From: Cyanophora paradoxa CCMP329
Taxonomy: Eukaryota > Plantae > Glaucophyta
Direction: 5' to 3'
Assembly (NCBI GenBank): GCA_004431415.1
Contig: QPMI01000222.1
Location: 62,001-126,000 of the forward strand
DNA: 64,000 nt
The translations under genes were made by a program, and so were the position numbers. The notes beneath the pieces were generated by a model. That model searched no databases, was not told where the DNA came from, and worked only from the letters and a program-made list of their open reading frames with translations. Positions 1 to 64,000 of this stretch are shown here, in pieces. Every line of letters starts with the position of its first letter. Position 1 is the stretch's first letter.

Positions 1-3000
1 CTGCAGCTCGCGCCGCAGCCGGTCTGCCTCCCCCTCTCGCTCCCCCTCGGGACCGCCGGCCGGCGAGGCCGGCGGCGGCGGCGCACCCGCACCCGCAAGC
101 TGCCCGCGCGCCTCGTCCCGCTCCCGCCGGTACCGCGCCGCCTGCTGCTCGGCCTTCCGCAGGGACGCCTTTGCCTCGAGCTCCCACTCCGCCCGCGCCG
201 CCGCCAGGTCGGGGACCGGGGCCGCCGGGCCACCGGGGCGGCAGCCGCCGCCGACGCCGACGCGGCCTCCTCCTCGAGCGCGCGGGCCCGCCCCTCGAGG
301 GCCTCGGCGCGCGCCGCCGCCTCGCGGGCGGCGCGCTCGGCCCCCGCGAGGCGCCGGCGGAGCTCGTCGGCCTCGGCGGCGGCTGCGGCGGCGTCGCGCT
401 CGTGGCGCTCGGCGGCCCCCGGGCCTCCTCCCGCATGGTCTCCAGCTCGAGCAGCAGGTCCTGCTGGGCCTCCCGCAGCCGCTCCACCTCCTCCTCGTCG
501 TACCCCTCCTCCGCCGGCCGCGCCGCCGCGACCGCGGCCGCGCCGCCCTCGGCGGAGGCCGCGGCCGCCGCCGCGGCCGCCTCCTCGGCGAGCCGACGCT
601 CGGCCTCGGCGACCCGCAGGGCCTCCCGCGCGTCGGCCAGCTGGCGGCGCAGCTCGTCGGCCTCCTCCGCCGCCTCGCGCCGCGCCCGCTCCGCCCGCTG
701 CGCCTCGCGCCGCAGCGCCGCCGCCTCCTCGCCGGCGGCCTCCGCGGCGCGCTCGGCGCCCTCGCGCCCCCGGGCGAGCTCGGCCGAGGCGGCCTCCCAC
801 TCGGCCTTCTCCTCCGCGTGCGCGAACTCGAGCTCCGTCAGCTGCCCGCACACCGCCTCGTGCTGCCTCTCCAGCTCCCGCGCCCCGCGCGCCTCCGACC
901 GCGCCGCCTCCGCCTCCGACCGGGCCGCCTCCAGCTCCCCGCGGGCCGCCTCCAGCTCGGCGCGGGCCGCCTCGAGCTCGGCGCGGGCCTCCCCCGCCGC
1001 CGCCTCCGCCGCGCCGCGCGCCTCGGCCAGCGCGGCGTTCGCCTGGCGCAGCGCCTCCAGCTCGGCCTCGGCCGCCGCCGCCGCCGCCTGGCGCGCCTTC
1101 GCTTCGCCCTTGGCGGCCCCGCGCTGGGATGCCTCGGCGGAGCGGAGCGCCTCCCGCTCCGCCGCCGCCAGCTGCTTCCTCAGCTCCTTCACCTGAGGGG
1201 CGGGCCGTCAGCGCGGGGCGGGGCGGGGGCCAGGGACGCGGCTCCTCTGACCTCGCGCTCGAGCTGGGCCTTCTCGCCCTGCGCCTGCGTCTTCTCCTGG
1301 AGGGCGGCGCGCAGCTTGTCCTGGACCTCCTGCGCCTTCCCGCGCTCCTTCGCCACCGCCTTCGCCTCCCGCTCCGCCGTCGCCAGCGCCGCGTCCGCCT
1401 CCCGCCGCGTCGACGCCGCCTTGTTCAGCTCGCGCCGCAGCCCCGCCGCCTCCTCGCGCGCCGCCTCAGCCTCCCGCTCGCGCTCCGCGAGCGCGCCGCG
1501 CGCCGCCTCCGCCTCCGCCTCCGCCGCGGCGGCGCGCGCCTCGGCCGCCTCCGCGCGGGACTCGGCGGCGGCGAGGGCCCCGCGGAGCTCCTCGAGGGCC
1601 CCCGCAGAGACGCCGCCTCGGCCGCCGCCGCCTCGGCCCGCTCGAGGGCCGCGGCAGCCGCCGCCTCGGCCCGCGCGAGCTGCGCGCCGTGCGACCCGAG
1701 CTGCAGCTGCGCCTCCCGCAGGTCCCCCAGCATCGCGTCCCGCCCGGCCGCCGCCGCCTCCCGCTCTGCCTCGGCCGCCTCCGCCCGCGCCTCGGCCGCC
1801 GCCGCCGCCTCGCGGGCCGCCCGCAGCGCGGCGGCGCCCTCGCTGAGGTCGCGGAGGAGGCGCGAGCGCTCCTCCTCGAGCTCCTCGGCGCGGGCGAGGC
1901 CGGAGTGCAGCTCGGCGTCGGCGCACTCGACCTCGCGGAGCCGCGCGAGCAGCTGCGCGGCGGCGCCCCGCTGCACGACCAGCTCCGCCTCCGCCTCCGC
2001 CGCCGCCCGCGCGTTCTCCTCCGCCGCCGCCCGCCGCCTCCGCTCCTCCTCCGCCTCGCGCCGCAGCCGCGCGGCCTCCTGCGCCGCCCGGGCCAGCTCC
2101 GCCCGCGCCGCGTCGGCCTCGGCGCGCAGCCGATCCGCCTCGGCCGCCTGCGCGGCCCGAAGGCCCCGCTCCTCTTCCAGCGCCCGGGCCAGCCCCGCCG
2201 CCTCCTCGCGCGCCCGCTCCAGCTCAGCTGCGGCGGCGGCGGCCGCCGCCTCGCCGGCGCCGGACTCCTCCCCGCGGCGTGCCCAGTCGTCGCCGTCGAC
2301 GAAAGACTCGGAGCCGCCGCTGCGGTCGCCGCTGCTGCCCGAGCTGCCGGTGCCGCGCCGCTCGCCGCGCCGCCGCCCCCGCCGCTCGGAGACGTACGAG
2401 TAGGGGTCGCGGCCCTCGCCGCCGCCCTCCTCGTCCTCCTCCTCACCCTCCTCCCCGTCGTCCTCGGCGATGGCATCCATCGCCGGCCGCTTGCGGGAGC
2501 GCCCCGCCGGCGCCGCCCGCCCTCGCCCTCGGCGGCCCCCGCCGCTTCCGCGTCCGCGTCGGCCGGCTCGCCGCCCTCGGAGCCGGCCTCGGACGGGCGC
2601 GCCACGGACTCGGACTCGGAGGGCCGCGCCTGCGAGGCCGCCGACGGCCGCAGCCTGCTGAAGTCCGGCAGCGGCGGCAGCGGCTGCGCGCGCGCGCGTC
2701 TCAGCGCGGCGGAACGCAGCGCGAGGAGGCGCCGCCCGGCCGGCCCCTGGGCACCTGGAGGGGCCCGGAGGGCTCCTTGGCCCCGCTCCACGTCATGCGG
2801 CGGTGCCGCTTCTGCTTGCGCTCCGCGGCCGCCTCGACGCCGGACTCGCCGCCCGCCGTCTCCGCGTGCGCCAGCCCCGTCCCCACGCTCCTGTTGAACT
2901 CGACGATCTGCGGCGGGGCGGCGGGAGGGCGGGGCCGAGTCAGGACGAGGAAGGGGGCGCGGCCGGCCCCGGCCCCTTTGGGCGGACGGACCGTGCGCAT

Positions 3001-4910
3001 GACCTCGAGCTTCTGCGTGAGGGCGCGGCGCGTGGCGAGCTCCTCCTCGAGGCGCGCCGTCATCGCCGCGTTCGCCTTCGCCATCTCGTCGTTCGCCTGA
3101 GAGCGAAGTTAGTTCGAAGTGAGGCCTCCTCCCTTCCCCGCCCCGCCCCGCCCCTGCCCCCGCGCACGGCCTCCTTGGCAGCGACCTCCTGCCTGAGCCG
3201 CTCCTCCTCCTGCTGCTTCTTTCCGGCGCTCTGCGAAGCGGGGCGGGGGGCTCCACGCCTCAGCAGCGAGCGAGCGCAGGCCGTAGGGGGGCGAGCGAGC
3301 GGGCGCACCTCGGCCTCGGCGAGCTTGCTGCGGAGCTCGTGGACCTCCCGCTGCAGCTTCTTCATCATCGACCGGTCGTCCATGAACTGCGCGCGTGCGG
3401 GGCGGCGGCGAGTGAGCGAGCGAGCCGAGCGAGCGAGAGGAAGGAAGGAGGCGCGCGCGCGCGCCTCGTTGATGGTCGCGTTGTTCTTGATCTTCTTGGC
3501 GCGCGAGGCGAAGCTGAGCGTCGAGAGCGACTCGTCGAGGTTGCGCGCCGACGGGCTGATCGTGCACACGATCGCCGTCTTCGAGTTGCCGCCCAGCGAG
3601 TGCTCCAGCATCCGCGTCAGCTTCGAGTCGCGGTACGGCACGTGCCCGCCCCTGCGCACGCTTGAGCTCGGATGACGACGGCGAGCCGGAGAGGCGCGAG
3701 GGCGGGGCGGACTTGGCCGAAACGCCGTCGGCGAGCTTCTCGATACAGCGGGAGAGCGTGAAGAGGGACTGGTTGATGTTGCAGCCCTCGCGCAGCGAGG
3801 CCGCGTTGTTGAGCGTCCCCGACTTGTCCGCGCGCTCGGAGCCGGCCAGATCCACGAGGTTGAGCACGCCCGTGCGCACCGCCCCGTCCGGCTCGCCCTC
3901 GCCGCCCTGCGCCCGCTCGCGGGACTCCACGAACTGCCGCCACCGCCGCGGATCAAATTCGGATCAAATTCGAGTTCGAAACCGGACGCGGGCCGACCAC
4001 GCGGAAGATGCTGTGGCTGCGGCTGCTGGCCTCGTTCATCTTCGTGGCGCGCACGTGCCGGCGCTCTGCGGGCGGGTCGGCGGAGGCGCGGCGGGGCGAG
4101 AGCGGCGCCGCGTACGGTTGCCCTCCTGCAGCTTGTCGAAGACCTGGTCCAGGCTCGTGAGCACGACCTCGACGGCGTTCTCGACCACGACACGCTGCGC
4201 GGGGAGCGTTTCGGCGCGTTTTCCAGGAGGCGGCGCGGCGCGCGGGGCGCGCCTTGTCCCCGTTGTCGATTGACTCGCGCAGCTCGCGGGGCTTCCCATC
4301 GTCCAGCAGGTCCCGGATCGTCTCATTGTAGATCTCGAGGAACTGCATGCGGATGAGCCACTCCCTGTTTTGTTGCTGCGGCCTCTTGTCGTCAGCTGCG
4401 GCTCCGGGCCCGGCGTCGGCCCACCCGCACCTGGACCACGAGGTCGAACAGCTCCCGCATGGCAAGCGGGACGATACCCTGCTGGTGCGCGCTGTCCCTA
4501 ACGCCCATCATCGTGTGCGTCTTCCCGCTCCCTGTCTGCCCGTAGCAGAAAATCGTGCCTGCCAGAGTCCGGCTCGGGAACAAGCCGGAAGCGGGCCGCC
4601 GCGGCCGCGGCGCAGCTTACCGTTGAAACCCTGTGCCACCGAGTGAACGATGTGCTGGGCCACTGTCTTGTAGACCTCCTCGTTCGCTGCGGCTCCCTTG
4701 AAGACATTGTCTGCGGCGGGTCGGCCGGCGCTCGATCTACTGCGGCGGGCGGGGCGCACCAAACGGGAAGGAGCGAACTACACGGCCCTTCTCATCGGTC
4801 TGGGCTATGAGATTGTGCTCAAAGTGCCAAGGAATCGTCTGGCCCAGCCGGTCCTTCAACTCGGCCTGGTTCGGCGGCCGCACGCGGACGGACACAGAGA
4901 TGCTCTCCAT
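1..4910 (-). CDS. Kinesin-7 (CENP-E-like) motor with long coiled-coil tail; multi-exon, 3' end runs off the window
   Basis: Spliced minus-strand peptides: [34 protein letters not shown] (P-loop), [27 protein letters not shown] (switch I), [11 protein letters not shown] (switch II), [43 protein letters not shown], and RHRRMTW after the neck, followed by an Ala/Glu/Arg coiled coil. A few frame breaks in the tail. Confidence 0.9.
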
Positions 4911-5033
4911 GCCGCCCGCTCCACGCCCGCCGCTGTCTGCGAGCTAGCTGGGTCTGCTCGGCTGCACAGTGACGTTGGGCGCTTTTGCCCCGTACCCGCC
5001 TGAACTCGCCACCCCCCCTCACAAAACGCCGAG
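4911..5033. promoter_or_regulatory. Putative bidirectional promoter between kinesin and GBP
   Basis: Only 123 bp separate the divergent ATGs at 4910 (-) and 5034 (+). Confidence 0.55.
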
Positions 5034-8000
5034 ATGGCCGTCCCGCTCATCCTCGAGGAGGGCGGCAAGCTGTCGCTCGGTGAGGGCGCGAAGCTGCTAT
5101 CTGGCATCGATGCTGACGAGGGTGCGCGCTGCGTTGACGTCGCAACGCCGCCATTTTGCCACGCTGGCTCCGGACCACGTCTCACGTCCTGCGTCTTACG
5201 CCGTCTTACGCTGCTTCGTAGTGACGACGATCTGCATCGTCGGGCCGTACAGGACGGGGAAGAGCTATTTGATGTCGCTGCTGGCCGGCAACGAGGGCGC
5301 CTTCAAGGTCGGCGGCTCCGTGGATGCGGTCACGCGAGGGATCTGGGTTTACAGCGGCGGGTCTGTGCTGACCTCGCTGCGATCTCTGGGTCTGTGCTCA
5401 CTGCACTTGCTTGCGACACAGCGTACGCACGAATCCGGCGAACGGCAAGCGCCAGGCGGTGCTGTTCATGGTGAGCCCGTTCCGTACGTACGCGCTGCAC
5501 GCGCGACGCAGAGCTGACCGAGCCCCGCCCAGGACACGGAGGGCCTCCGCAACTCTGCGTCGACGCCGGAGACCGACGCGCGGCTCTTCTCGCTGACGAT
5601 GATGCTGGCTTCGTACCTGATGGTCAACACGGGTGAGGCCGAGGCCCCCACAACCGTGCCGCGCCGGTCTGACCGCGCCCCCAGTCGGGAGCCTCGACGA
5701 CCAGTCGATCCAGGACGTGGCGTTCATAACGCAGCTCACCAACTTCCTTCACGTGCGCTGCGCTTGCTGCAGAGCGCGCGCGGGCGGCGGGCCGGTCCGG
5801 GCTTACGCGGCGCGCCCACAGGTCAAGTCCCACGGGGCGGCAGACGACGAGACTGGCGAGGGCCTCGCGGACTTCGCGCCCAGCCTCCTCTGGCTCGGTA
5901 CCCCCTTCATCCGCCCCGTCCGTCCGCCCCGCTCCGGCCCGCTAACAACAAAGCTCCGCCGCAGTGCGGGACTTCGCGCTGCAACTGGCGGACGCGCAGG
6001 GGAACCCCCTGAGCGCCGCCGAGTACCTTGAGGGCGCCCTCGCCGAGAAGCCGGGCTTCGCCGAGGAGACCCTCGCCAAGAACCGCGTCGTGCGTACCCC
6101 CCGCGCACGCCTTCCCCCCCCCTCTTTCGAGCGCCGGCGCAGACGTACGCGATCAAGAGCATCTTCAAGGATCGCGACTGCGAGACGCTGATCCGCCCCG
6201 CCGGCGAGGAGAACGTCCTCCAGAAGCTCTTCAGCCTGAAGAAGGAGGCCCGCCCGCCCGCCCGCCCGCCCGGGGCCCTGTGGGAGGGCGCCCGCGCCTC
6301 GCCCCGCCGGACCTTGCCTCACGCGTCGGCCCGCCCGCCCGCCGCAGATCCGCAAGGAGTTCCTGGACGCCGTCGAGAGGCTCAAGATCAAGGTCCTCTC
6401 CAGAGCCAAGGTGCCCGCCCGCTCGCTCGCTCGCTCCTCCCGCGCCCTGTACCCCGCTCCGCTGTCCTGACGCGGGGCGGGGCGCAGCCGAAGACGATGG
6501 GTAGCTTCCCCGTAACCCCGAAGACCCTCGTCCGCCTCGCCGAGGAGTTCATCGCCGGTACCTCCCTCCCTCCTCCCCCCCCGGCCTCCGCCCTCCTGAA
6601 CGAACGGCGCAGCGGTGAACGAGTCGCGCATCCCGACGATCGCGGACTCGTGGACGGCCGTGCAGTCGATCCAGAACAAAAACGCGCTGCAGGCCGCCGC
6701 CGACGAGTTCGCCTCCGAGCTCGAGAAGGCCATCGCCGGCAAGCTCCCCCTCGAGACCTCCGGTACCCCCTCCCGCTTCGCCGCTGTACCCCGCCTCCCG
6801 CCCCCCGCCCCCGCTGATCTCGATGTACCCCCAGACCTCATGAACCTGCACAAGCTCGCCAAGAAGCAGGCGGTGGCGCTCTTCGATTCGAAGGCGGTCG
6901 GCGACTCCTCCCAGCACCGCAAGGAGTGCGCACGGAGGGCCGGCTGCCTGCTGCTGCGCTCCGAGTCTCACCTCGGCTCACCTCAGGCTCAAGTTCAAGA
7001 TCGCCGACGCGTTCCAGAAGGTGAACAGCGAGAACGAGCGGGCGTCGCTGGGCCTCTGCAAGGCGCTCCTCGCCGAGCTCTACGGCGACCTCGAGGCGCG
7101 CATCGCCTCCGTCAGCGGCGGGCGCTCCGTCACAACCCTCGAGGAGGTGTGTGTGTGCTCGCGCGCGGGTGGGCCGGGCGGGCCCGCTCGATGCGCCGCG
7201 CCTCGCGCTGATCCTGACTTCTCTCCCTCCCTCGCTCCGCAGTACGAAGAGGCGTGGGCGAATCTGAGGAAGCGCGCCCGCCCGCCGCGCTGCGCTGCTT
7301 CCTCCGCGGCCCTCGATCTGACCCCCGCCCGGCAGGGTCTACGTGGAGAAGGCGCGGGGCCCGGCGTCGCTGGCCGTCCTGAGCGAGTTCATGGAGCAGA
7401 AGGTCGTACCCGCCATGAAGGTTTTCATCCTCCAGTCCAAGACCCGCGCCGGTCTGCTTTCTCCGAAATTGATCGAGCTAACCGCGGAGCCGCTGAACCG
7501 CCGACGACGTCGCGCCGCGCCGCGCCTCGCGCAGAGCTGGACAAGAGCGAGCTGAGCACGCGGGCGCTGAAGGCCGAGAAGGGCGAGAAGCAGACGAAGC
7601 TGGACACGGTGCAGGCGATGGCGGCGCTGCAGGAGCAGGTGGACGCGGCGAGGCGCGAGGCGGCGCGCGCGGCCGGGGAGAAGAAGGTCCTCGAGGAGAG
7701 CAGCGCGGCGGTGAACGCGCAGCTCGCCGCCGCCCAGAGCGAGCTCGTTAAGGTCCACAACCTGTTCGCAGGTGCCCTCTGCTCTTTCATCCATCCTCTC
7801 CGGCCCGTCTCTTGTCCCTGTGACGCCCCCGCCCGCCCGCCCGCCCGCCAGACATGGAGAAGCGGTTCAGCGAGCAGCTGGGGACGCTGAACTCGCGGGT
7901 CATCTCCGTTGAGGCCTCCAAGAACAGCCTCGCCCTGGGTACTACTACTACTACTAATCCTCGCTCTCGCCGGCCAGCCGGGTCCGCCCGCCCGCTGACT

Positions 8001-9357
8001 GCCGCGCAGAGCTGGAGGCGAAGACGATGGAGTGCGGGAGGCTGGCGGGCCGGGTGGCGACCCTCGAGCAGGAGCAGCAGAAGACGCTGCAGGAGCGCGA
8101 CGTCCTCTTCGAGTCCGTACGCGGCCTCGGCGCGGTGCGCTCCTAACTCAACAACAAAGTTCGGCGTGCGCTCTGAACCGGAGCGCAGGACCCGGAGGGC
8201 GTGCTGAGGACGGGGCCGGTGACGCCGCGGACGCCAAAGACGCGGCCGCTGACGGCGCAGTCGAGCGCGTCGAAGAGCGCCGCCAAGAGCGCCTCCAAGC
8301 TCGAGCGCGGCGACCTCGACTCGCCCGCCCGCTTCCGCGACGAGATCGCCGTCCGGGACAGGGCGCGCGCGCCCTTTCCCCTCGTGCGAGGCTCTCCGGC
8401 TGAGCTGGGGACGGGGCCGCGCGCAGGAGCTGGCGACCCTCAAGAAGGACGTCATCGCCCTCCAGAAGCAGATCCTGCTCAAGGACAAGGCCCTCGTCCG
8501 GTGCCCGTGTTTGCTCTCTGTTCGCTGGGCTCGGCTGACTTGCTCGCTTGCTCCTCCCCCCTCGGCAGCGTAACCGACGACCTGGGTGCGTCCGCTCGTC
8601 CGTTCGCGGCAGCGTACTCCCGACGCTGACCTGACGCGGGGCGGCAGCCAAGGCGAAGGAGGACGCGGAGGCGTTGGCCGCGAAGGCGCGGAGCGCGGAG
8701 AGCGAGGCGCGGGTGCACGTGGGCGACAAGAAGCAGCTGCAGACGGAGATCCACCGGCGGGAGGTGGTGCTGGAGAGCACCTGCAAGGAGGTCTCCAAGC
8801 TCTCCGAGCTGCACCAGCTCCGCGAGGAGCTCCGCGCCCTCGCCTCCAAGACCGAGAACGAGGCCGCCTACAAGGCGCGCGCGCCGCCCCGCCCTCGCCC
8901 TCGAAGGAAGCGAGCGAGAACGGAAGAGACTGACGGAGGCGGCAGAGCGCGGAGGTGGAGGCGGCGAAGCGGGAGGTGAGGACGATGGCCAAAGTGGTCT
9001 CCGACCGCGAGCGCGACCTCGCCCGGTGCCAGGGCCTCATCGACGAGCTCCAGGCCAAGGTCAAGGGTGCGCGAACTATAAGCTGCGCGAACTATAAGCT
9101 GCGACGGCTCTCATCGTAGCTCCCTTTCTTGCCGATATCTGACTATCTGAGCCTCTTAGCTTAGCCTGGACAGCTAGCTTCCTTCCCCTCCCTCCCTCCT
9201 TCCTACCTTCCCTCCTTCCCGAACTCACTCGGCTCGCGGCCTTTGTGCAGCGCTGGAGATCAACCCGGCGGCCTCCGTGGCCTCGCTGGGCGCCAGCGGG
9301 GCCCTCTCGACCCTCAAGGCCCCCGCCTCGCCCGCGCGGGAAGCCGCCAAGGCGTAG
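5034..9357 (+). CDS. Guanylate-binding protein (GBP/atlastin-family large GTPase) with C-terminal coiled coil, about 24 exons
   Basis: G1 IVGPYRTGKSYLM, G2 TRGIW, G3 LFMDTEG, LASYLMVN, G4 PSLLWLVRDF, IKSIFKDRDCETLIRP and VNESRIPTIADSW; then a helical stalk and coiled coil. Stop TAG at 9355-9357. No CaaX box. Confidence 0.9.
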
Positions 9358-9616
9358 GGCGGCGGCGAGGGAGCTCGCTAGGATTTCTGATTGTTGAACT
9401 TCACGATTCAGGATTTCGGATTGATCTCCATGATTTGATCAGTCAAATCGTTATATATATAGACATCTGTGCCACAAATATAAATCTGTACAATATGGAT
9501 ACGTATACGTATAACACATCGCGATCATCTAAATCCGGTCCCAGTACCAAAACCGGTACCCTGTGCAGAGAAAGAGCCCTGGCGCCAGCCAGGCCCTCCG
9601 AGGCTCATGGTCATGG

Positions 9617-11222
9617 TCAGCGTTCGAATTCACCCCTACAGACGGCCAGACCTGGCGCAGGGTCGTCACAGAGAGTTGGCCATGGGGAGCTCGAGGGTAG
9701 GAGCAGGACGGGGGTATAAACGTACCAGCCGCTGCGCCCTTGACACGGGGCGGACCAGGGTCGGTGCGCATCCACAGGAGCGACAGCGTAGTAGTCGGGC
9801 TGGGGGTACCCGGGCGGTGGCGGGGGGTACCCGGGAGGCTGCTGGGAGTAGCCGGCGGGCGGCGGGGGGTAGCCGGCTGGCATCGAGGGGTATCCGGCGG
9901 GCGGAGGGGGGTAGCCGACTGGCAGGCCGGCGGGAGGAGGGGGGTAGCCGGCGGACGGCAGGGCGTAGTCGTTGGGCGGAGGGGCGGGCCGCGGGCCGCC
10001 CCGGCTGCCAATGAGAGCGTCGAACGCCCGTCTGAGGGTCCAGGCGCCCTCCCTCGGCTCTTGCCGCTGCGGGCCGGGCGTGAGGCGGGAAGGGCAAGGG
10101 AGAGAGGACCGTGGGGGGTACAGCGCACGCGGGCGCGGTTGAGGGCGTCGCGCAGGTAGGCGCCGAGCGCGGGGTCGAATCCGAGGAGGGCCGGAACGGC
10201 CAAAACGCGCTCCGCGGCGGCCTCGTACGCCCGGAAGCAGCCGGCCGCGTCCCCTGAGGCCCGTACCCCTCGGCGCGGGCGGCGAGAGAAGGGCAGGTGT
10301 GGATAAGGGTACCCGAGTTGAAGAGAGGAACGCCCCACTCGATGGCGCGTTCGATCTCCTGTGCGGTTTCGAATCAAGACGGCGGCTTTCGAGCGGCCGG
10401 GAGTGGGTCGCACTTCCTTCGCCGCGGGCGTCACGGCTCGCTGCGCCATGCTGGGGTACGGCTTCAGCTGCAGCTTCGGGGGTACACGTCGCCAGCGACG
10501 TCGCGCGCGTACCCCGGCGCCGGCCCCGGATCGGTTTCGAAGGGAGCCTCGTTGCCCCTCTCCCGCGCCCGCTGGTTCGCATCTGAGCATAGGGCGGCGC
10601 GTCAGGGCGAGGACCCGGAACCTGGCTGAAACCGTACGGCGGGCGCGCGCACCCTCCACGACGGTCTGAGCGATGGCGGCGCGGAGGTACCGGGCGGCCT
10701 CGGCACGCCCGGCCGCCCCCGCCGCCTGGCGCAGCCCGGCCTCGAGGGCCGCCCTCTGCCCGGGCGAGAGCGCCGCGCCCTGCTGAAGCGCCTCCTGCGC
10801 GCTGCGCATGGCGGCCCCCGCTCGGCCGGCGGCGGAGCGGAGCGGAGCGCTCGGAGCGCGGCTCGGGCGCGGGCGCGCGGGGCGCACGCGTCTCTGTAGC
10901 AGAGGAGGGCGCCCTCGTAATCGCCGCGCGCCTCGAAGCGCTGCCCGTCGGAGAAGGCGTCGCGAAGCTTGCGCCGCAGCGAGCGGAGGTCCAGCTTTTG
11001 GCGCGGGAGCTGCCGCGGCGGCGACGGAGACTTGTCGCCGGCGCGCCGGCGCCGGGCGGGCGAGAGTTGGTACCTTGAGCCGGGCGAAGAAAGAATCAGG
11101 TTAACGGACGAGGATGGGCGGAGGAGGGTGCCGTACCGCCCGTTCCGCGTGGGAGGGAGGACGCCGCCGTACCGCGCGCGGTCCCGGGCCTCTATCCCCG
11201 CCGCGAGCAGCCGGAAGACCAT
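9617..11222 (-). CDS. Uncharacterised protein with two copies of a helical domain and a PPPAGY-repeat tail
   Basis: Spliced peptides: LRDAFSDGQRFEARGDYEGALLCYRDAAQEAL...ARYLRAAI and IERAIEWGVPLFNSGDAAGCFRAYEAAAERVL...AWTLRRAFDAL, then GYPPPPAG repeats (about 9800-9960). Confidence 0.65.
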
Positions 11223-11614
11223 GACGCCTAGAATCGCCGCTATCCTGCCGTGCTGGGTGCTGGCTCGGCCGCGCGTGCACGTGCGCCGCTCGAGCTCGTG
11301 AACGTGCGGGGACGGCTCCTCGTGCGACGCGCGCGGATCGAATCTGCCCTTGTTTGCTACTCTCTGAACCGAACTTCGCGCCGCCGCACGTGCCGCCTGC
11401 TCGGCGCCGGCAGCACGATAATTGCGGTCCTTGAACGCCGCCGGGGGTGCGCTGGCTGTGCCGGTGGGCTCTCGTGCGCTTGCTTGCTCTTCAAGTGCCG
11501 CGTGCGATCGCCGCTGCAGCGGTGTTGCGCTTCGGGCAAACTTTGTTTCGGGGGATGGAGCCGGATTCGGGTACACTAAACTTAAAGCCATCTCACCGCC
11601 CAAAGCAATTTGCA

Positions 11615-13744
11615 ATGCAGCGCGTCGGCGTCCCTCCCGGCAACCCCAACGAGTCGCTCGCCGATCCCGGCACGCCCGTCAAGCGGCTCGGCGACAAGCG
11701 GGCGCGGGAGGTCAACGAACGCGGGTTCTTCACGGCTGTATCCGGAGCGGTGATCGCCCTCATGTACGCCACTTCCTTCTTTCTGCTTCAATACTAGAAG
11801 CGTCACGGATCGGATGGCGCCGATTGGCGTGCTCGGGGCGGTGCGCGACGAGAGCCGCTGACGCCGACGCACGTTCGCAGGCTCGCGATGCTCATCGGCT
11901 CCACGCTCACTGGTGCGCTTCGAGAGATCGCGCGCTTCGAATTCTGCCCGTCGCGCCGCGCTCGCCTCGGGCTCGGGCTCTTCTCGCTGCAATCGATATC
12001 GACGCGTCTCACGCGCCGCGGGGCCTGGAAAGCCACGAAGTTTTGTCTTCTGAGCTTTCTTTCCTCGGAACTTCCGCAGCCTACAATTACCACGTGAGGG
12101 CCTCTTCGCTTCAGGACGAGCTCATCCAGCTGAAGAATCGAATCGAGGCCGGCGCCTTACGCGGTGCGCTCTTCTTGGCTTTCCAGTTCTCGTACCGCAT
12201 CTTCTGATGTCGGCGCCGTGTGCCTTTTCGCACCACAGGCATGGACGTCGCGAAGGACGCGCTCCACAAGGCGGAGGAGGCCGTCGGCATGGGGACGCAC
12301 CGCGCGGGCGAGGCCGCCAGTGCGGCCCAAGATATGGCGAGCGGCGCGGCTTCGGCGGCGAAGGAGAAGGCGATGGGCGCGGCGGAGGTGGTGCGCGAGA
12401 GGGCGGCCGGGGCGGCTGACACTGTGCGTGACAAGGCAGCCGCCTCGATGCCGGCTCCGGGAGCCGCGTGGGACAGTGTCGACCAGGTGTGCTCAGCGCT
12501 TTCGAGTGCTGCTTCGAGCTCGCACGCCGTCGCAGCTGAAGCCTGCGCGCCTGCAGGCGATGCACCGCATCCGGGACGCTTTCAGCGGCGTCATGCGCCA
12601 CGCCCGTCCGGCAGAGAAGAAGACGCACGAGAAGGCGCCAGGCACCGGCTTCCCCGACCTCCCTGCGCTCCTGCAGGACGTCGACGCCGGTGCGGTGCCG
12701 CGATTCGATCGCTGATCATGATCTCGAAATCGCTCTCCTGCTCCCGCATCCGCGCTTCGTCTGACCGGAGCTGGCGGCTCGCGTGTGTGCAGGCGTCGGA
12801 GAGCTCTTCAAGGTCCGCGGATCCCTGGATTCAAAATTTGATCCCAAGTTCGCTCTTCGAGAGCCCCGCCCATTGATCCGCAGGCCCTCCCGACGCTCGC
12901 GGACGCGGTCGGCGAGTGGGAGCCCACGGTGCGAATTTAAATTCAAGTTCGCTTTGACCCAACGCGCACGGCCCTGACTCCGCGCACGCGCCCGCGCACG
13001 CACAGGCGCAGCTGCGCGACGAGCGGGACGAGTGGGTCGTCGACGTGGCCGCACCCGCCGGCTCCAAGCCCTCCTTCACGGCCCGCCCCCGCTCCCCTCG
13101 CTCGAGCTCGAGCTCGCTCCAGCCCGCGCCGCCCGAGCTCTGACTTCGTTCGCCAGGTGGACGTGGTCGGCTCGCTCGTCGTGGTTGCTGCGGAGGAGGC
13201 GGAGGACACGGGCAGCGGCGACGTCTCCACCCACCGCCACCGCCGCGTGCGCATGCGTGCATATGCATGCGGAGGAGCTCTTCGACATTGACCTTCTAGA
13301 TTCTTCGATATCAACCTTCTAGCGCTAGCTATAGATTCCTCGATGTGTCTTCGATATTCCTCTGTAGATTCTTACATATATATGCGGAGGGGCTGGCTGA
13401 CGGGCCCGCGCCGGCCCGCCCACGCGCGCGCGCAGTTCGTGCAGTCGTTCTCCGTCCCCGGGCTCCCGCGCGTCGACCCCTCCTCTATCTCGGTGCGCGC
13501 GCATGCCCACGCGCCCCAAATTCAAGATCTAGGTCAAGCGCGAAGCTGAAACACTGGGCGAGCGCCTTGTAATTACGCTCTCGGCCTGGTCATGGCCGCG
13601 CAGGCCTCGACGGGGGCGGACGGCGCCTCGCTGGTCGTTCGCATCCCGAAGAGCGCGGCCGCCCTCCACCCCGGCGCCTACCGCGTGCCCCTCGCACCAG
13701 CGCCCGCGGGCGCCGCCGCCGCCGACGCCTCCGCCGCCGCTTGA
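11615..13744 (+). CDS. Membrane-anchored small heat-shock protein: TM, coiled coil, LEA-like repeats, alpha-crystallin (Hsp20) domain
   Basis: Introns join MQRVG...FFTAVSGAVIALMLAMLIGSTLTAYNY (TM) to LQDELIQLKNRIEAGALRG, then in frame to MDVAKDALHKAEEA...AKEKAMGAAEVVRERA (LEA-like), then LRDERDEWVVDVAAP...VDVVGSLVVVAAE...RRFVQSFSVPGLPRVDPSSISASTGADGASLVVRIPK (ACD). Stop TGA at 13742-13744. Confidence 0.7.
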
Positions 13745-14760
13745 GCTCGCGCTTTCTCGTGAGGAGCGGATCGGAGGGGCAGGAGTAGCTTTAGACTGTA
13801 GTAGGAGCGGTCGGGCCGGTTGCAGGGAGTCCGATCCCGGCCCGGGCTGCTGTAAATAATGTCGTCGACGTCGACGTCCCCATCGAGCTCTTCCTCTGAT
13901 CATGATCCCAGGCGAGCGCCACTAGCTAGCGCTGGTGCTTGTTCGAAATCTTCGAATTCGGATCATCGAATTCGAATTCGATCGATATCGATATCGATAT
14001 CGCGAATATTAATGTTGACGATTTGGTTGCAATGGGGGGGTACCGGTGATCTTTCAAAAAAAGACGTGGGGTTGATGCGAAAGTTCGTCGATCGCGACCG
14101 ATCCGGTCGACGTCGATCCAAAATCCGGATCCGGCGCTGAACTTGAAACGGCGCCGCGCGCGCTCGCGGTCGCGCGCGCTGCGCTGCGCGCACTGCGCGC
14201 GGCAATGCGCGCGGCAATGCGCCGGGCGCCGCCGGCGCAGGCCCGGCGGCCGCGCAGGCCGCGGGCCCGCGGCCCGCGGCCCGGGCGCCGGCGCCCGGGA
14301 ATCGCATGCGCAGCCCGGGCAGCCCCCAGGTGCACTGGCCCCTCAGGGCCTGGGCGGCGAGTCTCAGCCTGGGCCGGGGGGCGGCGGGCCGGGGGCGGCA
14401 GGCTGCCACTGCCTGCCAGCAATTGCAAACGCGCGCTTCTATTGTGAAGCGGCCAGCGGCGCCGCGGCGGTAGTATCCGCGGCCCGCGGTACCGGTCGAC
14501 GTCTAGCTAGCTGGCAGTAGTAGCTGCTAGCCTAGAAGCTCCCGTACGCCCGGCCGGCCGTACGCGACGGTACCGTAGTACGCGTGCACAATCTTCATCG
14601 ACCCGCTTCTTCATCGATCGATATCCGGGGCTTGCGTGCACATGTAGTTAGTTTTGGCCCGGCCAGCAAAAGAACAGCTGATCATGAACCCAGCCGCGCG
14701 GATGCACATGCATATGTGCGCGTGCGCGCCTACGTGGCCCTGTAGCTAGCTAGGCCTCGA

Positions 14761-15791
14761 ATGCCGCACAGGCTCGCCCCCGGCCCGCCGCTCGCCGCGG
14801 GCGTCTCCCGGGAGGCGCTCCAGCGCATCCTGACGCACCTGCCGGGCGATGTGCTCCTCCAGTGCCGCGAGCAGCTCGCCGCTGTCCGCGGCGGCGAGCG
14901 CGTGGCCGTCGCCCCGCTCTCGGGCGCCGTTCTTCTCATCGATGGTGCGCGCGGATTCGCCAACCCATGGCCATGGCCATCCTCGTGCCGCTTAAACTTA
15001 TAATCACACCGGATCCAGTTGCTGGCTTCTCCGCCCTGGCTTCGGCGCTCCTGGGGTCCGACGCGATAAATGCGGCCGAACGGGTGCGCGTGCGTGCGCG
15101 ATTCCGCGGGCCGCGGCCGGCCCGCACAGAGTACTCTTGCACGTGCTGACTCGAGATCTGCACTCCTGCGCCGCCCCGCCTGCCCGCGCGCGCGCAGCTG
15201 AACTCCATCCTGTCGGACTACTTCTCGTGCCTCGTGGAGACGCTGCACTCCCGCGGCTGCGACGCCCTCACTTTTATCGGTGCGCATGCCCTAGGCCTCC
15301 GGTTCCGCTGCTCAGCGGCTTTCGGGCCGCGCCGGCGCCGCGCGCCTCAAGATCCCTGCCCATGCGCCGACACGCGCGCGCGGCGCCGGCAGGAGACGCT
15401 GTGCTGGCGTTCGTGCCGGCGGCAGCGGGCCCGGGGGCGGATTCGAAGGACGGCGGCGGCGGCAGCGGGGATCGATGTCCGGATCCGGATCCGCGTGCGC
15501 AGCAGCTGGCGGCGTGCGCGGCACTGGCGGCGCACGCGGCGCTCGACGTGCGCGCCATGCGATTCGAGCGGGAGGGCCGCCTCCTCACCGCCCACACCGG
15601 CATAGGTGCCTCCGATCCGCGCCCGCCCGCCCGCCCCCCCGCCCGCCGCACCGCTGCGCGCGCTCCCCGGCTCGCCCTCTTTGCTAAGAATATCGCTCGC
15701 TCTCTCGCTCGCGCACGCGCAGGGCTGGGCGAGATGCGGGTGTACCTGATGCGGGGAGGCGACCGCGAAGCAGACCGCGAAGCAGACTGCG

Positions 15792-15828
<37 letters not shown>

Positions 15829-18800
15829 GCTGCACGCGGTCTTCGCGGGGCCGGCGGTGGAGGAGGCGTGCCGCGCCCAGCGCGCCTCTGCTGGGGACGA
15901 AGTCCTCCTCGGCCCCGCCGCCGCCGCCGCCCTCGGTCCCCGCCTCCCCTCCGAGCCCCACGGGCCGCCTTCCGGATCCCTGCGCCGCCTCGTGCCTCCA
16001 TCCCGCCTGCCCGCCCCTCGCCAGCCCTCCTCTTTTGGCTCGGGCTCCTTCCTCCCCCCTCCCTGCGCCTGCGCCGCGTCTCGCCCCGCCGGCCTGGCGG
16101 CGGCGCTGGGGCCGTTCGAGGCGGAGCTGGCGGCGCTCGCCCCCGCCGGCCTCGCCGGGGACCGGGCCGTCCTCGCGGGCGACATTCGCAACGTGTTCTG
16201 CCTCTTCGGTACGCGCCTATTTATAGCCGACATCGACGTCGATGCCGGCGCCGACGCGGTTACAATCACTAAGTTAACGTTGTGGCGCGCGCGGCTCGCC
16301 CGTGGTCCCCCGCCCGTCTAGCTAGCTACAGCTGACGTCGATCCGATCCGACTCGGCTAACGTTGCGGCGCGCGCGCGCGGCCCGCAGCGAGCTTCCCCG
16401 AGCTCGACCTGTTGGATCCGCCGACGCCGACGGGGCCCGGGCCCGGGCCCCTGCCGCCGGCCGCCCACGCGGAGCGCTTCGGCCAGTGCGTGCGCGCGCT
16501 GCACGGCGTCGCGTCCGAGTACGGCGGCTGCGTCAACAAGGTCATGCTGTGCGCCCGGTCTCTGTATCCAGCCTCTTGAGCTTCCCAGTCTCATATATAA
16601 ATTCGAATTCTTAAATTAGAATAAATTCTTAAGCTTCTTAAGCTGCTTCAGATTCACATTCTGATAACAAGGTCATGCTGTGCGCCGGGTCCCATATACA
16701 TCCAGCCTCTTAAGCTTCCCAGTCTCATGTAAATTCGAATTCAGCCGCTGAGCTTCTAAGCTTCCCATTCTTATAAATATATTCAGCTTCTTAAGCTTCT
16801 TAAGCTGCTTCAGATTCACATGCATATATTAGATGTGCGCCTGGTCCCATCTTCCTCGTTGACGCAGCCGCCTTCTTCTTCTTCTAACTCTAATTTTCTA
16901 ATTAATCTTCTTCTTCGCGCACTTTGTCGCCCCAAATTAGAGTTAACGGAGCGCCGCGCCTGCAGGGACGAGAAAGGAGCGTCCGCGATCATGGCGTTCG
17001 GCCTCGCCGGCTTCTCCCACGAGGACGACTGCGGTCCGCCCCCTCGCGGCCGGGCTACTGGCGATGCTCCTCGCGCGCCGCGGCCCTCTGATCATGCCGC
17101 CGCGCTCGCTCGCAGAGCGGGCCCTTAGCGCCGCGGCAGCGCTCGGCCAGTGGTTCGCTGGCGCCGGCAGCCCTTTCGCATGCGGGGTGCGCGACCCGCT
17201 GCCATCCGACCCCCTCTAGATCCCACTGTCGCTGGCGCTCTTTGATTCGAATGCGGTGCTCAGATCTCATCGGGGCGAGTGTTCCAAGGGACGCTGGGGC
17301 CGCCGTGCCGGCGCGAAAGCATGATCATCGGAGACTGCATTGTGCGCGACTGCTTTATAATTATATCCAGCCGTCTCGTTTCGTTCTTGTATAATTACGT
17401 TCTGATCGTGGCTCTCTCGTCTCACAGATAATGGCGGCGCGCCTAATGCAGGCGGCCCGGGCAGCGACCGGCGCCGGCGCCAACGGCGCTGGCGCCATGG
17501 CCGGAAGCGACGGGGCCAGGAGGCAGGAGGTCCTTTGCGACACCGGCGTCGCCTCCTCTGCCACCGCAGCGACCTTCCGCGCCGGAGGGTCGCGCAGCGC
17601 CCGCACCCGCAACCGGGGCTACGTCCTGTACCCACTCTCCCCGATTCGAATCATCAAAGGCGCCTCGACCGCCGTCCCCGTCTTTCGGGTCGAGGTCCCG
17701 TCTTTGGAAATCTCAGCGAAATCTCCGGATACGAGCCGGCCGTCCTCCTTGGCGCTCCTCCCCTCGAATATTACTCCTGTCGGCGCTGGCGCTGGCGCCA
17801 GCGCCGGCGCCGGAGACGCGTACGGCGTCTGCATCGGGCACTCCGCCTTCGTCGGAAGGGAGGCGGAGCTTGCGCGAGCCACGGCGGCCATTGACGCCGT
17901 CCTTTCGCGCGGGAGCGGCTCGACGGTCGTCGTCGTCGGCGATGCAGGCGAGTGCTGCTGCTGGCCGGTACTAGTACTAGGCTCGGAGCAGGACGCTAAA
18001 TTAAATGAAGCGTGCATATAACGTTAACGTGTTTGGCTCGACGAGCTGACGTGGCACCGCTGCGCGCGCGCAGGCCTGGGGAAGACGCGGTTGCTGGAGG
18101 AAATGGAGGACGTGTGCACGGCTCGCGGAATGGCGGTGCTGCGGGGCGGGCCGCCGCCGCTGGAGGCGACCGTGCCGCTGTGGGCCCTACGGGGCGTCGT
18201 CGCCTCTGTGCTCGACACCGACAGCGCGCAGGCAAGGCGTCTGTGTATCGCTTCTTCCCTCCCTCTCCGTTTGCGCTGAGCGTTGGCTCGAATTCTGGGT
18301 ACACACAGGCGCTGCGGCAGAGCGCGCTGAGGCGGGGCCTCCTGACCTCCGCCGACGCTGGCTTGCTTTGGGCCTGCCTGTTCGAGGACCCCTCGAGGGA
18401 AGCGGCGGCCGCGGGCTCGGGAGGATCCGGCAAGGGGTGGCTCAGCCAGCGCAACCAGAGCTACATGGGCTCCCGATCGCGCACGAACATGTTCGACGGC
18501 AACACAGGTGAGCCTATGGCTAGGGCCTCCGGCCGCGGATCCGCCTCACGATCACGATCACTCTTCTTACTTTGCCCTTTATGTGCAGGCCTCGCGTCGG
18601 CCCTGTTCGAGGTGGGCCTCGTCGGTCTCCGCGTCGCCGAGTGCGTCTCGCGCCTCCTGGCCGGCCTGGAGCGCGAGGGCGCCGGGCTCGGCAAGGGCGC
18701 GCCGCGGCCGGTCGCGCTCTTCATAGAAGACGCCCACCTGCTCGACAGGTCCGTCTGTGCGAAACGCCGACATTAGTATATAATTAGGACGTCGACGTTC

Positions 18801-21800
18801 TAATTAACATCTGACGGCGACCGCGACGGCAGCGCGAGCTGGTTCGTGCTGCGCTGCCTGCGCGACGTGTCCGCGTCGCTTCTCCTCGTCATCTCGACGC
18901 GCCCGACGGAGGACCCGCCCCGCGACTTCGCCATCCTCGCCGGCCTGGCGGTGGACCGCGCCGGCCCCGGGACCATCTCCGCCAGCTCCTCCGAGGCCAG
19001 CCGAAAGCAGCTGGACGGCGCCGCTAACGTTACCCCGGGCCTCGAGCTCGCGGAGTCGGTACCGGTCGTGCCATTAGAGCTCGCAGAAGCCGACGATCGG
19101 GAGGACAAGTCGTCGACGGCAACAGACGTTTCTAGGGCCGAAGATGCGAGGCTTCCGCCGCTGCGGGCGCCCGTGCGCGTCGAGCTCATCGAACTCAAGC
19201 CCCTGAGCCCCGCCGCCGCCTCGAGCCTTCTTGATGTGCGCACACGCATTACTATTGTTGGTCTTCTCTTGCAATTGTTTTGCTAGCCGCCGCTGACATG
19301 TGCTCAGAATCTGTGGCCTGCCGTCGCGAGCTGGCCAGCGGTGCCCCACCGTCTTAACGCCTCGCTGTTTTCGCGCATGTACATGTGCCTCACTTTGTGC
19401 TGCAGGCCGAGAAGAATGCCGTCATCGAAAAGGCTGGCGGGGTGGTGCGTCCCTCAAACTCGCATCTAATTTATAATCTCGTTCCAGAGGACGGGTGTTG
19501 ACTCCGTTCATCAGCCACTCTTTCTGGTGGAGCTTGCGAGGGCCCAGCTCGACGGAGGGACTTTTCCCCGCACCATTCCCGACACGATCGCACAGGCGCT
19601 TTAATTTCCCGAAATCTCATCTCACTGTGCAGAGTTGACGCTTCTGGCGATGGCCATGGGGCGCGCGCAGATCGTGCTGGCGCGGGCGGATCGGCTGTCG
19701 CAGGCCGCGCAGGCGGTGGCGCGGCTGGCGGCTGTCATCGGCGCCGGCTTCACGGCCGAGGCGACGGCGGCGGCGGCGCGGCCGAACGGGATGGCGCCCG
19801 ACGCCATCCGGGCCGGGCTCAGGGACCTCGTCCGCGCCGGGCTCGCCCGGGCCCACGGGTCCAGCGACGCCGACCCCCTAGGCCTCGCGATCGCCAGCCA
19901 GAAGAGCTCAAGTGTTTCTGGCGCGGCTTGCGGGACGTCGACGGACGCGTGGCCGCCCGCCAATCTTCACTTCAGCTTCACGCACGCCCTCGTCAAGGCG
20001 GCTCTGTACGAGGCCACGCCGCTCTCGGCGCGGCGGCGCGTGCACCTCGCGTACGGGGCGTACCTCGCGGCGCGCGACACGGATATGGCGGCGGCGGCGG
20101 CGGCGCAGCACTTCCGCCTCGCCGGCAACCACGCCGAGTGCCTCGTCCATCTGCAGCGGGCGGCGCTGTTCGCGTATCGCTCCAACGCTCTACTGGAGGC
20201 CCGACGCGCATTCTCCGAGGTTTGCCACGGGCACCCATGCCACAGAACTCCTAGATTCTAAGCTGTGAGGATGACCGCTTTGCGCTCGTCAGATCGCGTG
20301 CACGATCGACGACCAGCGGATGGCCGGCGACGTGCCGCCGATTCCGGAGTCCCTGCGGGCTTCCGCGGGCCTCTCCACGGGTTCGAATTCAGTCAAGGCG
20401 GATTCGGGGCTTAAGGACCCGCGGCAGCAGCGCCGTTGGCTTGTCGCCCGTGCCTGCGCCCTCCGGTCGTGCGTCCATACCCAGCACATGAAGCTTCTCT
20501 AATGATTGCCATTGATCCGTATGTACGCGCAGTTGGGCCTCTATAGAGTACGTGCAATCGCGTTACCACTAGCACTAATGTAATATTCGTAAAGCTGCTA
20601 ATTATAACGGCCGAACAACTCGCTCCAGATACTACCTCGGACGCACAAGTATCACCATCGGTCTCTCTGTGCGTCCCCATTCTTTTGCACCGCGCGCATT
20701 TCGAACACGTGCACATGCACGTGCACGTTGACGTGTCTGACGCGCGCTTGCCATTGCTCGTTCAGCGCATCTGCGCCGAGAGTCTTGGCGAACGCTTGCC
20801 GGCCAACGTCGGCTCGACCATGGCCGTCATCCGTGAGCGCGCGCGCGCGCGCGCGCCTCTGCACATCCGCCATCGAACGGCGGTGGTGATGCCGCCGTTC
20901 ACGTTCGTTTAGGGCGCTTGGCGCGCGTCGCAAAGCTGGTGGTACGGGGCGCTCGCACGCGGGAGCGCTCGCCCGAGCTCGGGTCCGGAGTGGACGCGGT
21001 CGACTCCGAGGCCCGCGAGGCCCTCGTCGAGTCGCTCGCGTGCGCGCGCCCCCTCCAGCTTCGATTTCCGTCGAATTTCGATCGATGTCCGCGAAGTTTG
21101 ACTTGACGCCTGCGCCCGCGCCTCGCGCAGTCTCATCACGTGGTCGGTGATGAAGGCAGGGGTGGGTAGCGGCCCCGACGCGTACCAGGCGAGTACTAGT
21201 GCTCGTCGCGGCGCCCCGGCCCCTCGAACTCGACCTCCTCGCCGACGCCGACGACGCCGCCGACGCCGACACGCGCGCAGTTGGCGTCGGAGGCGCTCGT
21301 GCGCGCCTGCGCCATCTCGGACGCGACGCCCGACGAGGCGCTCGCCCTCGTCGACCTCCGCGTCCGCGCCAACTTCGGCAGTGCGCGAACCGCGCCCCGC
21401 CTTTGTTTCAAGTTCATTATAAAATTACCTTTATATAATCAACACGGATAGCAGAACATGCTGAATCTAAAACATCAATTGTCTCTAAAACATCATAGTG
21501 TCCGCGCCAACTTCGGCAGTGCGCGAACCGCGCCCCGCCGCGCCGCGCCGCGCTTTCGTTTCTAGTTCAAATTTACATTTCGCCTCCCTCCCTGTCGTGT
21601 AATCGTGTCTGTCTGTCGGCTTGACGCGGTACACGCACACACGTACCTGCAGCCCTGCTCACGTTCCTGGGGATGCACAAGATCGCCCGCAAGGTCAACG
21701 TCTGGTACGAGTCTCTCGCGGACCGACTCGACTCTCCCGACGCGCGGTGCGGCCATAGGCCCGCCGCAACCGAAGTGTTGCACTTTTTGTTGTCGTCCAG

Positions 21801-23366
21801 CGTTGAAGCGCTTCTTTTCTCCTGCGCAGATTCGTCGTCGCGAACCACAGGGCGATTCACCTCTGCGCGAGCGGCCGCTTCCGTGAGGGCGCTGCGGCCT
21901 ACCGCGCGGCCATCGGCAACGGCGGATTGCTGCCCATCGGCAACGAGGTCAGTCTCGTCGCCTCGAGTTTAAGCTTAAAGCTTCTTGCAGCGTGACGTCT
22001 TCGGCGTTGTTGAGAGTCTTCCTCTCGCACGCAGGCCCGATGGTACTACGCGACGGCTCTGGCATTGATGGGAAACTTTGCCGAGGCGACGCGCGTCGTA
22101 CAGGAGTCGCTCGCCTTCGCCTCTCGCTTCGGCATCGGCGAGCACAGTGCGTGGCGGCCTTCAGAGCAGGGCCTTTCGTTCAACGTTTCCCGTTGAAATT
22201 CAAATTAATCGCAGCCGTGAACATGGCCACGCTGGTCGACGCCTGCTGCTGCATCCTGCTGGGCAAAAGCGACAAAGAGGCGGCGGCCCGCGCCTCCCGA
22301 GCCGAGCAGGCGCGCGCATTGTTTCCTCGGCCCATATCTTGCGCCTTTCCTTTGGAAAGTCGACTTACGAGGCGGCTTCCAGATGGGGAGCGAGGGGTGG
22401 GTCGCCGAGTGGACGCGCGCAGTTCGCGCCATCCTCGCGTGGCGCGGCGGCGACGAGGCCGCCGCGCAGGCGGCGGTCGACGTCTGCCTCGCCTTCTGGC
22501 GCCGTAACTACACTGCCATGGTCCGTCAACGTCGCGCGCCGTTTGATCCCCCTGGCTTCCTGATCCGATTTCTTTCTTTCCGCCTTCAGTTGTGGGCCCA
22601 CAGCTGTGCGCGCGTCTACATTTGTTTCTTCTGCTTTGTCGGAGTTATATTACTTTCGCTGACTTCGAATTCGCTCTTCGATCGCCGCAGTTGTGCCCAT
22701 TGTCGTGATGGATTTCGCGCTCCACCGCCTCGCGCGGGCCCGCGCCGACCTCGCGGTTGCCAGGAGCTCTGAGCCCGTTTCTCCCTTCTTCGCCTGTCTT
22801 CGGCCGCGGCGCCCGCGGTCGGCGCCGCCTCCCGTCCGGCCGCGGGTTTCCCCTGTCCCCGAGGCCTCCGCCAACGGATCGGCCGTCGAGGTCCGGGCCA
22901 GCACGCCGCCGGCCAAGTTCGGGCGCGCCGGCGCCGCCGCTGTGCACCCGGAGGCAGCCGATGCGTTCCCGTCGCTCCCATCGCTGCGCGAGGCGCGGGC
23001 GGAGGCGGCGCGGGCGGAGGCGCTCGCGCGAGAGGCGCTGGCCCTAATGGAGGAGACCCGCCGGCGGCGACTCCCCCTGCTCGCCCCCTTCGCCCTCCTC
23101 GCGCGGGCCGGCCTCGAGCGCCCCGAAGCCGACCCGGCGCCCGCCTCCGCCTCCTGCGCGCCGCCCGCGCCTCCTTCGCCGCGTCCGGCCTCCGCTGCTG
23201 GGAGGCGCTGGCCGCTCTCCGCCTCGCCCGCTCGCCCGCCTGCCCCGCGGCCGAGGCGGCCGAGGCCGCCGCCGCCGCCGCTCGCATCGCCGCCGAGACC
23301 GGGCTCCGCATCCCCGCCGCCTCGCGGACCACTCTCCCTGACGAGTTCATCTCCATGTGGGCTTAA
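14761..23366 (+). CDS. Soluble adenylyl cyclase (ADCY10/sAC)-like protein: two class III cyclase domains, STAND P-loop NTPase, helical/TPR region
   Basis: C1 GAVLLIDVAGFSAL, LNSILSDYFSCLVE, FIGDAVLAF; C2 YGGCVNKV...DEKGASAIMAFG...HEDD, ISSGRVFQG, AARLMQ; FVGREAEL; Walker A VVVGDAGLGKTRLL; Walker B LFIEDAHLLD; KAGG.PLFLVEL; FSFTHALVKAALYE. Probable indel near 23150; last-exon frame ends ...FISMWA TAA at 23364-23366. Confidence 0.85.
16535..16850. repeat. Intronic tandem duplication (about 131 bp period) that includes the upstream exon end and donor
   Basis: aacaaggtcatgctgtgcgcc at 16535 and 16666; a degenerate third start near 16834; shared aagcttcttaagctgcttcagattcaca. Confidence 0.85.
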
Positions 23367-25018
23367 GCTTAATAGAACCGCCGGCGCGGCGCCGCTTTGT
23401 ATACACTACGTATGCTTACAGAGAATGCTTGTTTTCGTAGAGAATGCTTGAGCTGGATCCTTTTTTCTGCAAGCTTTTAAGCCTAAGCTTAATCGATATT
23501 TTGACTCCTCGCTCGAGCACGCATGATGCAGTATACGTAGTGCAGCAGTTTTCGCGTAGGTTTTCCGTTTCAATCTTGCCGCAGTGCAATCAGTCACAAG
23601 CTTAAGATCTCGAGCAATAGTGCGAGCGTATGATCATTTAAGGAATACGTTATCATGAGCAACAGGTCGAATCGTTCATGGTCATCTAGTTTTTTTGAGA
23701 GACTACGGAAGGGCGAACCCCCCGTAGGTTCATCTAGCTGATTCGATTCAATGATTGGACATGCAGTACGTATATATATATACTAGTCAGACCACATGCC
23801 TATAAATTAAAGCTAGGCTCGACACGATAACAAGTTTGGCCGACAGCTGCCGCAGTGCAGCTGTTCAGTTCGACCACAGTTCATCAGATTATGTACACTG
23901 ATCATGTATACGTAACTTGCACATGAGATCTATATCATGTTCGAATCGAATCCTTTACAAGTCGCAATGCAATGATCATGGCATGCCGTGATCATGCTAT
24001 CAATAATTGTGTTTGATCTTAGTGCACTCGTATTCACCAAAAAAAAACGTATTAATATTGCGAGGGTGCATGCGCAGCTGCGGTTTGTCGACGTCGACTC
24101 GTACTACGGTACTGCGGCGAAATTAAATTCTGCAGCCTGGCAGCATCGACGTCGACATGTGCATCGAATCATATCCCGAGTCCAGCATGAATCGATCATG
24201 ATCATAATCCTTGAATTGCAGCTTAAGTTAACTCGTTTTCGACGTTTCTCAGCAACCCTGGCTTAAAGCTTGCCAAGTTGCATTTGCGAGTACCAGTCGA
24301 CGTACGCGTCGACGTCTAATTATGATACTTGATCATGACTCAATCTAGCTATAGCTATAGATCTGCAGTTATCACTGATCTCGCTGATCGATGTCGATAT
24401 TGTATATCACATGGACTACGCGAGTTTCGAGAATGGCGAGCAGCATAAACAAAAAACAGGAAAGAATTCGAATCGATCGCGAGAATCAAAGGCGCGAGTG
24501 ATAAGGAGAACGCGCACGGTGGTAAATCGCGATCGATGTCGCAGATGAGATCGAAATGAAAGCGACACCAGCAACAAGCCTCAAAGGTTCCAAGGAGGAG
24601 CTCGAGAAGGATCCGGATCAAGCTCAAGCTCAGCGGCTTAAGATCCAATGATCGATTGCAAGATTAGGAAACGAGGCTAGGCACTAAGATATAATGATCA
24701 CAGCATCAGCACTAGATAGTAGAGCGAATAATACAAGATCGATATCTGTCATAGTATAGAGAAGGCTGGAGACTCAACGACGGCAGAGAGGGCACCGCAT
24801 TCGCTGACACCTAAATATGAGCACAAACAGGAATCGGAAATGGACGAACTTATCTAAATGCATTTGCCTTCCGGACTCTAGGCCTGCGCATGCAGCCGGG
24901 ACTCTCAGAGTCTATAGCTAGCCATATATAGCCTATCTAGATCTGTATACGTAGGTTGCCACTAATTGGTGCCGGAGACGTCGCCACGCACTATGACGTT
25001 GTATGAGGAGGCCTAGGC

Positions 25019-26147
25019 CTAGCTAGGCCTAGGGTCGTGCAGCTGCAGAAACGTCGGAGCGACGGCCGCAGCGGGCGTCAAACCAAGCGCGGGATCGACG
25101 TCGGGGGCTGCCCGCGGCCGCTCCCCGCGTGCTCCGCGGCCGCGGCTGCCTCCCGGCAGCGCCGGCCAAGGGGGAGGGCCTAGGGGAGGGGCCGCCGCCG
25201 GCCGCTGCTCGAGCTCGCCCCGCGACGAGGACGCCACGGCCAGGGGGGAGCCCCCGTCAAGGGGTACGATGACGGGGCGCGAGTCCGCGAAGGGCGGGCT
25301 GGGGGGGGTCGGCGGGCGCCGCGCCCCGGGCTTCCCGTCCGGATCGAAGGGCGGCGGGTCGCCGGCACTCGCGCGGCGGGCCTCCGGGCTGCCAATCGGG
25401 TCCGGATCCGGACCCGCTCGAAGGTCCTCGCGATCATGATCAGGCGGCAGAGCGCCAGCCGCCCCGCGCGGCGGAGGTCGAGCCGGCCCGTGCGCGTAGG
25501 CGCCGGCGCCCCGCGCCGGGGCCCGCGCAGCCTCCGCATCGCTCCCCTCCTCCAAGTCCTGCATGGCCCCATGTCCAGCCCCGAAATCAGAATTATATGT
25601 GTCGTCTATGACGAGCACGGCTGCGCGTGGGGCTGCGGCCGCGTTCGCGCGGGCACCGCACCTCGACGGAGGCTCTCCGGCGCAGGGGCCCGGGTACCGG
25701 TCCGAGCGTCCCCGAAAGGGCCTCAGAGGCGGAGGGTTCGTGGGGGGGCGGAGAGGAGCGGTCGGTCGCCGCCACTCGCCCGCCCGGCCCGCGGCGGATC
25801 CGGAGGCGCGACGCGATCATCTGCGCATTTACAAACCGCTTACTTGGGGGCAAAGGGCAAAGTAGCAAGTAAAAGGGGCGCGGGCCGGGCCCGGAGGCGG
25901 AGCGCACGCGGGCGGCGCCGGCGAGGCGCCCCGAGGCCTTGTAGACGCCCAGCACGTTCGTGAGGGCCAGCATCGAGACCTGGCGGCGGGACAGGGGGGA
26001 GGGGGGGGGGGGGGGGGGGCGGAGACACGAGGCAGAGCGTGAGAGGAGATAAAGGGCGAAGGGGGCGAAGGGGGAGGGGTAGGAAAGGGGGTGGAAGGGG
26101 AAGGGGGAAGGGGAGAAGGGGGGAAAGAGGGGGGAGAGGTGATGTGT

Positions 26148-26178
<31 letters not shown>

Positions 26179-27413
26179 GGGGGGGGGCGGGGGAGGGAGG
26201 AGGGAGGGCGGAGGAAGAAGCGAGGGTAAGGAGGCGGGGGGGGGGGGGGGAGGGGGGAAGGAGGCGGGGGGGTACAGGGGCGCGCCGAGAGGCCGAGGAT
26301 GAGGTTTGGCGTGTTGGTGCGGCGGTGGTGGATGTACCCCCTTCGCCCCACCGCTATGATTCGCCACCTGCGCGCGGAGCAAGTGGAACCGTGAATTCGA
26401 ATCGAAATCGCAGGGCAAAAGACATGTAACGGGGTATATATGCGGGGTACGGATCCCGGGCACGCCTGCGGTCCGCTGCGGCGAAATCGTCCTGCTCCCG
26501 TATGTCGCCCTGCAGCGAATCGGGGTGCGACGCGCTGAGCGAAGCAAACGTGTAATCCCCCGAATCGATGTTTCCTGCACGCGCATGCGTGGATCACGAT
26601 CACGATCAGGGTGCGGAGGCCGGCGGCCGTGGGCGGGCGGGCCGGGGCCTGTACCGTCAGAGATCCCGGCGAGGTGCGCGAGGAACGCCGGGGGGGAGCT
26701 GGTAACCTGTGACCGAGCTCAGCGGCTTGCCCCGCGGGTCCCGCTATATATATGTATTTACGACCACCTCTCCGTCCTAGCGATCGCTGTACCCCCGCCC
26801 CCGCCCCAGCTGTACCCAGCGCACGTCGTAGAGGAAGAGGTCGAGGTTCTCGAGGGTGATACCCCCCGCGCTCGCCGCCAGCATCTCGTCCAGCTTGTAC
26901 ACGACGTCTGGGAGGGGGGGATCAGCAGCCGAAAGGGAGGGGGAGGGAGGGTAGCCGGGGCGGGGGGGGGGGGGAAGGGCAAAGGGGAGGAGATAGGGGC
27001 GGGGACGGGGGGCGAGGGGGAGGAGGGGGGGGTGGGAACTAAAATTTCAGCCTTCTTTTCCAATGGGGAAGTGAGTTGCAATGGGGAAGGCACCGATGAA
27101 GGAGTGAAGGCTGTCGGCCCCGCGGAAGGGGCGCCCCACGCGCCCCGTCCCCGCATCGAAGAAAAGGGGTTCGAAGACTGCGCGGGCCAAGCCGAGGTCG
27201 GCGTCAGCACTGGCCGAGCGCGTGCGGTCCCGGGGCCATTGTGGGATTGGAAGCCGGAGCCGGCAGCCCCGCTCCGAAGCCGGCGAGCGTCACGCGCGCG
27301 AGCGGGGGCGGGGTACCTATGACGCCATACTGCCGCTTCGTCGACTGCACAAGCGTGATCCTGCGCATTATTAGTGACTCCGAGGCTCAAAACAAATCCT
27401 GAAAGGGGTTGGG

Positions 27414-27457
<44 letters not shown>

Positions 27458-29942
27458 CCTCGGTGTGCAGGCCTGGGCGCCGGTGGTGCGCGCCTTGTCG
27501 ATCGCCGCCCGCCGCTCGGCGTTGCTGTACAGGTCGAAACCGAGCTGCGAAGGTTGAAGCGGTGCTCAAGGTCAGCAACGCTAAAGACAGCCGAACGGGC
27601 AAGCTGCGGGGCGCATGCACCGCAGCCTCGTTTCCCTTGTACGGCTCGATGAACTGCGCGGGAGCCTTCTTGGTCAGCTCAGCTCGGACCCTCATCTACA
27701 CAGCTATATATAGATCTAGATCTCGCGCGCGTGCGTCGGCCGCGGGCACCTGGACGGGGAAGTAGAGGGGCCGGCCGCCGGCCCGCACGAGGCTGTTGTT
27801 CGAGTCCCGCTCCGTCCACTGGAAGCCCGGCCTGTACCTGCGCATGCCGAGGCCCCCGCCCGCTCGCGATTTGGCCCAGTGGGCCAGAGGAATGACCGCC
27901 ACCGGCGCGTGTGTATAATTTATAAACCCCCGCCTCCCGCTTTGGTGAGGCCTATTTAATTAGGGCGATGCTATAGCGAGATCTAGAGCTTCCGAACCTA
28001 GAGCGGCGCGCCCGTTTCTGGCTTCCTGCTAATGAGGAAGCTCCGGCTCTAAAGCTAGATATTTATTGATCTAGATCTAGATCTAGATCGGCCCCCCCCC
28101 CGCGAGGAATCCGCGTCGCGCATGCGCATGCGCACGCTCGGCCTTCGGCCTCGTAAAGGGCGCGGTTCGACGGGGTCCCGACGGGTACGTACGCCACCCC
28201 TTGCATCGCCCTGCGCGGGGGGGGGGGGGGCAGGGGAGGGGGGGGGGGGGCGGGAGGTTAGGGGGCGAAGGGGAAAGTTGAAGCGGGCGGTGGGATGGGG
28301 GGGGGGGGGCAAAAAGGGGGGGGGCGGGCTCTTGGGGGGAGGGAGTAGGATTGAGACGGATGGCAGGCATCTCAATAGAGGGGAGGGGGGAAAGAGGAAG
28401 GAGCCGAGGGGAGGGGGGGGGGATTAAGAGAGAGAGACTCGGAGGGGATTGGGGTGCGGGGGCGGGGGAGAGGGGGCCGGGGGGGGGGGGGGGGGGGGGA
28501 GGATGAAGGATGAGGGGCAGGGCATCTTAAGAGGGAATGGAGGGGTTGGAGGGGTACGGGGCTCGCGCACGGGGATCTCCAGTACCGGTCCGGGTTCGCG
28601 AAATCAGCGAACTCGCTCCGCGACACGGAGCTGCGCGCGGGCGCCCTTAAGAACACCAAACAAATAACAAATTTCATATCATTTATATTAATGGATGCCG
28701 CTTCTTAGCTTAGCTTATGATGATGGCCATGGGCCAGTCGCCCGGGACGGCCGCGCGCGGGCCGCGGCCGGAGATTTAGATCTAGAGCGGGCGGGGGCGC
28801 CGGCGGACCCATTCTGTGTCACGTAATGGTTCGCCATGAGCTCGAGGTACTGCGGACGCGGACGGAAGGGCGCGTGGAGGCGTCACCATAAGCCTCACTA
28901 CGAATTCGAAGGGCCCAAACGTTAACGAAGGGAAAGGGGGTACCATCAGGCTCCGGGTCCACTGATTCTCAACGGCTTGGATGGCCTGCGCCGGACAGTG
29001 TCGTATTTTCAGCGGCGGCGCGTCGGGCCGGCCGCGGGCCCGGGGGCGGCGCGCGCGCATTCTCGGCGGTCGCAAGAAAGAAGAGCCTGGCCAGCTGTTC
29101 CTCATCGTTGATCATCAACCGGTACTGCGCAGCGAGGCGGGTCGATCGCGAGCTGGATCGCAGCCCCGGGGGCCGGCCCGGGCCAGGCCGGGGCGGCGGC
29201 GGCGGCCGCGGCGGCGGCGCTTCAGATTTAATTCGAAGAGGGCAGTCGCACCTTTAGGTACGTGAGGCCGCACGCGAAGGCGAGGAAAGCAAAGGTGAGG
29301 GCCGGCCGCACGTACAGCTTGTACCTGCGTTCGCAGGCCGCCGTTAACGTTTTCAGAGAACGTCTATCCGATAATTAAATATTTAATTTCAGCTGCAGGG
29401 GCTCGCGATGAAGGCCTATATAGCTAGCTATAGGAATAATTAAGCGCTCACTTGCGGCGGCCCTCGCGCAGAGCCTCGATCCGCGCCAGACGCGTGAAGC
29501 TGATGACCGACGACGCGGACCGGAGCTCCCCGGCACCGGCACCCGTAACGGCGACGCCTCGAGCTCCGGCGCTTCGGCCGGCGGCGGCGGCCGGCGCCGC
29601 GGCCGCGGCCGCGCCGAAAGCATCCCTCCGCCCCGGGCGTGGGCTGATGCAGATGGGCCGCCCCGTCGCGGGCGAGGCGTAAACGATGCTCTGACTCCCG
29701 CGGCGGGAACTGGCGGCGCTCTTCGCCAAGGCCGGCGCGGCCTCGGGCGCATGCAATTGCAGGCGCGGCCGCAGGGCATCGTCTGCGTCCGGCTGCAGCT
29801 GCGCGGCAGCAGCCCGCGCTGTCCGCGCGTGACCCACGTGTTCCTCGTCAAATCCAATGCTGTCGTCAGCTGTCGCCGCGGCCATATGCATCGAGCAGTT
29901 GCGCATGCAGCGGCCGCGGAGGCTCAACCGGCGAGGTTGCAA
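25019..29942 (-). CDS. CHASE-domain membrane receptor (TM-CHASE-TM-disordered tail), multi-exon
   Basis: TM1 PALTFAFLAFACGLT; CHASE pieces SVSRSEFADFA, MQGVAYVPVGTPSNRALYEAEGR, FQWTERDSNNSLVRAGGRPLYFP, FIEPYKGNEAALGFDLYSNAERRAAIDKARTTG, RITLVQSTKRQYGVI, VVYKLDEML...LDLFLYD, RRWRIIAV; TM2 LILGLSVSMLALTNVLGVY. Start codon uncertain (29942 or 29885). Confidence 0.8.
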
Positions 29943-30659
29943 CGTAGACTGCAGCTAAGATGTTATAATCATCTGCCGCTGCTGATCGAATGCTCTTGAT
30001 CTTGACCGGCGGTTTGGGCCATATACATGCATATGCATGTCCATGGGCGGCCCACGGGCCACGGCGCGCGGGTCACCGCGCGCGCGCTGCCATGGCCATG
30101 GCCATGGCCAGCTGCAGGCTGAGTGTGAAGCCAACTCGGTGTGCGTACTAGTAAGCGGCGAGATACAGCAGCTGAGCCGCTCAGCGGCGACAGCGCTGAG
30201 GAGCGTCGTCCGCTTCCGACCGTCCGAAGCACTGCGGCAGCCGCTGCTGCAATGCAGCTGCAGCCCCCTTCGAGGGACCGGTACCGTACCCGGGACTCCC
30301 GCAGTCTCCCGCGGGCCGCAGCGCAGTCTCCGGGGACTGTCACGGTAAGTTGCAGAACTTGCGCATGCAGGCGCCCGCTGCGGCGCCGCCCGGGCCCGAA
30401 AGGACGCGGGATTCCGGGTCCAATTTCCGGATTACCAGTATACGTACTAGTAGGCTAGTAGTAGCCTCAACGGGCGCGATACGTACCCCGGTACCCGGCC
30501 GGCGTTTTTTAATTTTGCAGCAAAATCGATTCATTCGATTCGGTTCCGATCAATTTCAAGTTACCGGGTACCGGTACGTTCCGGCCCAACTTCCGGGCGC
30601 CGCCGCCGCGGCGGCGGCCGGCATGCGCACTGCGCCCCAGCACGGCCCGCCGGGCCGGC

Positions 30660-31225
30660 ACTGAAGTAACAGTAGTACAATGAACTATAGTACCTTTTCA
30701 CCACAGTACCAGGCCAGGCTGGGAAATTGCAACTCGGCGGCCGACGCTTACCTTTTGCTGCCAAATTTGACATTTGGGACCTGCGAACTACGGCTGGTCT
30801 GAGCTTGGAGAAGCAAAAAAATGCCACTGGAAACCTTGCCCAATGGTGTATTTGTCCATTTCATTTGTTGAGTAGTAAAAAAACAAGCGGTTCCAGCCCG
30901 CATAGTACTGTGGTTTCGTGTACCCAGGGGACCCTTTCGCTGGCGGAAAAGGCCAATCGTTTACTACAGCGAGTCGAGTCAAAAAGCTTCAGTCTGAAAC
31001 TCGGGCGATTTGGTGATTGGACGCTTTAAATCAAAAAGGCCGGGTACGTCAAAATTTATTACTACGGCGAGTCGAGTCAAAAAGCCCCAGTCGGAAACTC
31101 GAGCGATTTGGTGATTGGTCAATTTAAATCCATGGGCTTATAGCTAGCGCTGTACATGTACGGTCTGTACCCAGCTAGCAAGCGGGGGGGGTGCGGGGGG
31201 GCGGAGCCCCCCTGCTTGTTACTAT
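30660..31225. mobile_element. Possible non-autonomous element remnant (lower-GC block, subterminal repeats, terminal GC hairpin)
   Basis: Composition differs from the flanks; contains the 98-bp-period repeats; ends in a GGGGGGC-GGA-GCCCCCC hairpin inside CAAGC...GCTTG (31179-31218). No transposase or TSD seen. Confidence 0.3.
30961..31130. repeat. Two ~72-bp direct repeats, period 98 bp
   Basis: ttactac(a/g)gcgagtcgagtcaaaaagc...gaaactcg(g/a)gcgatttggtgattgg...tttaaatc at 30961 and 31059. Confidence 0.9.
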
Positions 31226-31949
31226 AAGTTACTTGCAAAGTTCCAAATTTGCAGCTTCCGATTCAAGTTCCGAAGTTCCGAAGTTCCGCCGGCGCCGGCA
31301 CGCCGCGGTGACGGGTCACCGGGTGACGGGCCGCGGCCGCGCCGCACGGCGCCGCACGGGCCGGCACGGCGCGTGATTCCGTTCCGGATTCCGCGTGAAC
31401 CACGTGCACTGCGACCAGCTCACTGTCAGCGGCTGCATGCGCAGGGCGCCAGCCGCAGGCTGCAGCTGCACGTACGTAAATATACGTCGAGTCGGCGGGG
31501 ACTCGAGCTCGCGATCGGCCGGCGCTGGCCGCGCGGGCGCCGCGCGGGCGGAGCGATGCCGTGCTCGATTTCCGATTTCGATCGATGTATGTCGCGATAT
31601 CGATATCGCTAGAGCGCTCGCGATAACCTGGAGGGCAATGCAGCCTACATATATTTATATATTTACACGCATATACGCCATTACACGCAGGCCGCCCCCT
31701 AATTATAACTAGCAGACCGCGCCCGGCCCTGTGCAAGAGTGGCAAGTGCGGGCCACGCGCGGAGGTGCAAGGGGGGTACTGGTACACATTGCAGGGTACT
31801 TAGGGTGGAGGGGGGGGGGCGGAAGGGGGGGGGAGGGGGGAGGGGGCAGAGAGGCAAGGCTGGCTGCCGGGCGAGGCGGGCGGGGTGGCGAGGCGGGCAG
31901 GTGGGGTGGCGTCGCGGCGGCGGGACCGGGCAGGCAGGCAGGCGAAGGC

Positions 31950-32395
31950 GGCGGCGGGCAGGGAAGCGGGCGGAGGGGCAGGTGGCGCCGGGCCCTGCGC
32001 ATAGCCTGCACATACGCAGAGCCGAGGCGTCAGCTCGCCCCGGACAGCGGCCGTGCGGGGGCGGGGCCCAGCGGGGGCGGCCGGGCCAGGTGCGCGGCAG
32101 CAGCGGCGGAGCGAACCTGGAGTCGACGACGCTGGAGCAGCCGGCAAGCCTAGGGCGCCGGCGGCGGGCGGGGAAGCGGGCGGAGGGGCAGGTGGCGCCG
32201 GGCCCTGCGCATAGCCTGCACATACGCAGAGCCGAGGCGTCAGCTCGCCCCGGAAAGCGGCCGTGCGGGGGCGGGGCCCAGCGGGGGCGGCCGGGCCAGG
32301 TGCGCGGCAGCAGCGGCGGAGCGAACCTGGAGTCGACGACGCTGAAGCAACCGGCAGGGCGGCGGGCGGGGAAGCGAGCGGAGGGGCAGGTGGCC
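31950..32395. repeat. GC-rich tandem repeat, about 2.2 copies of a ~200-210 bp unit
   Basis: gggaagcg(g/a)gcggaggggcaggtggc at 31961, 32171 and 32369; the first two units are nearly identical. Confidence 0.9.
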
Positions 32396-33749
32396 TAGGG
32401 CCTAGGGCCTAGGGCCGAGGCGCCAGCGCGCTCTGGAGAGCGGCGGCGCGGGGGCGAGGCCCAGTGGCGCCGGCTAGCTCGGCCCAGCTGCAGCGAATAC
32501 TGCGGGCGCTGGGGCGCTGGCCGCGGGTCAAGACACGCGCGCGTGGCGTTGAGGGCTAGCTATCTAGGCCTAGGCGTTCACTCGTACGCGTGCGAGGCCT
32601 AGGCGGCCCGCCGCGGCGCGGCTAGGCTGCGCCGTACTTGCAATTGCTCACCGGCATGACAGCTCATTGTGACTGCGCTTGAGGGTCTAGACATATCGAT
32701 ATCGATATCTAAATCTTAGCTGGAGTCTGCTTGAACCGGAGTTCGTCAGAAACCGAGAGCGAAGCTTAAGGCGGAACGCCGCGGCCCGAGCTCGAGGCCG
32801 CAGCCGGAATTCGAAGCGCACCGGAACGCGGCGTCGCGAGCAGAGCTGCGCATGCGAGCTCGTGCACATGTAACAGCTGCTTCGCTTGCTGCTTCTTCGC
32901 TTGCCATGGCCACCTGCTCCATTCCCCCCTGCTCCATTCCCCCCTGCTCCATTCCCCCCTGCTCCGGCTTGAAGCACGGGTACTGCAACACGATATCGGC
33001 CGAAACTCTCGGGAGCGCTTTTTTTCGGCGCCCGGTACAACAGGTACTTGAGGCGGCCTAGCGCGCGACGCGCCGCTTCTCGAGCCAAGGCATGTATGAC
33101 AGAGTTTGTAGAGCGCATTTAGAGCAATCAGGAGCACGTGGTTTGGCGCATATAGCAATAGCAGGTGAGGAGCGGCTTCGACATGTTTGCGCAGCCCCGC
33201 CATTGCATTTTTTCCGCCGCTCGCAGCGGCTATGGTGCGATCACACCTATACGAGAGTGCATGCAAAGAATCTCATCTTACAAAAATTGCTAACACAGAA
33301 AGTACGCCGCACCAATTCACCAGGGGAGCAAGGGAGGGGGTACCCCCCCTTGCAATCATGCTCAAAGCAAATTCAAGCCTTCAAGGCTGAAGAGGGATGC
33401 ATATGATCTTAACAGCAATGAGCTGATCGTGATATATACATGATACAGTATATACGGCGCCGGCTGGCCACGGTTACATGCATATGCAACTACGTGTACA
33501 ATGGAAATTTCACCGACGCGCGCTCGGGGCGCCTGGCGAGCTAAGCTCCGAAGAGACCGGCGCCGGGCCCCCCCGGTCCGATCCCGCGGCCGCCGCGGCC
33601 GCGCGGAGCGGCAGTTGCAATTGCGGCGGGTGCTGCACCGCCCGCGTTGTGGCTGCTCAGTTTCAGCGTCGGCTTTCCCTGCGCAATGTTAATTTACATT
33701 TCGATCATTTCTTTGCGTTCCCTCGATCGGTCACGATTGCGATTGAGCG

Positions 33750-36512
33750 CTAGCGCGCGCGCGGGTTGCGCATGCGCGCGGGCTGCTCTATAGCTAGATC
33801 TAGACTCAGATCCAGCTTCTTAACGCTTCTCGCCGGCTTCTCAAAGCTTCTATGAAGCTTCTCGCCGAGCTGCACGGGGCGAACGTAGATCCAGGGGTTG
33901 TTGCCGAGGCTCTCCAGAAGGTCAAGGAAGGTTCCGTAGCTGCGAACGAAGTTTGATTTATTGGAGGGCTGACATGTGCAGCTAGCGCTCGACCGCGAGA
34001 TTCAGATCTCGATCTAGATCGAACACACACGCACGTATAAGCGTTGCAATCGATATATATATCGCCGACGCGTAAACGTCAATTGCAACGTTATAGATCA
34101 ATTGCAACTGTACCGTAGTACGTACAGTAACGTACTCCACGCGCGTGCACGTGCACGTGCACGCGCGTGGGCTATACCGGTAGCTAGCGCTAGAAATGCA
34201 CACGAACTGCCTGCGGCGGCGGACACAGCACGCGCGCAGGCTGGGCTATAAATTAAATAACTAGCCTTGAAGCTCGCGATTGATCGAGCTTCCAATATAA
34301 ATTATATAGCTCGAGGCTGAATATAGCTCGAGCTTCCGATATTAATTCGAGCTCGCGATCGGCGGGCGGGCGGGCGCGCGCACAAGGCGAGGAGGGCGAC
34401 GGCAAAGGCGAAGGCCCCCGCCACGGCGTCCACGCCCCTCCGCCCGCTGCGCCTCCGGTCGTGATCATGATCATCGGCGCGAATCGTAGTTAATTATAGT
34501 AGGAGGCCTAGGCCTAGGAATACTAATTATAATCGCGCTGCAGCTGGCCACACGCATGGCCGGGGGAATTCGAAGGGTCGGGCCGAGCTCGAGCCGGGCG
34601 GGGCGGGGGCGCGCGCCTGAAGTCCCCCGCGGCAAGGAAGGCGAAGGTGAGGAAGATGAGGCCCAGCAGCACTGCCGGCGCGAATAGTATTCAGCTTAAG
34701 CTTATTATATAATAAAGCTGAAGTCTCGGCTCATGATAAAGCTTGAGTCTCGGCTAAGGCTGTAATAAATCTTAAGATGAGGCTCAGCAGCACTGCGAGC
34801 TCGAATACTATTAGCTGGAAGGGATGTTAGTATTAGTGAGGAGGGGTGGCGAAGGTCCGGCTCTTACCCGATGCGAATCGCGATGCTCTTACGCTTATAT
34901 ATTATGTACTAAAGCTTAAGTCTCGGCTCATTAGGTTAATAAAGCTGTAATGAAGCTGCACGGTTTATGTAGCGGCTGCGGCGAAAGGAGGCGAGGAAGA
35001 GGACGAGGGAGAATAGCGTCCACGCGAAGTGCTGGATCCCTGAGCGAACGAAGTTTTAATATATACCCGCGCGAGCGTGAAGCGAAACTGCTTCTGATTT
35101 AGTCATAAACGAGCTGAAAGACGGGGCAGGGGCGTGGGCGCGGGGGAGGGGGGGGAAGAGGGGGAAGAGGGGGGAGGGGGGGGGGGGGGGACAGGGGCGA
35201 GGCGGGCCGTTGGCGCGTCCTCGTTCGGCGGGGGGGATCAGTGGGACGACAACGAGATCGAAGTAGGCGAATTCGATCCACGCCAGCCTGCGGTCGCGGG
35301 ATTCGAATTCATTACCTTAGTACACGTACTGCGAATTGTTTGGAGGAATTTCGCGCCGAAATAAGTCAGAGGCGCCGAAATTAAATAACTCAGAGATCTC
35401 ATGTCTTTGACTTTAGATCTTATGCCTTCGAAAAAATCTAGAAATAGTTCATACCTAGATTTTCAGCTCTAGAAATAAGTCAGTGACGCCCTCGAAAACA
35501 TCTAGAATTCGAAATAGTTCATGTCTAGATCTTCAGCTCTAGAAATAACTCAGCGACGTTGTCCTCGAAATCCTGTCCCCCCCCCCCCCCCCCCTCCCGC
35601 ACCCGAGCGCACCCAAAGCCGATGAAAGCGACAGCCGCGAACGTGTCGAGAACTACGATCGACCAGAGCCCAGCTGCGCGAAATTAAAATCGGCCGCGGC
35701 CGGCGGGATCAATATTAATTATGAGTCATGATCATGAGCATATATGCATGTTTATCAGATATCGATGCGCTGCAGCTGTGCGTCCGATGGTCGTGATCAA
35801 TCAAAATAAGCATGCGCAGCGCACCCAGAATCTGCCCGAGACCCGCCACAAAAAACCCGTGCGTGATGAGGATGACCCCGTGGAAGCTCGGGTCCAGCAG
35901 CCGCGTCTGAATTCGAACGTGCACGTGCGCTTTGAATTAATTGCGAGAGTCATGATTCAAAATCTGGGCACGAATCGAAGGGAGGATCGAACGCACTCTC
36001 AAGGCTCCGTAAATCACTAGCGGCACCTATTTCGCGGCGAATCAGAATTTGCGAGAAATCGGCTTGCGAAATATGCGTGCGCAAGTTCGAATCCAGCGCT
36101 CACGGCAAGCATGGGCAGACCGAGGGCCGCCGGCTGCGGGCGCGAGAATATTATTAATTATGGAGGCCGGCGCCAATTAAAGATATCGATATCGATGTGC
36201 AGGGCCGCCGGACTTGATCTCAAGATCATGAATGATCGGCTCACGTAAGCAAGGGCGCGCGGCTGCTCCTGCGATACGCCAGCTGGCGATGGGGCGTTAA
36301 GCAGGTCGATAATTATAATCAAAGGCGCGCGCTGGACGTCGAGGGCGCCGGCGCGCACTCGGGGACTCGAGCACGTCGCCCTCCTCCTGTATGGCGGCGC
36401 GGGAGAGCTTCCGCTCGACGAGGCGCGCCGTCGGCACGGGGAAGCCGAGCCGATCCTCCGTCGCGCTCCCGCGCCGCGCGCTCGCTCGGCTCCTCGGGCG
36501 CGGCGCTTCCAT
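33750..36512 (-). CDS. GPR1/FUN34/YaaH (SatP/Ady2-type) acetate/ammonium transporter
   Basis: Exons give MEAPRPRS...; PAALGL (family NPAPLGL signature); GFFVAGLGQILAGLWSIVVLDTFAAVAFIGFG; WTLFSLVLFLASFRRS; LLGLIFLTFAFLAAGDF; VAGAFAFAVALLA; YGTFLDLLESLGNNPWIYVRPV. Stop at 33752-33750. Confidence 0.85.
35355..35570. repeat. Degenerate AT-rich intronic tandem repeat (~75 bp units)
   Basis: Repeated gaaatagttcat...ctagat...ttcagctctagaaataa(g/c)tcag...ctcgaaa inside an intron of the GPR1/FUN34 gene. Confidence 0.75.
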
Positions 36513-37473
36513 TTCACAATCTCGAGCTCGCGATCGCAATATTAATTGCAAGCCCCCCTAACGTCGGACGCCCCGAGCTCCCCTGGACGCCGAGCTCGAG
36601 AATTCAAGAGCTCCCCTTAAATAATTAGGCCGGCGCCTTCGAAAAAATCCATCTTGGATCTTATATATGCATGCGCATGCGCAAACGCTTATATGGGCAC
36701 GTGCACGGCAGCTGATCATGACGCGGGGAGAGCTCGCCGCGGCGGACGCGGGCGCGCCGGCGCCGCTGGCGCCGGCGGAGCCTCATAAGGGCATGCGCAT
36801 ATGGGGGTGGTTATCGATATCGATGAAACTTTGAAACACGTGCACACGTACGCCTAAATTAGCGCTAGCGCTGGCCATGGCGCCGGTACGTATCGCGACG
36901 GATATTTATATAATAAAAATATAATGTAATATAATCGATCACCTTCCCGCGAGGTATATGGCCATGCCGCAGTGCATATGGCCCGCGTGGAGGGGTTGAT
37001 AATAACTTGATATCGATATAGATTGCAATTGATCATGAGCCTTTGAGGACGGTCGTGGGGCCCTACGGCTGCGGTTACTGTACCCAGCTCAGGCTGCTTC
37101 GCCTACCCCCCAATTGCGAGCTCTCGCGCACACCACTTCTCCAGCAGACGAGATTCGCTACTCAGCTTGTAGCACCTGACCGAGAACACCTCGAGGCAGC
37201 TGCAGCCTGCAGCTCGAACGCCGTGCGCCGCGATCCGCGTTCCGGATCCTCCGCAGTCGAGCCGATAGCTATAGAACGCCGCTCTTTCACCGAAACACCC
37301 AATAGCTGAACGGCCGGAGCTGGGCCTGCGCGGCCGCGCGCGGTACCGGCCGCGGTGCGCGGGATTCAGGATCCATTGTCGACCGGTACCTCTTGGTCTA
37401 GTTCCTAGTCAGACGGCAGCGGCTTCTTTGATCTCTTTTACGGCGGCCCGGCGGCCCGCGGCCGGTCGGCGCG

Positions 37474-40400
37474 ATGCCAAGGGAGGCGAAGGAGGCGCCC
37501 GTGTTCGGGCCGCTCCCCTCGCTCGAAAGAGTCCCAGCGGCCCCTTACAACGAGGCAGACCTGCTCGAGGTCCGTCCTGCCCGCCCGCCGGCCGGCCGCG
37601 GCCGCGGCGGCGGGGCCGGGCCGGGCGCGCGCCGGCCCGCGCAGCCTAGGCCTGACGCTCCGCGCCCGCGCGCGCAGGCGGTCGACGATGCCGTGCGGCT
37701 GCTCTCTGTTGGCGCGGAGGGAACGAAGCTGCTGCTCCGGTGCGCCCCGGCCCGCCCGAACCCGGCCCCCGGCCCGCGGCCGGCGCCGGCCCGCGCCGGC
37801 CGACGACGCCACGCGCATGCGTGCGCATGCATGCGCAGGCACTCGGACCTCCGCGTTGAGTGCAAGTGCGCTGCCGCTGTCCCGGCCCGCCCGCCTCGCT
37901 CGCTCGCTTGCCAGTCCAACGTCGACGCACGCGCGCGAACGTAGTCCAGCGATGCATCCGGATTCTTATGCGCTTCCGGTCCGCAGGCGGCTGGACAAGC
38001 TCCACTACCTGTTCCGCGTCGAGCTGGATCTGGACCCGATCCCGCCCGGGCCGGCGGCGCGCATGCTCATATGCCGCTCCCTGACCAAGGCGCGCCCGCC
38101 CGCGCGCGCGCGCTTCGCGTCGTGCTCGGATGTAGGCGGTGCGAGCTCCGCGGCAGGAAGTGAGCGACACGGTGGTGAGCGAGGAGCCGGTGGCGCTGCT
38201 GGAGCCGGCGGACCCGCACGACGAGGACGGGCTGGGCGCCAGCTTCGTCGTGCGGCAAGTCTCCCACGTGTTCGGTGACCATATGAGCGCCCGCGCGCCC
38301 GCGGCCCCCTCGGCGCCCCTGCAGGCGCTTTGCCTCGCTAAGCTCGAGATTTGCGCAGGCGCCCGGCTGGAGGCCATGCTGCTCTTCGCGTGCCGAAGGC
38401 GCGGCGTATCCCCCTCGCCTCCTTTAAATTTCGCGCCCCCGAAACGACGTACCCCCCGAAACGACGTACCCCCCGCACGCACGCCCCGCAGGCTCGCCGA
38501 CGGGTCGGCTCTCTCAGCCAGGTTCGCCTGCGACCTGGACGAGAACAACGCGTGGTGCGCGCGGTCGCGAATTCGAATGCATATATACGCCATGGCCCTC
38601 GGATTCCGCGCCGAAGCGAGTACCCCTCAGGACCCCCCGCGGGTACCAAGACAAGATGCACGCTTGTGCCATGTGGCACGTTGCGGGACCGGAGTCGGGC
38701 CAGAAGTGCCGGTGCGAGCCTGTTCGTGTACGTGTATCCTCGGCCTCCAGCCCCCACTGATCGCGAATGGGGTACCCCACCCTGCAGGCTTACTTACCAG
38801 TTCTACGAGCGCCGCTTCAGCAACTGGATGCCCGACTGGCGTGCGTTGTACCCCCTACCCCTAGGGGCATTGAAAAATATTTCTTCGCTGACCTCGACCA
38901 ACCCTGTGCACGAATATATGCGTACCCCCGCCAGTGACGACACAGTTCCTGGGACGCTTCATTGGGAAGATGGTCCTGCGAGCGAGGCGTCTCGCCTTCA
39001 ACACCTACGCGGCCGTGAGTTGGCGTAGCCCCCTCCGCCACGCAGATTTCGGGCTCAAAGCGGCGCGGGGCGGGCAGATGGGTCCGGAGGCGGCGGCGGC
39101 GCCGCTTCAGAGGCGTCGCGGGAGCTTCGCGCCGGGCTTCGCCTCCGGGTCGGCGGCGGCGCCCCTCCGCTGGAGCTCCGGCGCCCTCGAGGAGGCCGAG
39201 CGCGTCGGCTCCTCGGAGGACGAGGGGGGGTACGGGTACGAGGACGAGGACGGGGCGCGTCGGCCCGATCCCGGCTGGCGCGACGACGACGCGCGCCTCG
39301 TTGTACCCCCCTCCGCGACCCTCTTCGCCTTCCCCCCGCCCCCGCCCTCCCCGGCGCCGGGCTCCTATCCCCCCGACGCCTTCTTCCACGTCCTGGGGGT
39401 ACGCGCGCCCCCTCGGGTACCCCGCCGCGCGCGCTCAGAGGGGTACCGGTACAGGTGGGGAAACCTCGGGAAGAGCTGTCGCGGAACCTGCAACCCGACA
39501 GGGTGTACCAGGTGATCCGGCCTCGGCGCGCCTCTGCAGTTGCGGCCTGCAGCTGACACAGGTTGCGACAGCTGGGCCGTGGGCAGCTTCTGAAGTCATT
39601 CAGCCCGCCAAACGCTGCCGCTCTTCGCCAGGTTCATATGAGCGCATCCCGCGCTCCCGCTCAACCGTCCCCCCTTCCCCCTCCCCCCCCCCCCCCCCCC
39701 CCGCCCCGGCCCCGGCCCCCTTCCTTCCCCCTTCCCCCTCCCCCTCACCTGAGACTGTACCCCCAGGCGGAGGAGGTGATGCGGGCGACTCTCGAGGTCG
39801 GCATCCGCTTCGAGAGCCTCTCGCTCGGCTCCGGGGAGGATCAAATTGTGGAGGCGTCCCCCGAGGCGCGTACCCCCCAATCCAGAGCTAGCCAGCTAGC
39901 CAGCTAGCTAGAGCTGCGGTCCGCCCGCGCCGCCGGGCCTCGGCTCACAGCGGGCGCGCGCGCGCGCATTGGGGCGCAGGCGCTTCTGCCACCCCTCGAG
40001 CCGAAGCCCCGCGCGCGGCCGCGGCCCGGAGGGCTGGAGGAGGAGGAGGCGGCCGTTCCGCCGCCGCTGCACGGGCGGCGCCCCCTGCGGGCGACGGCCG
40101 CGGTTGTGGGCGCGGGCGCGGGCGCCGGCGCCGGCCCGACCCTCGAGCCTCATCCGGTGGCTCAGGCGCCTTTGCCCACGCCGCCTCAGCGGGCGCCGCT
40201 TGCCTCCGGTGCCGGACCCTCGCCGCGGCCTCTGGCGCCGCTGCGCTCCCTCGCGCCCTCGCCCATCCCGCCCCAGTCAGCCGTTCCCGCCCTTCCATCC
40301 CTCAACGTTCAGCTCCCGCCTCGCATTCGACGCCGCAAGAAAAAGGCGCCCCCGCCGGCCCCGGCGCCGGCCCCGCCGTCAAAGCCTGCGAGCGAGCCCC

Positions 40401-40742
40401 TCCCAGCCCTCGCGCCTCGCGCCGCCACCACCGCCGGCGCCGGCGCCCCCCATTCGTTCAGCTTCTCCTACTCTGCGATGGTTCCCGCCCCCGCGGAAGC
40501 GCATGCGGCCGGATCCGGAGCCGCAGCACCGCCGGAAATGGTCCCAGTGTATATCCTGCCCGCCTACTACGTCGTACCCCTCTCGAGCTCGCAGCTGCAG
40601 TCGGCATCGGGGTCTGACGGACTCGCGTACGCGCACGCGTCGTTCCCCTCGAGCTCGGTCTCCAGCGGTGCAAGCGCCAGCGCCAGCGGGGGCGGCTCCA
40701 TCCCGAGCTCGCAGGTGCGCGGCGGCGCTTCCCCGGCCCCAG

Positions 40743-40785
<43 letters not shown>

Positions 40786-40967
40786 CCACCCCCCCGCCCT
40801 CGCCGGCCGGGCGCGCCGCTCACGCCGGGCGGGGGCGCGTGCGCGTGCAGGGCGCTTCGCCGCAGTACCCCTCCCCACCAGGCGCCGCCTCGATCGCGAG
40901 CTCGAGCTCGGGCCACGTCTCGCCGCCAGCCCCCACGCCCATCGCCAGCTCCGCTAGCTATAGCTAG
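37474..40967 (+). CDS. Uncharacterised protein with a possible START/SRPBCC-like domain and a Pro/Ala-rich tail
   Basis: Spliced peptides: LHYLFRVELDLD, FVVRQVSHVFGARLEAMLLFACRRLADGSALSARF, and LTYQFYERRFSNWMPDWLTTQFLGRFIGKMVLRARR, which resembles the START C-terminal W.P.WL + helix. The 3' frame is ambiguous across a C homopolymer near 40750. Confidence 0.5.
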
Positions 40968-41735
40968 CTAGCTACAGCGCTCAGCTGCTAGCATCCGATG
41001 CATATGCCATCATACTGAACCACAGTGGCCATGCATGGTGCTTGCCATGTATTTTATAATTAATATTAAATTTAATGTTGCTTGCTCGGCCGCCGGCCCG
41101 TGGCGCGCGCTAGCTCTTTTTATGTCATGATGAGCACAGCGCTAATATAATTAACTCACTTGGCTTATGAGGCGGAGGATGGACTCTGGGGGAGTGCGGA
41201 TATAGACCAGGAAGGCGTCGCTCTTCCAGCGACCAAGGAGCCGCTGAGCTGATCATGAATGGCGTAGGCCGGCATGCCGGCCTCCGCGGCCGCTCGAAAG
41301 ACACAGAGCTAGAGGAAAGACACAGAGCTCGAAAGAGATCGAGAAGGGACAACAAGCAGAAGAGACCGAGCAGATCTAGGGACAGAGGATGACAGACGTG
41401 AATATTTACGTGTACTCGGGAGCTGCAGCTCACAATATTAATCGACGTTACCGTATATGTAGCACGCTCAGCGCTCGTTTTTGTTACGTTACAATTGCAC
41501 ATAATAGCCTGAACCATAAGAAATCCACTGCCCGAAATCGGAACACGTAAGCTTAAGGTCCGCGCCAGGGGTCCATAGCCGGAGTACTATAGCTAATCTC
41601 TACTACAACAGACCTAGATCTACATCTAGAAGCGCCTTGAAGAAACAGCATACGAAGATTAAAATGGAATTAGATAAGATCCAAGTCGATCCGGGCAGCT
41701 AACGATCGACAGTTGCGCTCAGCATGCGCATCTTG

Positions 41736-44700
41736 TTACAATGGCCAGTTATATCTGTTTGCATACGACCCGAAATCGGAGCACTTTTGTTGCGCGGCGG
41801 CGTTTAGTATGGACGCCAACCAGCAGTAAAGTTGCTTAGGAAGGCTGGCCTTTCGCGGGGGCGGCGGGCCCGTGTACGCGGCCGCCTGCGTCCTGGCCGT
41901 CACTGTCGTCGCGCCGCCGAAGCCGGCGCTGCTCTTCACCCTCGCCGTGCACGTGTACGTCGTGTCGGGCGTCGCGTCCGTGAACAGGAACTCGGCAACG
42001 ATGTGCGGCGGGACGGAGCGGTCCATGTAGTAGAGGTCCGGGTCCCACGAGTCCAGGGACTGCCCGAGCGCGGGCATTCGGGGTTTCACGCGCGGCTGGA
42101 TGCTGAAGTTCATGGGCGCCGATCCGCCCAGAACCTTCGCGCCCGTCGCGTCGGGCACACATGTGACGTTCGCCTCCGTCGCGAGCGCGTCGCCGCTGCG
42201 GCGGTTGTAGACGAAGACGCGCAGCTCCGTCCCCTTCCACGACCCCGCCTCCACGACCGGCTTGCTCGGAGGGGCGACGGCGCTCGCGGCGCCGGACGCA
42301 GGCCGGCGGACGCGCTTGGTGGCGGACCCGGCGCTGGCGCACGCGGTCGTCGCGACGTGGGTGGTGCGGTTGAACGAGGAGCCGTAGACGCCGGCCAGCT
42401 CGTCGGCGTCGAAGCCGCGGCTGACGACGCCGCAGCTGGCGCGAAGCAGCGCCTCGCGGGACACGTCCATCACGCGGATCGCGTACTTTGCCTCGCTCGT
42501 CAGGTAGCGCATCGCGATGTACGACCTGCGACGTCGGTGCTGAGACGGGCGCCGCAGCGCGCCCAACGCTGACGGCGGCGCACCCGTCGTCGGCGATGGA
42601 GACGTAGGCGGGGACGGGGGCGAGGAGGTTGACGAAGGAGGCGTCGACGGGGACGGGCCGCGCGTTGTCCGCCGCCTTGTCGCCCAGCTCGAGATCGTAT
42701 ATCTGCGCGCGGGTGAGGCGCGCGGCGGGACTCGACTTCGACTCTCACGCGGACCTGGAGAAACGTGGTCGTCTTCCACACCGCCACGAACCGGCCTGCG
42801 CGGATACGTCGGCTCAGCAAACGGTCGCATGTGCACAAGACGCGGCGCAGAATTTGAAAGCTGCCGGACCGTTGCGGGAGGAGCGCGGCGGGTACTTCGA
42901 GAAGGCGATGAGGATATCGGGGCTCTGCGGGCGCCCCGCGAGCGCGTCGAACGACTTGTAGCCCCGCGCGCCCGTCGCGTCCACCAGCCACAGGACCGAG
43001 GCGGAGGCGGAGGAGACGTACACGGAGGCGTCCGGGAAGCCGGGCCCGCTCCGCTGGTTCTTGGTGACGCGGTGCTTCGCCTCGCGATACTTGGTGCAGA
43101 CGCGAGGCGGGAAGATCTCGCGTGCTTTCGCGAGCGCCTCTGGGGGGCAGGGCGGGTCGGGCAGCGTGGCGTCGGGCGCGGCGGCGCGCGTCCTCTGCTC
43201 GACGTGCACGGCGCGGCTGGAGTCGAGCGCGCCGTTGACGACGGGGACGGCGTAGACGGCCGCGCGCATGTCGAGGACGGCGACGGAGCCCCAGAAGAGG
43301 ACCCGCCGGCAGGCGCGCTGCTTGGGGCCCCCCCAGGTCGGCACGACGGCCGGGCTGGGCGACGCCCACGCGGTGGACTGCGCGCGGATTCAACGTTGGC
43401 CTATCTGAATGGGCGTGAATTTTAAGTGAGATGGCGCGCACCGTGGCAGACGGGCGCGACGCCAAGAGCACCACGACGCGCTCGCCGAACACGCCGTACG
43501 CGTCGTTGTGAAAAGCGAACCCCCCGAAGAACTCTCCGTTGTACATCGGCCAAGTGACGCCCCCGTGACCGTCGCCCGCGTGATAGAACTGCGCGTCCAC
43601 AATATTTATCCAAGTGAATGTCGTTCGAAGGAGGAGCGTATACGTATAATTACAAACGTACATATGAGAAGCAAAAGACGCAGTTAAGCCCGTCGCTGGA
43701 GAATCCCGCCGCGTGCTGGACATCTGACGTCGACGAGGTTTCGAAAAGGTGCGATTGCATGAGAAATATATGCATGAAACAAAGGCACTCTACACATTTA
43801 GAAAAGTGCATATATAGATATTGCAAGCTTGAAACACGCATCCGCATGCGCTGTGCACATGCTCTACAATAATACGAGCGCGCGCACCATTCAAAAGGAT
43901 GTAGTGACCAAAAGAAGGTAGTGTCCATCCATCATTGGGCGGAAACGTGTTCCGGTGTGCAGCGTTCATCTCAAAAACGGAAACCGCAGTACTCGCGACT
44001 GGCACACCCTGCAGCATATATAGTCAAATCAGAGAAGAACATCCGAACGGCCGCGAGTGTGAGCGGTGCGAGCCTGCTCGAGCGGGTAGACGACGCCGGC
44101 CATGGCGGCCCAGGCCGAGCCGTGGAACGCCAGCGGCTCGACGTGCTCTTGCGCGCTCGGGAAGTACTGAGCGGGCAGGCGGAAACGCCCTCCAGCGTCG
44201 GTCGGCCCGTCCGTCGCCTCCAAGCCGAAGGACAATTCGGGGTTGGAGGTGTCTTTGCGGCCGAGGATGCGGTCGAATCCGCCCGTCGGGGCGGCCTCGG
44301 CGGCGCCCATGAAAGGCGCGAACGCTTCCGAGAACGTGACGTCGTAGGGGCCTGAGGCATCCGCAGTCCATGGTACTGCCGCCGCATCGGTCCTCCACGT
44401 CCTGCGAGCAAAAACGTAGCTTCAGCGAACAATAAAAGCCGTACTAAGGAATCGAAACGGAGAGACCATGTCTTGGCAGGGGCGATGCGCGAGGGCTGGT
44501 TGTCCACGCAGCGGCCGTCGCCCGCGAACAGCGTCCCTCCCGTCGCGCTCAAAGCGAGCAGGTCGCCCGTCGGCGGGTGCACTCCGAAAACTTCGATTTC
44601 GCAAAAGGCACGATCGATATCAGACTTCCAATGAACTCGGACCGCAGATAATTTGAAAAGGCAAAGCCGCACAGCGGTAGTTCTTCGAGCCGTCGTTGCA

Positions 44701-47700
44701 GTCGGAGCACAGCGCGCCGTCCACGCTTGTCGCCCTGCAGCCATGACCAGTGAGTTTTGTTCGCGCCTTGAGTGAACAATGAAACGCCGCACGACGCAAG
44801 CGTGCATGCTATTAGCCCGCTCACCTTCGGGATCCGTCGTTGCCGAGCGTGTGCTGCAGGGTCTTCAGGCCGGTCGGCCTGATCACCTGCGTGGCCTGTG
44901 TCCGGTCCCACCTGTAAGCGCTCACATCCCCGCTGGGGGCCTCGTCGACTCCCCAGTACGCGGCGCGCTCCTGGCCAGCGACCAGGACGTGGCACATGGT
45001 CGGGCTCCTGAGAAAGAGCGCGCGGTTGGGGCCGAGGCTGTCGCGGGTTGCAGAGGGCGCGTCCATCTTCTCGATCCACGACCACGCCGCGGGTGCCGGA
45101 TCCAAGAACGAGGCGTCTCCGCCGTTGGATAGCTCCGCATCCAGGACGCTCGGTCCCTGTATACGTAGAACCGGCCGAGCGCAATGAGAGGAAAAGCAGC
45201 GACGCAAAGAAAACGAATCGAAGCGCGGGACCTTCTTGCGGAGCGGGGTGCCCGTGGCGACGCTCTTGAGCGCCAGCTGCGCGAAGTTTCCGGCGTCGTC
45301 GGCGGCCACGAGGAGCGGCCCGGAGGCGAGCTGCATGTGCCGGACGGTCCGCACGCCGCCCGACAGCGACACCACCTCCGCCTGCGCATGCCGCGCCAGC
45401 GCGCTTCAGAGACACGAGCAGCTGCAAGAACCAAGGCCTTCGAATGCTCAACGGGCACCATCTTCGTTGTCAGGAGATCTTGCGGCGCGCGTAGGTCGTA
45501 GAACTGGATGGCTCCGGCGGAGGCGCCCACAGCGACGAACGGCCCGCTGCCGATGATCGAGATCTGAGCGTTGACGCCGGGAATGAGTGGGACCCGATGA
45601 GCTGCGGCCGGAACAGCTCGCTCACCGACATGGCCTTGCGGCGGAGATCAAACCGCGAGCCGGTGTAGTCGACGCCGCAATCCAGCTCCGCAATCGTGCT
45701 ATTGTTTATATGACAGGTATCGATGGCCGTCGAATTTGTATCAGCGCTGTATACGTAGCATCAAATAGAATGGAAACAGCGCACCGGTATCCGTGCCCGG
45801 GGAGGACTTTGGGTAATTCATTATATGGATACTCTATGAACGGCATGAAAACCAGCTGCTGGCGGATGCACACGCCGCTGTACTTGTGCATCGCCTTGCG
45901 GAGCAGCAGCGCGCCGTAGCCACTAGAGAAACTGCCGTCGCTGTTCGTGTTAACGTTGACGTCGTGCGCGTCCTTCGCGATTCCGATGAGAACAAGGTCC
46001 GGGTCCGCGGCCTTGACGTTGTTCACGTCCTCGTTCAGAAAGTCGGGGTTCGTCCGCTTCGTGAAGACGCACGGGGCCGAATTGAAAAGCTGAGTCTTTG
46101 CGCGCCAAGCGTTGGAGCCGCTAGGATCCCAGCAGGTCAGAGATGCAAAGTTCTGCTCCAGCGGCTCCAACTCCCGTGCGACATCCCCGTAAATCCGCAA
46201 GACACTCTCTTCGAGAGCACCGCTGGTCCATCGCAAATCATCCCTGCGCAAGCATGTATTCAACGCTTTTAACACGCTGCATTTGATGTTCAAAAGAGAG
46301 GCGACCGCACCTGAAGAAGTGGTACGAGACGGCCGGGCTGATATCGCCGAAAAGCGAGAAGGGCTGATACGAGTGGCCCGGCCCGTGCACCTGGAAGACG
46401 CCCCCAATCCAGGAGCAGTTGTCGGCCACGTCGATGTCCGTAATGCCGAGCCATAACGACATGATCCCATGCTGTAGATCCTGGATCTCGCCCGCTTGAT
46501 CTCTCTGCTGCTTCGATGCCAGCACATCGGCAGCCGATTTGCTCGCGTCCTTCAGCACCGACATTGGTATGAGGATGACCGTCAGCGTTTTCAACATGTG
46601 GTCCTGAAAGCCGTCGAACGTGTAAACCGCGCCTACAGCGAGAAACTCGACGCCGTCGCGGCTGCACGTGCGCTGCGAGACAGCGATGGGGTTCGGGAAC
46701 TGGTAGCCGAACGCCATCTCCGCACGCCACTTCCCGGCTTCATCATCGGTTCCGGGGTTCTCCGTCAGTTCGACTGGTGTCCACGGCTCGATGGTGAAGT
46801 GGCACAGCTCGGGCGTGCTCGGCAGATACCCTGCCGTGCCGTGCCGAAGTAAGCGATCAAATCCGGCGCATTCCAACGTTTCTGCCGTGTCATTCGGACC
46901 TTGGTACAGGGAAGCGGCGTCGGCGAACGCGAGCTTGCCGCGGTGGATGCGCATGACGTTGCGGGGCCTCGCGGCCGCCTTTGCCGTCTCCGTGTTCCTG
47001 AAGATGTCTTCCACGCCGCGCCACGGCGTCGCGTTGAACGTCTCTCCCGTGAAGAACAGCACGAGGTCCGACGCTGACGCAACGTGAGATGTGGTTTCAT
47101 CAGTCTTTGGACGATATATATATAGCTGAGCATGTACCGACGAACACGTCGTGGGTCTCAAGCAGGAAGCTGCCCGCCCCCTCCTTCTTGAGGCAGCCGC
47201 GCTCCTCGGGGCGCGACTTGCTGTACACGAAGACCGTCGAGGTCGTCCTCGGCAGGCACCTGGCGACGGAGGGGGTCGGCAAAGGGTCGGCAATGAAGTG
47301 GGAATGAAAAGGGAAGCGCTAGCGCTCAAACCCATGCAAGCCCATGACCGGGATTTCAGCTAACGCTAGCAATGAAAGGGTCGGGCGAAGGAAATAGAAC
47401 GTGAGCTGCAGCACTCGAACACAGGATCTGGTCCGGATTCAAAGAAACGCACCCGATGCCGTCGGCGTCCTGCGCACCCGATGCCGTCGGCGTCCTGCGC
47501 AGAGGTGCTGCATACAGGGACCTCGGGTCCAAGACGTCGGACGTGCATCTGGGGCGGACGGGAGTGTGAGAGGCTCGCGTGCCACGGTGTGCAGAAACGA
47601 CGGTACACGAGTGCTGGAAATTAATCGGCCGGCAATTTCTTTCGCAGCAGTATTCTGCAAAAGATCTAGAGCACTCGTTACTGCCACGGACGGTGACTGC

Positions 47701-50700
47701 CACTATTTCGGCAAATTTTGACTGCCACTATTTCGGCAATTTTTGACTGCCACTATTTCGGCAATTTTTGAACGCGAACCAAGACGTCGCCGTAGTCGTC
47801 GATGAAGAAGCGGACGGCGCCGAGCGAGAAGGCCCAGAAGCTCGTCTTGTTTGCAGAGCCGGCGAGCACGTCCCTGATCGTGTAGACGAGGTTGTTCGCG
47901 TCATCAAAGACGTGACCCAGCAGGTGCATCTGGTCGGGCGGCGTCGGCCGAGTGGGATCAAAGAGAGATCTAAAACGGGCCGCGTTCGCACCTGGAATGT
48001 GTGGATTGGGCTTGTGGGCACATCGACGAAGAGGTTCGTCGGGGCGACGATGCCGATGCCGGCGAGGAGCGTGAGGGTCCCGCGGGGAGATGTCGCCGTG
48101 AAAGTCTGCCGCGCCGTCGGCCGCGGGTGAGAATTCGAAAGCAAAGGGCGCAGAGCTAGCGCTCAAGGCGGCCGATCCCGCCGCGCGCACCTGGAAGTCG
48201 TAGAACGAGCTCTTCGTGGCGAAGTCCGCGATGGTGGCGCTGCCGACCTCGAGCAGCGACCGGCGGCGGGCGGAGGCGGGGGTGGAGCCGCCCGTCCAGA
48301 GGTAGCCGCTGGCGCTCGACTCGAGGACGGAGCGGAGCGTCGACTCGGCGGCGGTCGTCAGCGCCGCGTTCGTGCCGCTCCCCGCCGACGCGAGCGCCTC
48401 GATGGCGAAGAGCAGCGCCGACTCGGGGTCCGATCCGCCGCTCGAGAGCGCCGCCGAGATCGTCTGCCGGTCCTCCGCCTCTGCCAGCGCCGCCTGCGCC
48501 GCAACGAGCGCCTTGGCCGTCGCGTTCTGCGCTACTTGCGCCGCCACGAGCGCCTTTGCCGTCTCGTTCTGCGCCACCTGCGCCGTGACGAGCGCCTTGG
48601 CCGTGTCGTTCTGCGAGGAGATGGCCAGCAGCTCGTTCGACTTGGCGATGGCGCTCTGGCTCTTGGCCTCCGCCTCGGCGGTCATGGCCCGCACGAGATT
48701 CGCAAGCGCCTCGTCCCTCCGCTGGTCGGCGAGCAGCGACGCGTTCAGCGCCCTCGCCGCGTTGAGGATCGCCAGCGCCTCCTGCTCCTTGGCCCGCTGC
48801 GCCTCCTCCGTCGCCCGCCGCGACTCCTCCGTGGCCCGCCGCGACTCCTCCGTGGCCCGCCGCGACTGCGTCTCCGCCTCCGTCTTCTGCTTCTCCGCTT
48901 CTATCCTCTGCTTCTCCGCTTCCATCGTCTGCTTCTCCGCTTCGGTCTTTTGTTGGGCGGCGCTGACTGCGCGAGCAAGACGTTCAGAACACGCTGACTG
49001 AATTCGAAACACGGATCGCACTCGCGAAAATAATGGACACAATCAACGCCGCCAGGAGCACTGGACGCGCGAGGGCGTCAGTGGCAACACGCAGACCGAA
49101 TCGCACTTTTTAATTTGGATTACCGGCCGCGATGGTAGCCACGACGATCGCAGTCGTCCGCCGCTTCTGGACCTCCTGCTTAAGACTGTTGTGGATAAGC
49201 ACCACCTGCCGCCGGCGCCAAGCTCGTTAGATGGCAGGCCCACAATCGGAAGCGCGCCCTCAAAGCGGGCACGCCTGCTCGGGTGTCGGCTTGAGGAACG
49301 GCGCGCCGGCACCGGCCGCCGCTTGCCGCTTGCCGAGGTGCGCCGGGACGCCAGCGTCCCGGCTGGACCCAGGCCGCGACGGCCAGAGGCGGGAGAGGGA
49401 GGTCGGGATGTGGAACATGTCCGCGACCTGGCAAGCGAAGCGCGGCACAGCGTCAGCTGCAGGGCCGAGGCGACCGGGGCCGTCGAGGGGGAGCTAGAGC
49501 TCGCCGTGTAGTTGGCCTTCTTCGCCGCCTCGGGGTCCGCCTTGCGCAGCCACTCGAACGCCTCCTCCAGCGCGAAGCCGTGCTAGCGCGCTCTCAGCGA
49601 GAGCACAGAGACGGAGCCGATCGCGAATCGAAGCAAACAAAAGCAACTGACGCGAACCAGGAGAACGGCCTCGGCCTTTGTGCGGTTCTCCTTTGGGACG
49701 TCGTTCAGCTGCACGCCCTTCTCGTCCATCCACTTCGTACCCGCGTCGAAGCCCAGCGCTGCCGGCGGACGCGGCTCAGAGGGCGCTTTCGAGACGGACG
49801 GGGCCGGCGCCGGCGCTGGCGCGCCTTCCTTGTACTTGTCGGCGCGCAGCGTGAGCTGCGTGTGCAGCCGGGCCGCCTCCGCGTCGAACTGCGTCCCGGC
49901 GGCGGCGGCGTCGGCGAGCGGCGCCGGCTCCGAAATTCCGAATTCTCGAAATTCGAAGCGCACGCGGATGGCGGCCTCCATGTCGTCGCAGGCGCGCACG
50001 AAGGCGGGGTCGGCGGAGAGCTTCGGCAGCGCCTCCGGGCTCTGCTTGTGCAGCGCCGGGAACGGAATCTTCTGCCTGCGCGCGCGCGAGCCCGGCCCGT
50101 CTCCGTCCGAAATCTAGACGGAAATCTAGACGGAAATCTAGACGGCCGTGCATGCGCACCAGGAGTTGACCGCTTCGAGGCACATCTTCTGGCGCCTGCG
50201 TAGCCGTGCAGAAGGCGTGAGCAGCAGAACGACGGGCTCTGCGCGCGGCGGGCGGGGCGGGGGCCGTCGGACCGGAGGAAGCCGCGCTGGGACTCGGTGG
50301 CGTCGTCGTCGAGGTCGTCGGGGAGGGGCGGGACGGGCGCCAGCTCGATGATGACCACGCGCTTGTGCTGCGCGCACGCGTACTCGAACTCGTCGATGCT
50401 GCGCCCGGCCCCGCAGGGCGGGGGCGCCGTCAGCGCCGGCGCGAGAACGCGCGCGGGGGCCGCGAATCCCCTCACCAGTATTGCGACTGGATCCAGTCTG
50501 CGATCGAAGGGCTTCAGAGCGCAAACGCGACAGACGCGGGCTTGGCATCACACACCCGGAGTCAGCAGGACCAGCATTGTCGACGCGCCCTTGATGGCTG
50601 AGCGCGCGCGCGTGAGGCCAGGCCGGGGGCGCGCGGGGCCGTGCCCTATCGAATGCATATAATCCAAGCACCGGCGGCGATGGCCTTGCCCCTGAAGAGC

Positions 50701-53047
50701 GCGTGAGCAATTGCAAGCGCAAGGAAGCTAAGGCACGCGGGGCGCCGAGGCCGGGGCCGGCGGGGCGCACCACTGGACGCCCTTGAGGATGCCGTTCTCT
50801 GCCGACACGTCGACCCAGTACTGCCGCCGCCGCCGACGCCGCCGTCAGCGCGAGCCGCGGCCGCCGCGCGCGCGAGCAGACGCGGCGAAGGCTGAGGCTG
50901 AGGCCGCGGCAAAGGCGCACTGTGAGGCCGCGATCCTTGAGGATTCGGGTGACGACCTCCATCTCGGGCGTCTGAAGCCGCCTGCGCAGGCGGGGTCGGG
51001 CCCGGGCCCCGGTCGTGGAGGGGCGGGGCGGGGCGGCCCCGCGCCGCGCGCGGCCGCGGCGCACCTGTAGGAGACCATGACGTCCAGCGCCTTGATCGGC
51101 GTCTGCGCGTCTGCGGGGCGGGGCGGGGCGTGAGTGCCGGCCGGCAGCGCGGGCGACGCGGGGCGCGGGGGCACCGGGCTCCACGACGGAGGTCCCCTGG
51201 GGCTGCGAGGGCGGCCCGGGCCGGGGCGGCGTGAGCTGCGGGCCGGCGCGGGACCAAGCTTCGAGGCGGGGCGGGGCGGGGCGGGGCGGACGCGGATCTT
51301 GGCGGCGAGGTCCTGCACCGCCTTCGCGTACGCGGCGCCTGGGAGCGAGGGGCAGTCGGCGCCGGAGGGGCGAGGGGCGTGCTGGGCTCTCGGCGGGCGC
51401 GGGCACCTTGCTGGCCCTGGGCGTGGATCTCGTCGACGCGGCCCAGGACGCCCAGCGCCGCCGCCACACGCCCCGGGTCCGCCTGCCTTCCGCATGGGCG
51501 GGACGGCGGGGGCGGGGGCGGGGGCGGCGGGCAGACGCGTACTGTGGAGGCGGCGGGGAGGGCGGCGGCGAGGGCGTGGAGGGTCTGGCCGCCCGGCGCG
51601 AAGGAAACGAGGCGCTTGCCGAGCCACGCCGCGTGCTCCAGCTCCCGCACGCACGCCCTGCGCCCCGCACGAGGCTCATGATCAGCGGCTTTGGGCGGCG
51701 GCTGGACAGGGCGAGCGCGTACGGGGACTGGAGCCACTCTGAGGGGACGATGGGGAGTGAGGCGCGAGGAGGGCGCGGGGGCGCGGGGCCGGGGCGCGGG
51801 CCGGGGCGGCACCGGGGGTGGCGAGGACGACGAGGCACTCGGCGCCCTCGATGGCCGCCGAGATAGCCTTGCGCCTGCGCGCCGGCCCGGCCCGGGCTCA
51901 GCCGGCGCGCCCGGCGCCGCGGGCGGGCGGGCGGGCGGGGGGGGCGGGGCGCGCCTGGCGAGGTTGGCGATCTCGCCGTCCAGCTCCGCCACGTCGTCGT
52001 CGTACCAGCACTGCCGCGCGCGGCGGCACCCGCCGGCGTCAGCGGGGCGAGGGCCGAGGGGCGAGTGCGGGAGGGGGTGCAAGGAGGGGAAGGGGGGGGG
52101 GGGCGGGGAGGGGGGGCGGGAGGGGAGCGGGGGGAGGAGATACAGCAGCGAGGCCGGGGTACGGGGGTGGGGAGGGAAGAGAAGGTAGAGCAGCGAGGTC
52201 GGGGGGGGGGGGGGGGGATAACAGCGAGGCCGGGGTACGCGGGGTGTGGAAGGGGGAGGGGAAGAGAAGGGAGAGCAGCGAGGTCGGGGCGGTGTAGAGG
52301 GGGGGGGGGGGGGGGAATAGGGCAGAAGGGGAAGGCGGGGGGGCGGGGGGGAGGAGGGGGTCTCAAGCTTAAGCGAAGGTTACGGGAGGGGCACCTTGAG
52401 GCCGTGGCGCTCGAGGGCGGCGGCGAGGGACGAGGCGGCGGCGACGCACGCGCCCCGCGCGAAGCTCAGCACCCTGCGCCCCGCTCGGCGCCCGCGGCCC
52501 CGCCGGAGGGGTACCGGGGCGGACGCACGCGTCGTGGTAGTGGATGGGGGCCTCCGGCCGCGGGTCCGGCAGCGGCGCCGCGCTGTAGTTCCGCGCCCGC
52601 CGCTTCCGCGCCGCAGGAGGGGCGGCCTGCGGGGCCCCGGCCGCGTCCGGCGCGCGCGTCAGAGGCGCGAGCGCGATCGCACACGGTGCGACGGGGCGCG
52701 CACCGGCGGGGCGCTGCTGTGGAACTGGACGGCCGCAGGGGCGGGAGCCGGCGGCGGCTTGGCGTCGCCCTGCGGGGGCGGGGGCGCGGCGCGTCACGGG
52801 CGCACGGCGAGCGTGGGCGCCCAGCGGGGCGCGCTCGCGCCTGAAGGACGTCAACGTGCACGTCCTCCGCGTCCAGCGACGGCGCCGCTCCGGCGCTCCA
52901 CGATGACGACGTCATTTGCATGCAGAGCTGGCCTGGCCTGGGCGAGTTCTGCATCTGCAGGAACTCCTCGGCAGGATCCGCGGCCGCGGGTGCCGCTGCT
53001 GTACATGTCGGCGCCGGCGCCCAAGACCCCGACGCTGACGTCGGCAT
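41736..53047 (-). CDS. Tandem TIR-TIR / TM / coiled coil / beta-propeller-like / FN3-like receptor, many exons
   Basis: TIR1 YHDAVLSFARG...LERHGLKCWYD...RKAISAAIEGAECLVVLATPEWLQSPACVRELEHAAWLGKRLV; TIR2 LDVMVSYRR...LKDRGLTYWVD...WGKAIAAAIKGASTMLVLLTPDWIQSQYCIDEFEYACAQHKRVVIIEL; TM TAIVVATIAAVLLAALIVSIIFA (about 49150-49020); AEKQ coiled coil; DPESALLFAIEA; beta-strand-rich exons (VAVGASAGAIQFYD); REALLRASCGVVSRGF; TDATPDTTYTCTARVKSSAGFG. Splicing across 47.8-47.3 kb is less certain. Confidence 0.8.
47695..47771. repeat. Three tandem 25-bp repeats in an intron
   Basis: gactgccactatttcggcaa(a/t)tttt x3, directly abutting with no spacers. Confidence 0.95.
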
Positions 53048-53782
53048 GATCGCCGGCCAAGCTGAGGGCGAGCCGCGCGCGCGCCGGACGCTCTTGGAGA
53101 TCGCCCCGCCCGCGTCCGCTGATTAGCTTGCAATTGCTAGCGCTGCGTCGACGTCAGGCGCTGCGAGCTCTAGCTTGCTGGTGAGCTTGCTGGCAAACTG
53201 CTGCGATCAGTCGAGCTCGAGCTCAGGCGTTGCAATTTTTGCCACCGCGCGCTTCGGGGCACGCATGCGTGATCTGCAGATTCTGCACTCGTGCCGGTGC
53301 GACTCGTGCGAGACAGGCAGGGCCTCACGACTTGGACTCGCGCGACTTAGCACGTTAACAGGCTAATAGCAGCTCCTCAGCGACCCGGCGGTTAGGCCCG
53401 TTAGGGGCGCGCGCGCCGCGGCGCGCCGCGCGGTACCGGATCCGGAATCGTGAGTCGTGATCATGACGTCGACGGCCACGGACGGCCCACGGTCCGCCCA
53501 CCGTCCAGACGTGACGGACCCTGGAGGTCGGTGACGCTTTGCTTCTACCCCTGCAGACCTCGGGTACAGAAACGCTGCGTTCGCAATTCCACGCACGCAG
53601 AACGCTCGGACTGGACAGCCGCCGCGGTAGCCCGCGGTTTGTCGTGCTTCTCCGGTGCCATGGAGCTAAGCTAGACATCCAGATCCACCGACCCAGCCCG
53701 AGCCCGTTTTAGGCCGACTTTAGCTATCGCCGCGCGAGGGCCTCAGCGAGCGGGCGGATCGGCCTTCAAGAGCGGCGGCAGC

Positions 53783-56669
53783 ATGGCGGAGGCGAGCTCT
53801 GAAACCGCCGCCCCGCAGCCGGCATCGGCCTCTCAAGCCGCAGCGCCGCCGCCTGCCGCGGAGGCGGCGCAGGGCGCAGCAGAGCTGCCGCGCCCCTCTA
53901 GCGCCGCGACCGTTAGCATGGGCCCCAGCGGCGCCAAGAAGAAGAGCCGCGCGGCCAAGGACGGCAAAGTCGACCCGCTCGCGTTCCTCGACATGGTCGT
54001 CATTGCGGATGCGGAGGAGCCGCAGGAGGAGGAGGAGGAAGAGGAAGAGGACTCTGGCGCCGAGGGGGAAGGCGGCTCCCCGGGCGAGGAGGGGGACGCG
54101 CAGCCGCGGCAGCTGAAGAGTCTCGGGAAGAGCAAGAGCTTCGCTTCCGGGAAGCTCATAAAGGTCGGGAGCAAGAAGCAGCTGGACATGCCGGAGCTCG
54201 AGCTGAAGAACATCGCGAGGCCGCCGCGCGCGCGCGACCACGCGACGACGCGCGAACGCGGCGACAACCGGCGCCGCTCCCTCGCGACCGACGTCCCCGC
54301 CAACCTCCCCCAGGCACGGCCGCCGCCGCTCCGCGCTCGCTCGTCCCCCGCCCGCCCGCCCGCCTCGCGCTGAGCGTGGGGCGCGGGGCGCGCAGCCGAC
54401 GTTCATCGAGGAGGTGCGCGAGTTCTACCAGCAGCACCGGGCGGCCAGCACGCGCCGCGAGGTCGCCGCCGAGCGCGCCGCGCACCTCCAGGCGAGCCAG
54501 AGCCTTGCGCCGCCTCCGCCCCGGAACCTGACGCGCGGCAGGCGCTGGAGGCGGCGGGGCTCATCGAGTCGGGGCAGGCCCAGTCGGCCGCGACCGAAGA
54601 GATGCAGCGCGCCGCCGACGCCTACAGCGACATGCGCGCACCTCCCCCCCCCCTCTTCCCCTCACCTGATCTGATCTGACCTCCCCGCAGCAACCTGCTG
54701 CGGCGGGACATGCTCCGCTTCGACAAAGGGGTCTCGGACGCCATCGGGCGGGTGTGGGCGCTCGTGGACGCGGCGGGGGCGGGGCGGGTGGACCGCTGGC
54801 AGTACCGCGACTTCTTCATGCTCCTCTACCGAGGGTTGCACGAGGTGCGGGGGGCGCCGGGGCGGGCCGCGGCGGGCGGGGGGCGGGCCGGGCCGGGCCG
54901 GGCCGGGCTCTAGGGCCCTGTGAGACTTCGAGGGCGGTCCGGTTGGGAGGGAGCGTTTATGGCGGGCCTCGCAGGAGTGGGACGAGGGCCAGGCGGGGCA
55001 GCACGCGCGGGAGGACTGGGAGATCGACCGCCGCGGCACCGACTTCGTCGACCGCGCCCGCTTCAAGCTCTCCCTCTTCCAGGTGCGAGATGGACAGAGA
55101 GAGAGGAGTTCTAGGAGACCCGCCTCGCTCTCTCTCTCTCCCTCTTCCGGCTCGCTCTCATCTCCGCGCTCCCCCCTCCATCTCAGCTCGCCGACGCCTG
55201 GACGGAGTCCATCGCCGCCCCGGAGTGCGCCGTACCCCCCGCGCCCCCCGCCCCCCTACCCCCCACCCTCATTCTATCTCTTTCTGAGCGCCGAGGGGGG
55301 TACAGGTACATCCGCTTCCTGGAGCGGGTGTACGAGCGGGCGACGAAGCCGGACCCCGCCACCGGCAAGCCCGTCCTCCGCCAGGTCCGAGGGGGGGTTG
55401 GGGGGGGGGGGGGAAGGAGAAGGGGGGGAGGAGATAGAAGGGGCGGGGCCTAAGGGGCGAGAGGGGCGAGAGGAGCCCTCCGACAGGTCCGAGGGGCGGG
55501 GGGGGGAAGGGGGAGGGGAGGAGAAGAGGGGGGGGGGGTCGAATGGATGGATAGAAGGGGACGCGCTTCGCCCCCCAGGCCCCCGCCCCCGCTCGCCCCG
55601 ACCCGACCCGGTCTCACCCGATCCACCCGCTCGCCAGTGGTTCGAGCTGGAGCCCGGGGGCATGCTACCCACCGAGGAGGAGCTCGCCTCGCTCGGTACC
55701 CCCCCCCCGCTCCCCCCTCCCCCCCCGCCTACGTCTCACCCTCTTCGTTCGCAGGGATCTCGATCGAGGGGCCGCTGGGCGCCCTGCCCGAGCTTCAGCT
55801 GGGCGAGTCGCACCTCCCCGCCGACGGGCCCAAGCTCGAGGTGCGAGAGGCTTCAGATTTGATCCCGCGGCCCAGATTCGATCTGAGCGCCTCTCCTCTC
55901 CTCGTTGCAGCTGGCGAAAGTTCGCCTGGCTGGGTTCGGAGGCGGCGCGGCGCACAGGCCCGACTGCCCCTGCGTCCGGTGCCAGGTGCGCCGCACCCCT
56001 CCCGCTGCGGCACCGGTCCCAGCAAACGCGCCGCCCCTCAGAAACGGCGGGCGATGGCGGCGAAGGAGGAGGCGCTGCGCCGGCAGCGGCGGAAGCTCAT
56101 CGGCTTCGGCCGCGTCGAGGTGCTTGGCTTGCTTGCTTGCCGACTCCTTCGGCTTCGCTTTGCTTCCCGGCTTCCTTCCTGACAGCGCGCGCGCGCAGGA
56201 CGCGCCGTCGGCGCGGCGGGAGGCGTCGCAGCCGCTGAACCACTCCCGCGCCGGCAGCCGCCGGCCCTCGACCTCCTACTCCAACGTGCATCCCCCCTCT
56301 CCCCCCCTCCCCCTTCTACCCCCCCTGACACCCCCCCCCCCCCCCCCCCTACAGCTGGAGCAGGCGCCGAGGAGCTCACGGCGGGCCTCCGTCATGGGCC
56401 ACCCGGCCTCCTCCGCCTCCATCGTCGAGCGGTGCTGCGGCCTCTGCGTCTTCCCTCCCATCTCTTCTTCTGCTCGAACTAAGCTCCGCCGCGCAGGGCG
56501 GGGTCGATCCGGCGGGACCGCGGGGCGGCGATCGAGCTGGCGGCCGGCGCCGCCGCCGAGCGCATTATGGCGGCCGCTATGGCCGGCCGGCCGCCCCTCT
56601 CCGGCGGCCGCCGCATCTCCGCCCGGGTCCAGCAGGGCGGGACCGGAGGGGCGCTGGACTCGCCGGCGC

Positions 56670-56702
<33 letters not shown>

Positions 56703-59535
56703 GCTCGAATGTCCGCACGCCCTCCCCCGCCGGCTCACGGAAGGAATCGCCCTCGGGGTCCCGCCGCGAATCCGCCATAGTCTCGGACGCAGGCTCCCGG
56801 TGCGCTGTACCCCCCTCCCTCCCCTTCGGATCTAACGTACCCCCCACCAGGTCGCGCTCGGTGGGTAGCCTGCAGGCCGAGGCCCGGGCGGACTCCCCCG
56901 CCGGATCGAACCGGGGTACTCCGAGGGCGGGGGCGGGTGCGGCGACAGGGTCGCCAGCCCTGCGCGCCGCGCGCGCCCCGCACGCCGACTCGCCCCCGCG
57001 GACGCCAGCGCCGGCGGGGCCGCCGGCGGGGGGTACGCCCAGCATCCACCTCCGCCGCGCGAGCGACACGATGGGCGAATCGGACCTGGAGCTGGGGCCG
57101 GCGGCGGCGGCGGCGGCGGCGGGGGCGGCCCCGGGGGGCCTCGCCCCCAGCGACGCCCTCTCTGCCTCCTCGCGGCTCCACCACGTCGCCTCGGTGCCGG
57201 TACCCCCGCAGGACCTGGGCCCTGAGCCGCTAGAGGGCCTTGCGTCCATCGGGCCCGTGCCCAGCCCCCAGCGCGGACCCGCCGAGCCGCAGGCGGCACC
57301 GTCGCCTGCACCCGAGCCCGAGCCCGAGCCGGCGGCGGCCCCTGCGCCGGCCCCGGCCCCGGCCCCGGCCCCGGCCCCGGCCCCGGCCCCGGTCCCGGCC
57401 CGGCCCCGGCCCCGGCCCGGTGCAGCCGGTCGAGGCCGCCCCGTCTCCCGAGGCCGCCGCCGCCCTCCGCCCGGCCTCCTCGCTCCCCCTCCGCCCCGCA
57501 AGTCCGCCATGAAGCGGCGCGAGTCCGACACCCCCCTCCAGGCCCCGGCGCCCCCGCCCGAGGCCCCCGCCGAGCCGGCGTCTTCGGCTCCCGATCCCGC
57601 CCCGTTTACCGTTCCGACTCCGGCGCCCCTCCGGTCAGCGATGAAGCGGCGCTCGTCTGCGGCCTCCGATCCGCCGCCGGCCATCCTGACGGAGCCGGCG
57701 GAACAAGCCGCCCCGGCCCCGGCCTCGGCGTCGTCCGCTCCCCCCTCCCCTTCGCCCGCCCCTTCGCCCGCCCCTTCACCCGCCCCCGCCGCGGCCCCGG
57801 CTCGTGCGGCGTCGCCCTCGCTGCCCCCGGCCCCCCTCCGATCGGCGATGCGGCGTCCGTCCGTCCAGACCGACGCGCCGCCCGCCGCGTCGGCCGAGCC
57901 GCCGGGCCTCCCCTCGGCCGCCTCCGCCCCGCCCTCGCCCTCCCTCCCCCCGCGCCCCTCCGCTCCGCGATGAAGCGGCCCTCGGTCCAGAGCGACGCGC
58001 CGCCGCCCCTCGCGCCGCCCGCCCCGTCCGAACCGCCGCCGGCGCTCCCTTCCGCCGCGTCGGCGCCGGCCTCGCCGGCCGCCGCCTCTCTGCCGCCCCC
58101 GCCGATGCGCTCCGCCATGAAGCGCCCTCCGTCTCCAGCGACGCGCCAACGTCCGCGGAGCCGCCCTCGCAGCAGCCGCCCTCGCGCCCGCCGTCTGAGC
58201 CGTCCGACTCGCGGCCGCCCTCCGCCGCCGCCGCCGCGCCGGCGCCCCGCCGGTCGGCCATGCGCCGCCGCGATTCCGACGAGTCCCCGCCGCCCCGCCC
58301 GCCGCCCCTGCCCCCGCCCCCGAGCCGGCCCCCGCCACCCCGGCCTCCCCCGCCCCGGCGCTCGCGTCGGCCTCTTCTGCGCGGTCCTCGCTGGCGCCCG
58401 TCGTGGTACCCCAGGTCGCCCCCTCGGAGAGCGCGCGGGCCGCCTCGCCCCCCGCCGACCCCTACGGCGTCTCCGCGCCCTACGAGGCGGGGGAGGCCGA
58501 GCCGCAGGGGGGGTACGCCCTCCTCGGGGACGACCCCGAGCGCGACGAGCTGGAGGAGGAGTGGGAGGAGTTCAGGCGGCAGGAGGGCCTACCCCCCGAC
58601 GGGGACGGGCCCAGTACCCCCGACGAGTTCCTCGCCTGGGCCGGCCTCTCCCGCTCCCGCTCCGCCCCCATCATCGGTAACCCTCTACCCCCTTGTACTT
58701 TCCCCCGCCTTCCGTCCATCTCACGCTCCCCTCCAGATGACGTCGCCGCGTTTCTTCGGCCGCGAAACGTGTACCGCCTACCCCCACCCAAGCCCCGCTA
58801 CATCCTGGTTTGCCGCGTACCCCTCCCCGCGCTCCCGTACGCATTCTGAACTCTTCTCCCCAGCCGCCCGTGACGTCCGCCCCAACGTTCCGCGCCGTCA
58901 TCGCCCGTGCGCCGTACCCCCCTCCCCTTCTTCTGGAGCTCTGAGCTGACGCGGGCGCCCGGAAGTGCCGCCGACCGGAGTCGACCCGGCGGCGCCCCCG
59001 CGCAAGGGCTCGCACCGCGCCGCCGGCTGGTCCTTCGTCTCCGTGGCCCGCGACGGCCGCAAGGGGTACGCACGCCTTTCCTCTGCCCCGGCGCCCCGCC
59101 CCTTACGCGCCCCGCCACTCGGGCAGGCGCGTGGCGCAGCGGGACGTGCTGGAGACGGTTCGGGCTGCGCGGGAGGCGCAGCACGCGCTGCTCGAGCGCG
59201 ACTGGGACGCGAGAATGCGCGCCGAGCGCGACCGCCTCGTCCGCTCCTCCGCGGCCGCCAAGGCTCGCCCGCCCGCCCGCCCGCCCGCCCGCCCGCCCGC
59301 CCTTTCCCTTACCAGGAAACAGGTCGGGTACCGCCCTCGGACGCGGGAGGGCGCGCGGGCGACCTCGCCCCCGACGATCGTGCCGGCGCGCTACTTGGAC
59401 GCGGCGGAGAGCGCCGAGGCGGGTTTCGTCCCGGAGGGCCACAGGGCGCCCCCCGGGGCCCTGTTCCCGGACCGGCGCCCCGCCTCCCGCGGCTTCCAGC
59501 GCTCCCTCCACGCCGCCTACCTATCCGTCGACTAG
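53783..59535 (+). CDS. Uncharacterised protein: EF-hand-like helical domain, HRPDCPCVRC motif, long Pro/Ala-rich repeat region
   Basis: MAEASSET...; VWALVDAAGAGRVDRWQYRDFF and DWEIDRRGTDFVDRARFKLSLFQLADAWTESIAAPEYIRFLERVY; HRPDCPCVRCQ; repeated RSAM[KR]R; last exon ends ...AAYLSVD TAG at 59535. Several single-base frame breaks in C runs. Confidence 0.65.
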
Positions 59536-59858
59536 CACTAACCGTAGTGCGAATTTCGTGTCGAAGAAGCGTCGCTCTGTCCTCTGAGGCTCGAATCTTT
59601 TCCCTCCGTGGAGAGGACGCGTCAAAGAGTGCGCACGAATCTTTTCTGTGAGCTGAGAGGCAGGACTACTGCTAGCTAGCAAGCCTGCGTGAACTCGGGA
59701 TGGATCTGCCAAGGATCTGCCATCTCGAGTCTCGCTCGAGCTCGAGGGACCGGAGACTCTCTGAGAGGTCAACGTTCCTCAGACTCGTCGACTACCTATC
59801 CGTCGACTAGCGTGCATGAATCTCTTGTCGAGGGAGCGTTGAAAGGAACGCTTCTCCC

Positions 59859-61770
59859 TCAGAGGAAGGGGTAGCGGGGGAGGCCGAGGGAGCCGCGGGG
59901 GCGCAGTGCGACGTCGGAGAGGGCGAGGCGGAGTGCGACGGCCGCGGGCCCCGCCGCGTCCGCCTCCTCCTCCAGATCCAGCGGCCGCGCCTCGCGCACG
60001 GCGAGCCAGCCCCGCGGCGTCTTTCGCCGCAGCGCTTCCCGGTCCCACGCCAGGCCTGCCCCCGCGGATCCGGAGTCGATGTGGGGCCGGGAGGGAGGGA
60101 AGCGGCGGGGCCCCGCACCACCGAAGGGGCTCTCGAGGGCGATGCCGGCGGCGGGGACCTCGGCCCGCGCCCGCGCGAAGAGCTCGTACTCCTGGGCGGA
60201 GGAGAGGCTTCAGCCAAAGCTCAACTTAGTAAGGGAAGGGGCGGGGGCTCTGGGCGGACCTCGGGGAGTTGGTGGGGCTCGAGGTCGGGGGCCAGCAGGA
60301 GGCAGACGTGCGGCGCGTCCTCCTGCCAAAGGAACAAAAGTAAACAGATTTGATCTTCAAGCTGAAGGCTTAGCTCAGGGCTTTAATTTGATATCGCGCG
60401 CCTCCTCGTCGTTGATGCGGAGGTAGGAGGCGCGCCAGGGCCAGCCCCGGGCCGTGAAGGTCGCCCGGAAGAGCGCGTGCCCGGGGCCCGCCTCGGCGAG
60501 CCGCAGCTCCAGCTCCTGGGGGGCCGGTACCCCCGCGGGACCCGCCCGCGGGAGCGCCGGCACCAGCTCGAGCCGCTCGGGGCCGAAGTGGAGGGCCCCG
60601 GGGGGGGCGACCCGCTCGGGGAGGGTACCGGCGAGGGCCGCCTCGAGGAGCTCGAGGGGTACGCCGGCGGCGGCGGGGCCCGGGGCGATCGCGAGGAGGG
60701 AGAGGAGGTCGGCGCGGGCGGCCCGCTCGGCGGCGGCGGCGGCGGCGGCGACCTCGGCCCGCAGCGCGGCCGCCCGCTCCTCCGCCTCCGCCAGCCACGC
60801 CCTCTCGTACAGGTCCACCGCCGCCCGCAGCTGCGCATGCCGGGCCGGGGCCAGGGGGTCAAGCCACTGAAATTTAGAAATGCAGGGGCTTATTCGGAGT
60901 GAGGTATGATCTTAACCTTAAAAAGAATCTAATAGAATGCAGGAGCAACAGATGAGAGAGATATGAGACCGAACCTCGGCGGCGCGGGCGCGGGCGGAGG
61001 CGGCGGCGGAGGCGGCGGCCCCGTCGACGCGGCGAAGGGCGGCCTCCCGCTGCTCCCCGAAGAGCTCCGGCTCCTCCTCGGGCCCGCGGCCGGGCTCATC
61101 CTCCTCGAGCTCCGCGCCGCAACCCTCCGGATCCTCCTCGTCTTCTTCGCTGGAGTCGGATCCGGAGTCGGAAGGGGCGGCGGCGGCGGCCGCGGGGCTG
61201 GAGCTCGAGGCGGGCCGGATCCGGAGCTCGCGATCGGCGCGGAGCGCTAGCTCGGCGCGGCGGCGGGCGATGCCCTCGGCGATGGCGAGGAGGCGGAGCT
61301 GCTGCTGGAGCGAGTCTGAGAGCACGGCAATCGCGTGGTTGCGCTGCAGCTCCGGCCGCGCCCCGTGCAGGCCCCGCCACTCCCGCCCCAGCAGGTCCGA
61401 CGTTGCCCGGCATTGCGGGCACTTGATCCGCCCGCCCGCCAGAACTGCGCGCGCGCCTATCGGGCGACGCCAAACGATACTATAAAGCTGCCGCGCACTC
61501 TTTTCGCAGCAATCGGCGCAGCTGCGGGCGGGGCGACCGAGCGGTCAAAATTTGATCCGCGGGTCGCGGCGTAGATCAGGCGCGGAGGGGGCCCGCGCAC
61601 AGCGTATGGGCGCATGCGGGTAGGATCCGAGGATCTCGGTACACGGTGAGGCACACCGGGCACTCGGCGTGCGCTCGCAGCTGCTCGACGACGGCCTTCA
61701 CCTGCGCCAGCGGCTCCAGTGGCGGAGCCGGGAGTGCCCGCGGGGTCGAAGGCACGGAAGAGGCCGGCAT
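59859..61770 (-). CDS. RING-HC E3 ligase with coiled coil and a possible MATH/TRAF-like C-terminus
   Basis: ECPVCLTVYRDPRILPACAHTLCADCCEKILAGGRIKCPQCR, then LQRNHAIAVL (TRIM-type RING); coiled coil; FRATFTARGWPWRASYLRIND...PHVCLLL...GWLAV...LRLALSDV. Stop at 59861-59859. Confidence 0.75.
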
Positions 61771-62175
61771 GTGTCAATACGAGCCTGCGCGGCTGGCGGC
61801 CGGCTGAGCTGGTGCCGCGGGAGCAACGTCGACCGTCCGGTCAGGTCGGCCCGGCGCGCTCCGCCGTGACGCACCGGCTAGAAACAGCCGTCTGAGACTC
61901 GCGCGCACGCTGTCGGGTCTGCGGGACGGTGCTGGATATCGGCGGCTCAGCGAACCTCGACCAGCGACTGTACCCAGGCCGAGACTCAGTTTTTTTTGTC
62001 CTAACTTTGTCGGAGCGGCGGCCTGCGAGAAGTCCCCGGAGTCCACGGGGCGAGGCCGAGCCGCACGAAATCCGCTAGCGCTGTCTGGTCAGCAGCAACA
62101 ACAGGTCGCGGTCACGCGGGAAGCTAGATCACCGGCGAGCTTGGCGGAGAGCACAGGAGCTGTACAGTCTCAAAG

Positions 62176-64000
62176 ATGGGAGACAAGGTGCGCACAACGA
62201 GTGTTTCGCGCCCGCTGAGCTTAGCTCCGCTGGCCGCCGCCGCGGCCGGCTTCCAAGCGCAACTTTCTTCGGACTAAGCCGGCGGCACGCAGGGGAAGGG
62301 CGAGGGTGGCGGAGAGGACCCTCGTATCAAATGGTTCGAGGAACGCGTGATGGCGAGCCTCAAGCCGAAGCCCGAGAAGTGGAAAGGCACAGTAACGTCG
62401 GCCGAGGGCGGGTGCGTCGCCCTAGGGCCCGCTTCGCCGCGCAGACGAGTGCTTTTAGTGTGCCTAACAAGATTCCGCGCAGCCGCGCCTTCTCGGAGTT
62501 CATGGACAACTCCGAAACTCGGCGTTTCCTGATCTACGACGACGGTGGCAAGGACGCGCTGAAGGCCACGTGCGGGGCTCCGACTAGCATCAAGAGGAAG
62601 GTGCGGACGCGCGCTTTCGCCGAGCGGTCTGTTTTCCGCCGTGCTGACCCGGCCCCGCACTCGCAGGGCCTGTACTTCTTGAAGAAGCGGGCGGCGACCC
62701 TCACCATCGATAACCTGAAGGAAGAAGTGATTGTTGGCGATCTGACGACCAACGTGCTGCAGCAGCTATCGCTCATCTCGCAGGAGGTGCGCTTGAGCCC
62801 GAAGCCCGCTCCGCACGCTTCCGCCCGCGCGCGCTGCTCACGCGCCGCCCCGCAGGTCTTGCTGCCGCTTCTTTCGAACACGAAGAACCAGCAAGGATGG
62901 CCGGATGTCATTTCGAAGGAGGTCATGGACAACTTCCACCGCTTCGTCGGGAGCGTGTACGTCACGATAGGCCAGACGCAGGTCCGCGGGCCTCCCTCCC
63001 GCCGCGCGCGCGCGCGATCCTTAGCTCCGCGCAGGGCAAGACGCTGCTGCCGCTCCCGCCGGCGGACATGATCAACATCGAGAAGGCCGTGAACGACAAG
63101 GAGAAGATCCACAGATTAGAGTCCTCTGTGGTCTCCTGGACGCACCTGATCAAGGCGCGTCCGCTCTTGGGGGGGCGGCGCCGCGGGCTGCTCACGGCTT
63201 CCTTTTGCGCAGACCGTGCTGCGCTCCGACCCGGAGTCGATGTTCCGGGGCGGGAAGAACCCGGGCCCGACCGCCGAGGTCGAGTTCTGGGTCAACAAGG
63301 CCGCCAACCTGAACTCGATCCACGAGCAGCTCTCGGGCGACAAGATCCAGAAGGCGAGCGGGCCGCCTTCCTTTCCCCTCCGACCCGATCCCCCAATGTT
63401 ACCAACGGGGCGCGGGCGGCTCGGCAGGTCATGAAGATCCTGGAGCTGACGAAGAGCACGTACTTCCCGGCGTTCGGGCGGCTCATCAAGGAGGTGGCGC
63501 AGGCCAAGGTCGAGGCCAACGACAACGCCAAGTTCCTGCGCGCCCTCGAGAAGACCTTCGGCAAGCTCACCGCCGTGCGCCCCGCCCGGCCCACGCTTTT
63601 CCCCTCCCGCTGCGGCGCTCTGTCCGTGCGTGCCTGAACCGGCCCGGTTCGCAGATCGGGCAGCTGAACGAGATGACGGACGTCTTCAAGCCGATGATGC
63701 ACCAGATCATGCTGGTCTGGAAGCACTCGCAGTACTACAACACGAGCGGGCGCCTCGTCGTCCTCATGCGCGAGATCTGCAACGACATCATCGAGCAGGC
63801 CCGGTCCTTCGTCAACGGGCACGAGATCTTCAAGATCGAGCCGCAGGACGCCGTGGACCGCCTCAAGATGACCATCAAGGTCCTCACCGCCTTCAAGCAG
63901 ACGTACCTCGAGTACAAGCAGCGGGTCGCCCAGGAGTGCCCCTCCAACCCCTGGCGCGTCCAGGTCCGCCCGCTCGCTCGCTCCACGCCCGCCCCGGGCG
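62176..64000 (+). CDS. Axonemal dynein heavy chain, N-terminal stem (outer-arm beta type, DNAH9/17-like); 5' part only
   Basis: LYFLKK, VLLPLLSNTKNQQGWPDVISKEV, GQTQGKTLLPLP, IHRLESSVVSWTHLIK, PGPTAEVEFW, LELTKSTYFPAF, EANDNAKFL, WKHSQYYNTSGRLVVLMREICNDIIEQAR. Confidence 0.93.

Follow-up and report, generated by a model that had tools for sequence, protein, structure and literature searches.

Positions 41736-53047 of the window, by which we mean the whole 64,000-nucleotide stretch of DNA from the freshwater alga Cyanophora paradoxa analysed here, hold on the minus strand a genuine single gene for a tandem-TIR membrane protein. As judged by profile matches, the inner half of this protein follows the frame of a bacterial TIR_2-TM family, colinearly and exon by exon. 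The gene was most likely acquired from bacteria and would then have gained introns, a duplication of its TIR domain and a rebuilt outer part.

Gene structure and transcripts

Splicing by hand on the minus strand gave 47 exons and 46 introns (7,299 nt of coding sequence), which form a single frame of 2,432 aa without internal stops, from an ATG at 53047 to a stop at 41736. The introns, mostly 52-100 nt long, have 40 GT and six GC donors, and 44 of the 46 acceptors read CAG. Exons of the TIR region range from 16 to 126 nt in this model, a wider span than the 16-80 nt given in the initial annotation. The joined model was the basis for the frame, hydropathy, composition, flank charges, sequons and the comparison of TIR copies and intron positions; profile, database and fold searches were run exon by exon or with database proteins as queries. 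The features of the gene are the following:

41736-53047, minus: whole gene; hand model, 47 exons, 2,432 aa (2,389 aa without exon 41)
52529-53047, minus: exons 1-3, low-complexity N-terminus rich in Pro/Ala, including a short basic patch; from sequence
51292-52545, minus: TIR domain 1, from the last part of exon 3 through exon 10 (aa ~120-274); family profile
51642-51644, minus: Glu200, catalytic-position Glu of TIR1; aligns with the invariant E74 of the bacterial alignment
49964-51110, minus: TIR domain 2, aa ~292-455, exons 12-20; family profile
50389-50391, minus: Glu367, catalytic-position Glu of TIR2; sequence and alignment
49149-49888, minus: exons 21-25, family-specific post-TIR helices plus the pre-TM helix with KRR at its end; family profile, two insertions relative to bacteria
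48965-49148, minus: single TM helix, aa 607-628, interrupted by introns 25 and 26; hydropathy and flank charges
48449-48964, minus: coiled-coil stalk, ~170 aa, probably outside; from sequence, with short repeats retaining N-x-T sequons
48314-48478, minus: possible helical hairpin, located before the propeller in bacterial members; weak (1 of 200 shuffles as good, 9-sequence profile)
48251-48268, minus: RRRSLL motif, aa 861; from sequence
47549-47779, minus: intron 29 (231 nt), suggested split point; spliced out in an RNA-type contig
42870-48105, minus: outer region, exons 28-44; no family matched, lower GC
46352-46537, minus: C-type-lectin-like motif, exon 32; weak lead (PDB phmmer E=0.47, mannose receptor 2)
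43888-44008, minus: exon 41, doubtful; maybe inside a 358-nt intron, 43716-44073
42450-42890, minus: pair of degenerate WD40-like blades, from the last part of exon 44 into the beginning of exon 47; via paralogue P0003
41880-42173, minus: probable terminal fibronectin type III domain; sub-threshold Pfam fn3 and PDB matches

We regard the region as coding because GC3 of the hand model is 0.88, 18 of 19 outer exons score best for synonymous codon use in the model frame, RNA-type contigs match the model, and a C. paradoxa paralogue (78% identical) has introns 44-46 at the same junctions. The term 'RNA-type' reflects our guess at the nature of the runs, whose depth is only 2-3.5; their contigs were compared with 47050-53049, and junctions below 47.5 kb rest on the hand model. 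Exon 18 lies within one such contig, ending at both its splice sites, and part of the stalk is covered by an RNA-type contig over 48743-48842. Spliced transcripts of the tandem-TIR gene are present at low level. Transcripts that divide the locus near 47.7 kb had been named as a possible objection to a single gene; an RNA-type contig connects 47548 with 47780 exactly, across intron 29 (CT..AC, shorter arm 63 letters, depth 3.4), which rules against a split at this point. The joint is absent from the DNA run.

It appears quite improbable that the 3' half lies outside the functional product, whether as a second gene or as part of a decaying paralogue with early-ending transcripts. Introns 30-43 are placed by the hand model, and a second donor of intron 30 at 47452, made by a 25-nt duplication, would truncate the frame at a stop in codon 1039. 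Codon bias is near neutral in exons 32-34, codon use in exon 41, whose skipping keeps the frame, resembles that of an intron, and expression is very low. The public annotation of the paralogue begins at the equivalent of exon 44. Against this reading, the open frame is continuous over 46 short, mostly canonical introns, the 231-nt intron 29 is spliced in RNA-type sequence, and the DNA run shows no indel across its covered part, 47050-50820. Moreover, the largest gap in the 3' half measures 231 nt (358 nt without exon 41), whereas intergenic distances in the Cyanophora genome average 770 bp, and gene predictors perform poorly on such genes (PMC6704402).

The bacterial frame of the inner half

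As the initial annotation proposed, the N-terminal part carries two TIR domains, each with a Glu at the catalytic position: CVRELEHA and CIDEFEYA are in frame and provide E200 and E367. The TIR call rests on a bacterial family profile, because single-exon Pfam scans, for which three TIR exons had sufficient length, gave no TIR match, including TIR_2. The anticipated TIR profile match was thus obtained exon by exon with the bacterial profile, but not with Pfam on these three exons.

The family set comprises 120 GTDB loci picked by a linker motif, and nearly all of them form one family with TIR_2. Its hosts are Chloroflexota, Cyanobacteriota and Actinomycetota, and its members are annotated only as 'TIR domain-containing protein'. 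A TM helix follows at most 160 aa after TIR_2 in 103 of 111 cases and WD40 blades come next in 77 of 102, while the catalytic-position Glu (E74) is invariant in 67 aligned members. Some members are without WD40; CHASE2, an extracellular sensor domain, stands behind the TM helix in some, and TPR also occurs. The charge is +3.6 before the TM helix and 0 after it. For the bacterial frame, AlphaFold (pLDDT 96) predicts the post-TIR helices and a continuous helix that runs from the cytosol across the membrane into the coil.

Seven algal exons besides the pattern exon match the bacterial profile in order, with 0-1 of 200 shuffles as good, the bacterial family being the sole TIR profile scored. In TIR1, exons 6 and 8 fall on profile positions 50-68 and 76-92 (0/200 shuffles), and exon 8 reaches E=3e-6 in pairwise hhalign. 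Exons 12, 16 and 18 of TIR2 are colinear with the profile (0-1/200), with an hhalign E of 4e-4 for exon 18. Downstream, exons 23 and 25, which are independent of the search pattern, had no shuffle as good among 200. Exon 21 also matches, but this is circular, as it is the pattern exon. Exons 28-47 showed no match to the family profile. A WD40-like PDB match within exon 8 was discarded as a chance effect of a 12-residue repeat.

The algal protein shares with the bacterial family the order of parts, the TIR motifs with their Glu, the post-TIR helices, pre-TM helix and basic patch, a single TM helix, the coil and the putative pre-propeller hairpin; two or three TIRs also occur in a few bacterial members. 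It differs in its size (~2,400 aa versus a bacterial median of 941), its 46 introns and its much longer stalk. Its outer part is sequence of no known family with degenerate blades and a probable FN3 domain, in which no canonical WD40 was detected. The TIRs were duplicated independently: three introns common to TIR1 and TIR2 indicate that this took place in the alga.

At two bacterial loci (L035 and L092), the same TIR and hairpin are placed before NACHT domains. Exon scans of the algal gene found no NB-ARC, NACHT or nSTAND, and the ~150 aa between TIR2 and the TM helix are all taken by the linker. We also considered whether this linker might derive from STAND, but found no support, the linker query having returned TIR proteins only.

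The search for paralogues suggested at the outset revealed close ones. Paralogue P0003 as query returned no further relatives, and none were found in viral contigs or elsewhere within the window. The in-frame sequence 49658-50074 gave nothing in a word-indexed search or among plasmids; its lone phmmer match among 1.84 billion proteins, a Calx-beta repeat protein, was spurious, and plasmid matches to the end of exon 27 were due to chance. The literature consulted, mostly outside subscription journals, contains no account of such proteins in Cyanophora or glaucophytes, and the Cyanophora genome paper does not mention TIR, Toll or receptor (PMC6704402). Because their short exons fragment such genes in automatic annotation, algal TIR surveys would have overlooked them.

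Membrane topology and outer part

The KRR described in the initial annotation indeed precedes the only strongly hydrophobic segment of the protein, which scores 3.06 at aa 607 in a Kyte-Doolittle 19-mer scan (runner-up 1.71), and the hand model has the expected coil behind it. The N-in topology proposed there is probable, since the net charge is +3 before the TM helix and 0 after it, no hydrophobic signal was seen in the N-terminal sequence, and the outer part has 14 N-glycosylation sequons where 8.4 are expected. The TIRs would then probably be cytosolic and the C-terminus outside, in a type II, single-pass arrangement. RRRSLL we take to be a candidate subtilase processing site.

Animal TLR and IL-1R are type I proteins whose TIR is C-terminal and generally non-catalytic and whose ectodomain is of LRR or Ig type. 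Like them, the algal protein has one TM helix, together with a putative outer sensor and TIRs that are probably cytosolic, and activation by clustering is presumed. It differs in its tandem Glu-bearing TIRs (aa 120-455), which lie N-terminal to the sole TM helix, and in having no signal peptide. Neither the long outer exons nor the paralogue gave an LRR family in Pfam scans, in agreement with the non-LRR sensor first suggested. With no LRR, the opposite topology and the frame of the bacterial TIR-TM-WD40 family, the original label of a Toll-like receptor does not hold.

GC is lower in the exons and introns of the outer region alike. PHROGs, phage and PDB searches named no family for its exons; ~1,100 aa of the outer part are unassigned. 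The lectin-like stretch of exon 32 had no Pfam match. With exon 32 and with the paralogue, ESM Atlas gave no usable result, its phage-baseplate rows (scores ≤0.80) being discarded, and a single-sequence fold of P0003 reached pLDDT 34. The large propeller of the initial annotation persists as two WD40-like blades, weakly indicated through P0003 (hhalign E=6e-4, probability 29%, 4 of 100 shuffles as good), but a blade profile run across exons 28-47 gave nothing convincing and canonical WD40 repeats were not detected there. For the FN3-like end, Pfam fn3 agrees with the top-ranking PDB matches, which are to integrin beta-4 and RPTP-mu (E 0.14-0.9), although both Pfam values (E=0.17 in the tandem-TIR gene, 0.007 in the paralogue) are below the cut-off.

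Proposed function

A Glu in the pocket of self-associating TIRs is needed for NADase activity (PMC9806590), and a conserved Glu alone is no proof of such activity. We nevertheless consider it reasonably likely that the tandem-TIR protein is a ligand-gated, NAD+-cleaving receptor-enzyme of type II built on the bacterial frame. Its outer head, held ~25 nm out on the stalk, would bind a repetitive or multivalent ligand, for example the surface of a microbe or virus. When the stalks cluster or shift, the change could be transmitted via the continuous stalk-TM-juxtamembrane helix and lead to TIR self-association, and two TIRs per chain may reduce the number of receptors required. The assembled TIRs would turn NAD+ into an ADP-ribose-type signal, or deplete it, and this signal or loss would elicit a defence or stress response.

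The TIR fold and catalytic-position Glu are shared with SARM1, plant TNL, TIR-only proteins, Thoeris ThsB, Cat1 and SPARTA TIR-APAZ, but no SAM, ARM or NB-ARC domain or effector gene was seen at 41736-53047. All these proteins sense inside the cell and are not known to cross the membrane and carry a large sensor outside. In sequence and in structure, they rank among the best matches to the bacterial frame. TIR-STAND-WD40 proteins (bacterial NLR-like proteins and the TIR-NBARC-WD40 of Chondrus crispus; PMC9806590, PMC7145615) likewise combine an N-terminal TIR with a C-terminal propeller-type sensor; the algal protein has a membrane helix and stalk instead of their NTPase switch.

With the same anatomy and origin, the TIRs could be non-enzymatic scaffolds like those of TLR-MyD88, recruiting other algal TIR proteins. 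The bacterial TIR profile and model fit TLR and MyD88 TIRs well too, and the first strand and loop of TIR1 are divergent, but the family-invariant Glu is retained in both TIRs despite the low overall identity between the copies, and we regard scaffolding as unlikely. A gated TIR enzyme with a non-immune task is similarly unlikely in our view; it might respond to a physical or developmental cue (contact, cell-cover integrity, release of the head at RRRSLL) or act within an endomembrane compartment. The long stalk, FN3 and candidate processing motif are consistent with such a task, as are the generic sensors, such as CHASE2, of bacterial members and the lack of a defence-type neighbour in most members. 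However, the characterised catalytic TIRs in the literature found all act in immunity or cell death (PMC9806590; 10.64898/2025.12.03.692087), and close paralogues together with a compositionally distinct outer middle would suit ligand-driven turnover.

If the receptor is enzymatic as we favour, a membrane-spanning TIR receptor would fill a gap between known catalytic TIRs, which sense inside, and the known surface TIRs of TLR/IL-1R, which are scaffolds. In the literature found, no TIR receptor was previously described from the glaucophyte branch of Archaeplastida. The algal gene offers a testable handle on a large, widespread and little-studied bacterial TIR-TM family and bears on eukaryotes gaining TIR signalling more than once. 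More tentatively, and with clearly lower confidence, one may imagine a glaucophyte class of type II catalytic tandem-TIR surface immune receptors of bacterial origin, with variable ectodomains and an NAD+-derived messenger, whose bacterial kin would be envelope-spanning sensors feeding SLOG/SLATT. The bacterial loci had no universal partner gene, and PADLOC and NCBIfam gave no system-level match for the family. In three of the 120 loci the gene immediately upstream, in the same orientation, encodes DUF4231/SLATT, and in one it encodes SLOG, SLOG and SLATT being known receivers of TIR-made signals (10.64898/2025.12.03.692087).

Gene structure and transcripts

A three-frame reading of the minus strand, combined with a splice-site scan, gave us a hand-spliced model of the receptor gene, which stands in the window with the following features:

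41736-53047, minus strand: receptor gene, 47 exons from the ATG at 53047 to the stop at 41736
52020-52390: C-rich low-complexity tract in intron 4 (384 nt), which draws unrelated short contigs of sequencing run X10
about 47695-47770: three-copy repeat within intron 29, a second, separate 25-nt tandem duplication
47453-47502: 25-nt tandem duplication copying the end of exon 30 and creating a second, frame-breaking donor at 47452
about 1400-4200, minus strand: gene with many introns, encoding kinesin motor motifs and an extended coiled coil
53783 onward, plus strand: head-to-head neighbour, starting about 740 nt from the receptor ATG

The short spacing from this neighbour implies that the two genes may have a common promoter region. 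The receptor model spans 7,299 nt and encodes 2,432 aa with no internal stops. Its 46 introns have 40 GT and 6 GC donors, with CAG acceptors in 44 cases, and their lengths agree with the mean intron size of 86 bp in Cyanophora paradoxa (PMC6704402). GC3 of the coding sequence is 0.88. With exons 1-27 and 47 as its training set, a codon model preferred our frame in 18 of the remaining 19 exons, and nearly all introns scored negative. Exon 41 has an intron-like score, and skipping it leaves the frame open (2,389 aa); if intron 30 were spliced from its alternative second donor, the frame would end at codon 1039.

Reads were compared over 47050-53049 in three runs that we guess to be RNA (none is recorded as such) and in one behaving as DNA; the RNA-type contigs are 2-3.5 deep. 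The initial annotation had considered a split into two genes near 47.7 kb. There, run X6 has a 233-nt contig in which 47548 directly abuts 47780; the missing piece is exactly intron 29, and the contig thus splices across the supposed boundary; we regard a split or decaying locus as very unlikely. A contig of run X7 covers exon 18, which carries Glu367, with no mismatches and departs from the genome at both splice sites. The third RNA-type contig (exons 21-22) has the spacing of intron 21 with partly diverged sequence, and probably comes from a paralogue. In the DNA-type run, most of 47050-50820 is confirmed and free of indels; the run also contains another, nearly identical exon 18, which differs at four positions (50271-50404). 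Judged from these reads, this copy and the diverged contig point to a very close paralogue or allele. Moreover, the EukProt protein tig00000630_g2734 of C. paradoxa is 78% identical to the last exon, which indicates that the gene has close paralogues and that the window belongs to C. paradoxa or to a very near relative; its longer isoform spans exons 44-47 with three junctions identical to our model.

The TIR half and its bacterial family

The individual exons are too short for an effective Pfam scan of the inner half, and the longest in-frame stretch of the gene, used as a direct query, found no relatives. The segment after the second TIR domain (TIR2) resembled bacterial TIR-WD40 proteins. 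Bacterial loci were fetched with a degenerate pattern of 11 codons, derived from exon 21 with one assumed Trp. Nearly all of the 120 loci belong to one family, mainly from Chloroflexota, cyanobacteria and actinobacteria, with TIR_2, a linker, a basic patch and, about 67 residues past the motif, a TM helix; a coil follows and then, in most cases, WD40 repeats. Other members end in CHASE2, TPR or NACHT, the last without a TM.

Scored exon by exon against a profile of this bacterial frame, exons 6, 8 (TIR1), 12, 16, 18 (TIR2), 23 and 25 each exceeded 199-200 of 200 shuffles and lie in profile order; exon 21 did so too, circularly, being the source of the pattern. The end of exon 27 weakly matches the family's pre-propeller hairpin, and exons 28-47 gave no match to the profile. 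The placement of both Glu exons agrees with hhalign, and both residues (E200 and E367) align to E74, invariant in 67 bacterial members. In the predicted fold of the bacterial frame (pLDDT 96), the TIR is followed by two helices and then by a single long helix running through basic patch, TM and coil. Among the best matches to this frame, by sequence and by structure, are Cat1, Hydra TRR-2, SARM1, SPARTA and AbTir, as well as TLR and MyD88 TIRs; that the receptor's TIRs act as a TLR-like scaffold seems unlikely to us. The ESM Atlas holds several TIR_2-WD40 clusters, none with a specific name.

Introns 4/13, 5/14 and 6/16 have equal positions and phases in TIR1 and TIR2. The TIR was therefore most likely duplicated after intron gain, independently of the few multi-TIR members of the bacterial family.

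Topology and the outer half

The model has a single TM (aa 607-628), with a net charge of +3 before it and 0 after, a bias of the same direction as in the bacterial members. It lacks an N-terminal hydrophobic signal, and sequons are in modest excess in the outer part (14 observed, 8.4 expected). N-in is also favoured when, as here, a signal anchor is preceded by some 600 residues that include folded domains. Together, these sequence features make N-in the likely topology.

Beyond the TM come a coil of about 170 aa, an RRRSLL motif and about 1,100 residues that none of the libraries searched could name. Exon 32 has a faint C-type-lectin-like motif, and an FN3 domain is probable. Two degenerate WD40-like blades occur near the C-terminal end, and the large propeller proposed initially is plausible. 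In the middle of the gene, exon GC3 falls to 0.81-0.83 from 0.92, and introns 29-44 (42800-47800) are mostly 42-66% GC, whereas most of those toward the 5' end have 70-96%. This composition suggests faster change or later insertion, and the ectodomain encoded there may be mosaic or fast-changing.

Mechanism and related systems

With no LRR found in scans of the long outer exons and a probably opposite topology, the protein does not deserve the Toll-like receptor label it was first given; nor is it an NLR, as the exon scans showed no NTPase. Its inner half has the features of the bacterial TIR_2-TM-WD40 family, and the two degenerate blades may correspond to the WD40 part of that family. A literature search of partial coverage found no published account of the receptor.

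TIR NADase activity requires the Glu and self-association (PMC9806590). Considering the anatomy, the bacterial frame, both Glu residues and the partial splicing, we favour a ligand-gated TIR enzyme receptor. It would work like a Toll receptor, but with an enzymatic tail: a ligand would cluster the protein and enable catalysis, presumably in immunity, and the inner half may have had a bacterial donor. A sensor of non-immune function is an unlikely alternative.

TIR-made signals are read by SLOG and SLATT effectors (10.64898/2025.12.03.692087). Most bacterial members have no conserved partner gene. In four of the fetched loci, DUF4231/SLATT genes or an LSDAT SLOG gene (L003:4322-7932, L056:7259-7828, L066:3442-3987, L002:2594-3370) lie directly upstream of the TIR-TM gene on the same strand, one DUF4231/SLATT gene being fused to C39 peptidase and GH19 domains. 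Their bearing on the mechanism is suggestive, and such loci are candidate membrane-spanning Thoeris-like systems.

The same TIR and helical hairpin precede NACHT (L035, L091, L092; Pfam-checked for L035 and L092, and lacking a TM), CHASE2 (L011, L024, L051, L061) or TPR (L099), and have a plasmid match within an Agrobacterium gene that carries the annotation peptidoglycan endopeptidase. The module seems to be a portable effector head. Next to members of the bacterial family, a second TIR-TM paralogue often stands in tandem, as in L041, L049 and L103.
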